DNA from: Nymphaea colorata
Lineage: Eukaryota
Assembly (NCBI RefSeq): GCF_008831285.2
Contig: NC_045138.2
Coordinates: 43,214,001-43,278,000, forward strand
Length of the DNA: 64,000 bases
Direction: 5' to 3'
Shown: in pieces, positions 1-64,000 of the stretch
How positions within the stretch are numbered: position 1 is the first letter of the stretch
Layout of the letters: every line of letters begins with the position of its first letter
Notes under the pieces: model-generated
The model's database searches: none
Seen by the model: the letters and a program-made list of their open reading frames with translations, nothing else
Told to the model about the DNA's origin: nothing
Made by a program: the position numbers and the translations under genes

Positions 1-488
1 TTAATCGAGATGTGTCTTCCTCTATCTTTCAACACTATTAGGGTTGAGAATTGAATCCATAAAAAAAAGCTCTGGCCTTTTTGTCTCTAAATATATATTC
101 AACTCTTTCTGAGCATGTAGACAAGATAAACCTCTTGTGTTCCATGAAATGATCTTCATGAGGCAACATTCTGCATCGCCTTCGGGACCAGGATCCCCAC
201 TTCCTCCATTTCTATTTCACATTCAACCTCCCCTAGATCTACACCCCTACCGCAAGCCTCTTCGTCTTCATCAACATTAGACGAGATGCTTTCAGTGTTG
301 CTAATATCCTCAAGAAGCCCCTTGTCTTTACTCTTCTTAGTTTGATCATAAAGAGACAAAGCCCTAGCTAACTTCTCCCTTCCATGTCTACCACTTTCTC
401 TTCTAACCACTTTTGAAGAGGCTTTAAAAAAGTCAGTCTCTACTAGCACTTCCTCATTTCTCTTTTTCCCTACCAGCTTCTTCATGGG

Positions 489-955
489 TAGGGCTGCACA
501 ACGAGTCGAGCCAACTTATGATTCACTTGAACTCCCTAAAGAAAACTCTACTCAAGCTCGACTGGTTTATAAACGAGTCAAGCTTGAGTTTAAATTTATA
601 CTTGAAATGTTAAACAAGTCAACTTTGAGTTGTAAGAACCCAACTCATTTAAACTCCGCTCAGCTCGACTACGTAAAGCCGGTCCATCATGGTTGAATTA
701 GTTGAACAAGTTAATGGCTTAAATAAATAAGTTGACGAGTTAAACGAGTTAAAAGAAACATGACATGTTAACAGAAACGAATTAAACGAGTTAAGCGAGT
801 TCAGCTCGACGTTGTATAGTCGGGTCAAGCTCGATCCTACTGTGCGGAGCTCGACTCGAGTTCGAGCCAAGCTCTAGCTCGAGCTTTTTGAGCCAAGTCG
901 AGCTTGAGCTAGCTCGGCTCATGTGCATCCCTATTCATGCTCATGTGCGTCCCTA
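489..955. mobile_element. hAT-type MITE inserted in LINE ORF1
   Basis: Termini TAGGGCTGCACA ... TGTGCGTCCCTA (imperfect TIR); 8-bp TSD TTCATGGG at 481-488 and 956-963; many internal GCTCGA/TCGAGC motifs; no coding capacity. Confidence 0.9.
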
Positions 956-1186
956 TTCATGGGGTCATGCCGAGAATCACGCACACTCATCCCATCTTCC
1001 TTCCCCATCTCATTCTTCTCATTCATAGACTTTCATAAAGAGTCAAACAATCTAGAACAAGGACATGAGACATACCCGGATCATCCTTCTTTTCTGATGA
1101 TGGCTTTATCATTGGTTCCTTCAGCCTGTATCCACCAACAATGTCACATTCTCCACTTCAGTAGCAGAGTCAAACATGTACGATTC

Positions 1187-1626
1187 CAGTGTCACATAAA
1201 TCACGATATTTTCGAAAATATCATGATATTAACATCAACAATAAGAAAAAGGAAAAAAAATCGCAATATTTTGAAAAAAACGAAAAAAATTTATCGTGTT
1301 ATTATCATGTTCTTTTGGTGGCTTTTTCCTAATTTTTTCATTTTTCTATTTTTTAGCATCGATATTATTATGAATCTAAATATAAACTTAAACTAAATTA
1401 TTTTTATCATTTTTATTATCATTAAAGCATTCCTTTTATCACTTTTATATAGTTTCATTTATGTTTTCCTATTAGTTTATCATTTGCTTTATTTGTACCT
1501 TAATTTTTATTTTTTTTTAAATTTTCTAAGTTTTCCCTGAGATTGTTCCCACAAATACAACTTTGCCATTAAAAACCCGAGAAAAATTTCATCGTTGAAA
1601 ACCCAAGTACGATATTTGTGAGACTG
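1187..1626. mobile_element. hAT-type MITE (family A, ~440 bp) inserted in LINE ORF1
   Basis: TIR CAGTGTCACA ... TGTGAGACTG; degenerate 8-bp TSD TACGATTC (1179-1186) / CACAATTC (1627-1634); body is collinear with the element at 56401-58493. Confidence 0.85.
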
Positions 1627-4418
1627 CACAATTCAACTTGCTTCCCGAAGGGCTCTTCAATTGCCATTATCAAATCCTCCTTACTAGGATCCATCACCTC
1701 CAAATCTCCATTCTCCTCAGCCTTTGAGGCAAGGGCCCCAAACCTATTGGTCCGGAAAATTCTTGTTTGATTCACATATGTGTTCATGCCTCCGTTCTTA
1801 GGTCTGCTCATGCCTCCTTATGAGGCTCACCCTGCCCTTGTCTTCCACTCCATTTGTCTGCGACAAACTTTGACCTCTAACCAGCCCTCTTTGGCCGGAA
1901 TTCCCAATCATCCCAATGGGGAAGGCTCCTTTCACACCTTCAATTTTCTACAAGATGTTAACTCAACAATGATGTAAAACTTGATAGTACCCTCATACTG
2001 GACTTCTTGTCAAACCCCAACATCATCTTAAAAGAACACATCTAGTGCCGGCTTGGAAACAAATAGGAGAGGAACCTCAATTTTCAACCAAGCAAATCCA
2101 GTTCTCGACATTACTCTTGTCAGTTCATCTTCTTCAATCAATTCACCCTTAAGGCCCCTTGATATTGATTTAAACACTCCTCTATGCCACAACAGCGATT
2201 AGGCAACCTAATCCACAGAGGCACTTGAAGACATTCTTCCACCTCAAGGGAACCCCCTGGCATCCAACAATTTGCAACTAATGCTCTTCCCCCAAGCATC
2301 CATGTCCCTCTCCAGAGAAAGCTCTACAAACTCTCTTCACTGTTAACTCTAACAAGAAAGTATCCTTGCCCAATATTATCCTCATCCTTCCAAAGCGTTG
2401 ACAGCCCCTTTCATGATGTAATTGAAATCCATGCTTTTTTCTTGTAGAATCGTCTATGAAGCAGGCGATTGTTGTGAACTAAAAGGGTTTTTTGAATTGT
2501 TCCACCAGTGATGCTGGAAACAAGATTTTCAGTGTCTCCCCGTTCGCCCCTCGTGGTTCTTCAATCTATACATATCAACCCATGATCTGGCCACGAGAGG
2601 TTTCCCAAATGGAAATCTGCCATCACTAGATCTAGGGTATCCATAGTCATGTTTGACTTCCATCCTCTATTGTGCCACCATGGCTTTTATGTTCAAGTTA
2701 TGACATTCCCAAATAATGCTTTTATAGTGTCATCCAACTTTTCCAGCATTTTAAGCCTGTTTTTGAGAATTTCAACTGTAAAATGAACTTGAATTGTTCA
2801 AAACTATAGGATTTCAAAGCAAAAACATAAAATTGAGCATAAGAATTTGTGAGCGCATAAACTTAAGTAGGCCAACTAAAAGGATTTTATAAAATTCGTC
2901 TGGCACATTGGATTTTTTTATTCTTTTTTAATTCTATACTATTGGACATTCCAAGTTCATCCATATGGTTGGATTCATCAAAACAATTTCAGAAACCCAG
3001 AAAAGCTAAGCAATTTAGATATCATGTTTTTGAGATGTCAAATTGAAACCATCGGCCAAAAATTTTTAGCTTCACTTATTGATATAGAAAACAAGCACCA
3101 AAAAGCTGACGACAAATGGATTGCCGAATATGCAAGCTCTTTTTTGTCAGGTTAGCCTTTTTCAGAATATTTATATTTTATAGCATCAGTCCAACAGTTA
3201 CCAAAGACCCTGAGTTGAACAAAAAGAAAAGAAAGTGGTGATCAACAATAACATATCAAACTACATTATTTTTCTCACAAAGTAATTAGTATGTATAAAT
3301 GGATTCAATGGAACAAGCATTTATTAAATGCCGAAACCACGTGATAGATGAAAGCCATCAATATCATAAACCAATCTCTGTAACCATTGTCTAAATGCAT
3401 GCCACTCAATGAGGTATTGATTGTCAAACAGATATAGATTTAGCACAAAGCAAAAAAGTACAAATAGAATGAAAAGTCAAATAGAATTTTCTTACCTGTG
3501 GTCTATGCAAACACAGGAATAGCGCAACTGAGCACGGTTTAAGGTTTTAACAGATGTCAGGAAACATGTACTAACATATAGTCATCAAATTTGAGTGCTA
3601 TCACAAACCACCTTGTTGCCTGTGAGTGCTTATCGCAAACTAGTTACTGGAAGAAGACTCCTTACAATGGATAATTATTTTTCAGTGGACTCATATTAAT
3701 TGCCAAAAAATACAAACATCAAAGATTGCACAAGAAATTATATATAATAGTTGAACAACTAAAGGAAATAAAAGATTGAAGATGCAGTCAATGCCATAAG
3801 GAGTTAACAGTTTATGGACAGATTTAAAAATGCTAGCACTGTACACAAGATTTTCTGATGTTTCATATTCACTTACTTCTCATGACATTCTATCTCAACT
3901 TTCAAGACCTTTTAACATTCTAGAAGATCGTATGTGCATCTTCTAACAAACAAGGATACAGTATTCTCTTTCTTTTCAAGTAAAGACAGTAATCCAGTTC
4001 AACCAACAGGTCCAGGTAAAGTTACCCTTTCAAGAGTTAATATCTCAGAAGACCAGTGCCGTAGGCATCACATGTTGTCAGTTGTCACCTTCAAATTCAG
4101 TTAGATTTTTGCATTGCTTGAGAACTACAGTTTCCAACATCAGGCACCAAATCATATTACCCGTACTTTTTGTGCACAATGAACCCCAACACCTCAACCA
4201 TAGTCATTCATATGGTCAAGTTTCTGAATAGCAAAAGCATCAACTTTGGCTTGTTTCATGCCATACTTTCTTGCTTATTAGGGCATTGAAGTGCTATAAC
4301 GACATTCTTCAAGCACCAGACAGTGTGGGCTATCTTCTTCTTGTCGCGAAGACAACAAGGCCACCACAAACAGAAAACTTCCAAAACCAGAACTCGACAT
4401 AAATTGGAGTAAGTTTTC

Positions 4419-5711
4419 TTAGTAGATAGATGCATCAAACCTTGGTTCATAGAAGGTGACTTGACTGCTCCATGACTGAAGAACACAACCAGCAATCCAA
4501 GACCATGCCTTCCTGTCAATGTCATAAAGCAGACCTTTGCCCTGATTCCATGATGTAAAGCAGATCAAATTATCTTGCCCAAAGCATTCGAATCGTTCGG
4601 CTGATAATCTCAACAGAGATTTAAATAGCCTCTGCGGCATTCTACCTATCTCTACCCACACAGTATTGCTATGATCCAATTCCCAAATCCTCATACTCTG
4701 ATGGGTGCTGTACATACCTATCCTTCCAACCAGAAACAAACGCTTGTACGTGCCAGCAACAAGGTAACCATCTAAAAGAGATTTAGGAAATTTGACTGGG
4801 ATGTGCTCCCAATAGCCTGTATCAAGTCTATACATCATCAACCCCGGCGGCGAAAGGGCCTCAAGATAGATTCTAGAATCACAAAATGCTATTTTGGAAG
4901 AACAGAGGTTAACCGCAGGCATTACTTGATGCAGAGACCAACTATTTGATTTGGAATCATATACCTCAGTGGGCAAAGTTCTCTCTGCATATATATCGCT
5001 TGTAGCAATCACTTTGAAGGATCTGTCCTCTCTATCAACAACCAATATCAGATGGCGCTGCTGATTATGATGCATAGTTGGTAATGCACGCCAAGTTTGA
5101 GTAAGAGGGTTACAAACTACAGTTTTGAAACACAACCCGTCTAACCCTGAAAAGCATACCAGGCCACCTGAAGAGCCAACCAACAAAAACGCCCACTCGG
5201 GCAGGAAGGAAAATGGGAGCTTGTACCATGTTTTGAGCGGCAAGCTGAAAACCGAGCACTGAGGAGTCTGCAGATTTTTCCAAAACGCAAGAAGGCAAGG
5301 GCCATGAGAAGGGACTCGCCCATGAAACTTGATGAAACCAACGTCAGATATAATCGAATTCCAGCGTTTACATACAGAGCGCAGCTTAAAAAGCACAAAC
5401 GGAGGCACCCTTGCCAGGATTTCATTCAGAAGGTCCTCAGGAAGGAAAGCCCAAATGCTGTCTTCCATTTGGATGTCAAGGTGAACAATTCTACTGAATG
5501 AAGCCACCACCTCTTCATCAAAACCCCGAGGTTTTGTTTTGAATACTTTCTGTCGCGAGGGACTACGGCTGCCACTTCGCCCAGAAGTCGTTCGTTTCAG
5601 GCGGTCTCCATCTGAAGCTGGTTCACTTCTCCCTGAGACCTGCCCCCTGCAACCTACTCGGCACCCAGACTCTTCATCTGCCCGAGCTTCTAGAACTAGT
5701 TTGCCATCCAT
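4419..5711 (-). CDS. F-box/kelch-repeat protein, At5g15710-like (430 aa from the first ATG)
   Basis: Uninterrupted ORF with F-box motif '[36 protein letters not shown]' followed by kelch/beta-propeller-like repeats ending '[11 protein letters not shown]'; recognisably similar to Arabidopsis At5g15710. First ATG is at 5711-5709, just after an acceptor-like TTTGTCAG, so an upstream exon is possible. Confidence 0.93.
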
Positions 5712-6956
5712 GGTCCGCTTCCCTGACAAACAAAGAAATCAGGAAAAGGAATTAATTTACCCCGAATGTCAAAATTGAAAAGACAAACAAAGGAAAAAGT
5801 AAAAAGAAAACTCAAACTTTCGCTCAGGAGGGAGGGGAAACGGGTAGACGTTCAACCCCAATCGAAAACCCTAAAACGCAAAACCAAGAAATGAAAATTT
5901 GAGTTGAAATTTTAGTATTTTGGAGCTGACGTTTTCTGATAAGCAATAGATAGACTAGTTTATGGCAAAAAGGGAAAGCTCCGATCCAATCAACTTTACC
6001 ATAAATCTTTAGAACGTTATTGAAAAGGAAAAAGTAGAAGAAAATTCTTAACACTGAACTGTCATCTAAACGAGCCGGTTAGAAAAACCTACGAAAGCCG
6101 GAACAGCATGATTTCTGACGTATAAGGACCCCAATATCAGAAAAATCACGACGACAGAAATTAAAACTGCTCAAAGATACGAAACCAAACCAAACCAAAC
6201 AGGAAAGCATATCTTTAAGAACGAAGAACGAGGCACCAAATAAAAACAACAATAGAAGCTGCGACACCTTTTCAAAACCTTCAAAAATCTCAGGAGAGGT
6301 TTGTGACATCCTAAGATTGGAAACGGAAAAGGAAGTCCTGTAAGAAACAAAGGAACTTGCAAATTTTGTATTCTAAATTTGGAGAGATAAAAAGGCGAGG
6401 TTCAGAAAACCTAATTTTGGTTGACGAGCTCCGGGCAATTTCATGAAGTGATAAAAGAAAAACAACGCGAAAACTACAAAGTCGACTGCGAAATCGATTT
6501 CGAAAGACGCAATTAGAGGGTACCTTTCTTCCCTTGCACGGTTTGGTTTTTCGAACCAGATAGGGGAAGGGAGGACAGAGGAACGCTCTCAAATCTTAAT
6601 CTGTATGTGGCCGGCCGGAGTGGCCCTCAAACAAAATAATAGAGACCCCGTTTTCCCTCTGATGGGTTCAACCACAGTTTGGATCTTATTCCATATTTAA
6701 TCGGACTATATGATCTGGTTCAAAAAATTAATCCGAACCTGGTTAGACGTCAAAGTAACCCAGTATTTGCATCATCAAAATTTTCATACCAAAACAATTT
6801 TGATGGATGCCTGACTCTAACGGGTATCTGATATGTAAACCATGTTTGGCGTGCTGTTTGTAGCCATTTTGAAGCTTATAAGCAACACGTGTTAGGTAAT
6901 TTCTCAAACCGTGTATATTGTGTTGAATCATTGAATCAACTGAAAACATAATATGA

Positions 6957-7535
6957 GAAAGGAAATGCGGATTTGTCTCTCCACCGGCGTAGTCCCTGAC
7001 AATTGGCCCCATCTCCTGCCTGGTCAAATGTGACTCCAATTTGCTTCACTGGTAGCTTATATGCTTAAATGCTTAAGAACTCAAATGGTATCTGCGTTAG
7101 TCAAGGTGTAGTTTGATGGAATGAGAATTTGGTGGAACCTGAAGATACGATCCTATTTCAGCACTTGGAACCTGAGTTTTTGGAAAGATTGGATAGGCTA
7201 CTTTTATTCTATAACAATAGGTGTTGGTTAAGTAGACTCGGAGGTTCAACGGAAGGCAGACGCCCTCCTCGGCCTTGGCAAAATCTGTGTGGCAATATAC
7301 TCCACAAAGTTCACTTTCTGCAACAGAATCCTGCATACGATGTTCTGGTATTGTTGATGCACAAAATGTAATGTTTTGAATTCCTTCCGTTTTCGGTGTC
7401 TCCCATGGTCTGCATCCGATTTTGTCTCCATTGTAATGCCGTTAATTGTGCTTGGATGCTGATTTTTTTATGTACATACTTGTTGTTGGAAAATAAAAGG
7501 TTAGGAGGGCCTTTTCCCCCGCAGGGTTGTTGCGG
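6957..7535 (+). mobile_element. 5'-truncated L1 LINE 3' end (RNase H-like C-terminus plus 3' UTR) with 19-bp TSD
   Basis: Flanked by the exact direct repeat AACTGAAAACATAATATGA (6938-6956 and 7536-7554). Degenerate translations 'ISCLVKCDSNLLHW' and 'VDSEVQRKADALLGLG' resemble the RVT_3 RNase H domain. Ends in AATAAAA-GGTTAGGAGGGCCTTTTCCCCCG, resembling plant L1 3' ends. Confidence 0.65.
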
Positions 7536-7899
7536 AACTGAAAACATAATATGAAAACATACTTGAATCCATACTTGGGAGAGTCGTTGAAGTAGGATCT
7601 TGCTTAGCCTCTTAAGTAAGAGTAAAGTTTCTTATGGGGGAAATGAAACTATATACCATGTGTATGGCCTGCAAAGACCAGTACCATTTATGAAATGTTG
7701 TCAAAATTTCAGATTCAACACATCGTAAAAGATGTAATAGTAATTTCTGTGCGAACACCAAATCAAAATACTAATGGAGAAATTTTGATCAACGCCCATA
7801 CTCATCGCATCAAGTTCATCTCCCTCAAGTTCTTCATCTTCAAATCTATCTTCGGTTCATAGTTCCACTTTACAAAGTGTTAGCCAGTGTTCTCAAGTT

Positions 7900-8642
7900 C
7901 CAAACAACTTGCACCATTTACATGGAATCAAACTCACTGGAGACACTTACCTTCTTTAGGAGTCTCAGCTCAGGCCGATACTGTTGACACATGACTAGTT
8001 GGCTACATTGATGGTGTGAAACCTTCACTGTATGTTGAAGGTACTGCTCAATTTAATCCCAATTATGCAGGTTGGCTTAAGCACAATAAATTGCTATTGA
8101 GTTGGATACTTGGTTCCTTAATGAAGGCAATACATTCTCATGTGGTCGGCCTTTCCACTTCATTTGCTGTTTGGAATGCATTAAAACATAGTTAAGCAAC
8201 ACATTCTGGGTCTAAGATGATACAGTCAAAATCTCACATGCAAGATCTTTGAAGAGGAGCTACATCAATAGATGAATATATTTCAAAAGCAAGGTAATTA
8301 GCCCATCAATTAGCTATTTCTAGTAAACTTCTTGAGGATGATTTAATGATGTGGATTTTAAATGGCCAACCATCAGAGCATTCAACATTTACATTAAATT
8401 AACTTCATAATGTTCTCTTGATACAAAAAGCACATATTTCTTGCATGAATTCAGTTGATAGTGTTCATGTCAATCTTGCTGCAAATATTGTCACTTAGTC
8501 ATGTAACAATAATGAAAATATAAACCATTCTTTGAATCATGGATAATTTTGTCATGGAAAAGGGTATTATGATACTATAGGGCAAGCATAACAATGCTTT
8601 TCCAACAATAATTTATTCTCACTTTGTGAGAAACCATGCCAC
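7900..8642 (+). mobile_element. Ty1/copia gag remnant
   Basis: Degenerate translation 'IKLTGDTYLL*ESQLRPILLTHD/VGYIDG..NPNYAGWLKHNKLLLSWILGSL'; ends in a partial zinc knuckle 'LCEKPCH' exactly where a CACTA-like terminus begins. Confidence 0.75.
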
Positions 8643-9237
8643 CACCACAAAAAATCCTATCATTATTCATGCAAAAAAAAAAGAGTCAATAAAAACCAAA
8701 AAGACACCAGTAAAATCTTTATCGATGTTTTGAATGGGATGTTAGTAAAAAATTTGTTGTTGAAGCCTTTACTGATGAGTCAGTGTTAAAGTTTGTACAA
8801 CTTAAGTTTCACTGATGAACTTGCACATATGTTTACGTTAACCTGTACTAATGAAAGACTTCCTCAGTGTTTGTAGATCTTTTATTAACATGCCTGGACG
8901 TCAGTTTATGTGTGATCTTTTACTGACAGTTTATGTACTGTTAGTTTATGTCAACCTTTTATTGACATTTCCATTAGTTACTGTTGATTGAAAATCTTTA
9001 CTAGGGTTTTATTTAGTGCATTGATAATAACTACCTTACTAACGTGCTTTTCATGTTAGTTAAGGTGATCTATTTTTTATTAGTCAATAATATTGACAAA
9101 TCTAAAAAATGGGAATATACAGAATAGATTACATTCCTACTCAACATGCAAAATACAAATCTCATAATACAAAATGAAATTAAAGTCCTCTTCGACTCTT
9201 GAACTCTGATAGATTTGTTTAGATCTAGCATATACAA

Positions 9238-9512
9238 AGAACATGAAGAAAAAGAAGAATAATAAAAGAAAAAAGTTCAACAACCATCTATGATAACAAG
9301 ATGACAACTATATCGCGCAACATAGTTTAACAACCATCTTCCATAATAGGATGGTAATTATATATATATATCAACGAACATGAAGAAAAAGAATAATAAA
9401 AGAAAAAAGTTCAACAACCATCTATGATAACAAGATGACAACTATATCGCGCAACATAGTTTAACAACCATCTTCCATAATAGGATGGCAATTATATATA
9501 TATATATATATA
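9238..9512. repeat. Tandem duplication, 2 x ~137 bp, each unit ending in (TA)n
   Basis: 'GAACATGAAGAAAAAGAA...AACCATCTTCCATAATAGGATGG(T/C)AATTATATATA' occurs twice, near-identical. Confidence 0.9.
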
Positions 9513-9513
9513 T

Positions 9514-10700
9514 ATCAATGCATGTAAATAGATCCAAGAACTGAGTCTTCAAGTTGAACCATAGGTATCATTGACGGAAAGGGTGAAATATGTTACAATT
9601 ATGTTGTTATTTCCAGCAATGTAAACCTTTAACATATAATATGTATACAACTTAACTAAATGATCTCTTAAGCAATGTCATGATTTGATTTATATGATTT
9701 TCGAGCTTACCCACCCTTGCACATTTAGCTTCAAGGTCCCTCAGCGGACCCCAACAGATGTTGTTGTGTTTTCATCACAACGTGTGCATCTCTCCTCAAG
9801 CACAACTAACTTTTGTTATAAAGTATTGATTTGCGCTTTTAATGTTGTATTTTCTACTTCAAGTTGACTCTTGCTTGTACCTACACTATAGAACCGTGAA
9901 TGCTTCACACCTAGTTGTCTCATAGTGTGTATCCACTCATGTCTATTTTTATCCATCACTTGGCGTTGCACATGACCACTTCCATGTGAATCAGATGTTG
10001 TTTTAGGTCAGTTAGTTACCTTTTCCTTTACTTTTACTTAACACATTTCATATAGATAAAAATTGATATAAATTTATACATATATGTATGTATGTATCAA
10101 TGCATGTAAATAGATCCAAGAACTGAGTCTTCAAGGTTGAACCATAGGTATCATTGACGGAAATTATGAAGCGTCAGCAAGCTTGCATAGAAATGGTGAA
10201 ATATGTTACAATTATGTTGTTATTTCCAGCAATGTAAACCTTAACATATAATATGTATACAACTTAACTGAATGATCTCTTAAGCAATGTCATGATTTGA
10301 TTTATATGATTTTCGAGCTTACCCACCCTTGCACATTTAGCTTCAAGCTCAGGGACCCCAGCGGACCCCAACAGATGTTGTTGTGTTTTCATCACATCAT
10401 GTGCATCTCTCCTCAAGCACAACTAACTTTTGTTATAAAGTATTGATTTGCGCTTTTAATGTTGTATTTTCTACTTCAAGTTGACTCTTGCTTGTACCTA
10501 CACTAGAGAACCGTGAATGCTTCACACCTAGTTGTCTCATAGTGTGTATCCACTCATGTCTATTTTTATCCATCACTTGGCATTGCACATTACCACTTCC
10601 ATGTGAATCAGATGTTGTTTTAGGTCAGTTAGTTACCTTTTCCTTTACTTTTTCTTAACACATTTCATATAGATAAAATTGATATAAATTTATACATATA
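9514..10700. repeat. Tandem duplication, 2 x ~590 bp, inside the CACTA remnant
   Basis: 'ATCAATGCATGTAAATAGATCCAAGAACTGAG...AAATTTATACATATAT' at 9514-10095 and 10096-10700; near-identical apart from a few indels. Confidence 0.92.
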
Positions 10701-12336
10701 TATATGCACATATATAGATACCTGAAAGTAATAAACAAAAGTGTATAATACTTGCAATATCACATTTAGTTTTTGGGTTAGGATACTTTATGTTAGTGCT
10801 GCTTTGAGTTACAATAAAGACCTCAACACATCAAAGCTCTGGTCCATCTTCTATAACCTATACAACAAAACAAATAATAGTTTTATTCCATTACTTTATA
10901 GTGAAAATATTATTGAACCAGAATGCATACAAACATATAATATCAATAATAATTTACCCTTTTACCATAAATGTATGAAGCTATGTAGGAATAACACATC
11001 ATCTTTTCTAGGTGAATCTGATGCTTCTTCAGGTGAGTTAGCTACATTTTCCTTTAGTTTTTGCTAAACATTACATGCAGATAAAGTTAGTATAAATATA
11101 CATGTATATATACAAATATATATGCCCGAATGTAATAATGAAAAACTAGGTAGCACGGTTAGTTTCTTGAATAGATTAGTTTGTGTTAGTCTGCTTTGAG
11201 CTGCAATGAAAACCTCAACACATAAAAGTTTTAATCCATTTTCTCAATACTATAAACAAAATAGATTATATTTTTAGTTGATTTCTTTATAGTAAGATAT
11301 TATTGAATGAAAAAACATAAATGTGATAATATCAATAAAATAATTTACTTCTTTTTTCCTAAATTGTGTGAAGCTTCAGATATTTGTGGTGTGCTGGTAC
11401 TTGAACTTTGCATGCACCTCAATATTTTTTTCACTTAGTTCTTATAAGTACAAACATCATATATGATACAATGTCTATCTACATTGAGTTACAATACAAA
11501 TAAATTTAATAACCTCGCATAAGAAATGCATACCTCATGCACTTCTTCAACAAAAAAAAAACCTCATGATTGATTCCAACTAATGATCTGGAATCTTGTG
11601 CTTGGCACATTGGAGGCAATAGGCTTCAATAGTTTCATACTTGTATATTTTTCTCAATTTATATCTCCACGATCTAAAGAGGTGAGAGTATTCATACAAT
11701 GCTGACTTGTGTCCGGCCACCTTATGTTCACCAAGAAAGTCAAACTTCTCCTATTGTGAAGATATAAAAGATGATAACAATGATGTAAACAACTGCATAA
11801 TAATATTATCAAATTTTAAGTATAACACATAAATTTCCTGTCCTTGTTTTTAAAAATCTATTTTAAAATTGCTAATGTTAATGGTGTACATCCAGGATCT
11901 CAGCTAGTGTTAAATTTTAAGTATAACACATAAATTTCCTGTCATGTGAAGATATATGAAATGTTAATGGTGTACATCAAGGATCTCAGCTATTGTTCTG
12001 ATGAATGTTGTCAAAATCGTGCTTCTCTACCGATTGGTTGGCCAAGTAAGTTTATATGAAGCTTTTGCTTTTCGCTATTTCTCAAACTTGTAGTGGAAAG
12101 AGCTCGAGTCAGTCTATGCATATTTCTTGCTAGGAGTATTGTAAACAAGTGAAAGAACACATCATTAAAATTAATTCCATTATTTTGCAATTAAATTTTC
12201 ATATAAATTAATGCAAGTATTACCTAAAGAAGCTTCATCTCAAGTATCTTCTTATGCACTATTATAAGTCGATCATATAAACTACTATATTGAAGTCATC
12301 TAATAAAATTACAAACACAAAAATACAATGTTACAC

Positions 12337-12572
12337 AGAGAATGCACCCTATTTATGAAAACAAGTGAATACAATAACAAATGTATGTGGAAAACAATCA
12401 TTTGATATGTACCTACATGGAACAACTTATTTTGTATTAATGAATTAATTATTAAACCCACTCTATTTATGAAAACAAGTGAATACAATAACAAATGAAT
12501 GTGGAAAACAATCATTTGATATGTACCTACATGGAACAACTTATTTTGTATTAATGAATTAATTATTAAACC
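12337..12572. repeat. Tandem duplication, 2 x 111 bp
   Basis: 'CTATTTATGAAAACAAGTGAATACAATAAC...GAATTAATTATTAAACC' is repeated; also visible as the repeated peptide in ORF 12309..12539. Confidence 0.9.
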
Positions 12573-15309
12573 ATGATATATGTAAAATTCATACCAATTA
12601 TCTTAAGAGGCAATGATTAATCACAATCTCTTATACATCTTCCTTAATCTAAGTTACATCATCATCAACGTTGTCACCTCAACACTTGGCAAATTTTGTG
12701 AATCTATATCACAATACTTATTGTCCTTAACATCGATTCCCAAGAGATCATACAGATCTCCAAGTCTTGTTTTAGTAACATGTCAATCATGTCCAATGAG
12801 ATCTTCTACATAAAAAAAAAAAACTTGTTGTGCTTGAGATGCTAGGGTGCACAGTTCTTCTCCCATATATCTGAACTTGATGCTGATATATGTGAATCTA
12901 AATTTGTCTTGTTTAATCCCATGATCATGTGAACTAAGTATATTGTATCATTCACATTTGAATAACACATACTCTAATGTCTCATTATAGCTAACCTCTA
13001 TAATGTCCATGACTAATTGATAATATGCAACTTCACAAATCACAGGTTCTTAACTCTTATGCCCGAAAAACTAGAAGCATGTACATTAACAAGTACACCA
13101 TTGTTTTGGTATGTCATATTTTTATCATTGTTTCTTATATGAAATCTAAACCCAATAATTGTAAAGCCTTTATATTTGAATGCAAATTTTCCTAGAAATT
13201 GAGACAACCTAACAATGCCTCCTAGTATATGCCAACTTTGATTGTCATGTATTTGGCAAAGCTGTCACATTGAAGATATAACTATTAGATGTAATAGACT
13301 TAATTCAATAAAACAAGGTAACATACTTATAAAATACAGAAACATGCATGATTTTGAAATAAATCTGGAAATGTTCCTTTGTGAACATGTTCAATGTTAT
13401 GAGGGCTTCTAGAGCATTGACATTGAACCAATCTCTAGCAATGCCTATACAGATGCATATAAGTTAATATGCTAATAAAACACACATCTATTGAATCAGT
13501 TAACATATGCATGTGTAATTCATACATTTGCACAAGATATAGCAGCACTATCATATGATTGAATAGTATATAATTGTGCACTTGTTGATGGATTAAGGAG
13601 TTAAGAATAATAAACATTGATGCGCCTAATGGACAACCTGCTCTAATGACATTGGATTTATCATCAAAATCTACGACATTTTCATTGTTTCTTTCTGGCC
13701 TATTGAAACATGTCTCTGTATCTCAAAAATAAAATGTCTGTTTTTTTATTCCATTTCCATAGTAGCATCAAATAAATGTTTGCTTTTTACATCTATGAGT
13801 CGTTGAAAGCTAACGACGATGTCCCATATAACACATTTTTCTGCTTTGCTTCTGTGTGCAACCATGTACATCTATGTAACAAATTGGACAAGCTAGTTTG
13901 CCTTTTGTATAGTATCATATCTTGGAAATTCATTTATAGTCTTCATCAAAGTAACACAGAGTTGAAATTATTCCCTTTTGTGAACATTAAATGTATATGT
14001 CCATCATTCCATAATTTCAATAATTCATCTACAAGTGGTTGAGACATGCATTTATTTTGTGTGTGTTATGGGCAATTGCTCTAGATGTCACTAATGATGA
14101 ATGGACATAAGGTTGCTTCATACATACTCAAGGTGACAGATTGTATGTGACCAAAAAATAGGTTAGATACTATAAGTTGAGCTCAATGTTCCACAGGGAT
14201 TGAAACCATCGCTTGCTAAACCCAGTCAAATATTTCGAGGGCCTGCTGCAAATGAAAAGTGAATTTCATCAAAGCTCTTCCATGCAACACCATTTGCTAG
14301 GTGTCTCAACACTTTTTGAGTTTCATCATGCTATGTCATCTATCGTACAACATCAAACATTATGAAAAATCTCGTCAATCACAGTGTAATTGGAAAGTAA
14401 TGCAAGTCGTCCTAGGTGACTTTTTGCCTTTTCTAGATGCCTTATTGTCAACTTGATGTTCGACTTCTTTCCATTGCAGTCCATCACATCTATCACATGT
14501 ATCTTTTGAGGTAGACTCATTCCTACATAACATGTAGTTATTTGGAGACATCAATTTTCTTGTAATCAAAACCCAAATCTATAAAGTCCTTTTAGGTTCA
14601 TAAACAATATTTGGTAACTGCACTCCTACAAAGAAAGCTTTGAGCAATAGTTCAAATAACATAATGAATCTTGTTGTTCCACCCACTTAGAATCTTTATA
14701 AGAAACAAGTGGACTAGGAAAGCTAATTTTTGCAGATCTTTTGCATCCTACATAAAGCTCCTCTTTTGCATTTCTAATCAATCTTTCATACAAGTTGTCG
14801 TCTTGTCCATCTTCATTAGCACAATTGTTAGGCCTGTTTGAAGCTGGTACATTTTCATGCATGTTAAAGACATCTTCAACCCCTTCATGCATGTCTTCAG
14901 CTTCAGCATCAGCTGGTTGGTTATCTGCAATCGTAGGTGGCAAAATTGATTCCCCATGAAAATGCCAGCAAACATGTCTCCATGAATCCATAGCATACAA
15001 TATTATCAACTGCATCTTTGACAGTTTAAGACCTAAAATTATTGCATTTCATGCAAAGACATCTCATCCTTCCATTGACTATGATATTATTTATTGCATT
15101 TCATACAAAAACATCTCATTCTTTCATTGACTATGGTATTATTGGTAATTAAAAGTCAATAAAATTGTGGAGCCCATTCAAATGTTCTACAAGATCTCTT
15201 CTCTTTGTGATCCAACCTTGACCTCCCATATTCTACTCTTCAACGTAAATACAAAAATCTAAGAATGTGTTAAATACCTATGAGGTCAATTCTATGAATA
15301 GATATTGAA

Positions 15310-15412
<103 letters not shown>

Positions 15413-15666
15413 AAATCCATCCTTCGTTACTCCAAACCCAGCTAAGCAAAATCGCTCAACTGGTGTGGGGCATTCATTTTTTTATTAAAAAAATGAAAAC
15501 AAGACGCTCAAAGCAGAGCATTGAGTGCCGTGGGAGGGGGAGGCATAAAAATAAAAATAAATGATGGGGAGCTGGCGAAGGGTATTGGCAGGGTGGTGGG
15601 AGGTTGCCACCTGACGGAGGTGACAACCTCCCCATCTAATGACCTCCCATTTTTTTCATTCATTTA

Positions 15667-15880
15667 GGATGCGTTTGATGCACAGGGAAGAATTTAACGT
15701 GGAAAATTTACCATGGTAAATTTTTTTGGAAAAAAAAAACAGGATGAAATTTAACCCTCTTCCGATTTGAGGTCATGTTTGATGCACAAGAAGAATTTAA
15801 CCTGGTAATTTTAACCCTGTTTGATACACAATGAAGAATTTAACCTGGTAAATTTAACCATGTTTGATGCACATGATAAA
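15667..15880. repeat. Harbinger subterminal repeat array
   Basis: About four copies of (T/C)GTTTGAT(G/A)CACA..GAAGAATTTAAC(C/G)TGG, each beginning with the TIR core GTTTGAT. Confidence 0.85.
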
Positions 15881-16549
15881 AAATTTAGGAGACTTTTTTT
15901 AGAAATGAAATAAGTTGTATGACAACATTGTGGCCTTTCAAGAAGAACCCAACTCAACAATAAATAAAAAACATCCAAGTGAACTAACATCCAACTTAAC
16001 ATGGTGATGACTTAAATAACACGTTCTGGATATTATTCACAATGTTGTTTGTAACCTGAAAATCGTTGCATATTGGAAACCAACGGCAAATGAGATCAAG
16101 TCTAACTATGTAAGGCGTAAGAATGAGTTTTGAAGTCACATAAGCAGATGCCATCAAAGTCGTTGCATATTGGAAAAATACATAAACAGATGCCATCAAT
16201 GTTGTTTGCATCCCTTTCATACAAGCAATCGATCCAGCCCCATTTGTATATGAAGAAAAATACATTAAATAAACTGTAATGGAAATCCAGCCTATAAACA
16301 AAAGGCTTCACCATGGTGTCAATTTGTGATGCAATTGGTAACAAGTAGTCAACTTGACAATGATTAACTAATATTCATCCAACACTGCAACCTGTATGAA
16401 AGTTTAAAAACATTCACCACAACTTGTTGTCCCATCCAGTACATAAGTTTAACGACTACAGATCCCACAAATAAAACCGTCACAGACTGCAACCTGTATG
16501 AAAGTTTAAAACATTCACCAAATATTGGTGTCCCATCCAGTACATAAGT

Positions 16550-16876
16550 TTAACGAGTACAGATCCAACAAAGAAAACAAGTAGTAACAAAACAAGCAAT
16601 CAAGAAAAGTGGAATGCGAGTCCGTCCATTCGTCTTCATCACTTCTTTCTCTTCCTTTGCGTTGACATCGACAATGTCCAATGGCCTACATAATTGCACA
16701 CTGTATTTGTTGTGGAGATATTCATTCATGTGATATTGAGCTACTTCAAAGGTATGAAATGATCTGAAGAGGGCACCCTTGTATCGATACACTAATGGTT
16801 GGCACTGCTCCCAACTGTTGTATATTCCTCGTGACGTACCTTCGAAGACGACATAGTACTTTTGGTGAGGCATCAT
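16550..16876 (-). CDS. Harbinger-borne 108-aa protein: RNase H1 N-terminal hybrid-binding (Cauli_VI/viroplasmin-like) domain plus C-terminal hydrophobic tail
   Basis: 'KYYVVFEGTSRGIYNSWEQCQPLVYRYKGALFRSFHTFEVA' matches the HBD pattern [FY]Y.V..G...G[IV][YF].[ST]W..C...V..[YF]..A.[YF]..F.[TS]...A. C-terminus is 'IPLFLIACFVTTCFLCWICTR*'. No stops or frameshifts; no RNase H catalytic domain. Expression is not shown. Confidence 0.8.
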   Translation of the reverse strand: MMPHQKYYVVFEGTSRGIYNSWEQCQPLVYRYKGALFRSFHTFEVAQYHMNEYLHNKYSVQLCRPLDIVDVNAKEEKEVMKTNGRTRIPLFLIACFVTTCFLCWICTR

Positions 16877-18130
16877 CTTCGTTCTCCTGTTGAAAACAAA
16901 ACAAATGTTAAACAACCACATGCAACAATGGTAAAGATAGATAAAATAAACTTACTATTCAATTGATAATCTGCAAACATTTGATTTGTTATAGTTGTTC
17001 TCAAGGGATTGTTGCTTCCCCGCTGGAGTGTTTGACTTTCAATTTCCGGTTCGCTTACGACAAAATTATCAATTGAAGGTGCGTCCTCATCACCAAATTG
17101 TTCAGCATTTGGATTGTGGTCAATTATGAAGTTGTGCAATACACATGTAGCAAGAACAATTTGAGCTTGTTTTTTGAATGGATACTGCACTTGCATTTTC
17201 AATATTGGAAAACGTGCTTTCAACATGCCAAAAGCTCTTTCTACTGTATTTCAGAGTGATGAATGCCTATGGTTGAATAATTCTTGTGGAGTTCTAGGTC
17301 TGCGTGCCCCCTGGGTGTCAAATTCTGACATATGATAACGATGTCCTCGATAAGGTGTTAGGAAACCAACAATGTTTGGATAACCCCCATCAGTAAGATA
17401 GTATTTGCCTATAATTGAACACACATTATGTAAACATTTGCACCTTTTTTTAAAAAGTAATGGATTGGTTGGTTGAAGTACGTACCTTTGGGGACCACAA
17501 ATGGATCCACTGGATGATCAAGTGCATTGTATAATACCCTTGAGTCTGTCGCACTTCTTTCCCATCCTGCCAAAACGTAGTGGAATCGACTGTCGAATCC
17601 AACTACAGCCATGACATTTTGCGAAATAAATCCTTTTCTATTATGAAATCTTGATTGCTCTGATGCTGCGACCCATGCAGGTACATGAGTGCCATCAATT
17701 GCTCCTAAACAATCCTAGATCCATATGTGCAAGTTAGTCATGTTGTATGTTGGATGTTGTACGCATTTTGTTTACTTTACAATTATGAAAATACCTGGAA
17801 ATATGGAAAGAATCGCTTCGATCTCTGAATTTTAGTTGGCATGTCATCGTTGGGCCGCTGGACAAAATCCTTACCCATTATACATATTGCTCGTAGTACG
17901 CAACTGACATACTTACTTATTGTTTGTCCAGAATGTTGAAAAGTATTCTGTGTGGCACGATTCCGTTCATTGTGTCCAATTGTCAACAAAAAAAATAGCT
18001 ACTTGTTCTTCTATGCTAATGTCACGAGCATCCTCCAATAATTTTCTACTTCTTAGAGTGTTACATAATGTCTGATATGTGTGTTGATCCATACGGAGTA
18101 AGTTGGTACAATTTCTAGGATGACCGTGAA
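16873..18130 (-). pseudogene. PIF/Harbinger DDE transposase (HARBI1-like), multi-exon, disrupted
   Basis: Motifs 'LLRMDQHTYQTLCNTLR', 'FQHSGQTISKY', 'DCLGAIDGTHV', 'GWERSATDSRVL', 'KYYLTDGGY', 'FNHRHSSL*NTVERAFGMLKARFPIL', 'TCVLHNFI'. GT-AG introns at ~17794-17716, ~17484-17410 and 16955-16887. Lesions: +1 T in a homopolymer (~17990), CGA>TGA at 17251-17253, and a missing N-terminus. Confidence 0.92.
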
Positions 18131-18615
18131 TCGCCAAAGACCTCGGCGAACTCGTCAAAGTATCTCCATAACTAGGGACCTATGTACTTTTTTCTGTTCG
18201 GGTATTTATGAAAAATATCATGTGTTCAAATGAACATGTAGTAAAGACATGTTAGAGATAACCTAATAGTAATATCTCTATAATGTACCTCAATATAGTC
18301 ATTCCATACTTGTGGGTCGACTTCAATACACTTGTTGATTGGGTCATACCCAAACCCGCTTGTATTCAAAATTTCTTTCATGACTGTCAAGTTTGGTTTT
18401 GAGTACTTCAATTTGTTTTTTATTTTCTCTTTACTGAATTCTGGACCGAATTTGTCTATCATGCCTTTTTCAATTACTGTATACGCTTTGGACTTCAATC
18501 CTCCACCAGATTTCATACCAGGGATGCGGGATTGCTCCACAAGAAGTTGGACTAAATAGTCCATTTGCACTTCAGTCCACGTAAGATTCTCCCTCGATGG
18601 ACCGCTGTCTTCCAT
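18128..18615 (-). pseudogene. Harbinger ORF1, Myb/SANT-like DNA-binding protein, truncated
   Basis: 'LTWTEVQMDYLVQLLVEQ...KEKIKNKLK...LNTSGFGYDPINKCIEVDPQVWNDYIE' (Myb_DNA-bind_3-like), donor GAG|GTACAT at 18288. The second exon 'KYPNRKKYIGP*LWRYFDEFAEVFGDS' has a damaged acceptor and a stop, then runs directly into transposase sequence. Confidence 0.88.
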
Positions 18616-20312
18616 GGTAATAATAACTTGGACAATATTTCTTGACAACTAGATATTTGAGTTTGAAGAATCTTGCATAACATGGACCAAGGAAAGACAC
18701 AAATGAATGATCAACAAAAAAAATGGAGGAGCCGTAAAACACATATCATATATGAAGACAATGGAACGAAGGTGATGAACACTCATAACAACATCAACAT
18801 CCAAAATGGAGAATTAACTAAAATAACATCCAGCACAGTGATGAACACTCATATAATACAAACCACTAACCCGCAGGAATTCCAAAATTCATGAATCTCA
18901 TTGACAACATCACTGTAATCACCTTACAATACAAAAGGAGAAACGAAGATTGTTCAGTGCACCCAGAGAAAGAGAAAGAAGGCACTTTTTCTCTTTTACA
19001 AGTCTACACAAGTGGATAAGATGTGAAACGATACACTCTTTTTCCATGTATCTGATTTCTGATATACAAGCAAAAAAGATGTTAACAATGAGCAGCAAAT
19101 GATTGATTGTTACAAAGAGTCAAATATAATCTTAGAAAAAGGAGAGCCACAAAGCTGATGCAGCCATATCCACAAGCGGAAAAAGGAAAACCACATCCAC
19201 GAAAGAGGCAATTACCATAGAACCTATTCATCTACTACGAAGTGAAGTAGCACCCTAAGAACAGTGAGCAAATCAGATTAATGAGGTCTTTTGGAAGGGA
19301 AGTTGTTTCAACACTTCTGCATCAAAGACTTCAAAACAAGGGGGCAGTCAGCTGGTATATCCGGCCGGAGACCAGCCTTCTATGCTCTGCTAAAATCGCA
19401 ACAAAGGGGATTTGAGAAATACCAGAAGTTGAGAAAACGAGGGCAATAGCAACAGCGACGGCGGATCGGAGGAGCGGCGACCGTGGCATTGGCGAATGCT
19501 GCCCTGTCTTCCCTGCCGGTCAGATGCCAGAAATGAATATATTAGGGAAACAAAGAAAGGGAGAAAAGGAGGGCATCGGAGAGCAAGAGAGAAAGGGAGA
19601 AAGAGAGAAAGGGAGATGCCATAGAACCTGTGAGCGACGGTGATTAGGGCACTGATTTGGGAGAAGACGAGGGCATCAGAGTGCAAGAGAGAAAGGGGGA
19701 AAGATCACCGGCAGAGCAGCGGAGCGGCGACGGTGAGTGCGGCGATGGCGACGGTGGGAGCGGCCTCTTGTGCGACAGTGAGAAGGCGACGGGGTCGAGC
19801 GAGGAGGAGCTGCGGGTGGAGGGAGGAAATGAGGGGGAAGGGTGTCGAGCGCGGGGGGAGAGGGCGTCGAGCGAGTGAAATTCCACCGGCTCGAAAGTCC
19901 GAGCTCGGAGCTTGGACTTTCAAGCGGGTGGAATTCCACCCGCTCCCATTTTGCGTTAAACGGGGTCAATTTCACCCTGTTTGATGCAATTTTAGTCGAG
20001 CGGGTGAAATTTCACCTGCCCGTACCATTTTTTCGGAAAAAAAGAACTTCAACCGGGCAATCAAATGCCCCCTTATGAAAAAAAGCGAGAGGAAGGGTGG
20101 CCATCGCCTCCCCCGGGTAGCGACCTACCACAACCCTGCCATCGCAGTCATGACCATCAGTGACGGCAGGGTGGCGGGAGGTCACTGCCCAGGGGATGTG
20201 ACGTTTGCTGCCGCTCAACACTCAGGGCGTCGAGGAGCACTTTTTTTTTTTAGTTTTTAAAGTAAAAAACACAGGCTGTCTTTCTTGGCTGGTAGTTGCA
20301 TCGTAATAGATG

Positions 20313-20388
<76 letters not shown>

Positions 20389-20448
20389 ACACAAATGTTG
20401 GTTACATAAATAACTAACTAATGATTTAAGCATATTCTTAATGATCTG

Positions 20449-20491
<43 letters not shown>

Positions 20492-20492
20492 C
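20313..20492. repeat. Compound microsatellites (CT)n(AT)n and (AC)n(AT)n
   Basis: Directly visible at 20313-20384 and ~20449-20492. Confidence 0.95.
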
Positions 20493-21018
20493 ACCACGTT
20501 TGATGGAAACACAATGTAGGAACTCTAAGGAACTCTAAATCTATGAAACTCAATTGGTTTCCGAAACACTGAAAGAAACAATAGTAAGAAAGGTAGAGCA
20601 TAAAAGAATAGATTGATCATTGACAAATCTAAATTCTTACCAAAAACTTGTTGCACCTAGAGATTAAAAAAAAGGATAGTACATAGACCTTTAACAAGCT
20701 GATATTCCCTAATGCACAATTCTTGTTTGCTGCTTTTTCAATGTATACACATTTATCATTATGAGGCACATATAAGACCCGTAGAATCATCTGAACAATG
20801 ATTGTTCAATGGAAACCTATCTCCCTTGAGTGCTCCTGACCATGATGGAGAGACTTCTATATATACTGAAAAAAAAGGTGAAAAGGAGTTCCTCAATGGA
20901 GAACATCGGTCTTCATGTCTTGCTATGACTGTGATAGGAAAGTGGCCAAATGTCTACCCAAATTAATTTGAAGCATTGTGGTCATGCAAGGCTGCTAAAA
21001 GAAAGTGCTCTATGGAAG

Positions 21019-22155
21019 TAGGCCTGGGCATTGGGTGGGGCTGGGCCAGGCCCGGCCCGACCCTTTTATGAAATGCCGACAACAATTAAATTTCGGGTCG
21101 GGCTGGCCAGCTACTCGGCGTGACTATTAATGGGCCGGGCTGGACCGGGTACTGGGTCTACTCAACCACGTCCAAGGCCCGGCCCATTTTTTTCTCTTCC
21201 TATAGAGGGATACCTGTGGGGAGCTCAACAATGTTCTTTTCTTCGGGTTCTCAGGGTAAGTTGCTCGTAGAAGTTGAAAGAGGCAATGGTATCAAGGGTT
21301 CACACCAACAGGCGTAGCAACAAGTTTTTTGGCATCATCATCATCAGCAGCAGCACAACCACCAACAACAGAAGGCAGCAACCACCAACAACAGAAGGCA
21401 GCAGCAAGAATGCTTTCAACACAGTTTGTGAAGATTAAGGGCTCCAAAATTCCAAATTCAAGAGAAGCAGTGTCAACGGTGAAGACGATGTTGCTACATC
21501 CACTATCCTCCTGATAGCTTGCGCTATGTTCAGATTCTGCAATTTTTTTGGTGTTGTTCCTTCCACAGTGAGCAATTCGTTTTCTTGCTGACAAATTTCA
21601 AACCAAACACCCCTTTGTCAAGTTGCTCTTCTTCTTCGATTTCAAGATCCCAAACATCTATGGCAAAGCAATGAAAACAGAGGTTGGTACCAAAAACTGA
21701 AACGATTGGGTCCCTAGCTTCAGTGTTCCACCAGATGAAGAAATGTTGTAGTGATGGTGGTGATGGCAGACCGGTGGTGCAGCGACGACGTGTTGGGCAT
21801 TGGCGTGCTAAAGTCAAGGGAAACCCTTACGTGTTATCTGTTTTAAAAGCGGTGACAGTGGTAGTGCCGGTGCAGCAACAGTGGCGATGGCAGACCGGGG
21901 ATGCGGCGACCATGACGGCTCAATGGTGTCTCGAAGCTTCGGCCTTCACTCTTGTTTTAATTTCCTAGATGTTCACCTAACGGGCCCCAACGGGCCAGGT
22001 CTTATAACCAGGCCCAGCCTGTTACAATGTTGGGCCGGGCCGAGCCGAGCGCAACGGGCGAAAACCCGATATTGTGATTCCTATACCCAGAGTCGGGCCC
22101 CTACTAGGCCAGGTATCGGGTACCCGCCGGTGACCCGGCCCGGTGCCCAGGCCTA
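21019..22155. mobile_element. Non-autonomous hAT element (1137 bp) with internal captured sequence
   Basis: 12-bp TIR TAGGCCTGGGCA / TGCCCAGGCCTA; 8-bp TSD TATGGAAG (21011-21018) / TATGAAAG (22156-22163); GGCCC/GGGCC-rich subterminal regions; no transposase. Confidence 0.9.
21286..21591 (+). pseudogene. Probable captured fragment of a small uncharacterised plant gene
   Basis: Frame from ATG 21286 reads 'MVSRVHTNRRSNKFFG...NTVCED*GLQNSKFKRSSVNGEDDVATSTILLIACAMFRFC'; the tail recalls small plant proteins ending KFKRSSxNxE(E/D)DxxSSAILLLAC (from memory, unverified). Confidence 0.4.
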
Positions 22156-23169
22156 TATGAAAGAAGGGTAAGCAACCAAAAAACTGAACATTTGGATTAT
22201 GTGCATCTTTCCTTTTTTGTGATTGTAGAATTTTCTCTTATAACTGTTTTTCAGGTCTTTGAAGGACTGTCGAATGAAATAAGTGCCTTTAAGAACATAA
22301 AGAGATCTGGAGTTACTTGGTAAGTATTTTTCAAATAGCAAACTCATTTTGGTGACTGCTTTATATATATGTAGCTGCAAACTACTGTGCTTGAAACAAC
22401 AAAAGGACATATGTCCTTTAAATATCATTAGGGCACCTTAGCATCATGGTAATAAAAAAATGCTAAACTTGATCATTTTCTATAATGGAGGGCAGAAAAG
22501 AAGCAATAAAGGTTCGACCAAAAGAATAAGTGGTGGATTTGGGAAGAGGGTCAAGATTTGAAAAACAATGAGTTAAAGAAGATAATGAAGATCTTTGGGC
22601 ACTATTTTTTGGATACAATCTCCAATCTGGGACCTAACCTGGTTAGAATTTGATTCACCCAGGATAGTTTTTTTTTAATGGATATAAGAAAACGTGGAGA
22701 AAAGGAGCAACCAAAGAGATTGTTATCTTTTAGAATTTGATTCAACCATTTTATATATTTCAGTCATGCTTAATTAAGCCATAGTTGTTCTTAACCTAGT
22801 GTGTTTGTGGCAATTATATATATAAAACTAGAAGAATAATCTTATTTGCAAGTGGATAGCAAAAAAAAAAATCTACTCAAGTAGTCAAAGTACACAAGTA
22901 AGAGAAATCTTGGAGTAAATCATGCACATTATATTCATGATGCAGTGAGAGTCAAACTGCAACAGTTATTGGTATAATGGGGATAAATACCATTCAAAAA
23001 TATGTTAAGATTAACAAAATGAACTTCTTTAATGCATTTTTATTTTGTAAAAAGCTCCTTCTTCTCTCTCTCTCTCTAAATAACAAGCTACATTGTGACT
23101 CGGCAGCTTTTCCAAAAAAAGCAGAAGAAACTGAGACGATGATCACAATCAAACAATGATAAAAGTATA

Positions 23170-26072
23170 AAGTATGAAGATCCATATTAAATTCAATTGG
23201 TGAACACAAAATTTAATTGTAGAAATTGTACATTCCTATAATATTAATTCAAACACCCATGAATTTTTTGTTCGTAGAAATTGCCATGAAAAATGTTATA
23301 TAATGTGCCTGCTATTTCAAAAAATTTGTTATATTTTCAAAAGCTTTGTCAAGATAATAATGTTAAATTTGAGCTTTATCTTACCTTATTGTGTGAAAGA
23401 CTTAGCTACAAAGACATTTTTTCTAGAAGGCCCAAATGAAGAACTTCTACTGTTTCAACTTCACAAAAGGAACTATTCATGTTCAGTATTGTTTGTGAGA
23501 AAGTAACTTCGAGACATTGGCACAATAGGCTTGATCATGGAACAACAACAACAATGAATAAGGTTGTGGACAATTTTGGTTTACCTTATGTTAATTTCCT
23601 TAATAGTGTTTGTGAGTCCTCTCTTAAAGGAAAAGGCATGCATACTCTACCTTTTCAGATATTTGGGGTTTTTTATCTGTAAAAGGGTTTATCATTATTA
23701 TGTGGTGCTTATTAATGCTTATTTGTGTTTTGCATGGATTTATTTCCACAAATATAAATATGATGTAATTGATGCATTTACCATTTTCAAACATCATGCC
23801 AAAAGTATTTTAGCTTGCAAGATTAAATTTTTTTATTCTGACTACAGAGGTGATTTTAAACATTAGCTAAAATTCTCTTGAAAAACATGGAATTGGCTGT
23901 CTCATGCCCTCACACTCCTCAACAGAATGGAACTGCACAAGTGGTTTATCCATGAATGCTCATGTTGGAATTTCTCATGAGTTTTGGTGTTATGCTTTCA
24001 GTAACACTATATATCTCATCGACTAAATACCTTTCAATGGACTTGATTACTAGATTTTGAAAAATTTCTGGTGTTTGTGCCTTTCCTTGCCATACATATT
24101 ATAGACAAAGTAAGCTTGACATCAAGTTAGAAAAATGTCCTTTTTTTTCTACATGCTCCTAATCATCATGGATAAGTTTGTCTCATTTTGAAGACTAGTT
24201 TTCAATATATATCCAGGAATGTCATATTTGATGAGAGTAATTTTCCTTTTAAGTACTTGCCTACTCCACAAAGTTCTTGTTTTCCAAACAAATTATACCT
24301 CATTTCAGGATCCTTTGATCATTACTACTCATGAAAGTGATAAAATCAAATTCAAATACCATTCCCCATTCTCATTGATATGATGATAGTGGCACTAGGT
24401 TTAAAGAAAGTGATGTTTATAACAATATCATGCCGTGGCAACAATTATGCCTTTAAGACAAATTCCACTCCAGGTCAAACTCACCATATGATATGACTAG
24501 ATCTTAAGATGATACTCAAAGACCCATGGTGCTTTTGATGGCTAAACATCATGTGTTATAACTTCTCATCACCTACCTTCATTAGAATTCATAGACCATT
24601 ATATTAAGGTCAAGGAGGATCCAAATCAAATTACTATTATGCAAGATGAAACCAATGCACCTGATTGTAACAAAACATTGTTCGATGACATAAGGCACCA
24701 CCTACTGTTGGTTGTAAGTGGATGTAAGCGAAAAGCTCATGGTTCACTTGAAAGATACAAAACATGTTTGGTTGTAAAAAGAATTCAGTCAACAAGAATG
24801 ACTTGACTATTTTGAAACTTTCGATCCAGCTTTCAAACCATCTACACTAAGGCTTGCACTTTTCATTGCACTCAAGTGACATTAGTTAATCAAGCAGCTT
24901 GCTATACATAATATTTATGGCATGGACATTTATCTAAGGATGTTGTATGGAGCAACCACCTAGTTTTGAGCATCCTGTTCCAAAAAAATCATGTTTGCAA
25001 ACTTTACAAGGCTTTATATGGGTAAAACAAATCCCTAGAGCCTGGTATTCTTTAATAAGCAATTTGTAGTTTTTCTAGAGCTATTGTAGACACACTATTC
25101 TTTATTTTCTTAAAAGAAAAAAATTATAATTTATGTACTGGTTTATGTGGATGACGTAATCACAATAATTTCTCTAACTACATAAATAGTCTCATCCAAA
25201 ATCTTGGGGAAAAAATCCTCTCAAAGATCTTGCAAATTTGCATTATTTTCATAGAATTGAAGTTCTTGGGTAAAGAAAGTCCATGGAGCTTACTTAGAAA
25301 AAAATATTCTTGAACTTCTCCTAAAGAGAGGCATGAACAATGTAAAACCTATTTCCACACTAATGGCTTGTTCTCCATTCTTAAGAAATGATGGAACTTA
25401 TTTCAATGATTGAACATTACGTAGAAGTGTTTTTCAAGCTTTACAATATGTCACTTTGATCAGTTTATTTGGTGTACATAGAGTTTGTCAATACATGCAA
25501 GATCCAACTTATGGGCATTGGATTGCAGTGAGATGAATTCTTCAATATTTAAAGGGTATAATTGATCAAAGATTAATATTTGTCATGAAATTGATGAAGT
25601 TATCAATGCCTTTTATCATGCTCATTAGGCTTAGTGTCCAAGTGACAACTGTTTTCAATTGGTGGTTATTTTGTATTATACGAATCCAATCTTATCTCAT
25701 GGAGTTGAAAGAAATAGAAAACTATATCAAGGTCTAGCACAAAAGCTGAGTATAGATCCTGAACTAATGTTGCAGCTGAATTCACTTGGATAACATTGGT
25801 ATAAAAAGTAATTGAAGGTCTAACTTTATGGCATGATAATATTGGTTTTATGCAACTCGAACCTCATCCTCTACACCATGGTATGATTAAATACATTGAA
25901 ACTGATGTGCACTTTATTCGTGATAAAATTTCAAAGGAAGAAATGAAGGCCAACTACATCTCTAATGAAAACCAAATTGCAGATGTATTAACAAAGCCTC
26001 TTTCTGCTACTAGGAATAAAATTTTTATAGCCAAACTCAATGTAAAAAGAGTACATTGAGCTTGAAGGAGAC
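23170..26072 (+). mobile_element. Decayed Ty1/copia pol (protease end, integrase, RT, RNase H)
   Basis: 'VPAISKNLL', 'YCVKDLATK', 'WHNRLDH', 'SCPHTPQQNGTA' (~23900), 'VLVYVDDVI' (~25135), 'SRSSTKAEYR', 'KYIETDVHFIRDK...QIADVLTKPL'. Purine tract TTGAAGGAGAC is followed by TGTC at 26073 (probable 3' LTR start). Many stops and frameshifts. Confidence 0.88.
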
Positions 26073-26299
26073 TGTCAGAGTTAGGAGTTACAAACAGAGA
26101 TGTGTTAAAGAAGAAGATTCAGTTAAAAGTAGAAAATAAAAAAATGGGTGAGATATAAATATGAAATGTTCTACACTTGATGTTAAGTATAAAGACAGTC
26201 TTCCATGTGCAATTAATTTGTAAATGGTAGAAAATAACTGACCCTACATATTTGTCCATTGTAATTGACCACACCAACATTAAGAACGTAAATAATATT

Positions 26300-29200
26300 T
26301 ATGAAAGGCAACAGTTCTCAATGTGGTGTTGACAAAACTTCAAAGTGAAGAGTGGATTGCGGATGTAGCTTGAGAATCAATTGAAGTACATTGAACGTTC
26401 TCTTGTGATTGTGTATTTGTTAATCATTAATTTCTCCATTATTATTTTGACTTGGCATTGACACAATTTTCCCCTAGCTTATGAAATGAAAATTGTGCCC
26501 AATCTTATAGATCAGTTTTGTGTGGTTATCGCTCATATAGCACATAATGTCCAAATTATTAGTGACATATGTAGGCTCACAAACATATTCCAACAATCTT
26601 ACACTTTGGCCCAATATATCATTGCACAATCATATATTATTGGGCAGCCTTATGAGTTCAAAACTGTTATTTTATAAAGTACCAGTTCCATTAAACTTGT
26701 CCACACTTATTAATATAGAATCAAAGCAACATTTGCTATTGTAACGTTATTCATTTTGGCAGGTTGGGCTGGATCGGGTCTAGACCTGGACCCGAGCTCC
26801 ACGCGTGAAGAGGAAGCCCGACGCGGGTTCCCCTTCTCGTCTTCCTCTCTGTCTCCCTCTTTGTTGCCCTCTCATGCCGCAAGTGAGCATCCGACATAGA
26901 GAAGAAGAAGGCAGAGGATAGTGCAGCGGCAACAGAGGTGAAGGGCGGCAGCGGCGGTGCAGAAGTGAGCATCATCAGTCTCTCCCTGTCTCTTCTTTCT
27001 TCTTTCTTATCCTCCTCCCTCTCTCGCTGTTTTCTATCCCAATTCTTTTCTATCGAATCCCTCTCTCACACCCGCAAGCTCTTACGCCCTCTCTCCTGCA
27101 CTCTTTCCCTCCTTCACTACACACTCATTTGTCTGCTTGCCTCTCTCTCTGCATTCTCTCCGACCAACTCTCTCCCGCACTGTCTCCCCTCTGTCTGAAC
27201 TCTCTGTGTCCATCTCCCCTCTCTGTCTGCACACTCTCCCTTTTGTGCTCTTCCTTCACTCTCATCATCTCTCTATTCACACCCTCCCTCTCTCTTGTGC
27301 ACGTCTCTTCTCCCTCGCTTGAACCCGCTATTTCCCTCTCTCTTCGTTGTCCATTACCATCTCCCCCTTTCCGTGTGCCATCTCTCTCTCACTCACATCT
27401 CTCGTGCTCTCTCTCTTGTCTTCAGCCTCCCCCAACCGAAGACCCCTCTCTTAAACTTCCTTTTACTTGTTCTCACCTTTTTGTGGCTGTTGGATTGGAA
27501 TTGCAGCTTGGGGACACGTCTTTCCCCTCATACCAGTGAATTGAAGGAGTTTGGTGGTGACGATATTGTATAATTTTAGCCGTTTGAGGATCAATTGAGC
27601 ATTGAGGTGGCTGTCAGGAACATTGCAGTAGTTTGGACTCTAAGAGTGGGGTGAGCGAGGCCTAATCGGGCCTACATTGTCTAATATTTTCTGTTAGGGC
27701 AAATATAATTATTAATTGAGTATGCTAGACTTAAGATTTGATGATTTATAATGCATGTTAGCAACTTTGCTATTTTGAGGAAGGTCGAGGACTATTTTGG
27801 AAGGATGAGGAATCCATGTCTATAATTATCTTTCTAGCATGATGGGTTAATATTCGAAACGATTAGGAAGCATGGTAGAGATTTGATGTGCTCGAGTAGG
27901 TGTAGGACCATTGTCGTGAACATGTGGCGCATGCTATTGTCGATATGCGTATTGCATTTTTGGTTGGGAAAGAGTGTGTTTGTTGGGAAGACGCCTCAAC
28001 TAAGAAAGCAAGTGAGAAACGTATTAGTGATTGGTTGAATCACAAGCTCGAAGCTTAAATTATTTGGTCACAATGTCAAAGAGTTGGGAAGAGACCTATT
28101 GGAGGGCTTTGTGGGCCGATACTACCTGTCGGCACCCTCTTGAGGTGATGACTTACGCCTCAATGATTCCATTTCAAATATGTATAGATTGTAAAGCAAA
28201 GCAAGTAAAAATCTTTTCGCTTGACTTTGTTTGCAGGTACACCAAGCACGTTGAGTATACCTTGAGCGACAAGATTCGAAGCTTGAGGTGTATTGAGTAT
28301 TTGGCGACACGCAGCAGGTATGGCAGCATTCCAGGCAAATCTCTACTTGGGGCCAACTTTTGAAAGCATGCTTTTCAGGATCATTGGATCCTATGATTAT
28401 GTTGTGATTGAATGAATGTGTTTGAATGATGATGTGATTGGTTTTGTTTTTAACTTACTATACAATTTCATGTGCATGATAGCAATGATAATTGTTTAGG
28501 ACAGATGAGGTAGGGTATCAAGTCGAGTATCTCATCTACTCCAATTGTGCATTAGAAACATCCTAGAATGATAATTGCATAGGACTGCTACGAGCTAATC
28601 ACAGATTGATACTACTATCCATGGTTCGACTAAGTTTTGAAAGATGTGATTGATGTGAATGTTGTAATATGTTTCGTATGCATTGCGGTGGGTATGATGC
28701 AAATGAATGAATTTGAAGGGTAGTTGTACTCATAAATTATGATGGCTAGCTAAGAATATTGACCATATGTGTAGCCCTCATGTGAAGACATTTAAAGGTA
28801 TGGGTGTACTCGTGAAGTGAACTAACCTCATGAGTTAGTCAGTCATTTTGTGAATGTACTTTCATATGTTAAGTAAGAAAGAATAATAGATGTGAGACCA
28901 GTGGGTTGTGGCAATGTGTTTGGGAAATGTCCCGCCTTCGCCGTTGGCCTCACCTGCTCGGAGTGCAGGCGGTGCGAGACCCCAAGATATCATTGTGTGA
29001 TGTGGATGGAGCATTGGGCTCCCACCTTCCCAACCTGGGTGTCCTAGGGAAGGTTGAGTAACTTTCCTTGGAATTCACACATTCATGGACGAGTGTTCTA
29101 CCACTCTAGTGTGAACAGATCCGTATCGTTTCGAGCCACCACGGGTGCCTGTGTTTGAACCCACTAGAACTATCAATTCACTAACTAATGTAAATGAAAT

Positions 29201-32200
29201 GATTGTAAATGAAAAAAATGTGAATGAAGTGTATGTGCATGAAGTGAATGTGATTATTAAAGATGTTAATTATAGTCATTGAGCGGTTTTTACATGTCGT
29301 GGCCTATGTGATGGGCTTTCATGACAAGTCATGTGACAGCATGCTCTATCATGACATGATAATGATTTGTTTTTCTAATTATTATATCCCAGATTTGATC
29401 TCCTACCTTAGAGGGTTAGGGATTTATCTGGTTTGTTGCCATACTTTGAAGGCTAAGCCTTCTGTTGTTTATTTTTTCAGGTTTTGGTAGACCCGAACAA
29501 CAGGTTGATCAGATGGCTCAACTCACATCCTACTGGAGAGATTTTGGGTCTATTGGAATGCCGATGCATCATGTTTTGGTCTCATTGATGCCTTGTTTTT
29601 GTTAGGCATCAATGTTGTGGTTTTGAGGCATTTTTATCATATGTGTTATTGAGAAATATGAAGTGAATTTTGTATGAACTGGATTTATTATAGAGTAGAA
29701 AGTTTGTCCCATTGTCTTTGACTTGCATAGCTCCTTTCCTTTTGAATCGTTGTGTCATCACACCTCAACATTTTATGTTTTAACAAAAAAAGAGTTATTT
29801 GAGGGTCAAAGTGTTGGGGTGCGATAGCTATATTTAATTTAAATAAAGCCATCCACAATCACATTGTCAAATAATTAATGTCAAATGAGGAAATGATGTA
29901 TAACATAAGAATAGATTCAACATGACCATAACATGTATATTTGCAACTGGTTTTCATTACTTATTTTGGGAGATCAAAGCATGTAACCATAGAGTAGAAA
30001 CAAAACCTAAACTGTATTTGTGAAACCTTAATATGTGTGTCCATTATAAAGCACATTTAAAATACAAAGTCTCAATAAACTAGCACATTTTCACTTGACA
30101 AAATAAAATACCTATATGAATGACATACCTTGGGTGCTAAACTCTTAGTGAGTCGATCTGCAATAATGGCGTTTGCCCCAACATGTTGTATGTACACCTG
30201 ACCATCCTATATCATTTATTGCTATGAACTTAATGGCAATATATTTTAACTTTAATGAACTTATATTGTATTATGAGTTATTAAAACTAAACAATTTGAT
30301 GGTCATTCAATGTTTTTTAGAATGTGTAGTCCTATGATAATTTTTTTGCAGGCATATTCCATGGTTGGGTGCCTCATAACATGTTATGAATTGTACAACT
30401 ATAGTCAAATTAGATACAAGTGTTTGCTTAACACTCCTATATGATATAGCTCCTTTTGCCAATAGGTACACATAACATGACATGGATCTAAGACTATGTT
30501 GACTTAGCTAACTCAAAGTCTGAATTGGGGCATTGGTTAAGTCTGAATTTGTTTTCCTTATTAGTTGTGCTATCTCTTAGTTTATAACCCTTTATGCTAT
30601 ATTTTAAAGTACCTTGTTAATATAACTCTTTTGTGTCAATGCAAGAGTCCTTGTGAATGATCTCCATTTACTAGAGATCCATAATGTAAAAGAAGTGTCT
30701 GCATGATATTTAATTTCAAATTTATGCAAGAAATCTCTTGCTTCATGAATTGTCTACATTATTATTGTCTATTATATATCATAGATAGTCCAAAATTAAG
30801 AAAATATATTTATTTATTCGATTTATAACACAGATGAATTTTCTTTAATTTGAAATCTAGTTCCTTTGCATTTCGTAAGACTGATTTTTTGCTCCATTTA
30901 TATTTTTCATTGATATCACAGTTGAGAAATTTTATGTTCACATTCATTTAATGTAGCTACAAATTAAAATGAGCCATAGTGCTATTAAATAGAGTTTTGA
31001 TGAGACTAGAGAGAATTAGAGGCACATTTACCGCACACATTAGCCTCAAAACCAAATTAGGGCACAAGTTAATGAAACTTGTGATGCTATTGAGGGGATA
31101 CTTGCTCTGAAGCATAGGTGAGTTTCTTTAGTTTGCTGACTATTTCCTTTGTATTTCCTAAGATATTTGGTTTTTACTGTTCCATATGTATTGTTTCATT
31201 AATATCACTATTGAGAAACTTTTTGTTAACTTCCATCTAACTTAATTTGAGTTAAAAGGAACCTCTAGTTCCAAAATAATTTTTAAAGACTCTTTTGATG
31301 GAACTAGACAGAAAATCTCTAAATAATCAAAGCTTTTTTTAAAAAATGTTTTGCGTCATTAGATTAATATTACATAGTGAATTCGTCTTAGTCTTAAAAA
31401 TTTGTTTGCAAGTAATGGTTTCATACCTCCAGGTATATTCACATGACATTGTTGTTCATCTAACTTTATTGATGACATCTATCCAATTATAAGAGTTGGA
31501 GCTGTATATTATTTGCTTGAAGTTGACTAGATAATCTTCCATTAAACCTATATTTCCCTTATGTTCATAGAGAAAGAAAATACAATCATTTAGAATTACA
31601 GTTCTCTTCTTTTTAATGGATCTTCTTTATGGTATCTCCACTTGACTCTTTTGACATTGTTAAGTTTTTTGTTCAGTACTTGGAAAAAAGAGATCCACAT
31701 TATTGTCTTCATCTAGTTCCATTAACTGAACAATGTAAAAAATAATGACCCTAGCATTGCTTTGTCTACAATAACTATAGAAAAAGGATTATGTTTCCTG
31801 TTGAAGGTAATGTTCCTCACCTCATCACCCTTGTGAAACTCAACATTCTTAAAGACATAAGCGATTCATCTTATAAAGAAAGGACATTTAATCTGGTCAT
31901 AAAAATTATAGCACATTGATCTTCCAATAAAATAGTTGCTAACCATTTTGAGTCAAATTTTCTTTTTCTTTGTCATGTATAGCATCACCACAACTAGATA
32001 GCCTCAAATATGAAAGTGCTTCATAATAGGCCTCTTGTAAACTAATCATTTGTATGAGGTTCCTAGTATTATTTTAGATGGAACTCGATTTAGAATAAAA
32101 GTTCCAATTTTTATGTCTTTCCCTACCTCTCACCAAAAGGGATTCTAAAAAGGAGTAATCGTTTGTCCTATTCTTTACTATATTTTTTTTTGTCTCTTGG

Positions 32201-32620
32201 AAATATGATTCATCAGTTGAAGAACCTAACATGATATATTGAGGGACTATAAGTACCATTTTAGAATATTAATAAATAGTCCTACACATTGTTCACCTAA
32301 TTCATCAAATGTCTCATAGTATTCACTATCACTATCAAATATGAGGGCTTTAATCCATTTTCTAAGCTAATCTCAAATAAAGCCTTGAATCTATCACAAA
32401 AATAATAGTTCATGAATGTAAAAAAATATTGTTAGCCATTCTAGCAACCCATGATAACCATCTAATTGGTGCCTCTAGGCATTTTAGGGCGCAATAATCT
32501 CTTTCATATGTGAAAGCCTTTCCATGATTGCTAATCATGCATGCAACCTCCATGTCCATTACTTTCCATATTTGATTGTGATTAGGCAGGGCAATGTTAG
32601 ACATAGTTTATGAAGTTGTT
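26300..32620 (-). mobile_element. Highly decayed Mutator (MuDR-like) transposase region, interrupted by a solo LTR
   Basis: Faint motifs on the minus strand: 'TWRLHA' (~32540, MuDR domain), 'KIDSKWL'-like (~31950), 'MELDEDNN' (~31710), SWIM-like 'VDKFNGTG..NSFELIRLP' (~26650-26705). Boundaries uncertain. Confidence 0.45.
26740..29826 (+). mobile_element. Solo LTR (3087 bp), probably Ty3/gypsy Tekay/Del-like
   Basis: Starts TGTAACG and ends GGGGTGCGATA (CA>TA decay of a GGGGYGTKACA-type end); 5-bp TSD GCTAT at 26735-26739 and 29827-29831; no gag/pol, PBS or PPT; long CT-rich tract at 26980-27420. Confidence 0.8.
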
Positions 32621-32729
32621 CTACGTTTTTTGTTTTATAGTTCTACTATGGATATAAAAAATCTTCTTGTTTGGTGAAATCTCAGTCTACACTGTTCCAT
32701 TTGAATAAATATTCTTTTTGCGTACTTAT

Positions 32730-33510
32730 AGTTTTTGATGAGTTTAACTTCTAAATACATCTGCTCAATTATAGTTTTTTGATGAGTTTAAATTGTAGTT
32801 AGATTGATGCAGATTCATTTAGATGATTGTAATCACAGGCATTTATTTATATATATATGATTAAAGTCTATCATTTGCAAAATTGTAGTTCATCCGATGA
32901 GTTTAACTTATAATTACATCTATATAGGTTCATTTAAATGATATTCATCACAAGTATGTATTGATACAAATGAGTTTTAGGTTTTTTATTTACAAAATTG
33001 TACTTATGAATGAGATTTAGGTCCTTCATTTACACAATTATAGTTCATCCAATAAATTTAACTTGTAATTACATTTACAGAGATTCATTTAAATGATTAA
33101 AATCATATGTAATGATGCGAATGGGATCTAAGTCCATCTTATGCATAATTGTAGTTCATTCAATGAGTTTATCGTGTAATTCCATCTGCTAAAGTTCATT
33201 TAATTGATTGTAATTACAAGTATGCATTGATAAAAATAGGATTAGGTCATTCATTTACACAATTATAATTCATCCAATGAGTTTAATTTGTAATCACATC
33301 TATAAAGATTCATTTAAGTTATCGTAATCACAAGTACGTCATGATATGAATGGGATTTAAGTCTATCATTTTGCACAATTTTAGCTCATCCAATGAGTTT
33401 AAATTATAATTTCATTCATAAAGATTCATTTAAATTATTGTAATCATAAGTACATATTGATCCGAAGGAGATTTAGGTCCTTCCTTTACACAATTGTAGT
33501 TTATCCTAAG
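32730..33510. repeat. Degenerate tandem array, ~115-bp unit, ~6-7 copies
   Basis: Unit core AATT(G/A)TAGTTCATCCAATGAGTTTAA...GATTCATTTAAATGATTGTAATCACAAGTA recurs at ~32881, 33036, 33147, 33261, 33377 and 33492. Confidence 0.85.
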
Positions 33511-36500
33511 ATCTATTGGCACTTGTTTTCTTAGCAACTGTTTATTTTCATTTAAACACTAATACAAATTTAAAAGCGTGTAAAATAAAGGAAATTGATA
33601 ATTCCCTTAGATACAAGCCTCTCAATTTTTTAGTTAAACAAGTGACTTAAATGCAAATAACATAGAGAAATTTTTAGTAGCCAACTTAAGTTTTACCACA
33701 TTGACAAGCAAAGTTTCATGATATGAAGCAACTAAATGGAGCATATAAAATTTATCATTACCAAATATAGAACCAAATACTAATTAAATTGAATCCAAAA
33801 ACAACTTAAACTAACTATCTTCAAAGGAACAATATTAACCAAGCCAACAGAATAATAGAACCCCATAAAAGATGACACGACAAATATTCTTATTAATTTT
33901 AAATAACATCCAATTATTAATAATAACTGAAAATGTACTATATTCTCAACCTTGTTCTTCTTGCTATCTGCTACATAGATAAATCTTTTAGTATCATTTG
34001 GATGTTGAAATTTCAACAATCTTGTATTAATACATTTATGTGAGCATTAGTACTCAAATCTATCTACCTAGTGTGCATAGGAATATAAGTTAAATTGACT
34101 TTGAAACACACAAAAAAGAGTGGTATACCTTTATTTTCAAGTCAAATTTGGTCCTTTATAAAATCCTTCTTTGTATGGCCCTTGTCCTTACAAAAAAAAA
34201 AAAAAAAAACTGATTTTCATCCTTGGGCTTTTTTTTTCCCATGAATAAGGGACACATTGCAACTTCTGTAATTGTTTTCCACAATTTTGTATTTGGATAG
34301 TAGGCAAGTGAGCATTTTTACTATTATCTTGCTTCAAGTGAATCTCTTCTTGAGCATCACGAGAAATGAGAGTTCATTTAGAGTTCAACTCTCCTATGGC
34401 AGCTGTTTTGATTTTGAGTTGACTTTATTATGCATAAATAGATAATAAAAAACCAAATGCATGAGAAGTCATCAAATAACCTTAACTTTACCCATGCTTT
34501 TTTGTTTGAAAGTAATATGAAACATTTCCATAACGTGTGTTCCATTCTTTATACTTTATTGAAGCAAGCTTCTTAAAAGGGGTTCATGTTTCAGCCTTTT
34601 GTTTTAGCAAAATGCTTTTTAACTTTCTCTAGAAATATATTGGGACTAGTTTCAATCTTGAAATTTTTTGTCATTGCACACTTCATGAACATTAGAATCA
34701 TGCAAATTAAACATTCTCATTAAAGTAACTTTCATTAGTTAGAGTAGATGGTTATTTCTCCAAGTCTAGTTCCATGCATCGTAAGCAATGACAACATTTT
34801 CTTCAAAGTCATATATTAATCTTTATGACTTGTACTAGGAGAGTTGTCAGACTAAAAATGTTACAAAGTTGACTCCTACTATGGTAGAGTGTTTGAAGAA
34901 GTATTTCCTCATAAACATAGTGGGGTACATATTCCTTGCTGAGGTTGAGGGCCACATGAATTTTCCTACTGTTTAGCTTCTTCAAAGACAGGCCAGTATG
35001 AATACCAAGTGTTTGTCGATTGCTATGTCAGCCATGGCTTTTCTCTATAGATGTCTATCTAGGTTTGTGACTGGAGATGTACCCATCTTCAAAGGATGCA
35101 TGGTCACACTACAGTCATGGTTTTTTAGGCACATAACTTCATAGGGTTACATATAAATGAGACTCCTACTTAAATTAGACAAAAGAGAATAATGTTGTTG
35201 GATTTGCATTAGGAGGACATTGTATGAGACTTCTCCAACCAACACACCATGAGCCCACACTACAGTATAGTTTAAGGGGAAAAACCTGTTGGGGTCCTCG
35301 TCCATTGATGACTATCATCTAGAGTGGTGCTTTCACCAACTTTCTTAAAGACTACTAGACTACTATCCTATGATGACCTTGGGCACTATCTCATAATTTG
35401 ATTTGAAGTCACCACAGTGAATTAGCAAATACCTGTTCACATGTCATGAATGAGAACCACTTTTGCACTTCTATATATATATCCCAAGGTAGCCCTGGGG
35501 TAGGACTATATAGAGTAGTAGAACATTGTCTGTCCCACTTCCCCACATTTAGCAAGGAATGAGTTGTGTCTAGTTGTCCTTACCATTCAGTTGTGTCTAG
35601 TTGTCCTTACCATTCATTGTTTCCTCCTTTTTGTCAAACATTAATGTCTCTTTATGCAAAGCACTACTTTGGCAAATGAATTTCTCCAATATATTGATAT
35701 TTTTCTCTTACTTGCAAACTAGCCCTTCTTCTTTGCTTCAAAAGAGCAACGTGTCTTCCATTCACTATTGGCCTGCATGTCTTGTTTTTCATTCACCAAT
35801 CTTTCTCATATTTCCCGAACTGTGTCATTTTTCAATTTCTATTTTTATTTGATTCTTAGGTTGCAATTGACACGATGCCAAAGATGTTGCACAAGGTTAG
35901 GACCCAATACCAACCGGAATGGGGACAACAATAATGCCAAAAACAATGCCAATGAGAATGGGGAGTTCATGTTACTCCTTACAGACCTCAGAATGAAATA
36001 GGAGGGATTAAACCTGACTACATATGACATGCTTTAGAGGATGATGATCTGGTTTCTCACTGAAAACCACTTTGTGCTGCTAAGAGGAAGTCATGAATGG
36101 GCAGGCACAGTTTTAATCTAGTACTTCAAGCTAGGAGAATGCAATGCAAGACCAAGGGCAACAATCAACAGAACAACTACTTCAATAAGGAAATTCCTAA
36201 TATGGGTGGTGGAAATGTAGGGCCAAACAGTGGGAATCCAGAAACTAGCCTCAGGCATGGAGGCAACATTGCAAATTTCAACATGGCGAATGCAGAATCT
36301 GGTGCTATGACCACATGAGGTAGTGTTGCAAATCTTGGCATGGCAAATATGGGAGGTGGCGCTATGAACATGGGAGGTAGTATAGTTAATCCCATCACTA
36401 TGAACATCGGCATCAACATTCCCAACCTTAGGGCTGCCAATAGGAAACACGCACCCTCAACCCTAGTCATGTTAATCTTAGAGATGGCATCCTTCTAGGG

Positions 36501-36708
36501 AGTGCTCATCAGCCATGGAGCATTATCAATCCTATGAGCAGTTTGAGTATGGGAGGAGGAATTGTGAATCCTGCTAGTTAGCACCATCCTCATAGTAGTA
36601 TGATGAATCTACGGTTCCCTATGCTCTGGGAAGAGGGAAAACTAATGCAACTGGAAGATTCCTTAAACAATGCTCCCACAACAGGAATGTATGGGCATGT
36701 GAGAAATG

Positions 36709-39700
36709 GAGCTTGGTTTGTTGTTGGACTATCATAGAACCTCCCCATCAATCCTGGCTGCATCGCCTGAGACCCTCTGCGTTGCCCGTGTCTGCTGCTG
36801 CCCTCTGCTCCTCCGGCGCCGCCTGATCTCTTGCCTGACGTTGTTGCTTTTACCCAACGGAGTCACCTCCCACGTTCTGCCCGACATCGCCACTTCCGCT
36901 GCTGCTATTTGCTGTCACTGGACTGCCTTGGCAATGCTTGCAGAAGCTCCCTGCCGCTAATCGTCATCCCGCTGCCGCTGCCTTCATCTGTCTATCTGCC
37001 ATCGATGTCCTGTGCTGTTGTTGGTGCCCTTTGTTGATGTCAGTGCCGTTTTTTTGTTGCTGCAGCCTGGTTTGTGATCATGGCAGCGTCTTCCTCTTCG
37101 ACCATCAGCACTGATCAGACTGAAATGGGGGCTTATAGAACTGAGAATGTTCCGTTTCAGGTTACTACCATCCGTCTTACCAAGGAAAACTATCTTAAGT
37201 GGTCTACCGCCTTCACTATGGGTATAGCTGGTCGAGGCCATATTGCCTATGTGAATGGGAGTAAGGTTGAACCTACTGAAAATAGTATGGCTTGGGATAC
37301 TTGGTTTCTTGAGAACAACCAAGTAAAAATGTGGATTGTTAATTCAGTATCCTCAGACATTCAACCTCTCATTCTTCGTAAGAAAACTGCGAGAGATATG
37401 TGGATTATTTTTGAACAGATGTATGGTCAAAAGAAGAGAAAAGTTTGTGTGTATCAACTAATGAAGGACTTGTATGCTCTTCGACAAGGGGATCTCTCAG
37501 TCGCTGATTTCTACGCCGCATTAAAATCTAAGTGGGAGAATCTTGACTACCATTCTGATGATATCTGGAGTTGTCCTCATGACCAGATGCATTATATGAC
37601 CAGGGAGTGGGAGAATAGGATATTCCTTTTATTAGCCAGACTGAACGATGAATTCAAAAATATAAGGAGTCAGATTCTTAACTCTGAAGAATCATTCAGT
37701 ATTGAAGATGTTTATTCCCGTGTTGAAGCTGAAGAGCAAAGGCGGCTGGACATAAATGGGAGAAAGGGGGATCACATGTCTCACAATGAACAGTCAGCCT
37801 TTGTTAGTCGTGCCTCTATGGGAACTGCCCGTTCCTCCCATAAATGTACTCACCGCAAAAAACTAGGTCATGTTACGGAGTTTTGTTGGGACCAGCATCT
37901 AGAAAAGAAGAATAGTAGGGGGAGGTCTTCTGGTGGGAAGAAGCCTGTTTCGAATGCAATGAACCCTAGTGACGGTAAATTTTCTATTTCTACGGAACAG
38001 ATTTGTGAGCTGCGAGCATATTTGAGCCAGATTGATGTTGGTCAGGCAGACATGTCAGATGAGGTGCAGGTCAATCAGGCACTGGCCGTTTCGGGTGAAA
38101 AAGGTACTTCTTGCATGGGGGAGTGGATTGTTGATAACGGTGCCACTCATCACATGACTGGCAACCCCAAACTCTTTCATGACTACAAGCTATCCTCGGG
38201 AAAGGAACGTGTATCCCTTGCCGATGGTTCCTTTACCTCTGTGGCAAGAAAAGGGAGTCTTTATTTGTTGAACAATTTTTTAGTGCATGGAGCCTTGCAT
38301 GTTCCTCATCTTCCCTTAAATCTTTTATCTATTAGAAAGATTACCAAGGAACTGAACTGTGAACTTATCTTTTTTGAAAAACGTTGTGTTTTGTAGGAAT
38401 TGGTGACAAGGAAGAAAATTGGAATTGGTTTGCTGTCTGATGGTTTCTATCAGCTTCCTATACGTGTTGCTAGAGCTCTTATGTCAGTAGTTAGCAGGAC
38501 AGGGAAGAAGAAGGAAGAGTGTTGTCAGTTATTTTTGTATTGGCATGAACACGTTGGTCATCTCCCTTTTGGGATTTTGAAACAATTGTTCCTTAAATTA
38601 TGTTCCAGTTTGAACATTTCCATGTTATCTTGTGATGTGTGTCAGTTTGCAAAGCATGTTAGAGCTTCATATCAAATCTTAAATAGTTATGCTAATAAAG
38701 CTTTCTCCTTGATTCATTCTGATGTGTGGGGGCCCTCAGATATTCATTCTCGTGGTGGTTTTCAGTATTTTATGACTTTCATAGATGACTATTCAAGGTG
38801 TACTTTTGTTTATCTATTGAAAGACTGTAGCGAAGTGCCTCATATTATAGAAACCTTCATCCTCCTAGTGGAAAACCAGTATGGTGGGTCTGTCAAGACA
38901 TTCTGGTCCGATAATGCTCATGAGTATATGTGTCTCACTGTCGAGGAATTCCTTCGAAAGAGGGGGATTCTTCATGAGACATCATGTAGTTATACACCCC
39001 CTCAAAATGGAGTTGCTGAAAGGAAAAACCGTCAGTTACTTAATGTCACCAGAGCTTTATTGTTCCAAATGAATCTTCCAAAATATTATTGGGGAGATGT
39101 GGTTATTACTAGTGCCTATTTGATTAATCGCATGCCTAGTCGAGTGCTAAATGGTCGTACACCCTACTCCATGCTTCTAGGGAGTAGCCAACCTTTTCAC
39201 ATTCCTCCTCGTGTCTTTGGATGTGTGTTTCATTCATGACCACAGCCCGAATGTGAAAAAACTTGACCCCAAATCACTTGAGAGAATATTTATTGGGTAT
39301 TCTCCTACTCAAAATTCACATTGCCAAGGATGTCACATTCTTGGAACATATGTCTTATTTTGGTGAGAATTCTCTTCAGAGGGAGAAGTCAATGTCTAAG
39401 GAAGAGTATTCTCCAAGTCAGGAAATTCAGTTTACAGATTTTTTGGATTACAGGCACAAAGAAAATTGATCTGTTGAGGTGCTTGGAAAAGAAGAAGATG
39501 GGACGTCTGTTGAGGTGCATGAACAGGAAAGGGAGGGAGAGTGTTCTATGGGGATAGAAAGAGAATGCAATCGTCTATTTGGGCAGGTGTATTCTAGGAG
39601 AAGATTTTGTACTGACAAGGTGATTGATGGGGATAAGTCTACTCCGAATCTCAATCCTACTTCTTCCTTGGATGACCCAAGTCATGCTCAGAAGCAGCCT

Positions 39701-41125
39701 GTTGAGAGAGAAAGTCAGACAGAAAGTGAAAATGAGGATCTTCCCATTGCCATGAGAAAGGGTGTCAGGTCATATCCTCAACACCCTATTGGTAACTTTG
39801 TGTCTTATTCTAGATTGAGCACTAACTACAAACGTTTTGTATCCTCCTTGTCTGTGATTCCTATGAATGTTACAGAGGCTCAAAGTGACCCCAAGTGAAC
39901 TCATGCTATGCAAGAAGAGATGGAAGCCTTAGACAGAAATTGAACATGGGAAGTGGTAGAAATTTCTTGAAGCAACTCATTTGGTTGGGTCAAAATAGGT
40001 CTACACCATTAAGTACAAACCAGATGGAAATGTTGAGAGGTACAAAGCACGTCTGGTGGCCAAGGGGAGATCAGTCAGAAATATGGGATCGACTACATAG
40101 AGACGTTTGCTCCTATCGCGAAGATGAAGACCGTTAGAGTTATTATTTCTTTAGTGGTGCTGAAGGGTTGGGAGATGTGCCAACTCGATGTTAAAAATGT
40201 CTTTTTCAATGGAGATCTCGAAGAGGAAGTGTATATGTGTATGCCCCCAGGTTTTGAGAGACCTGAAAAATGCTGTAAGCTGAAGAAGGCCTTGTATGAG
40301 CTCAAACAGTCTCCCTGAGCATGGTTTGAACGTCTCAGACTTGTTATGAAGATATAATCCTAGCAAAGGACTTCTATATGTGAAACAAAGGTCTATTGAA
40401 ATTGAAGGGTATTTTGATGCAGACTGGGCAGGCTGTGTTGACATGAGAAGATCTACTTAAGGGTACTGTGTCTACTTGGGAGAAAATTTAGTTATTTGGA
40501 GAAGCAAGAGACAAGATGTTTGTTCCTGCTCAAGTACAGAGGCTGAATATAGGGTTGTTGCTACTGGAGTATCAGAGTTGTTATGGCTAAAGATCTTGCT
40601 GACTGATATTGGGATAGAAACTGAAGGGCCTATGAAGATGTATTGTGATAACAAGTCTGTGATTAACTTGGCTAATAATCCAATGCTTCATGATCGAACA
40701 AAGCATGTTGAGATTGACCGTCACTTCATCAAAGAAAGAATTGATGTCAAGGAGTTAACATTGCCATACATGAAGTCTGAAGATCAAACTGCTGATATTC
40801 TGACTAAAGCGTTACATGTAACTCCATTTGAGAGAAATGTATCCAAGTTGGGCATGTGTGATATGTATGCCCAACTTGAGGGGGAGTTTTGATGGATCTT
40901 GATGTATGGGTCCGGGTCTGGACCCGATCCAGTGAGTCCTGGTTTGGGCATACTTATACCATTGTAAACCATATTTCATGTTAATGAAGTTTTCTAAGAG
41001 AGAGAGGGTTTGGCAGCTAGTGGGTACCAGATCTCCTCACCCGTGGTTTTTTTTCCTCTAGTTGAGGGTTTTCCATGTTACATCTGTGTTCGATCTTCGT
41101 TTTTTGTACGTCTATTATTTCTACA
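36709..41125 (+). mobile_element. Ty1/copia element lacking its 5' LTR, with disrupted gag-pol and a 3' LTR (~40888-41125)
   Basis: gag 'IRLTKENYLKWS', zinc-knuckle remnant, protease 'WIVDNGATHHMT', integrase 'LIHSDVWGP...TPPQNGVAERKNR', RT '[19 protein letters not shown]', RNase H 'SSTEAEYR...RTKHVEIDRHFI...ADILTK'; PPT TTGAGGGGGAG at ~40877-40887. The RT core including YVDD is deleted at ~40350. Confidence 0.9.
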
Positions 41126-41329
41126 GTCATTATTCATATCACTATGCACACTAAATGCACATCCTACTTATTTTCTTATCATTATCTTTTACAAGATCAA
41201 GATGGTATTCAAGCTTATCTGCAAGCTAGTTGTTAGCACCACGTTCAGACAACAGAGGAATCCCAATGTCTGTGAAGTCAAGAAATAGGAAGAGCTAATT
41301 CAACAAGGTGTACACAAGTGTTTCAAAAT

Positions 41330-42280
41330 TCACACCATGGTGCACACAGGTTTTTTAGATTTGTAGTTCAATGCATAGAAGTTTTTCAAGTTTCAATGCT
41401 TACAAGTTTCCCAGCCACATACAAGCTTTTCAAATTTTGCACATTAGTGGACATGAGATTTTTCAATTTCTCACCAACATGCATATAATTATTCAAATTC
41501 ACACGTCAGTGCACAAAAATGTAATCATATACAAGTTTTCCAATTCTGCATGCATGCAAGTTTTTCAACATGAGTGCTTCGACGCATTCAAATTTTCACA
41601 AGTTTCTAAAATTTGTGCTTTGGCACAAGATTTCACACTACTTCAATACAACTAAATTTCACAAGTTTTCAAAATTTCATGCTTCGACGCACTATGCTTT
41701 GGTGCATACAAGTTTTACAAGCATTGGTATAAGATTGGCAACCAAAGTGAACATTTCCTAGTATAAGTTTTTTGAGCATCAGTGCCTACAAGTGAATGTA
41801 CCAGCTCGCACAAGTTTTTCAAAATTCTCATGTGCTGGTATAAAATTTTGCGCTTTGGTGCCCCCAAGGGAATGTTCCAGTGCATAAAATTTTCACACTT
41901 CGGCACACACAAGTCTATATCTTTTGGTGTAAGATTTTTTGTGTTTCATGCATGCAAGTATACACATTTTGGTATAAGATTTTGTGCTTCTACACCCCCA
42001 AGTGAACATGCCTTGATATAAGATTTTCACGCTTCAGTGCACACAAGTGCATATACTAGTCGACATAAGTTTTAAACTTTGGTACTATAGTATAAGATTT
42101 TCACACTTTGGCACACCTAAGTGAACGTGCCCTAACATAAGATTTTCATACTTTGGCACACACAAATGAACATACCATTGTGTAAGATTTTTGTGCCCCG
42201 GCACATATAAGTACACACACTTCAACACACATTTTTACACCTTCGTACACATTTTCATGTTTCGGCACACACAAGCACTC
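41330..42280. repeat. Degenerate ~45-bp tandem repeat array
   Basis: Unit ~TATAAGATTTTCACACTTTGGCACACACAAGTGAACATGCC; clearest spacing 42092/42137/42182; a weaker related patch lies at ~43300-43440. Confidence 0.75.
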
Positions 42281-43499
42281 TAAGTACCAAACAATTTCTA
42301 TTTCCTTGAAGAGCAAGAAAATTTTAGTCAATGATCTGATAATCGTCAAAAAATGAAAGTTTTGATAAGACTATGTTACAAGCCAAGATGAAAGATCAAA
42401 GAAATAGAGGGAATCAAAAGTCTAGGAAATACCACTAGCTTTGATCTCCTAGTAAAACAAGAGCTTATTAAGTATCAATTGAAGGACAGGAGATTGAGTA
42501 GACCTGAGCAAAATAGGTAAAATGTAAAAAAAAAAATGGGCATTGATAGATGGGCTCGAGGCAAGTATATTAGTTTCACTGGATTAGTTCTTGAAAGTAT
42601 CAGGTAAGCATAAAGTTGATTTGCATATATTCTACGAAATTGTACGATCTATGAACATTTGTCAAGTTATGTCTTCTAAAGCCTTCTGAGCTTGAACAAG
42701 TAAGTCCAACGAGTGTTATGAAATTGGTACCCTAAGGTCAACTAGTTTGGGAGCTATCAATCCAAAACTCATTACATGGGTTCAGCAGAAAGCCCGATAA
42801 ACATAAAATTGCACATGACAAAGCTACATGATTATCAAAGCAATGGAGGCTTGTAATATCCTATGGGTTGGTGAGATATTTCCCATATGGGTAAAGTTCA
42901 GTTTCAAATATCAAGAACGCAAGAACACAAACAAAGAAGCCAAAATGGCTAAATTGAAGAATCAAAATGAGCAAAATGTCTGCCTAAAAAATCAAGGGCA
43001 ACCAAGTCCAAGAATTCTCTAATGATAAAAACACAAGTATCTTGTGATTACAAAGGGAATTGGGATAGTGAAAAATCTTGCACTAAGAAACCTTAGGACA
43101 TAAAGAGCGACTCTTCATTGTCTTATTATTTGGAAATAAAAGAACAATTGCCTTAGATGATCATAACATTGGCTGAATAGTTTTTGACCTTACAGGAACT
43201 AAATCATGCAAGTTCTTACAAGATACAAGAGATACAAGCAAAGAAATTTTATTAAATTTTATTTGTCCACAAGTATTTTACAAACACTCACTTTTTGTGA
43301 GATTTTTGCACTTTGGCGCAAACAAGCATACAAGCACATGCATTTCATTGTATGAATTTTATAAGCACTTTCACAAGCACTCACATTTTAGGTGACATTT
43401 TCATGCTTTGGAAAGAATTTTCAAGCATTTTCATAAGATCGCACCAGTATTCACACTGGGAATTTTCTATTATATATTTTTCAAAATGGAAATTTCTTT

Positions 43500-46400
43500 A
43501 AGAAAGTCTAATTTCAAAAATATCATTATTTTTAGGATGGATGTTTGGTCTTTGCCACTAACCACGGCACCCGGCTCAGTAGCAAAGTAGGGTATTTGTG
43601 AGCTCCAAAAATTTTTACATGTTCAAATGACCATTTTACTCTTTACTATTGATTTTTAAATGGATCTTCAAAGACAAAATTTCAAGAACAAATGGCCATT
43701 TCTAAGCCAAAAAAATACTTTTTGCACCAGCATTGAACACCCTAAAAATTAGTAATTTTCCCCTACATCCTCGCATCTCGACCTAGAAAGTAGAGATTTT
43801 TCACCAAAGTTTTGAGAACTGCCCAATAGTTGGGCAATTAGGTCATTTCTCAACTTTACATGACCCTAAGAGTCACTAGAATAAGCTCACAGTGTTACCC
43901 CAGTCTGAAGCCCACTCCCTTATAGTTCAAATCAGCTCGTGAAGCTCAAAATTGTGATCTTCACCTCAATCAAGTTAAAACAAGTTTAAGTTAATGGAAA
44001 GAAAGCTTTATTTTCAGTTAATTGTTGCTACTCCTTTAGCTCAGTTTGACTTCAACTCATTTTCGAGGCCATAAGGCTTATTCCTAGTATTTGCTACACT
44101 CCATAAATTGTTGTCAAGCTTAATTTTGTAAAATTGGAGTGAATTTCTTTGATTTTCAGCATGTCACCACAAGTAAATAGCTTTTCAAAGCACCCTCAGG
44201 TCCTCCAATGAAAATTCTAATAAAAATAGGATTTTATGGCATTCTTTGATTTCCCTTTATAAATGTGTCGTATATGGCTAGGTAAAAATTTGTTCTTTGT
44301 TCTTAGAGCTATTTAGGAAATTTTTTTCAACAAGATTGATTTTAACTGGAGCTTATTTAGGAACAAGGCTATAGGCTGGTTCAATGAGATTGGAAAAATT
44401 CACCTGGAACTTCATAAATACATAGGGGCAAAATGATAATTTTTTGTTGGATCATATTCTTTTGATTTATGATTTTCTTTGAATCTAGAACCTTATTTCA
44501 AGCCCATCCTTTCATTTGGAACACGTTTTAGCCCAAGATCACACACAATGCTATTTTGGTGTATTTCATGCCTATTTTTATAAAACCTAACTTAAGAACC
44601 GTATGAGCCTAAGTTAGCATTTCATATAAATTTGATCGACATGATAGTCCTGAGCACAGACTCAGCTTGTCCCAATTCCTCATTAAAAATGAATTTTCCA
44701 ATGACACTCCGAGTTTGAGCATGCACCTAGACTAGGTTTGAACCCAGTTTTTCAAAATTGAACGTAACTTAGGTCCAGTCCATGTCATGTAGTGAACCCA
44801 CCTAGCCCAGCTTAAGCCAGGTCCGGGTCGATGCCATTTTCATATCTCCATTTCATATATTAATGTCTTATTTCCATGTCTAGATCTCACATCCAAGTCT
44901 TAGATTCCATCTATCTTTATAGATCCATATCCATTATTTCAATTTCAGATCTTGAATATCGAATCATAGTTCAAGTATCAATACCATATCCAGATCCATC
45001 ATCTAGAATTTTCTTTAGATCTGGATCTGGATTTGAGTCTTAGCATTAAACCTAGATTCATGATCCACATGTGACCTTGCACATTATATCTAAAAAATGT
45101 ATCGTGATTTTCTCACTCCATGTTTAATGTTAGTTCACATATAAGCATTTTAAACATGAAAAATTCTTTACTCAGCACTATGGTGTTGACAGAATCAAAA
45201 TCAGCATCTAAATGTAGTTGGAACAAACATTTTTCTTATTTATATCAAGTCTTAGAATAAGGTTTAAAAGTGTGTTTTCTTCTCTTCATATTCTCATGTC
45301 GTTCATTCTCCACACTCAATGGCAATCTGAATACTTTATGAAGAATCGAGCAACAGTACTTTTTCATGCACATGTGGTTTTATATGCTATTGAATTGGAA
45401 GTTTGGATGAGATCACAGTGAGCAAAACTCTAATTGAAAACTTGTTTTAACCAATAGTTTTCAAGTTTTGAGAGGAAAGAAAGTAAAAAGTTTAGATCTA
45501 GATCAAAAATCTCAAGAGAGGTCCCCCCCCTCTCCCTACCATAAATAGAGTTCTCATCTTCTCTTTCAACACACACTTGAGCTATGTCAACAGAAGCCCA
45601 TAAAGTTGGTAAAATTGCAATTGGGTACTCAATAAAATGTTCAGCTCAAAACAAGTTAAATTTTAGAGTCTTGGTTCCGGCTGCATTAGCACTCAACCTA
45701 GACCCAACCAGACTTGGTGTTGGGGCCATGGAGCTGGCTTAACTAGTGTTTTTTCTTTATGCATGTTTAGTTTAATTTTCATTGGCTTTAGCATGTTTAG
45801 TTTAGTTTCCTTTTTGCTTTTAGCATGTCTAGCTGAGTTTATTTTTCTTAAATGCTTTGATAATGTTGTAGTTTTATCATGTCTTATTTTCTAGATTATA
45901 TTTATTTTAATGTTTTTAGGGTAGGCATAGTAGTCAGGTATGCCACTCTCTTCTTTGTCTTTCTTTAAAATGCTTTCTTTTGTTTACATTGTTTTACTTA
46001 AAGCATGCATATAGAATATAGTTTTCTTTCATGCTTTCTTTAATCATGCATTGCACCTCTGTTTTAACATGTACTGAACCACCTTGGATCCACATGCATC
46101 CCTTGTTTAAAACTCGACTAGGTCAGCACAGTAGCATCCATTGTGCGCATTAGCCTAGGTATGTGAAAACCTGAATCTAGCCTAGTCCTCATACAAAAAC
46201 CATTTCAAAATCATAGTTTTCCAAAATATATCTAGAAATCAACTTCTTTAAATCATTTTAAAAAACTTAATTTAGACTGGTATTAGAGCCTACTACGTAA
46301 GAACCTAGTCTCATAACATAGATTTAGTCAAACTCTTTTAAACACTTGTTCATATGAAATGAAAAGTATACATTATGCATCACATAGTTTAACCAAGACC

Positions 46401-47441
46401 AAACATATTTACTATAGTAAAACCTAGCCCTAGGTAGGTTTAAACCAAGTGTAGGTAAGATTGATCCCAGTTCAATTGACCAACCTACCCCTAGCCTATT
46501 TCGATATTGGAACTTAATTCAAGTTATTCGATTTAAATCATGACATGCACTAGATATTCAAGTTATTCAAGTTATTCGATATAAGATTGATCTTATATTG
46601 CTCTAGAGCTTGAAATTAAACCTAATTCTATTACATGGGATTTTAAATCTCAGGCATTGGATTTGAGATCTCAAGTATTGGATTAAGGAACATGGATTAT
46701 GAATCTTGCATTTTGGATTTTGATTTCAAACTTTGGAAGTTGAATCAGATTTCATGTACAAGTCTCAAATCACAAATCTCATATTATGGATTATAGATTT
46801 CAAATTTCATTCCCCAGATTTTGGATTTTTTGTTTTAGATCTTGGATTTTAGATTGAATTTCGAAGCAAATGAGTGTCTGATTATAAAAGATCCAATCAT
46901 GGATACAAGATCCAAACTTGCTGGATTTCTTACCTTACAGTTTGGATTAAGAGTTTTATTGACAGCATATGAGATCTTGGATTTCTATGACATTGCTTGT
47001 TTCAAATTTAGAACAAGAATTTTATAAATCTCTCATATCCTAATCTCAGTTTTTTGTTTTAGATGCAGATTTCCATGCTAGGTCCATATCCTACACCCAA
47101 GTTTCAACAAAGTCCACACTATAGGTCTATATGACCAAGTTTTTGCATGCATCAGGACATCAATTTTCATTGATCTATAATAATCTAGACATGGACAGAC
47201 TTTAGATTAATGTTTTCTTGTTATCAGTCCATTTCTAAGATCTATTTGTATTTTAAAACATGCATGATTTCAAATCTAAGGTATGTTTGCTTTAATAGAT
47301 TTGGGATGACTCTTAGACTTAGGAATTGAAACATTTATTACCTTGGTAAAGGCACCAAGAATGGTCAGGACCTCATAACAACAAGTCAGGTCTCGTCTCT
47401 CAAAATTTTGCAATTTTGCACAAGGGACTGAGGCGTGTACA
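43500..47441 (+). mobile_element. Probable LTR or non-coding part of a large LTR retrotransposon
   Basis: Non-coding; ATAAATAG at ~45541 followed by a CT/CA-rich start; ends in GGCGTGTACA, an LTR-like end. No TSD or 5' boundary confirmed. Confidence 0.3.
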
Positions 47442-47519
47442 TGTATTTTATTTCATTTATATTGTCTACATGTAAGATCTAAAAAAATTACATGTAAATA
47501 GTACTGTAAGAGATCCAAA

Positions 47520-49660
47520 CGTTACAAGTTTTATCACCCAACTAATAAGTCATTTTTTAGATAAAAATTGTTCATTTTTTTGAGGATGTTGAGTTTGGGG
47601 AAGAAGATAAAGTAGAAAACATTGCCTTTGAGGATGATCCAGATTCTCCTCATATAAATGTTCTAGGAAATGGTCAAGCCTTTATTCGTAAAATTATTCT
47701 ATCAACAAATTTGGATGAAGGCCAGGACGATGATATTGTTATTCAAACCACCAAAGAACAAACCCAACAATATCAAAAAAGTCAAGTAGAGGTGCCACTT
47801 ACGAGGTAGGCTAGAGAAAGGAGAAGTGTTGCTTCAAATGACTATGTTATCTATCTCCAAGAATATCAAAATGGTACAGACTTAATGTAAGATGGTCTAA
47901 TGAAGTTCCAACAATGCAATACAAAGTTCCAAATCTAAAAAATGGTTAGATGACATGAATGACAAGATAAAGTCTATGATGAATAATGATGTGGAGGACA
48001 TTGTCTTGTTACCTAAAGGTGTGAAACTCATTAGTTGTAAATGGATACTTAAAACCAAAAGAGATTCATCATATAACATTAAAAGTTATAAAAAACACTG
48101 TGTGGCAAAAGATTTCACTAATAAAGAATAAATTAATTATACATAGATATTCTCTCTAGTTTCATTGAAAAACTCTTATATAATTATTATGGCACTAGTG
48201 GCCCATTTTGATTTATAACTACAGTACATATGTAAAGATAGTGTCTCAAAGGCAACATTCATGAGACAATATATATGGTGAACTAGAAAATTTTGTTTCA
48301 AGAAATGCAAAGGAAATGGTTTGTAAACTTATGAAATTCTTTTATAACATAAAACCATTTTCCTATCAATGGTATCACAAATTTCATTAGGTTGTTCATT
48401 TGTCTTTAAGACTAATATGCTTGATGCATGCAAATATTATAAGTTCTGTGCACTGAATTTGTTTTTCTAGTCTTGTATGTCGATAATATATTGGTTGCAA
48501 GCAAAGGTTTAGACTTATTGCACAAAACCAAGAGATTTATATTGACAAAATTTGAAATAAATGATCTTGGTATTGTCTCTTTTGTATTAAAGATCTAGTT
48601 ATTTCTAGATCATTTGATAAGAAATTCATCTATGCCCAAGTTTCTCATTAATGGTAGCACAAATTTCATCAGGTTGTGGTTTCATTTGACTTTGAAACTA
48701 ATTGTGGTTTCATTTGACTTTGAAACTAATATGGCTGATGAATGTGTGTATTATAAGTTTCTGTGGGGGTAAATTTGTTTTTCTAGTCATGTATGTAGAT
48801 GACATACTGCTTGCTAGTAACGATGTAAATTTTCTACACATAACCAAGAGATTTCTTTCAATAAAATTTCAAATAAAAGAGATCGATAATGTCTTTTTAT
48901 ATTACGGTTCTAAGTATTTCAAGGCCATTCTTGATATATTCTTAGATTATTATAAAAAAAGTGATATCGATAGGGTACTACAAATATATGTTGTAAAAGA
49001 ATGTAAACCAAGAGATACCTCTATTGTTGAGGGTGACAAATTCAATAATAGTCAGTGTATCAAGAATGAAGTTGAAACTAAAGGGATAGAAAGGATTCCA
49101 TATGCAACTTTGGGGAGTCTGGTATATGCTCAAGTCTATACTCGTCCAATCATTATATATATCATTGGAATATTGGGCACGTATCTAAGCAATTCTTGTA
49201 TGGATCATTGGAGAGTAACCAAAAGGGTAATGCAGTATCTATAAATAACAAAAGATTTCATGCTCATATATAGGAAATCATATTAGTTGGAGATCGTTGG
49301 ATACTCAGAGTCTGACTTTGATGGGTGTCAAAACATTCATAGATCCACTTGGGTTATATTTGGTGGTTGGAAGGGCTAGATCATAGAAAAGTGTTAAGTA
49401 GACACAAGTAGGTACTTCCACCATTGCAGCAGAGTTCATAACGTGTCATGACACATCCAATCATGTATATGACTTCAGAATTTTGTGATAGGGTTGTACA
49501 TTGCGAAAGACCTTTGAAGTTATTTAGTGACAATAATTCAACAGTTGAATATTATAATAATAGTTGTACTTCATCAAAGTAGTGCATATCAACATTAAGT
49601 TTTTGGTTATTAAAGAAAGAATATAAAATTTTGTCACTTGATTATGCAGGTTTAGTGGGA
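47520..49660 (+). mobile_element. Decayed Ty1/copia RT-RNase H fragment with a duplicated RT segment
   Basis: 'FFEDVEFG', 'KGVKLISCKWILKTKRDS', 'FVFLVMYVDDILLASND', 'IPYATLGSLVYAQVYTRP', 'HWRVTKRVMQYL', 'GYSESDFDG', 'STIAAEFI'. Confidence 0.85.
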
Positions 49661-52600
49661 GTTTGTATTTAGATTGCTCTTACGTAATTAACACATATTA
49701 AAGTTTTTATATAATACAATTTAAAATTTTCTCATATATTTCTTAATCTTCATAAAGAAATAAAGCATAACTTGTTGGAGAATAGACATATTAAGATCAC
49801 ACTGAATGTAATCATAGGATGTTGACTTTTATTCCATTTGATTCTATAGCAACTTCCCAAATTTATGTTAAAATTTCAAATTTCTAACGGTTGATTTTCT
49901 TCTTTTTCCAAATTTATATTTTATTTCCAAATTTCTAAGAGTGCCACTTTGGCTTTTCCTAATTCTTAGATAAATCTTCAATTCCTATGTTTTGGAATAT
50001 CCATATTTTCCAAATTCATATCTTGACTTTCAAATTTCATAAAGTAAGACTTCAACTTTTTCCATTTCGTTTGTAACATCTTGTCAAATCCTTGGAATTT
50101 AAATCAATTTCATTAAATTTTATGTTAGTTTCTCAAGAATATTTTGAATTATATATAAGTTTTTCTAAATTCACTCTAACGTACTTCAAATCTTTGATGT
50201 TTTCTAAGTTGTTTCTCAAATTCACTTAAAGAATTTGAAATTTATGTGATATGTTAGCTAATTTTTTTCAAAACGTTTTGAAATCACATCTGAAAAATCT
50301 TGGACCCCTTCTTTTTGTCGAAAAAGGAATCATCTATCAAGCCAAGGTTAGTAATAAGTCGATTGCTTTCCTTATTTGGCAAAGTACATTGCTTGCCCCA
50401 TGAGTAAGATGATTGGCCGTTTGGGCCTACTTTGCTTATTCGCTGGCCGAGGGCCATGAAGTAGGTCCTAGCTGCCCTGGCTGGCCTGCCATAGAAGGAC
50501 CATGCAGGCCAGCTTGCCAAGGCAGACAAGCTCATGCAGCCTAGCCATGACCTGACATAAGGCGGGCATTCCAGTGGATGAAGCATAATGCTCATCCTCA
50601 AATAGTAAATACAAATGCCGCGTATTCGAATGGAACGTTGTTATTCAGGTTATCACAACCTTCATGATTGGAAATTATGTCATGAAGAGATTTAGCCAAT
50701 GTAGATAATGCAGTTCACCAGGACATAGATCTGGCATGCCTGCAATTTACTTGAATATCACTGACCATGTGATCTATTGACTAAGAGAACATAACTGGTC
50801 GCAAATTAATCAGATACAGTATTCGGCTTTAGTGATTTTAGATATTGCCTCGCAATTTACTCATGTCCTAAACATAGACCATGACAACCTATTCTACTAT
50901 TGTCAGTAATTACGTTATTGCGATGCTTGTGATTTACCAGCGATTACGTACTCATGGTTACTCCAAATCACTTAATTTTTAGACAGATTTTCATATGCAT
51001 AACCATTGTACCTTGCAATAAATCTTACATCTAACCACGTGATTTACTCATGCACACATAGGGCTTTCAATTTACTTATCGTCATCTATTGTTTTTTGGG
51101 TAGCTCCAGACTTCACAAATTGACCAGCACTTACCACATGCATTAACACAACTAAACCTTTCCTTACAGTAATTTGGATCCAATAGAACTTATGTAGACA
51201 ATGCAATTAGAGCTCCAAATGCAATTTAATCATGCATTTCTGAGTGTTTCTCATTCTATAATATCTAAGAGGCAGCCGCATGGGACATCACAAAGGGTTC
51301 CTTTTGCAAGATTTGAAGGCTAAGCAAGGTAGGGCGCAGCTTTGGATTTTGAAAACATACTTCAAAATTGATTTACGGAAAGCATGGGACAAGACCTGTA
51401 TAAAGGGGAGCCCAGCCTATCGCCTCATTATGAACGTGGGATTGAAAGGGAGAGCTAGACTTGCGAAAATCATCAGTCATGAGGCTTCATATTTGACCAG
51501 AACTGACCTTGCCGCAGAATGTGTTTTCTGGAATAAGTTTTGCAAGTTAAGGTATGGCTTCACTGGCTATCCTCATCAATACACGTTTATGCTTGATCGA
51601 ATATTGGTTTTGTCAAAGCCAATTTGAGAGCATCGTGACTTTCTTTCCTATTTATTCGCACGTATCGGCCTAAAGGACCAGATCAGTCATAGGCTGGGAT
51701 GGGTCAGCAATATTTGGATTCAAGCCCAACAAGTCCCTGCAGTTTCCTAAGACTAGGCTATATACATCGATTGCATGTCATTATCAGTGTAAGGCTTGGA
51801 AATTTTGTAGTTAAAAGCGTCTTAAAAAATTATTTTATTGAACCCAACAGCGAGAACAAGTACATACCAACGTTTGGTTTGCCGTGTACATGTTACACAC
51901 AAAACCTTGTGAACTGCAGGTTCAGTCAACCAAGACATAGTCTGAACTCAACGGAGGGTGACTAAATTCGAAGTGAACTACAAGCGAGCACAGACTACTA
52001 AAGCATATGATTTGAATTATTAATACCACATTAAAATTCATGAAATCTATCGGTTCCAAATGAAGCTAGACGCTAGACTAATCCAAGCGGAGAGTTTTTC
52101 TACATCATCCAAATCAGGTCTCCATGCATCAGCCTTGTGGTATAGTAAAATAAGCAATGTGAAATTATCTTAGACTTGCACCTTCTATTACATTTCAATG
52201 ATTTTAACTTACACAGAAAATGAATTTCCCTCCCCATAATGATACTATTAGCATGAAACAGGAAATCTATGAGAAAATGTTTCCGCAAGTTTCCTAGACA
52301 GCATGCTGCTTTCATATAAGTCCATTTCATTCTTTTGATAGTTGCTTGAAGTAGAAAATGACAAATCGTTATTTCAAGTAATCTGAGGAAAGGGATCAGT
52401 AAGAAGTCACTATCAAATAACCCCCAAAAAAAAGGAAATCAAGCATGAAGGATCGTATTTTAATAGTTAAATTGCAAGGTGATAGGACCATTGTTGCAGA
52501 AAACAGCATGGCCTACTTATGACTTCACATAGAAGCACTTCTAAAATTAGGCACAAAATTCTAAATGTTTATTTTCCCCACAGGAGATTTGTTTAAAGTT

Positions 52601-53345
52601 GGAAAAAGTCTACTTTTGTTTCCTAGTCCCAAAGAACTAAGAAGACTTCTCTGCTTAGAAAAGGAGAGGCAGGCACACACTGCACACAACAAGCAAAACT
52701 GACCATTTTAAATGTGCAAACAGCTAAACTAGCTATAATACAAAAAGTATATATGTAAATATGGACAAATAAGGCTACTTAGACAAATAAGGCTACTAGA
52801 AAGCTATACATAACAAATGATACACACACACACAGACACACACACACATATAAAATAACTACATAACAAATGATACACACACACACACACACATATATTG
52901 CAATGCCGCCCCTAAATTTATTTGAAAATTTGTCACACCTGGACCCGCTCCCCACACCCATGTGACAAATTTTGACCTTATTTAGCTCACAAATATGGAT
53001 GTCTCAATGGGGATAACAGAAAGCCATTTATATTGCAATGTCTTTTTTTTTATAACAGTGAGGTTTGCTGCAAACAACTCTAATACATTTTCCAGTTATC
53101 GAGTAAGTGGACTGAAGTATTTTCCTGAAAATTTGTTCCAGGATGGGCCCTATTGTCCCTTAGGATCAATTAGAATACCCACCGAATTTTACATTACCAG
53201 GACAAGCATTGAAACTACAGCAAGTCAAGACAAGCATACCAGGCCCCACCACATATAATTTAAATGAGAACAACCGACAGAGTGACAGATAATTTCCAAC
53301 CCAAAAGAAATGGTTCAACCAAATACTGAAATGTTTACCCATTTT

Positions 53346-53422
53346 TCAACTAGAGGACAAGGTAAATAATTTTCTGAAGTTGTCCTTCATTCTTAGCTTT
53401 GCCTGGCGTTCTTCATAAGATG
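53346..53422 (-). CDS. Putative terminal coding exon of an unidentified host gene whose upstream exons would lie further right
   Basis: Strong acceptor (T)13CTTGTGCAG| followed by open 'xSYEERQAKLRMKDNFRKLFTLSSS*' (alternative phase 'HLMKNARQS*'); the adjacent sequence looks like non-TE UTR/intron. Confidence 0.4.
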
Positions 53423-53714
53423 CTGCACAAGAAAAAAAAAAAAAGTAAAATGACAAATGAAAGAAAAGAGGAATTATCTAAAGATTCCAAGCATCAAATT
53501 TCCTTGAATTGCCACAGTTGAATATGAGCAGAAAACATAGAAGAAGGAATAGAAAGATGCTGCAATGTTGGGGTGGCAAAAATATAAACAAACCCCCAGC
53601 CCTAAACTTTATTGAGTACATATTTTTACACCAATCACTAAACAAGAATGTCTCAACAGGAAAAATTACAAAGTTTGCCATTAATGAAGAACAATGAACA
53701 TGCCCAAACATATT

Positions 53715-55800
53715 GTGATGAATTGGGTTAGGCGTGGATCTGGATCTGATCTAGATACATAACCAAGTCTGTTTAACACCCTCCCTCAAGCTGTGCATCG
53801 TCCTTGATAACAAACAACTTGGTCTTCAACAACCTATCAATCCTTTTGTGAATAAGCCGACCACTTGATTTTCCATCTTCACATGGTGTATTGGTGTGGT
53901 TCTATCTCCCTTAATTGAACCTTCTGTCATACAAAATTCTGATCAATTTCAATATATTTTGTTCGGTTGTGCTGAATGGGATTAAAAGAAATGCTGATTG
54001 CACTTTGGATATCACATAGAAGTATAGACTATGCTATGACCTCTTCTATATCACTCAATAGGTGTCTAATTCAAGTAACCTCTCCTGTCCCTACTGCCAT
54101 CTAAGTCACATGGGTACTTCAGTAAGGTCCACGTACCCGTGTCGCCGTATCCATACCCAAAATGGGTACTTGGACGCACTTGGGTACCTTTATATTCAAA
54201 CTGACTAATTTTACTTTGATTTAATTTTTTCCACCTTCCTTTTCATTCTATTCTTAGAATTATTGTTCATTAACATATAATGTTTTTATTTGCTAAAATG
54301 TTGCTTTCATTTTGATTTTTTTGTGTTATTTTGCATATATACATACATATATCCTGCCGTACCCCATACCCACATTTTTTAAAGTTATCGTGTCCGTACC
54401 CATATCTCTGTACCCGTACCCATGTGACTTAGACTGCCATTGATCTGCTTTTGTACTTGCATGTGTGACTGCTTTTTGTTTCCTACTATTCCAGGATACT
54501 AGATTATTTCCAATGAAAACACACTAATCATAAACATATTGTCTCTCATATGTATCTCCAACCCAATCCGCATCTGTATAAGGAGCTCATAGCCTTGATT
54601 TCACATGTATTTCTCCAATAGACAAACCCGTTGCCTATGGTTCCTTTTAAATAACGTAACATATGCTTCACAGCCTCCATGTGACCCTCTCTTGGAGAAT
54701 GCATAAATTGAGAAACCTGATTGACAACATAAACGATATCATCTCTAATAAAAGTTAGATACTGTAGCATACTTCAGTATCGTATAGGATCAACACAAAG
54801 TTCTCCATCTTCAGAACTCAACATCTGTACAATATGCTCAGGGTATTAACTGGCTTGCAATTTGACATTCCTGCTCTTTCTAGAAGATCTACAGTGTACT
54901 TCTGCTACATAAGAGTTAACGTCACTCTTTGTCTGTCAACTTCTATACCCAGAAAATACCTTAAGTGTCCTAAGTCCTTCATCTAGAAGGTATTTATTAA
55001 GATATGCTTAACCTTATGCATGTTCTCATCAAAATTTCTAAGAATAATGGTAATAATAGCTGCCTGTTGATAAATGAAAAGACAGTGATCTAGAGATAGA
55101 TCACTTGCTAAAACCAAAAATTTTTATTTGTGAGAAACTTTTAAACCATGGACGAGATGCTTGCTTTAGTCCATATAAGGACTTTCTTAGTTTGCACACC
55201 TAGAGCCTAGGGTCCTTTTCAGCGTATTTAGGGGGTTGTTCCATATAAACTTCTTCCAAATCTCTATGTAAAAAGTCATTTTTGACATCTATCTGACTCA
55301 GCTTCCATCCTAAGTCTACTACCAAAGACACAATTACTGGAATGGTACCCATCTTCACCACTACGCTAAAAGTTTCATCATAGTCTTCACCATACCATTG
55401 CGTGGAACCATAAGCCACAAGACAAGCCTCATATTTTTCAATACTCCCATCAGATTTATACTTTATTTTACAAACTCATTTACAGCCAACTACATTCTTC
55501 CCTTTCGGTCATGGAACACTTCCCAAGTACGACATTCTTGAAGGGCTTCTATATCCTCATTCATTGCCGCAGTGGGATTGAGTAGCCTGACTGAAACAAG
55601 TCGGCCCACTCTGCTTTGTGAGTTGAGAAATAAATATATGAAAGTCAAGGGAAAAGGTATCGTAGCTCACCCAATGATTAGGATGTCTCACCCATACTGA
55701 TTTATAAATAGAATCACTAGTAGTAGCTTCTACATTTGCTTGTTTTGTATCTCCGTGTTTCCTAGTGTAAACTTGTCCAGAAAAGCGTTTCTGATATGAT
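53715..55800 (-). mobile_element. Decayed Ty1/copia RT-RNase H plus PPT and partial 3' LTR
   Basis: ORFs 55200..55418 ('DYDETFSVVVKMGT...QIDVKNDFLHRDLEEVYMEQP') and 54546..54770 ('LQYLTFIRDDIVYVVNQVSQFMHSP'); minus-strand PPT TTGAGGGAGGG is followed by TGTTAAAC starting at 53778. Confidence 0.85.
54101..54432. mobile_element. hAT-type MITE (332 bp) inserted in copia RNase H
   Basis: Perfect 17-bp TIR CTAAGTCACATGGGTAC / GTACCCATGTGACTTAG; perfect TSD ACTGCCAT (54093-54100, 54433-54440). Confidence 0.95.
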
Positions 55801-56715
55801 GCTACATTTGTTGGAATGTCGTCCTGATCCGACTGTTGGGTTAATCATGTCTACGGCCAACTCTGAATGCTCCGACTTTCTCCAAATCAAATGCTTAGGC
55901 TGCTATGTGTGATCTATGGCTGCCGTCATGCCTGCATCTATTATAATTATGACTAAATTCCCTCATGGTCTTAATCTGATTTGCATGCTTTTAAGAATTT
56001 CGGAATCGGCAAGTTCTCCGTCACAATTTCAATAAGTTTTGTACCCCTACAGAAACTGTTTGAAAACACAATTTGTATAACTCAAGGTCTAAAGAACTTC
56101 TTGTAAATGTATATTCTTGTCTCCATCACAAACTTTGAGAATAGATTTGAATATACCCTGTTTTCTAATTCTGGCTGCCAGTAGTGAATTTTAAATATGT
56201 TCAAATTCAGCCATTAAGGACCATGAGCAGATATGGGTCCGAACCAGATCCAGGTCTGGGTTGTTTGGCCTCAATCTGGAGATCTGACTTGTTTAGATTG
56301 AGAACAGGCCAGAGCTGGTCAATGGCCATTTCAGGCCAGATATGAATCCGACTAGCATCATGAGCCTGGTTTCAGCATTTCTGGTAAAATTGTTTTAGAT
56401 CAGCATAACAGATATCGCAATATTTTCGAAAATATTGTGATATTAACGTCAAAAATCAGAAAAAAGAAAAAAGGGAGAAAATTGCGATATTTGAAAAGAT
56501 AGCGGAAAAAATATTTATCACACTTTTTTTCGTTATTTTTTTTATTTTTTCACGATTTTTTCATTTTTCTATTTTTTGCATTGATATTATCATGGATTTA
56601 AATATAAACTTAAACTAAATTGCTTTCATCATTTTTATTATCATTAAAGCATTCATTTTATCACCTTTATATAGTTTTATTCATGTTGTCCTATTAGTTT
56701 CTCATTTATTTCATT

Positions 56716-58355
56716 CATTGTCACAAAAAACGTGTCTTCTAAAAAAAAAATGCGTATAATACGCCATAAAATAGTCAGCCAAATAAAACGTGAAAAAAAA
56801 GCGTCTTTTTTTTAAAAAACACATAAAATAAAAAACGTGAAAAAATGCATATTATATGCGTATTATACACATTTTTTGGTGTCTTTTCATATCTTTTATG
56901 ATTTTTTATTTTTTCATAATTTTCAGGATTTATTAAATGTTTTAAATTTTTAAAAAATTTGCTAAGATTTTCCCAAGATATTCCCAAGATGTACAACTTT
57001 GCCGTATTATACCTGAGAAATTCCTTGCCGTATAATATCTGTACAGGCTATGTCACACGGGTACTCCTCCGTATGGTACCGGTACGACACGGGTATCGAT
57101 ACGGGGTTGGGTACGCCTTTTTTGTGCATTGACCGTACCGGGTACGGTCAACGCACCGGAGGTCATTTTTGACCTTTTTTTGGGTACGGTCAACTTTGAC
57201 CAAGTCCAAATGTGTCTTTTAACGATTTTTAGATTTTAAAGTTTTAAACGATTATAACGTTAAAAAAAAAAGCTCGAAACCCTTAAAACATGTTTTCGTT
57301 TTAAGGGTTTCGTTTCCTCTCATCGTGCGACGACCGACGACGGTGAAGGCGAAAGCAGTTGAATGGCGACGGTAGGAGCAAACAGCGACGGGTTTCGTTT
57401 CCTCTCATCGTGCGACGGCCGGCGACAGGCAGGGGCGGCGAGCGGCGACGAAAGGCAAAGACAGTTGAACGGCAACTGATCGGCGACGGTAGGAGGCGAA
57501 TGGCGATGGCAGGAGGCGAACGGCGGCAGTTATTTTTTTTTTTATCGGTTCTGCCCCTGCCTTCACCTCCGGCGACGACCGTTGGGCGTTGTATTGTTTC
57601 TGTTCTTTCACTATTATCTCTTGTTTTCTATTTGCGTAGTTGATTCTCAATGAGTTCATCTTCTTTGCGTAGTTGTTTTCTGTTTTTCGTTGTATGCAGC
57701 GTGTTTTGTTTGGCCAACAGATTGCAGCGTGTTTTCTGTTTTTCGTTGGGTTCATCCCAATCTGCTGATGAACCCAAGTCCGATGTCTTTTGAGCATGTC
57801 CTTTGATAAATTGAAAAGAACTCCAAGCTTTATCACATCATATTCGTATTTTGGTATGCCTTGTCCAACAATGACCTATTCTTCTTTGGATGCATGCCTT
57901 CCCACGTCATATACTGAATCAATTATTCACTTATTCTGCATAGACTGCATATTCATTATTCTGTATTGCATGTTCTATACTGATTGAGAAGAAATCCATT
58001 TGATATTGGTGTGAATCGTGTGATATATGTCCAATTACAATGTTATCTGCATGACTGCATCAGATATTGTCTTGTACTAATTAGGAACAAAGCTGATGTA
58101 TTTTGAATGTTAATTATGAGACTGAGGAGAATGAGAATGTATTTATGAATATGACAATATGTTATTCTGATTGTGTAATTTTTGATATAGATATGTGCAA
58201 ATATGTTATTTTTCTGCATTTTTTGACATATATATGTGTGTGTGTACGGCCGTACCCCCGTACCCAAGTTTTTTGAAAATGGTCCGTACCTGTACCAGCA
58301 CCCGTACCCATACCCATACCCATGTGACATAGTGTACAGGGTATACGTGACATTG
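56716..58355. mobile_element. hAT MITE (middle element, ~347 bp without its insert)
   Basis: Ends CATTGTCAC / GTGACATTG; perfect TSD ATTTCATT (56708-56715, 58356-58363). Confidence 0.88.
57048..58332. mobile_element. Non-autonomous hAT element (inner element, 1285 bp)
   Basis: TIR CTATGTCACA / TGTGACATAG; perfect TSD TGTACAGG (57040-57047, 58333-58340); GGGTAC/GTACCC subterminal repeats as in 54101-54432. Confidence 0.93.
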
Positions 58356-58503
58356 ATTTCATTTATACCTAATTTTTTTATTTTTTTAAATTTTCCAAGT
58401 TTTTCCTGAGATTTTCCCAAAAAAACAACTTTGCTGTTAAAAACTCGAGAAAAATCTTGCCGATAAAAACTCAAGACAGCATTTGTGACACTGTTTTAGA
58501 TAT

Positions 58504-58683
58504 TGTTAAAGATACAAAAAGGGGTTTTCTGAAATATTAGGAAGTTAGGGAAGATCTCTTTAAATGTTTTGTTATTTTTAGTGGACTTCTCTTGTAATTT
58601 TCCCTAACCCTAATCTCTTAATAGAGATTAGGGTCACGTAATGAACTTCAACTTTTTGCCGCCTCTCTCTCTCTCTCGCAACA
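58504..58683 (+). repeat. 5' LTR (180 bp)
   Basis: TGTTAAAGATAC...CTCGCAACA; by eye differs from the 3' LTR at 2 positions. Confidence 0.97.
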
Positions 58684-58695
58684 TGGTATCAGAGC
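58684..58695 (+). promoter_or_regulatory. Primer-binding site (tRNA-iMet)
   Basis: TGGTATCAGAGC immediately after the 5' LTR. Confidence 0.97.
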
Positions 58696-59384
58696 GGGTG
58701 TGGGCGTCGACGGCAGGGTGCGCTTTCCGATGACCTTCTCCCGCGACCATCTTCTCCGGCGACAATCTTTCCGGCGAACAGCCAAGTGAGTTTCTTTTTT
58801 TTTCGTCCTCTCTCTTGTCATCGCTACTCCTTATTCCCTCTTATCACCCAATAAGGAGACAGTGAGGGAATAGGGGTTGGGCGTGCCGTGTGAAGGAGGA
58901 CCTGATCACGCCTATGTGGAAGGCGTGATCAGATCCTCATATTGGTTGTATGAAGCAGACTATTGTGGATGCAGCGTGACGTGTGACGGTGTGGTTTGCG
59001 ATGATCATAAATACAATTTCGATAAAGTCAGGCTGCATGAGGTGTTGTGGATGCTTTGTGGAGTCTATATGCTGCTTATAAATTCAGTTTTTTGAATATG
59101 ATCAGAATTTTTCTATAGATCGTGGATACAAATTCAGTAAAGTAAGGCTGCGTGAGGACTGCTGCTGATCCTTAATACAAGTTTTTGTTTGATTTCGTGG
59201 ATTTCTTTGACACGTGGACCGGAAGTTTTATGAGAACTAGCTGCGGTTATAAGTGGCAGCAGTCTTCAGTCGTTGGGAGTTCATTCTTGTTTTTTGTCAT
59301 CGGCTGAACCAGATCTGAAGTGACAGTAATTTCCTAGCCCTCTTTCTTTAAACGTTTGCGTCAATCTGGTCTTCTTTATTTACT

Positions 59385-62300
59385 ATGGCTGAAAACAGTA
59401 AATCTGAAGGGTCCACATGGCTGGGAATTCATTCTCTTATGGAACTACGATGAAACTTAATGGCTCAAATTATGAAATATGGTCTAGGGTATTCATAATG
59501 TCGGTGGCTGGTCATAGGAAGAAATATATTCTTGAGGAGGATGAACCTATTGAGAAAAAATGAATATTTGCTGCGTGGGATGAAGATAATTATATTGTTA
59601 TGTCTTGGATTATGAATAGTGAGGAGTCTCATATAGCCCCAACTATTGCATATTATACCAAGGCCAAGGATATGTGGTCTTTCTTGAAAAAGACATACTC
59701 GCATGCCACTAATGTAATCAAAATCCTACAACTAGAAGAGGAGTTATGCAACATTCGACAAGGGGATCAGGACCTATCTCAATATTTTGCTACTTTGACT
59801 GCTGCATATGAACGGTTAAAGGCTCTTTGTCCACCTTGCCAGCATTGTTATGCATTACACGTTGAGACTTGTATGGTGGCGAAGTTTTTATCTGGCCTAT
59901 CTTTAGAATACTCTGTGGCAAAGTCTCAAATTCTAACAGGCAGTGAACTTCCAGATTTAGCAGACACGTATAATAGGCTGAGTCGTTTTGCAGCCACTCT
60001 TCCTCAGACTACGCATGACACACCAGTCTCTGCACTTGTGATATCAGGAGGACGGGGCCCTAGTTCTTTTGGAGGCACTAGGGAACGTGGTACAGGCCGT
60101 GGTGCTGGACGTGGCAGATTTCAGTGCTCTTATTGTGGCAAAATTGGTCATCTAGAGGATCGTTGTTGGGACAAACATCCTCATCTCAGGTCTAATGTTT
60201 CCTCTGAACGTGGTGGAGGTAGAATCACCACAAGCAGAGGTCCTTCTTCATCCCAAGCAACTCATTCAAAGGCAACAATATCTATGGTTGAGTCTTCTAC
60301 TGATCCTTCTATATCTATGTCATATTCTCTTAACCTAAGTAAGGATGAATATGATCGTGTTCTTGCTCAGAGGTCTGCCTCTACATCTACCAATGCTGCT
60401 GCTGTAGATTCAGCATTCTCTGTTGGTGATCCTACTGCTGATCCAGGTATGACATGGATGATAGACTCGGGCGCTTCTAGACATTGTTGTAATCAACCAC
60501 AAAATTTTTCATCATTTGTCAGATTTTCTACACCACAGCATGTTAAGCTGGCTGATGGCAAGTTGTCCCCTGTTTTGGGTAGCGGTGATATTTACCTTCC
60601 ACATTTAGGCACTATTACACATGTGCTATATGTTCCTCAGTTTCCTGTTAATTTGATATTTGTGAAGCAGAGCGTGAGGGCCTTTATTTTTTGTCAATTC
60701 CAGTTGATGTTGCTGCATCTTCAATCCCTTCCAAGCCTTCTCCCTTCCAATGGCATCTCAGACTGGGTCATCCTTCAGTACCAAAACTTCGTCGCATGTT
60801 TCCAGATATTCCTGCATCAGAGTCCTTCTTATGTGATGTCTGTCAGCTGGGCAAGCATACACGGAGCAGCTTTCCTTCGAGTCAGAGTCCTTTTGATCTC
60901 ATTCATGTGGATGTATGGGTCCTAGTCAGGTTCCTTTTCGGTCATGTTTTCGATATTATCTTGTTCTAGTTGATGATTTTACTAGAGTCAGTTGGGTCTT
61001 CTTGTTAAGGGAAAGATCTGAAGTCATATGTATTCTTCAAAAATTTATCAAGGAAAGAAAAACTCAGTTTGGACTCATTGTCCAAAATATTCGCACTGAT
61101 AATGCTCTTGAATTCAAGTCTTCCATTCTACTTCAGTTTTATGCCGACCATGGAATTCGACCTCAATATACTTGTCCACATACGTCCCAACAGAATGGTG
61201 TAGCCGAACGCAAACATCGGCAACTCCTAAACGTAACTCGTACCCTCATGTTACATTCTCACATGCCTGCCTATTTTTGGGGTGATGCTATTCTTACTGC
61301 GTGTTACCTCATTAATAGACCATATTCCAATTCAAATTCTATATCCAGGGCGTTCATTATTTCATTTACCTCCCAAAGTTTTTGGATGCACTTGCTTTGC
61401 ACATATCCTAGGCCCGAACAAAAGCAAACTTGCTGCCCAAGCCATCAAATGTATCTTTATTGGCTATTCAGTCAATCAAAAGGGATACAAATGCTTTGAT
61501 CCCTTGACCAAGAAAGACATTATCAGTGCAGATGTTACCTTCTTTGAGTCTCGTCCTTATTTCCCTCCGTCAAGTCCCTCTTCATTTGAGATGCATGCAC
61601 CTATACCACTTCCTATTCCACCAGTGTCACTTGAGTCATTTCCATCATCTCAACCTAAGTCACATGAACGTTTTCTTGAGCCTCCGTTGGTTTACACTCG
61701 TCGCCTAGGTCCCTCTCTCAACCGTCCACCAGCATCGTCTCAAGAGGTAAGCTCTACTGATAAGACTGACTCAGGTTTAAGTGATGACTATTCTGCAGCA
61801 GATCTCCCTATTGCTATTTGCAAGGGCAAGCAACAGTGTACCTTACATCCTATATCTAATTCTGTCTCTACTGCTCATCTGAGTACACGCTTAGTACAGT
61901 TTGATCAAGTTCTATCTAGTCATGTTATCCCGTCCTCGCACCATCACGCCCTGTTAGATCCACATTGGCGACAAGCTATGCAGGAGGAAATGGATGCTCT
62001 TCTTTCTCGGGAGACTTGGGATTTGGTAGACCCCCCACCACGCTGTGATGTGGTTGGCTCACGATGGGTATTCACCATCAAGTATCATTCTGATGGGTCA
62101 GTTGAAAGGTTCAAGGCCCGTCTTGTCGCAAAAGGGTATACTCAGACTTATGGTGTTGACTTCTTTGAGACCTTTTCGCCTGTGGCTCGGTTGGGCACTA
62201 TTCGCTTGATTATCTCTCTTGCTGTCCAACGAGAGTGGCCTCTTTTTCAATTGGATGTAAAAAATTCCTTTCTGTATGGAGACCTTTCTGAAATCGTTTA

Positions 62301-63409
62301 TATGCAGCAACTACCTGGTTTTGAGCGACAAGGGGAGTGTTCCAAGGTATGCAAGTTAAAGAAGGCTATTTATGGACTCAAACAGAGTCCCCGTGCATGG
62401 TTCCAAAAGCTTACTGAAGTGTTATCTAAGTGTGGATTTCGCGGATCCCAGCTTGATCACTCATTGTTTATCAAGCGAGGCTCAGCAGGACTTGTGATAT
62501 TGATTGTCTACGTGGATGATATTGTTCTTACAGGGGAAAATGATCAAGAGATAGCTCAAACAAAGGAGTTTTTACAGCAACACTTTGTTACGAAAGACCT
62601 TGGACAACTTCGTTATTTTCTTGGTATTGAGGTGACTCATAGTAATAAAGGAGTTGTAGTGTCTCAAAGGAAATATGTTCTTGATCTTCTACAGGAAACG
62701 GGACTATTGGGGGCTAAACCTGCCACACTTCCCATGAATCCTCGCATTCATATACATGATGATGACTCAGAGCCGTTTGACTCTAGATCTTACAGATCTC
62801 TGATAGGGAAACTGTTATATTTGACTGTCACTCGTCCCGAAAAGTTCACTGGGATGCAGCTCTAATGATTGTAAGATACTTGAAATCAGCCCCGGGAAAG
62901 GGGCTATGGTTCAAGAAAGGAGAAAGTGTTGACATCGAGGCGTATAGTGATGCTGATTATGTTGGATCTGTAGATGACAAGAAGACTACTACCGGTTTTT
63001 GTGTCTTTGTGGGCAGTAATCTTATTTCCTGAAGGAGCAAGAAGCAGAATGTTGTGGCTCGTTCTAGTGCTGAGTCGGAATATAGGGCTATGGCTCAAAC
63101 TGCGGCTGAAATGTCATGGGTTAGATCACTACTTGTAGAGTTGGGTGTCTTAGTGAATCTCCCAATGAAGATGTATTGTGACAACAAGGCAGCTACATAT
63201 ATCGCTAACAATCCTGTCCTGAGAGGACTAAACACATTGAAGTGGATTGCCACTATATTCGGGACTTAGTTCAAGGAGGAATTGTTAGCACTATTCATGT
63301 CTCCTCAGAAGATCAGGCAGCAGATATTCTCACTAAAGCTCTTCCCATAGGCGATTTCCTGAGATGTTGTAACAAGCTGAGCATGATTGATATATATGCT
63401 CCAGCTTGA
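59385..63409 (+). pseudogene. Copia gag-pol polyprotein, disrupted by stops, frameshifts and small deletions
   Basis: Zinc knuckle 'CSYCGKIGHLEDRC', protease 'WMIDSGASRH', 'WHLRLGHP', integrase 'QQNGVAERKHR', RT 'LIVYVDDIV', RNase H 'ARSSAESEYR...ADIFTK'; split over ORFs 59600..60925, 60915..61499, 61282..62865 and 63054..63269. Confidence 0.93.
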
Positions 63410-63416
63410 GGGGGAG
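63408..63416 (+). promoter_or_regulatory. Polypurine tract
   Basis: GAGGGGGAG directly before the 3' LTR. Confidence 0.93.
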
Positions 63417-63596
63417 TGTTAAAGATACAAAAAGGGGTTTTTTGAAATATTAGGAAGTTAGGGAGGATCTCTTTAAATGTTTTGTTATTTTTAGTGGACT
63501 TCTCTTGTAATTTTCCCTAACCCTAATCTCTTAATAGAGATTAGGGTCACGTAATGAACTTCAACTTTTTGCCGCCTCTCTCTCTCTCTCGCAACA
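63417..63596 (+). repeat. 3' LTR (180 bp)
   Basis: Near-identical copy of 58504-58683. Confidence 0.97.
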
Positions 63597-64000
63597 GATA
63601 TCAAAATCTTGATTTGTTTTCTAAAAAGTTTGCATCTGCCGCAACAATTTTATATCTATCCTCTTTTGGAACTTGTTGAGCTGATTTGACAAGGTAGAAC
63701 AGGCAAGATTTTCACCTTGTGGAACTTAACATCAGCCTTGGTTTGATTTAAGTCAGAGCAAGAACCTGTTTAGACCTGGTTTAAACCCAAACCAAAACTG
63801 GGTGATTTCAGGTTCAGACTAGAACTGAACTGAAGCAGGGGCATGGATATGAATTCAGAGATAACAAAGCATTTGCCAAACAAAATGAAGAAAAATGGAG
63901 TTGTTTTACGGTTTTACCAACCCCAACCTGTGTCCTGTTTAATTTTAAAGTCTGCCAGAGCTGGGTATATTTTAAATGGAATTATACTAAGCAAGTTATG

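What the first reader, a model, noticed from the sequence alone, without database searches (positions are those of the whole stretch)
16550..16876. PIF/Harbinger transposon carries a third gene: a stand-alone RNase H1-type RNA:DNA hybrid-binding domain with a hydrophobic tail
Seen: between the TIRs (15667-20072), co-oriented with and directly downstream of the transposase, lies an intact 108-codon ORF. Residues 6-46 (KYYVVFEGTSRGIYNSWEQCQPLVYRYKGALFRSFHTFEVA) follow the RNase H1 N-terminal / caulimovirus P6 (Cauli_VI) pattern. There is no catalytic RNase H domain, and the protein ends in IPLFLIACFVTTCFLCWICTR. Established: autonomous PIF/Harbinger elements canonically have two genes (Myb/SANT and DDE); this domain binds RNA:DNA hybrids or dsRNA in RNase H1 and occurs in CaMV P6, a translational transactivator and silencing suppressor; some plant DNA transposons carry accessory anti-silencing genes (VANC in VANDAL MULEs). 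Inference: this may be an accessory module for R-loop or dsRNA binding, counter-silencing or translational control. I do not know a description of this three-gene arrangement, but could not check the literature.
Basis: partly seen in the sequence, partly recalled or inferred. Interest (0 to 1): 0.9.

Follow-up and report, generated by a model that had tools for sequence, protein, structure and literature searches.

The report
Plant transposon's third, RNA-duplex-binding gene
A water-lily cut-and-paste transposon of a family known for two genes carries a conserved, transcribed third gene for a small protein made of the RNA:DNA-gripping handle of RNase H1 plus a predicted membrane anchor; the same pairing turns up in a second, distant plant transposon, and the protein likely helps the element evade host RNA silencing.

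Summary
Confirmed and extended. ORF 16550-16876 (-) encodes 108 aa: an RNase H1 hybrid-binding domain (Pfam Cauli_VI, E=6e-15; predicted fold matches human HBD), a disordered linker and a Cys-rich hydrophobic tail, without a nuclease. It lies in a TTA-flanked PIF/Harbinger element of Nymphaea. This copy is dead (Myb and transposase broken), but the gene is a family feature: 12 of 20 N. thermarum gene models join it to other parts of the element, sister copies are transcribed on the sense strand, and the domain is conserved far more than the linker (30-31/42 against 9-10/27). After splicing, the transposase stop overlaps its ATG. The same domain-plus-tail gene follows a non-sister PIF transposase in 1 of 120 metagenome loci, so it is patchy, not universal. 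Related stand-alone proteins occur in Nicotiana, Rhododendron, Ilex and Senna (context not seen). Ten literature searches found no description; Repbase was not searchable. The scan earlier noted HBD-only genes in fungal KDZ transposons, on other DNA. Function is untested. Best guess: a membrane-tethered duplex binder that dampens silencing (about 0.4). Rivals: a P6-like translation helper, a spliced transposase or Myb domain, or a passenger.

The parts
16550..16876 (-). Third ORF, 108 aa: HBD + linker + hydrophobic tail
16736..16861 (-). RNase H1 hybrid-binding domain (Cauli_VI), residues 6-47; equivalents of human Y29, W43, F58 and K59 kept
16613..16693 (-). Variable, predicted-disordered linker, residues 62-88
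16553..16612 (-). C-terminal hydrophobic helix with 4 Cys, predicted tail anchor, residues 89-108
15667..20072 (-). PIF/Harbinger element, order Myb > transposase > ORF3; defective copy
15664..15682 (.). TTA target duplication and 3' terminal inverted repeat
   Evidence: sister-copy ends in reads, table 7
20057..20075 (.). 5' terminal inverted repeat (10 of 16 bases match) and TTA target duplication
18289..18615 (-). Myb/SANT gene exon 1 (Myb_DNA-bind_3, E=6e-14)
18125..18207 (-). Myb exon 2 remnant (acceptor mutated, in-frame stop) ending at the internal deletion junction
   Evidence: loose ends at 18125 and 18128
16956..18127 (-). DDE transposase remnant in three exons (about 18127-17795, 17714-17486, 17408-16956); N-terminus deleted, frameshift near 17990, stop at 17253
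16887..16955 (-). Last transposase intron (69 nt); second possible donor 4 nt inside it
   Evidence: junction in 38 reads of a sister copy, table 5c; RefSeq models P0170 and P0172
16873..16886 (-). Last transposase mini-exon; its TGA overlaps the ATG of ORF3 (ATGA)
16384..16578 (.). Tandem duplication (about 100 bp unit, 91% over 94 bp) covering the last codons of ORF3 and its 3' flank
15673..15873 (+). Subterminal GTTTGATGCA repeats (3 here, 1 at 19979; 5 in the window against 0.28 expected)

Best explanation
The ORF is a conserved, transcribed third gene of a water-lily PIF/Harbinger family, and its protein is predicted to be a membrane-anchored binder of RNA-containing duplexes that likely shields the element's transcripts from host silencing. 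Shown: the domain, its place at the 3' end on the sense strand, its presence across the family, sense-strand RNA from sister copies, conservation centred on the domain and tail, and a second occurrence in another plant PIF lineage. Inferred: (1) it is made as its own short protein, from an mRNA spliced into the acceptor just before its ATG or by re-initiation at the transposase stop-start overlap; (2) the tail inserts into the ER or nuclear-envelope membrane with the domain facing cytosol or nucleoplasm; (3) the domain grips dsRNA or RNA:DNA duplexes without cutting them, with avidity from membrane clustering (and from tandem copies in Nicotiana and Senna relatives); (4) this hides element-derived duplexes from the small-RNA machinery. 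Odds: functional accessory gene 0.8; membrane-tethered duplex binder 0.65; anti-silencing as its purpose 0.4.
For: Family feature: 12 of 20 N. thermarum gene models with this domain also match the transposase (9), Myb or leader of the window element; P0009, P0013 and P0174 carry Cauli_VI with DDE_Tnp_4 or Myb_DNA-bind_3. Expression: stranded runs X23 and X24 put reads on the element's sense strand over the ORF (X23 depth 216 against 1.3 at 16748-16869). Constraint: against three full-length members of a second subfamily, HBD 30-31/42, linker 9-10/27, tail 12-13/20 identical; read variants are synonymous at 4 of 7 places in the domain and 1 of 13 in linker and tail (Fisher p=0.03). Binding face: among 24 Nymphaea domains Y29 is kept in 22, R35 in 20, W43 in 23, F58 in 22, K/R59 in 22 (contact residues from PMC9603397 passages). 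Tail: hydrophobic C-terminus in 7 of 25 Nymphaea and 18 of 30 other plant proteins against 3 of 227 remaining proteins. Recurrence: L045 has a PIF transposase followed on the same strand by an HBD-plus-tail ORF (Cauli_VI E=4.5e-14), in a clade apart from Nymphaea. Precedent for anti-silencing accessory genes in plant DNA transposons: VANC (PMC5735166, abstract).
Against: No binding, localisation or silencing data. The homologous P6 domain is dispensable for RNAi suppression (PMC5902531). Two DNA-phosphate contacts of human HBD are changed in the family (R57 aliphatic, K60 to Ser), although such changes are common elsewhere (K60 to Ser in 179 of 397 other domains). Most PIF elements lack the gene: 1 of 120 loci, 1 of 31 with at least 1.5 kb downstream, 0 of 12 with at least 3 kb, so it is not needed for transposition. 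The RNA comes from sister copies (6 of 5,497 laid RNA reads are 99% alike or more), and nothing shows translation. The variant test used only the 40 rows printed of 530; no true dN/dS was possible. 18 of 25 Nymphaea models lack a hydrophobic tail by my cut-off (many are truncated or chimeric predictions). L045 is one contig, cut inside the tail, with a stop in its transposase and no Myb gene.
Confidence: 0.4

Rival explanations
1. The protein works like a reduced caulimovirus P6/TAV: its domain would bind TOR or 60S ribosomal proteins at the ER and raise translation or re-initiation on the element's tandem ORFs, or damp TOR-linked defences.
For: The P6 'dsR' domain, which holds this motif, binds TOR, eL18 and eL13 and lies in mini-TAV (PMC5902531 passages). 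In a quick 47-column tree, 3 of 3 Nymphaea, 19 of 20 other plant and 6 of 6 P6 domains fall in one 36-row group (SH-aLRT 98). P6 proteins are 7 of the first 13 structural hits in the viral library. The three genes are tandem on one strand, and the ATGA stop-start is compatible with all 24 Nymphaea sequences (second residue M, I or K, all A-initial codons).
Against: That tree group also holds 8 viral, bacterial-type or unplaced rows, rests on few columns, and the P6 loci were fetched with a pattern that shares the family's signature. The window domain is only 34% identical to its best P6 match, less than to RNase H-type domains (52%). The same review places TAV's eIF3/eL24 links in a larger complex that a 108-aa protein is unlikely to supply (inference). 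In L045 the ORF does not overlap the transposase (790 bp apart). The A-initial codon can be explained by the need for the transposase stop alone.
Confidence: 0.2
2. It is mainly an alternatively spliced C-terminal module of the transposase or the Myb protein, which would give the transpososome a hybrid-binding domain and a membrane tether (for example for R-loop-guided targeting or sequestration).
For: A splice acceptor lies just before the ATG both here and in L045. The donor 4 nt downstream gives an in-frame transposase-HBD fusion, as drawn in models P0007, P0009, P0171, P0173 and P0174; models P0013 and P0011 join the Myb end to it. 229 X23 reads leave the element at this acceptor with a mixed consensus (agreement 0.62), so several upstream exons may be used.
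Against: A second GT at +5 is part of the ordinary GTAAGT consensus (established knowledge). The one junction read in RNA (38 reads) uses the first donor and leaves the HBD out of frame (table 5c); RefSeq N. colorata models end at the overlapping stop. The required phase differs between Nymphaea and L045. The fused models are automatic predictions that use many different donors.
Confidence: 0.15
3. It is an R-loop-binding decoy at the inner nuclear membrane that would protect or tether RNA:DNA hybrids at the element, in competition with host RNase H1.
For: The residues that read the DNA strand of a hybrid (Y29, W43, F58 equivalents) are kept; the fold matches the hybrid-bound human domain best; a small tail-anchored protein can reach the inner nuclear membrane (established knowledge, recalled).
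Against: Cut-and-paste transposition has no hybrid intermediate; R57 and K60 equivalents are lost; no localisation data.
Confidence: 0.13
4. It is a captured passenger that rides with the element and has no role for it.
For: Absent from most PIF loci sampled; fungal Helitrons also carry a captured PF01693 gene (PMC4289320 passages); intactness in this copy is within chance.
Against: Domain and tail are conserved well above the linker across subfamilies; the same architecture and 3' position recur in a non-sister lineage; no RNase H-bearing donor appears among the Nymphaea hits.
Confidence: 0.12

Closest known systems
PIF/Harbinger DNA transposons (orf1 > TPase order as in MtPH-M/MtMaster, PMC2213677)
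   Same: TWA target duplication, G-initial TIRs, DDE_Tnp_4 transposase with introns, Myb/SANT gene upstream on the same strand.
   Different: A third coding unit at the 3' end. The passages read in PMC4482050 and PMC2213677 describe two ORFs only.
Hybrid-binding domain of RNase H1 (PF01693; PDB 3bsu, 1qhk)
   Same: Sequence, predicted fold and the aromatic contact residues.
   Different: No catalytic domain; a C-terminal hydrophobic helix instead; Phe at human R32; R57 and K60 not kept.
dsR domain of caulimovirus P6/TAV
   Same: Same Pfam domain without nuclease, shared YxV[FY]xG signature, carried by a plant mobile element.
   Different: P6 is 514-534 aa in the three loci measured, with other functional regions; 34% best identity over the domain; no tail-anchor layout seen.
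VANC anti-silencing proteins of Arabidopsis transposons (PMC5735166)
   Same: Accessory gene of a plant DNA transposon beside the transposase.
   Different: Unrelated protein; VANC causes sequence-specific DNA demethylation, while this ORF has a duplex-binding domain and a predicted membrane anchor, with no function shown.
capE of Pleurotus Helitron helpo1.3 (PMC4289320)
   Same: PF01693 gene inside a DNA transposon.
   Different: Fungal Helitron, described as a captured gene in one long copy; no family-wide conservation or tail in the passages read.

Membership tests
PIF/Harbinger superfamily | TWA target-site duplication | tested here: met
   TTA on both sides; definition from PMC4482050
PIF/Harbinger superfamily | Short TIRs | tested here: met
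   Imperfect, 10 of 16 bases; sister-copy ends in reads agree
PIF/Harbinger superfamily | DDE transposase of the DDE_Tnp_4 type | tested here: met
   Window fragment scores 17.7 bits, under the cut-off, but its exons are 78-83% identical to sister proteins, and the near-complete P0174 scores E=5e-27
PIF/Harbinger superfamily | Myb/SANT second gene | tested here: met
   Myb_DNA-bind_3 E=6e-14
PIF/Harbinger superfamily | Autonomous element: both ORFs intact | tested here: not met
   Deletion, frameshift, two stops, lost acceptor
RNase H1 hybrid-binding domain (PF01693) | Profile score above the curated cut-off and matching fold | tested here: met
   55.6 bits against 21; target TM 0.88 to 3bsu
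RNase H1 hybrid-binding domain (PF01693) | Hybrid-contact residues | tested here: inconclusive
   Y29, W43, F58, K59 kept; R35 kept in 20 of 24 family members but Thr in this copy; R57 and K60 changed
RNase H1 hybrid-binding domain (PF01693) | Binds RNA:DNA hybrid or dsRNA | not testable with these tools
   Needs a binding assay
RNase H1 enzyme | Catalytic RNase H domain | tested here: not met
   No PF00075 or PF13456 match
Caulimovirus P6/TAV | Full-length multi-domain transactivator of about 500 aa in a viral genome | tested here: not met
   108 aa, similarity confined to the domain, transposon context
Tail-anchored membrane proteins | Single hydrophobic helix at the C-terminus and no N-terminal signal | tested here: inconclusive
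   Hydropathy 2.39 and a predicted helix at 90-107; no dedicated membrane predictor and no localisation
Transposon anti-silencing proteins (VANC-like in role) | Lowers silencing of its own element | not testable with these tools
   Needs an in-planta assay

The most novel reading that the evidence does not exclude
Several plant PIF/Harbinger lineages encode an overlooked class of tail-anchored accessory proteins, from the same domain lineage as the dsR domain of caulimovirus P6, that act at the ER or nuclear envelope as a viral-style counter-defence or translation helper for a cut-and-paste DNA transposon; the many small 'RNase H1 N-terminal domain' genes in plant annotations would largely be these, and fungal DNA transposons would have made the same capture.
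Probability: 0.25. Interest if true: 0.9.

Novelty: new variant of a known kind. Interest (0 to 1): 0.67.

Why it matters
PIF/Harbinger elements are described as two-gene systems, and few accessory proteins of plant DNA transposons have a known role. A conserved third gene with a nucleic-acid-binding face and a membrane anchor gives a small, directly testable candidate for how such elements deal with RNA-based defence. It would also explain a scattered set of plant 'ribonuclease H-like' annotations whose counts range from 0 to 25 among 25 genomes (PMC7247446, supplementary table row), and it bears on where the dsR domain of caulimovirus P6 came from.

Tried and rejected
No whole genome is held for this window, so copies could not be counted and dN/dS could not be computed. 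A metagenome scan with the Nymphaea transposase found no relative among 61 pattern matches. The transposase pattern found nothing in viral contigs. A Myb-like stretch seen by eye in two Ilex HBD models scored no better than shuffles (5.0 and 3.8 bits against 4.2; 6.3 against 7.2; hhalign probability under 5%) and is not used. The run search listed no RNA holder on record and 20 rows holding the stretch or a part of it; only X1 and the raw RNA runs X22-X24 were laid, so the other rows are not used as evidence. Summed contig depth in X1 is not a copy number and is not used as one. The 5' leader was not covered by laid reads, so leader-to-ORF splicing is untested. The mixed loose-end consensus at the acceptor could not be resolved. 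No Rfam family in 15300-20400. The spliced sequence before the ATG was folded without a shuffle control and is not interpreted. The Atlas answered once (30 of 30 hits were Cauli_VI-only clusters; the three shown are 80-116 aa, 86-124 members, commonest Streptophyta; scores 0.89-0.90, a lead only); no Atlas answer was obtained for fused forms. Host plant RNase H1 domains could not be identified among the hits, so origin from the host enzyme was not tested on a tree. Both trees are quick trees with no one-clade test; 34 of 121 loci were dropped from the transposase tree for short cores, and the domain tree kept 152 of 473 rows after de-replication. Nowotny 2008 was not held; contact residues are second-hand. 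No complex prediction was run, as no protein partner is claimed. Earlier finding e1-9506303 was not relevant.

Full report
Observation. The ORF at 16550-16876 (-) is real and reads 108 residues. Residues 6-47 match Pfam Cauli_VI, the RNase H1 N-terminal hybrid-binding domain (HBD), at E=6e-15, and nothing else matches. The PDB relatives are the yeast and human HBDs. An AlphaFold2 model from a 9-row alignment has a confident HBD, a disordered linker and a C-terminal helix; it superposes on human HBD at 0.8 A and on caulimovirus P6 and viral RNase H domains. The closest proteins are from Nymphaea colorata (88% over the full length) and N. thermarum, so the window is from a water lily.

The element. 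TTA duplications flank 15667-20072, with imperfect TIRs and subterminal repeats. The gene order on the minus strand is Myb, transposase, ORF3, the orf1 > TPase order of the MtPH-M lineage (PMC2213677, passages). This copy is dead. An internal deletion joins Myb exon 2 to mid-transposase; reads of intact sisters run on in both genes at 18125 and 18128. There is a frameshift near 17990 that 828 of 877 X23 reads lack, a stop at 17253, and a lost acceptor and a stop in Myb. ORF3 alone is whole, but that has about a one-in-three chance at this rate of decay.

How it is read. The transposase has a last intron at 16887-16955. With the first donor the protein ends a few codons later at a TGA that overlaps the ATG of ORF3; two RefSeq N. 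colorata models end the same way. All 24 Nymphaea sequences have M, I or K as second residue, which fits a kept ATGA overlap. A donor 4 nt further on would fuse the transposase to ORF3 in frame, and five automatic models draw that. In RNA, 38 reads of a sister copy join the first donor to this exon with five letters of their own, which leaves ORF3 out of frame; 229 more reads leave at the acceptor with a mixed consensus. So ORF3 is on at least some transposase transcripts, and other upstream exons may be used. Stranded runs X23 and X24 read the sense strand over ORF3, but only 6 of 5,497 laid RNA reads are at least 99% alike, so the RNA is from other copies.

A family feature. Of 20 N. thermarum gene models with this domain, 12 also match the transposase (9), the Myb gene or the leader of the window element. 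None of the Nymphaea hits carries an RNase H domain, which speaks against a recent copy of a host RNase H1 exon. Against three full-length members of a second subfamily, identity is 30-31 of 42 in the domain, 9-10 of 27 in the linker and 12-13 of 20 in the tail. Among the 20 printed read variants inside the ORF, 4 of 7 in the domain and 1 of 13 elsewhere are silent (p=0.03); these come from the 40 rows printed of 530, so this is weak support. The hybrid-contact residues named in PMC9603397 (passages, second-hand for Nowotny 2008) are mostly kept: Y29, R35, W43, F58 and K/R59 in 20-23 of 24 domains. R57 and K60 are changed, as in many other natural HBDs.

Beyond water lilies. A profile built here from 456 HBD domains hit one of them, L045, at 55 bits; the next best locus scored 3.4. 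L045 has a transposase, then 790 bp, then a splice acceptor and an ORF with HBD, a proline-rich linker and a hydrophobic stretch cut by the contig end. Its transposase nests among elements with Myb downstream, apart from the Nymphaea clade (quick tree, 89 rows). Its spacer weakly matches the region behind the Myb gene of L038 (73% over 92 bp, E=9e-4), so it looks like a Myb-deleted derivative; its four closest relatives end before the place where the gene would lie. The host of L045 is not given; I take it for a grass from recalled resemblance only. The gene is not general: 1 of 31 loci with 1.5 kb downstream and 0 of 12 with 3 kb have it. Protein searches show the same layout in Nicotiana (two HBDs, many copies), Rhododendron, Ilex and unnamed plant-like records, and HBDs with GRF fingers in Senna. 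A hydrophobic C-terminus is present in 18 of 30 of these, 7 of 25 Nymphaea models and 3 of 227 other proteins; the first seeds of the plant set were picked partly by their tails, so this contrast is inflated. Their genomic context could not be read. The domain count varies from 0 to 25 among 25 plant annotations (PMC7247446, one passage and one supplementary row), as expected of transposon cargo.

Origin. In a 47-column quick tree of 152 domains, 3 of 3 Nymphaea, 19 of 20 other plant and 6 of 6 caulimovirid P6 domains share one 36-row group (SH-aLRT 98) with eight other rows, one of which later proved to be the Senna protein. This is a lead for shared ancestry with P6, not proof: the columns are few, the P6 loci were fetched by a matching pattern, and host plant RNase H1 was not in the set.

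Mechanism. Cut-and-paste elements have no RNA:DNA intermediate, and most PIF elements do without this gene, so it is an accessory. A kept binding face, no nuclease and a kept tail suggest a membrane-tethered protein that holds RNA-containing duplexes. I commit to shielding of the element's RNA from silencing (0.4), by analogy with the anti-silencing role of VANC (PMC5735166, abstract only) and from my recall that plant small-RNA processing is partly membrane-associated. Against it, the same domain in P6 is dispensable for RNAi suppression and instead binds TOR, eL18 and eL13 (PMC5902531, passages), which supports the translation-helper rival (0.2). A spliced module of the transposase or Myb (0.15), a nuclear R-loop decoy (0.13) and a passenger (0.12) remain.

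Novelty. Searches for Harbinger with Cauli_VI, RNase H1, hybrid binding domain or third ORF returned no paper. Searches with viroplasmin or the accession numbers gave a fungal Helitron with a captured PF01693 gene (PMC4289320, passages), the Coix genome paper, and two papers seen only as listings (PMC4083042, PMC13269303). A wider search listed ten papers, of which I read passages of one survey, which gives two ORFs (PMC4482050). Subscription journals, Repbase and the supplements of these papers, apart from one Coix table row, were not seen and may hold a mention. Two earlier notes of this scan report HBD-only genes in fungal KDZ/Kyakuja transposons; I did not test them, and none concerned this plant arrangement. 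Verdict: a new variant of a known transposon kind, real at family level, function open; interest 0.67.

Noticed in passing
window 15411-15666 and 20073-20320: The two flanks form an imperfect palindrome (global score 105 against at most 72 in 200 shuffles): the element sits at the centre of a hairpin, MITE-like element that itself lies between TA microsatellites. In X1, 8 contigs show the same few flanking bases before a related TIR (table 7), a hint of repeated insertion into this target.
   Followed up: partly
P0148 (Senna tora): Two Cauli_VI domains alternate with two GRF zinc fingers before a coiled-coil-like end. I recall GRF-finger proteins with coiled coil and hydrophobic tail as cargo of plant DNA transposons; one search did not find this in print.
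   Followed up: partly
P0051, P0176-P0192 (Nicotiana): Multicopy family with two tandem HBDs, an acidic linker and a hydrophobic tail, annotated 'ribonuclease H-like'; genomic context not seen.
   Followed up: partly
window 12500-15100 (-): Degenerate transposon relic that by eye resembles a CACTA transposase (label recalled; no Pfam hit for the one ORF scanned).
   Followed up: no
window 37038-40889, 48702-49241 and 59564-62862 (+): Copia-type retrotransposon gag/pol pieces.
   Followed up: no
window 4422-5738 (-): F-box protein with Kelch-type propeller.
   Followed up: no
L045:1150-1422: A hairpin (about 95 bp, 82%) and a 67-bp direct repeat lie in the spacer between the transposase and the HBD gene.
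   Followed up: no
P0017, P0018, P0064, P0131, P0132, P0146, P0149: Cauli_VI domains fused to PIF1 or UvrD helicases in metagenomic proteins.
   Followed up: no
runs X23 and X24: Two libraries of one study differ strongly (4,822 against 227 laid reads from equal input) and cover different parts of the element, so different copies seem to be active in different samples.
   Followed up: no

Follow-up and report, generated by a model that had tools for sequence, protein, structure and literature searches.

PIF/Harbinger elements are used as plant genome-engineering tools, and the extra genes carried by cut-and-paste elements, such as TnpA/TnpD of CACTA elements (made by alternative splicing) and the second ORFs of MULEs, are usually expressed via splicing. 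Plant PIF/Harbinger elements of the MtPH-M/DcMaster lineage and PePIF1 are 4 to 6 kb long and have short TIRs, a TAA duplication, a Myb/SANT ORF1 and then an intron-containing DDE transposase, according to the available text of PMC2213677 and PMC6327408. The short TIRs of PIF/Harbinger carry a G(N)5GTT motif (PMC2213677), and the elements are described with two ORFs in the accessible parts of four reports (PMC4482050, PMC2213677, PMC6327408, PMC9179366). Capture of ULP genes by plant DNA transposons and gene capture by grapevine PIFs have been reported (available text of PMC2528002), and an excerpt of another paper mentions a fungal helitron with a PF01693 gene (PMC4289320). A different kind of relation between two ORFs is found in SART1, caliciviruses and hypoviruses, in which stop and start codons share bases out of frame as AUGA and restarting needs an upstream TURBS or a stable downstream hairpin (PMC10275272, PMC5902531, PMC5972666). 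These sources describe reinitiation after long ORFs as very rare and, in plants, as dependent on the viral TAV (PMC5972666, PMC5902531); a TURBS or a hairpin of the SART1 type is what it otherwise needs (PMC10275272, PMC5972666, PMC5902531).

The element studied here lies on the minus strand of a 64,000-nucleotide stretch of Nymphaea colorata DNA (the window; Table 1) and is a PIF/Harbinger element with ORF1 upstream of the transposase. TAA flanks it on both sides (20075-20073 and 15666-15664) as a 3-bp target duplication. The termini match at 10 of 13 positions counted from the ends, the TIR motif is intact at the 15667 end and has one change at the 20072 end, and subterminal repeats are present (repeats D2, D7 and D9). 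Besides the Myb/SANT domain of ORF1, a DDE_Tnp_4 domain (PF13359; E-value of 3.4e−7, above the cut-off) is found in the last transposase exon, with a weaker match in exon 3. In contrast to the two-ORF plant PIF/Harbinger elements, to whose lineage we liken it by description and not by a tree, this element has a third ORF (ORF3) that shares the terminal exon of the transposase. CACTA, ULP-capturing and MULE elements likewise keep an accessory gene but belong to another superfamily and carry another domain. Our data give good support to a three-ORF PIF/Harbinger variant in which the terminal exon is shared. In open-access articles, we found no PIF/Harbinger element whose third ORF is of the RNase H1 N-terminal type, and none that uses stop-start coupling.

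Table 1. Positions of the features of the element within the window
Feature	Positions	Strand	Basis
PIF/Harbinger element, 4406 bp, decayed copy	15667..20072	-	termini, TAA, domains
ORF1 exon 1, Myb/SANT domain	18289..18615	-	PF12776 (Myb_DNA-bind_3), E-value 7.8e−14
ORF1 exon 2 remnant	18128..18207	-	acceptor CAT here, CAG in relatives
Junction left by an internal deletion of the ORF1 3' part and the transposase start	18125..18128	-	loose read ends
Transposase remnant; exons 18125-17795, 17714-17486, 17408-16956	16956..18125	-	three-frame translation, splice contexts
69-nt GT-AG intron, GTAAGT...CAACAG	16887..16955	-	in frame, stop-free; 5 reads of run X22
Start of shared terminal exon: 10 nt, ATG 16876-16874, overlapping TGA 16875-16873, second ATG 16873-16871	16871..16886	-	
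ORF3, 108 aa, intact	16550..16876	-	PF01693, structure model, hydropathy
Tandem duplication of about 101 bp, end of ORF3 and start of 3' untranslated region	16384..16578	-	repeats D4 and D19; 91% over 94 nt

The copy in the window is dead. Autonomy requires an intact ORF1 and an intact transposase, and neither is present: there is a deletion near 18126, one extra T near 17987-17990 that shifts the transposase frame (relatives have a 1-nt gap there), a premature TGA at 17253-17251 and a mutated ORF1 acceptor. The relatives' letter at the ORF1 exon 2 acceptor (position 18208) accounts for 501.7 of 540.4 in run X1 and 16.1 of 16.1 in run X17, and two X22 reads splice 18289 to the ORF1 exon 2 remnant. 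Reads and contigs of relatives diverge on either side of 18125-18128, one side continuing ORF1 and the other the transposase N terminus, and hence it is the window copy that has suffered a deletion; loose ends at this junction come from 20 and 20 reads in X22, from 826 reads at 18125 in X23 and from X1 contigs at 18128 and 18131. Due to the deletion, the frameshift and the premature stop, ribosomes from the transposase start cannot reach the overlap in this copy, and the question of coupling therefore concerns intact family members. ORF3 is intact although the other two genes are broken. The ATG of ORF1 lies 25 nt behind a candidate acceptor AG, a layout like that of ORF3. Outside the termini there is a 38-nt direct repeat (D11, 74%; 15587-15624 and 20165-20202), and given this repeat in its flanks the element may sit within another one.

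The sequence-only reading of this DNA had placed the transposase stop over the start codons of ORF3, and direct reading of the minus strand gives the same positions for the TGA and both ATGs. It was also right that one TGA ends the transposase whether the message is spliced (...NRERR*) or unspliced (...STGERR*), the 69-nt segment being in frame and stop-free, as were 24% of 20,000 shuffles of the intron. The proposed intron is real: five X22 reads join 16883 to 16955, and their letters correspond to exact excision of 69 nt with a family allele at 16884. The sequence-only reading overlooked the organizing feature of the locus, a conserved splice acceptor that lies 10 nt ahead of the ATG. ORF3 and the transposase stop lie in one terminal exon, entered via this acceptor from several upstream partners. 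ORF3 starts with an A at −3, and the stop and start codons are within 20 nt of each other and out of frame, as in TURBS-type geometry. Four nucleotides inside the intron is a second GT (16951), and splicing there would fuse the transposase in frame to ORF3.

Why then do stop and start overlap? Our preferred explanation, which we hold at a little less than even confidence, is that most ORF3 translation takes place on messages spliced into the shared acceptor by alternative routes or driven by the host, and that AUGA is a by-product of exon sharing. An element leader exon or a host exon would be spliced to the ORF3 acceptor with no intact transposase frame ahead, and ordinary scanning would reach the ORF3 ATG on such messages. 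The transposase would stop at the first stop codon of the shared exon, which ATG-A would supply. The ORF3 protein made in this way would bind RNA-DNA hybrids or duplex RNA, be tail-anchored in a membrane and serve the element as an accessory. The sequence-only reading had instead suggested translational coupling from a bicistronic message. In such termination-reinitiation, ribosomes would end the transposase at the UGA and restart at the overlapping AUG on a spliced dicistronic message, and ORF3 would be made at a fixed low ratio to the transposase. We consider this doubtful, and it could operate alongside alternative splicing, as could an in-frame fusion through the second GT.

The overlap alone is only mildly above chance, while the intact family-wide ORF3 and its acceptor are clearly non-random. 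In the window, 33% of ATGs have an A next, and 18% of stop triplets (1392 of 7595) share bases with an ATG. When an ATG was simulated 10 nt behind a shared acceptor with a random entry phase, an overlapping stop arose in 12% of 9429 trials (AUGA in 8%). By our own estimate, this chance rate of 8 to 12% gives a likelihood ratio of roughly 5 for coupling, a modest favor and not a compelling one. The 42 ATGs between the ORF1 start and ORF3 also speak for reinitiation; they rule out leaky scanning to ORF3 on the full message.

Three protein searches and one profile search collected 22 Nymphaea relatives, all of them predicted gene models and not transcripts; the nearest relative of ORF3 is from N. 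colorata and 88% identical. One model (P0248) has no ORF3 start, so start codons were counted over 21, and the scripted tree count took 20, with P0247 read separately. Every one of the 21 has Met1 and an A-initial codon 2 (M in 14, I in 5 and K in 2), and the protein sequences are thus compatible with AUGA throughout, as the sequence-only reading would expect. The other half, UGAUG, fared differently: the second ATG is missing in 7 of the 21, and a role for it is rejected on this ground. Conservation is judged from protein models and a difference table, in which none of the 40 listed rows out of 677 falls at 16871-16879; at the DNA level, a contig of run X1 (depth 259) spans 16789-16969 without a gap and differs at 8 letters. 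The invariance of AUGA, although expected from reinitiation, has little power, with 26 of 57 ORF3 columns unchanged on the 20-sequence tree and codon 2 changed only twice.

The relatives form two subfamilies, between which 18 of the 98 residues encoded by the last transposase exon are different. Their ORF3 sequences are identical at 65 of 108 residues, tail included (about 60%), and in both the frame is open and the domain and tail are retained. The second subfamily (P0246) shows the same donor and acceptor geometry, a further point in favor of reinitiation. With 22 relatives in two subfamilies, ORF3 is an integrated module and not a random capture, in agreement with the sequence-only reading. 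Could ORF3 still be an untranslated passenger, captured long ago in the transposase 3' untranslated region and kept by descent? Its translation is a prediction from sequence, 7 of the 11 listed substitutions between window and family in ORF3 alter the residue, and in plant DNA transposons, PIF among them, captured fragments of genes persist over many copies (available text of PMC2528002). We nevertheless find the passenger improbable: frame, domain and tail are kept between subfamilies, ORF3 has survived in a copy with two broken genes, stand-alone proteins with a similar domain and tail are known from elsewhere (P0107, P0112 and P0166), and all 30 of 30 Atlas matches carry PF01693, the top three being clusters of 98 to 116 aa, mostly from Streptophyta where known.

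Sixteen of the 21 gene models with an ORF3 start are extended upstream and spliced onto x-T-[T/M]-[K/M]-M. The codon for x can always end in G, and in 5 of the 16 it is M or W, which require G; the 16 models thus bear the signature of the acceptor seen in the window. There is almost no variation in the three residues ahead of Met1 (T in 16 of 16, T in 15 of 16 and K in 15 of 16). What lies ahead of them varies between the 5' region of the element (P0004, P0010 and P0016), pieces of host genes and transposase exons (5 of 16), in line with entry into the shared exon by alternative splicing. P0016 (RETICULATA-related) and P0247 (PPR), both from N. thermarum, are models in which host-gene pieces are spliced to the ORF3 exon; these chimeras are possibly due to exonization of an intronic element, or else artifacts of the predictor. 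The strong acceptor may create chimeric host transcripts where the element sits in introns.

The same models bear on a fusion, in which use of the +4 donor (the second GT of GTAAGT or GTACGT) would extend the transposase at its C terminus by the hybrid-binding domain and the tail. Five of the 16 extended models take this form (P0010, P0168, P0169, P0206 and P0246, the last a cluster of 7), the window permits it at both donors, and the near-invariant residues before Met1 would fit a translated junction. However, a GT at +5/+6 is part of the ordinary donor consensus and is to be expected there, and gene prediction is biased in favor of a single frame. The +4 donor is absent from the four listed RNA joins at the ORF3 acceptor. 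When the Atlas was queried with the P0246 sequence across the transposase-ORF3 junction, the matches (best 0.81) were transposase clusters only, none with both domains, and a search for longer homologues gave 11 matches, namely 9 from Nymphaea and 2 RNases H, and no fusion outside Nymphaea; both searches are weak evidence. Overall, we regard the fusion as unlikely, even more so than the passenger.

RNA data came from 4 of 24 runs, compared with positions 16000-19400 using about 6% of each raw run, and only listed joins were counted. In X22 (unstranded, 397 reads), five reads have the exact 69-nt excision, the depth inside the intron is 1, and the sole listed join at the ORF3 acceptor is to the transposase exon, by the same five reads. 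The depth of 11 to 17 over the last transposase exon is similar to that of 12 to 20 over ORF3, as expected of one message. In X17 (contigs; its RNA status is a guess), one contig with a depth of 8.65 joins the exon-3 donor to the ORF3 acceptor in the frame ending at the TGA. These canonical joins in both runs put the transposase frame on the stop codon, as coupling would require, and confirm, at the level of short-read junctions, splicing of transposase and ORF3 exons to each other in the frame ending at the overlap. The one-message pattern of X22, the compatibility of all 21 relatives with AUGA and the TGA common to spliced and unspliced frames all count against alternative splicing as the main source of ORF3. 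None of the joins listed in 16000-19400 connects a leader exon of the element to the ORF3 acceptor. On the other hand, two X17 contigs have other sequence ahead of the acceptor, and contig depth in this run, a weak measure, is 640 to 884 over two ORF3 bins versus 10 to 132 over the last transposase exon. That other upstream sequence is also joined to the ORF3 exon argues against coupling.

Run X23 (stranded, 4820 single mates) maps nearly all to the minus strand. In it, 38 reads lead from the last transposase exon into the ORF3 exon and another 3 lead there from exon 3, and the ORF3 exon starts 9 and not 10 nt before the ATG; owing to this shift of the acceptor by 1 nt, the transposase frame misses the TGA in all 41 reads, contrary to reinitiation. 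The three exon-3 reads carry a TAA in exon 3, and 41 reads lie inside the intron. Another 229 reads have loose ends at 16880, and no part of the element matches their consensus (agreement 0.62) well; set against 38 and 3 joined reads, they favor alternative splicing together with the conserved acceptor and the varied partners of the models. A single decayed copy, in which the overlap is lost, appears to be the source of the X23 signal, which may therefore say little about the active element. This copy is strongly expressed from the minus strand over 16456-17025 and 17824-18165 with a depth of up to 950. It also carries an additional in-frame ATG, located 6 nt ahead of ORF3, as well as unplaced upstream sequence.

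If reinitiation took place at this overlap, a TURBS-like or SART1-like fold would be expected, and neither was found in comparison with shuffles (z of 0.31 and −0.33 downstream and −0.01 upstream). Downstream of the overlap there is no SART1-type stable hairpin by these values. Upstream, the only GGGA is at −76 and there is no UGGGA. The AUGA base sharing is the same as in SART1 and the viruses; unlike those systems, this element has a splice acceptor 10 nt before the overlap that offers another route to the start codon. Even in plastids an AUGA overlap need not imply coupling (PMC3241655, in its accessible portion). As for the coupling proposed in the sequence-only reading, the exons are joined in the stopping frame and AUGA fits in 21 of 21 relatives, and these parts stand; the lack of a special fold, a chance level of about 12%, the other upstream partners and the broken transposase weigh against the rest, and reinitiation from the transposase start is impossible in the window copy. 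We think it possible, at odds clearly below those of alternative splicing, that a spliced dicistronic message and true reinitiation at the conserved AUGA make a membrane-tailed hybrid-binding protein in step with the transposase. If AUGA drives reinitiation after a long ORF, the element would provide a small test system of cellular origin for a process known in plants essentially from TAV-dependent viruses, and stop-restart translation would, if true, be new for a plant DNA transposon.

What might the ORF3 protein do? Its residues 6 to 47 (16861-16736) form the hybrid-binding domain of the RNase H1 N terminus (PF01693, E-value of 6e−15), and a structure model, in which the domain is predicted with confidence, continues with a disordered linker and a C-terminal helix. 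This helix is hydrophobic (approximately residues 89 to 107; hydropathy of 2.4 over 19 residues). The model has the three-strand, two-helix fold as well as the PF01693 motif, as do the RNase H1 N-terminal domains (3bsu, 1qhk), and superimposes on the human hybrid-binding domain 3bsu with an rmsd of 0.9 Å over 47 columns (E-value of 1.1e−3). The residues that match human Y29, W43, R52 and F58 are kept, and K59 is R or K. Compared to the human domain, ORF3 has S for K60 and L or V for R57, and an added hydrophobic tail. PF01693 is the sole Pfam domain in the 108 aa, and no catalytic RNase H domain is present in them. Since the aromatic and basic residues that match the human domain are mostly kept, binding to RNA-DNA hybrids or duplex RNA is predicted for ORF3, and we infer that it assists the element as a tail-anchored accessory protein. 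That a third gene for a domain binding nucleic-acid duplexes is conserved points to an accessory function, which may lie in R-loop or dsRNA handling, anti-silencing or regulation.

The TOR-binding dsR region of the caulimovirus TAV/P6 has the same 40-aa motif as ORF3 (available text of PMC5902531), and TAV models are the top viral fold matches to ORF3. Identity to plant-virus TAVs in the fold alignments is 16 to 35%, compared with about 54% to bacterial-type RNase HI N termini and 61% to P0107, and a TAV origin of ORF3 is rejected on this lower identity. TAV is a multidomain transactivator of 400 to 540 aa, of which ORF3 has a fifth of the length and the common motif only. A TAV-like role of ORF3 is a long shot. 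The boldest form of the coupling hypothesis, with the ORF3 protein itself promoting reinitiation as a TAV-like factor outside viruses, strikes us as highly improbable.

Small stand-alone PF01693 proteins appear to be common in land plants. They were found on short ENA contigs (P0107, P0112, P0157, P0166, P0167, P0170 and P0244) and in Lotus japonicus (P0176), and several have a hydrophobic, Cys-containing C-terminal tail like that of ORF3. Two with a similar tail, P0107 and P0112, are 61% and 54% identical to ORF3 over the domain. Together with the Atlas clusters, these sequences suggest a wide plant family of proteins with PF01693 and a tail, perhaps also transposon-borne. Scanning metagenomes produced 91 pattern matches and, from these, a single locus with an RNase HI of bacterial type that has no relevance here: in L001 (5423-6618), a purN-like gene and RNase HI, which has the same N-terminal domain, overlap by 4 nt, an arrangement that is ordinary in bacteria and unrelated to the element.

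Elsewhere in the window, a scan for sigma-70 promoters, a model not meant for plants, gave matches at chance level. Degenerate coding traces on the minus strand at 14000-15100, including an ORF at 14629-15048 without a Pfam match, resemble a CACTA transposase. By eye, two remnants of Ty1/copia-like retrotransposons with gag, integrase and RT-like frames are recognizable on the plus strand (37038-39239 and 59564-62865), and a further RT-like fragment lies at 48702-49244. An intact single-exon ORF of 430 aa at 4419-5738 on the minus strand looks F-box/kelch-like by eye.
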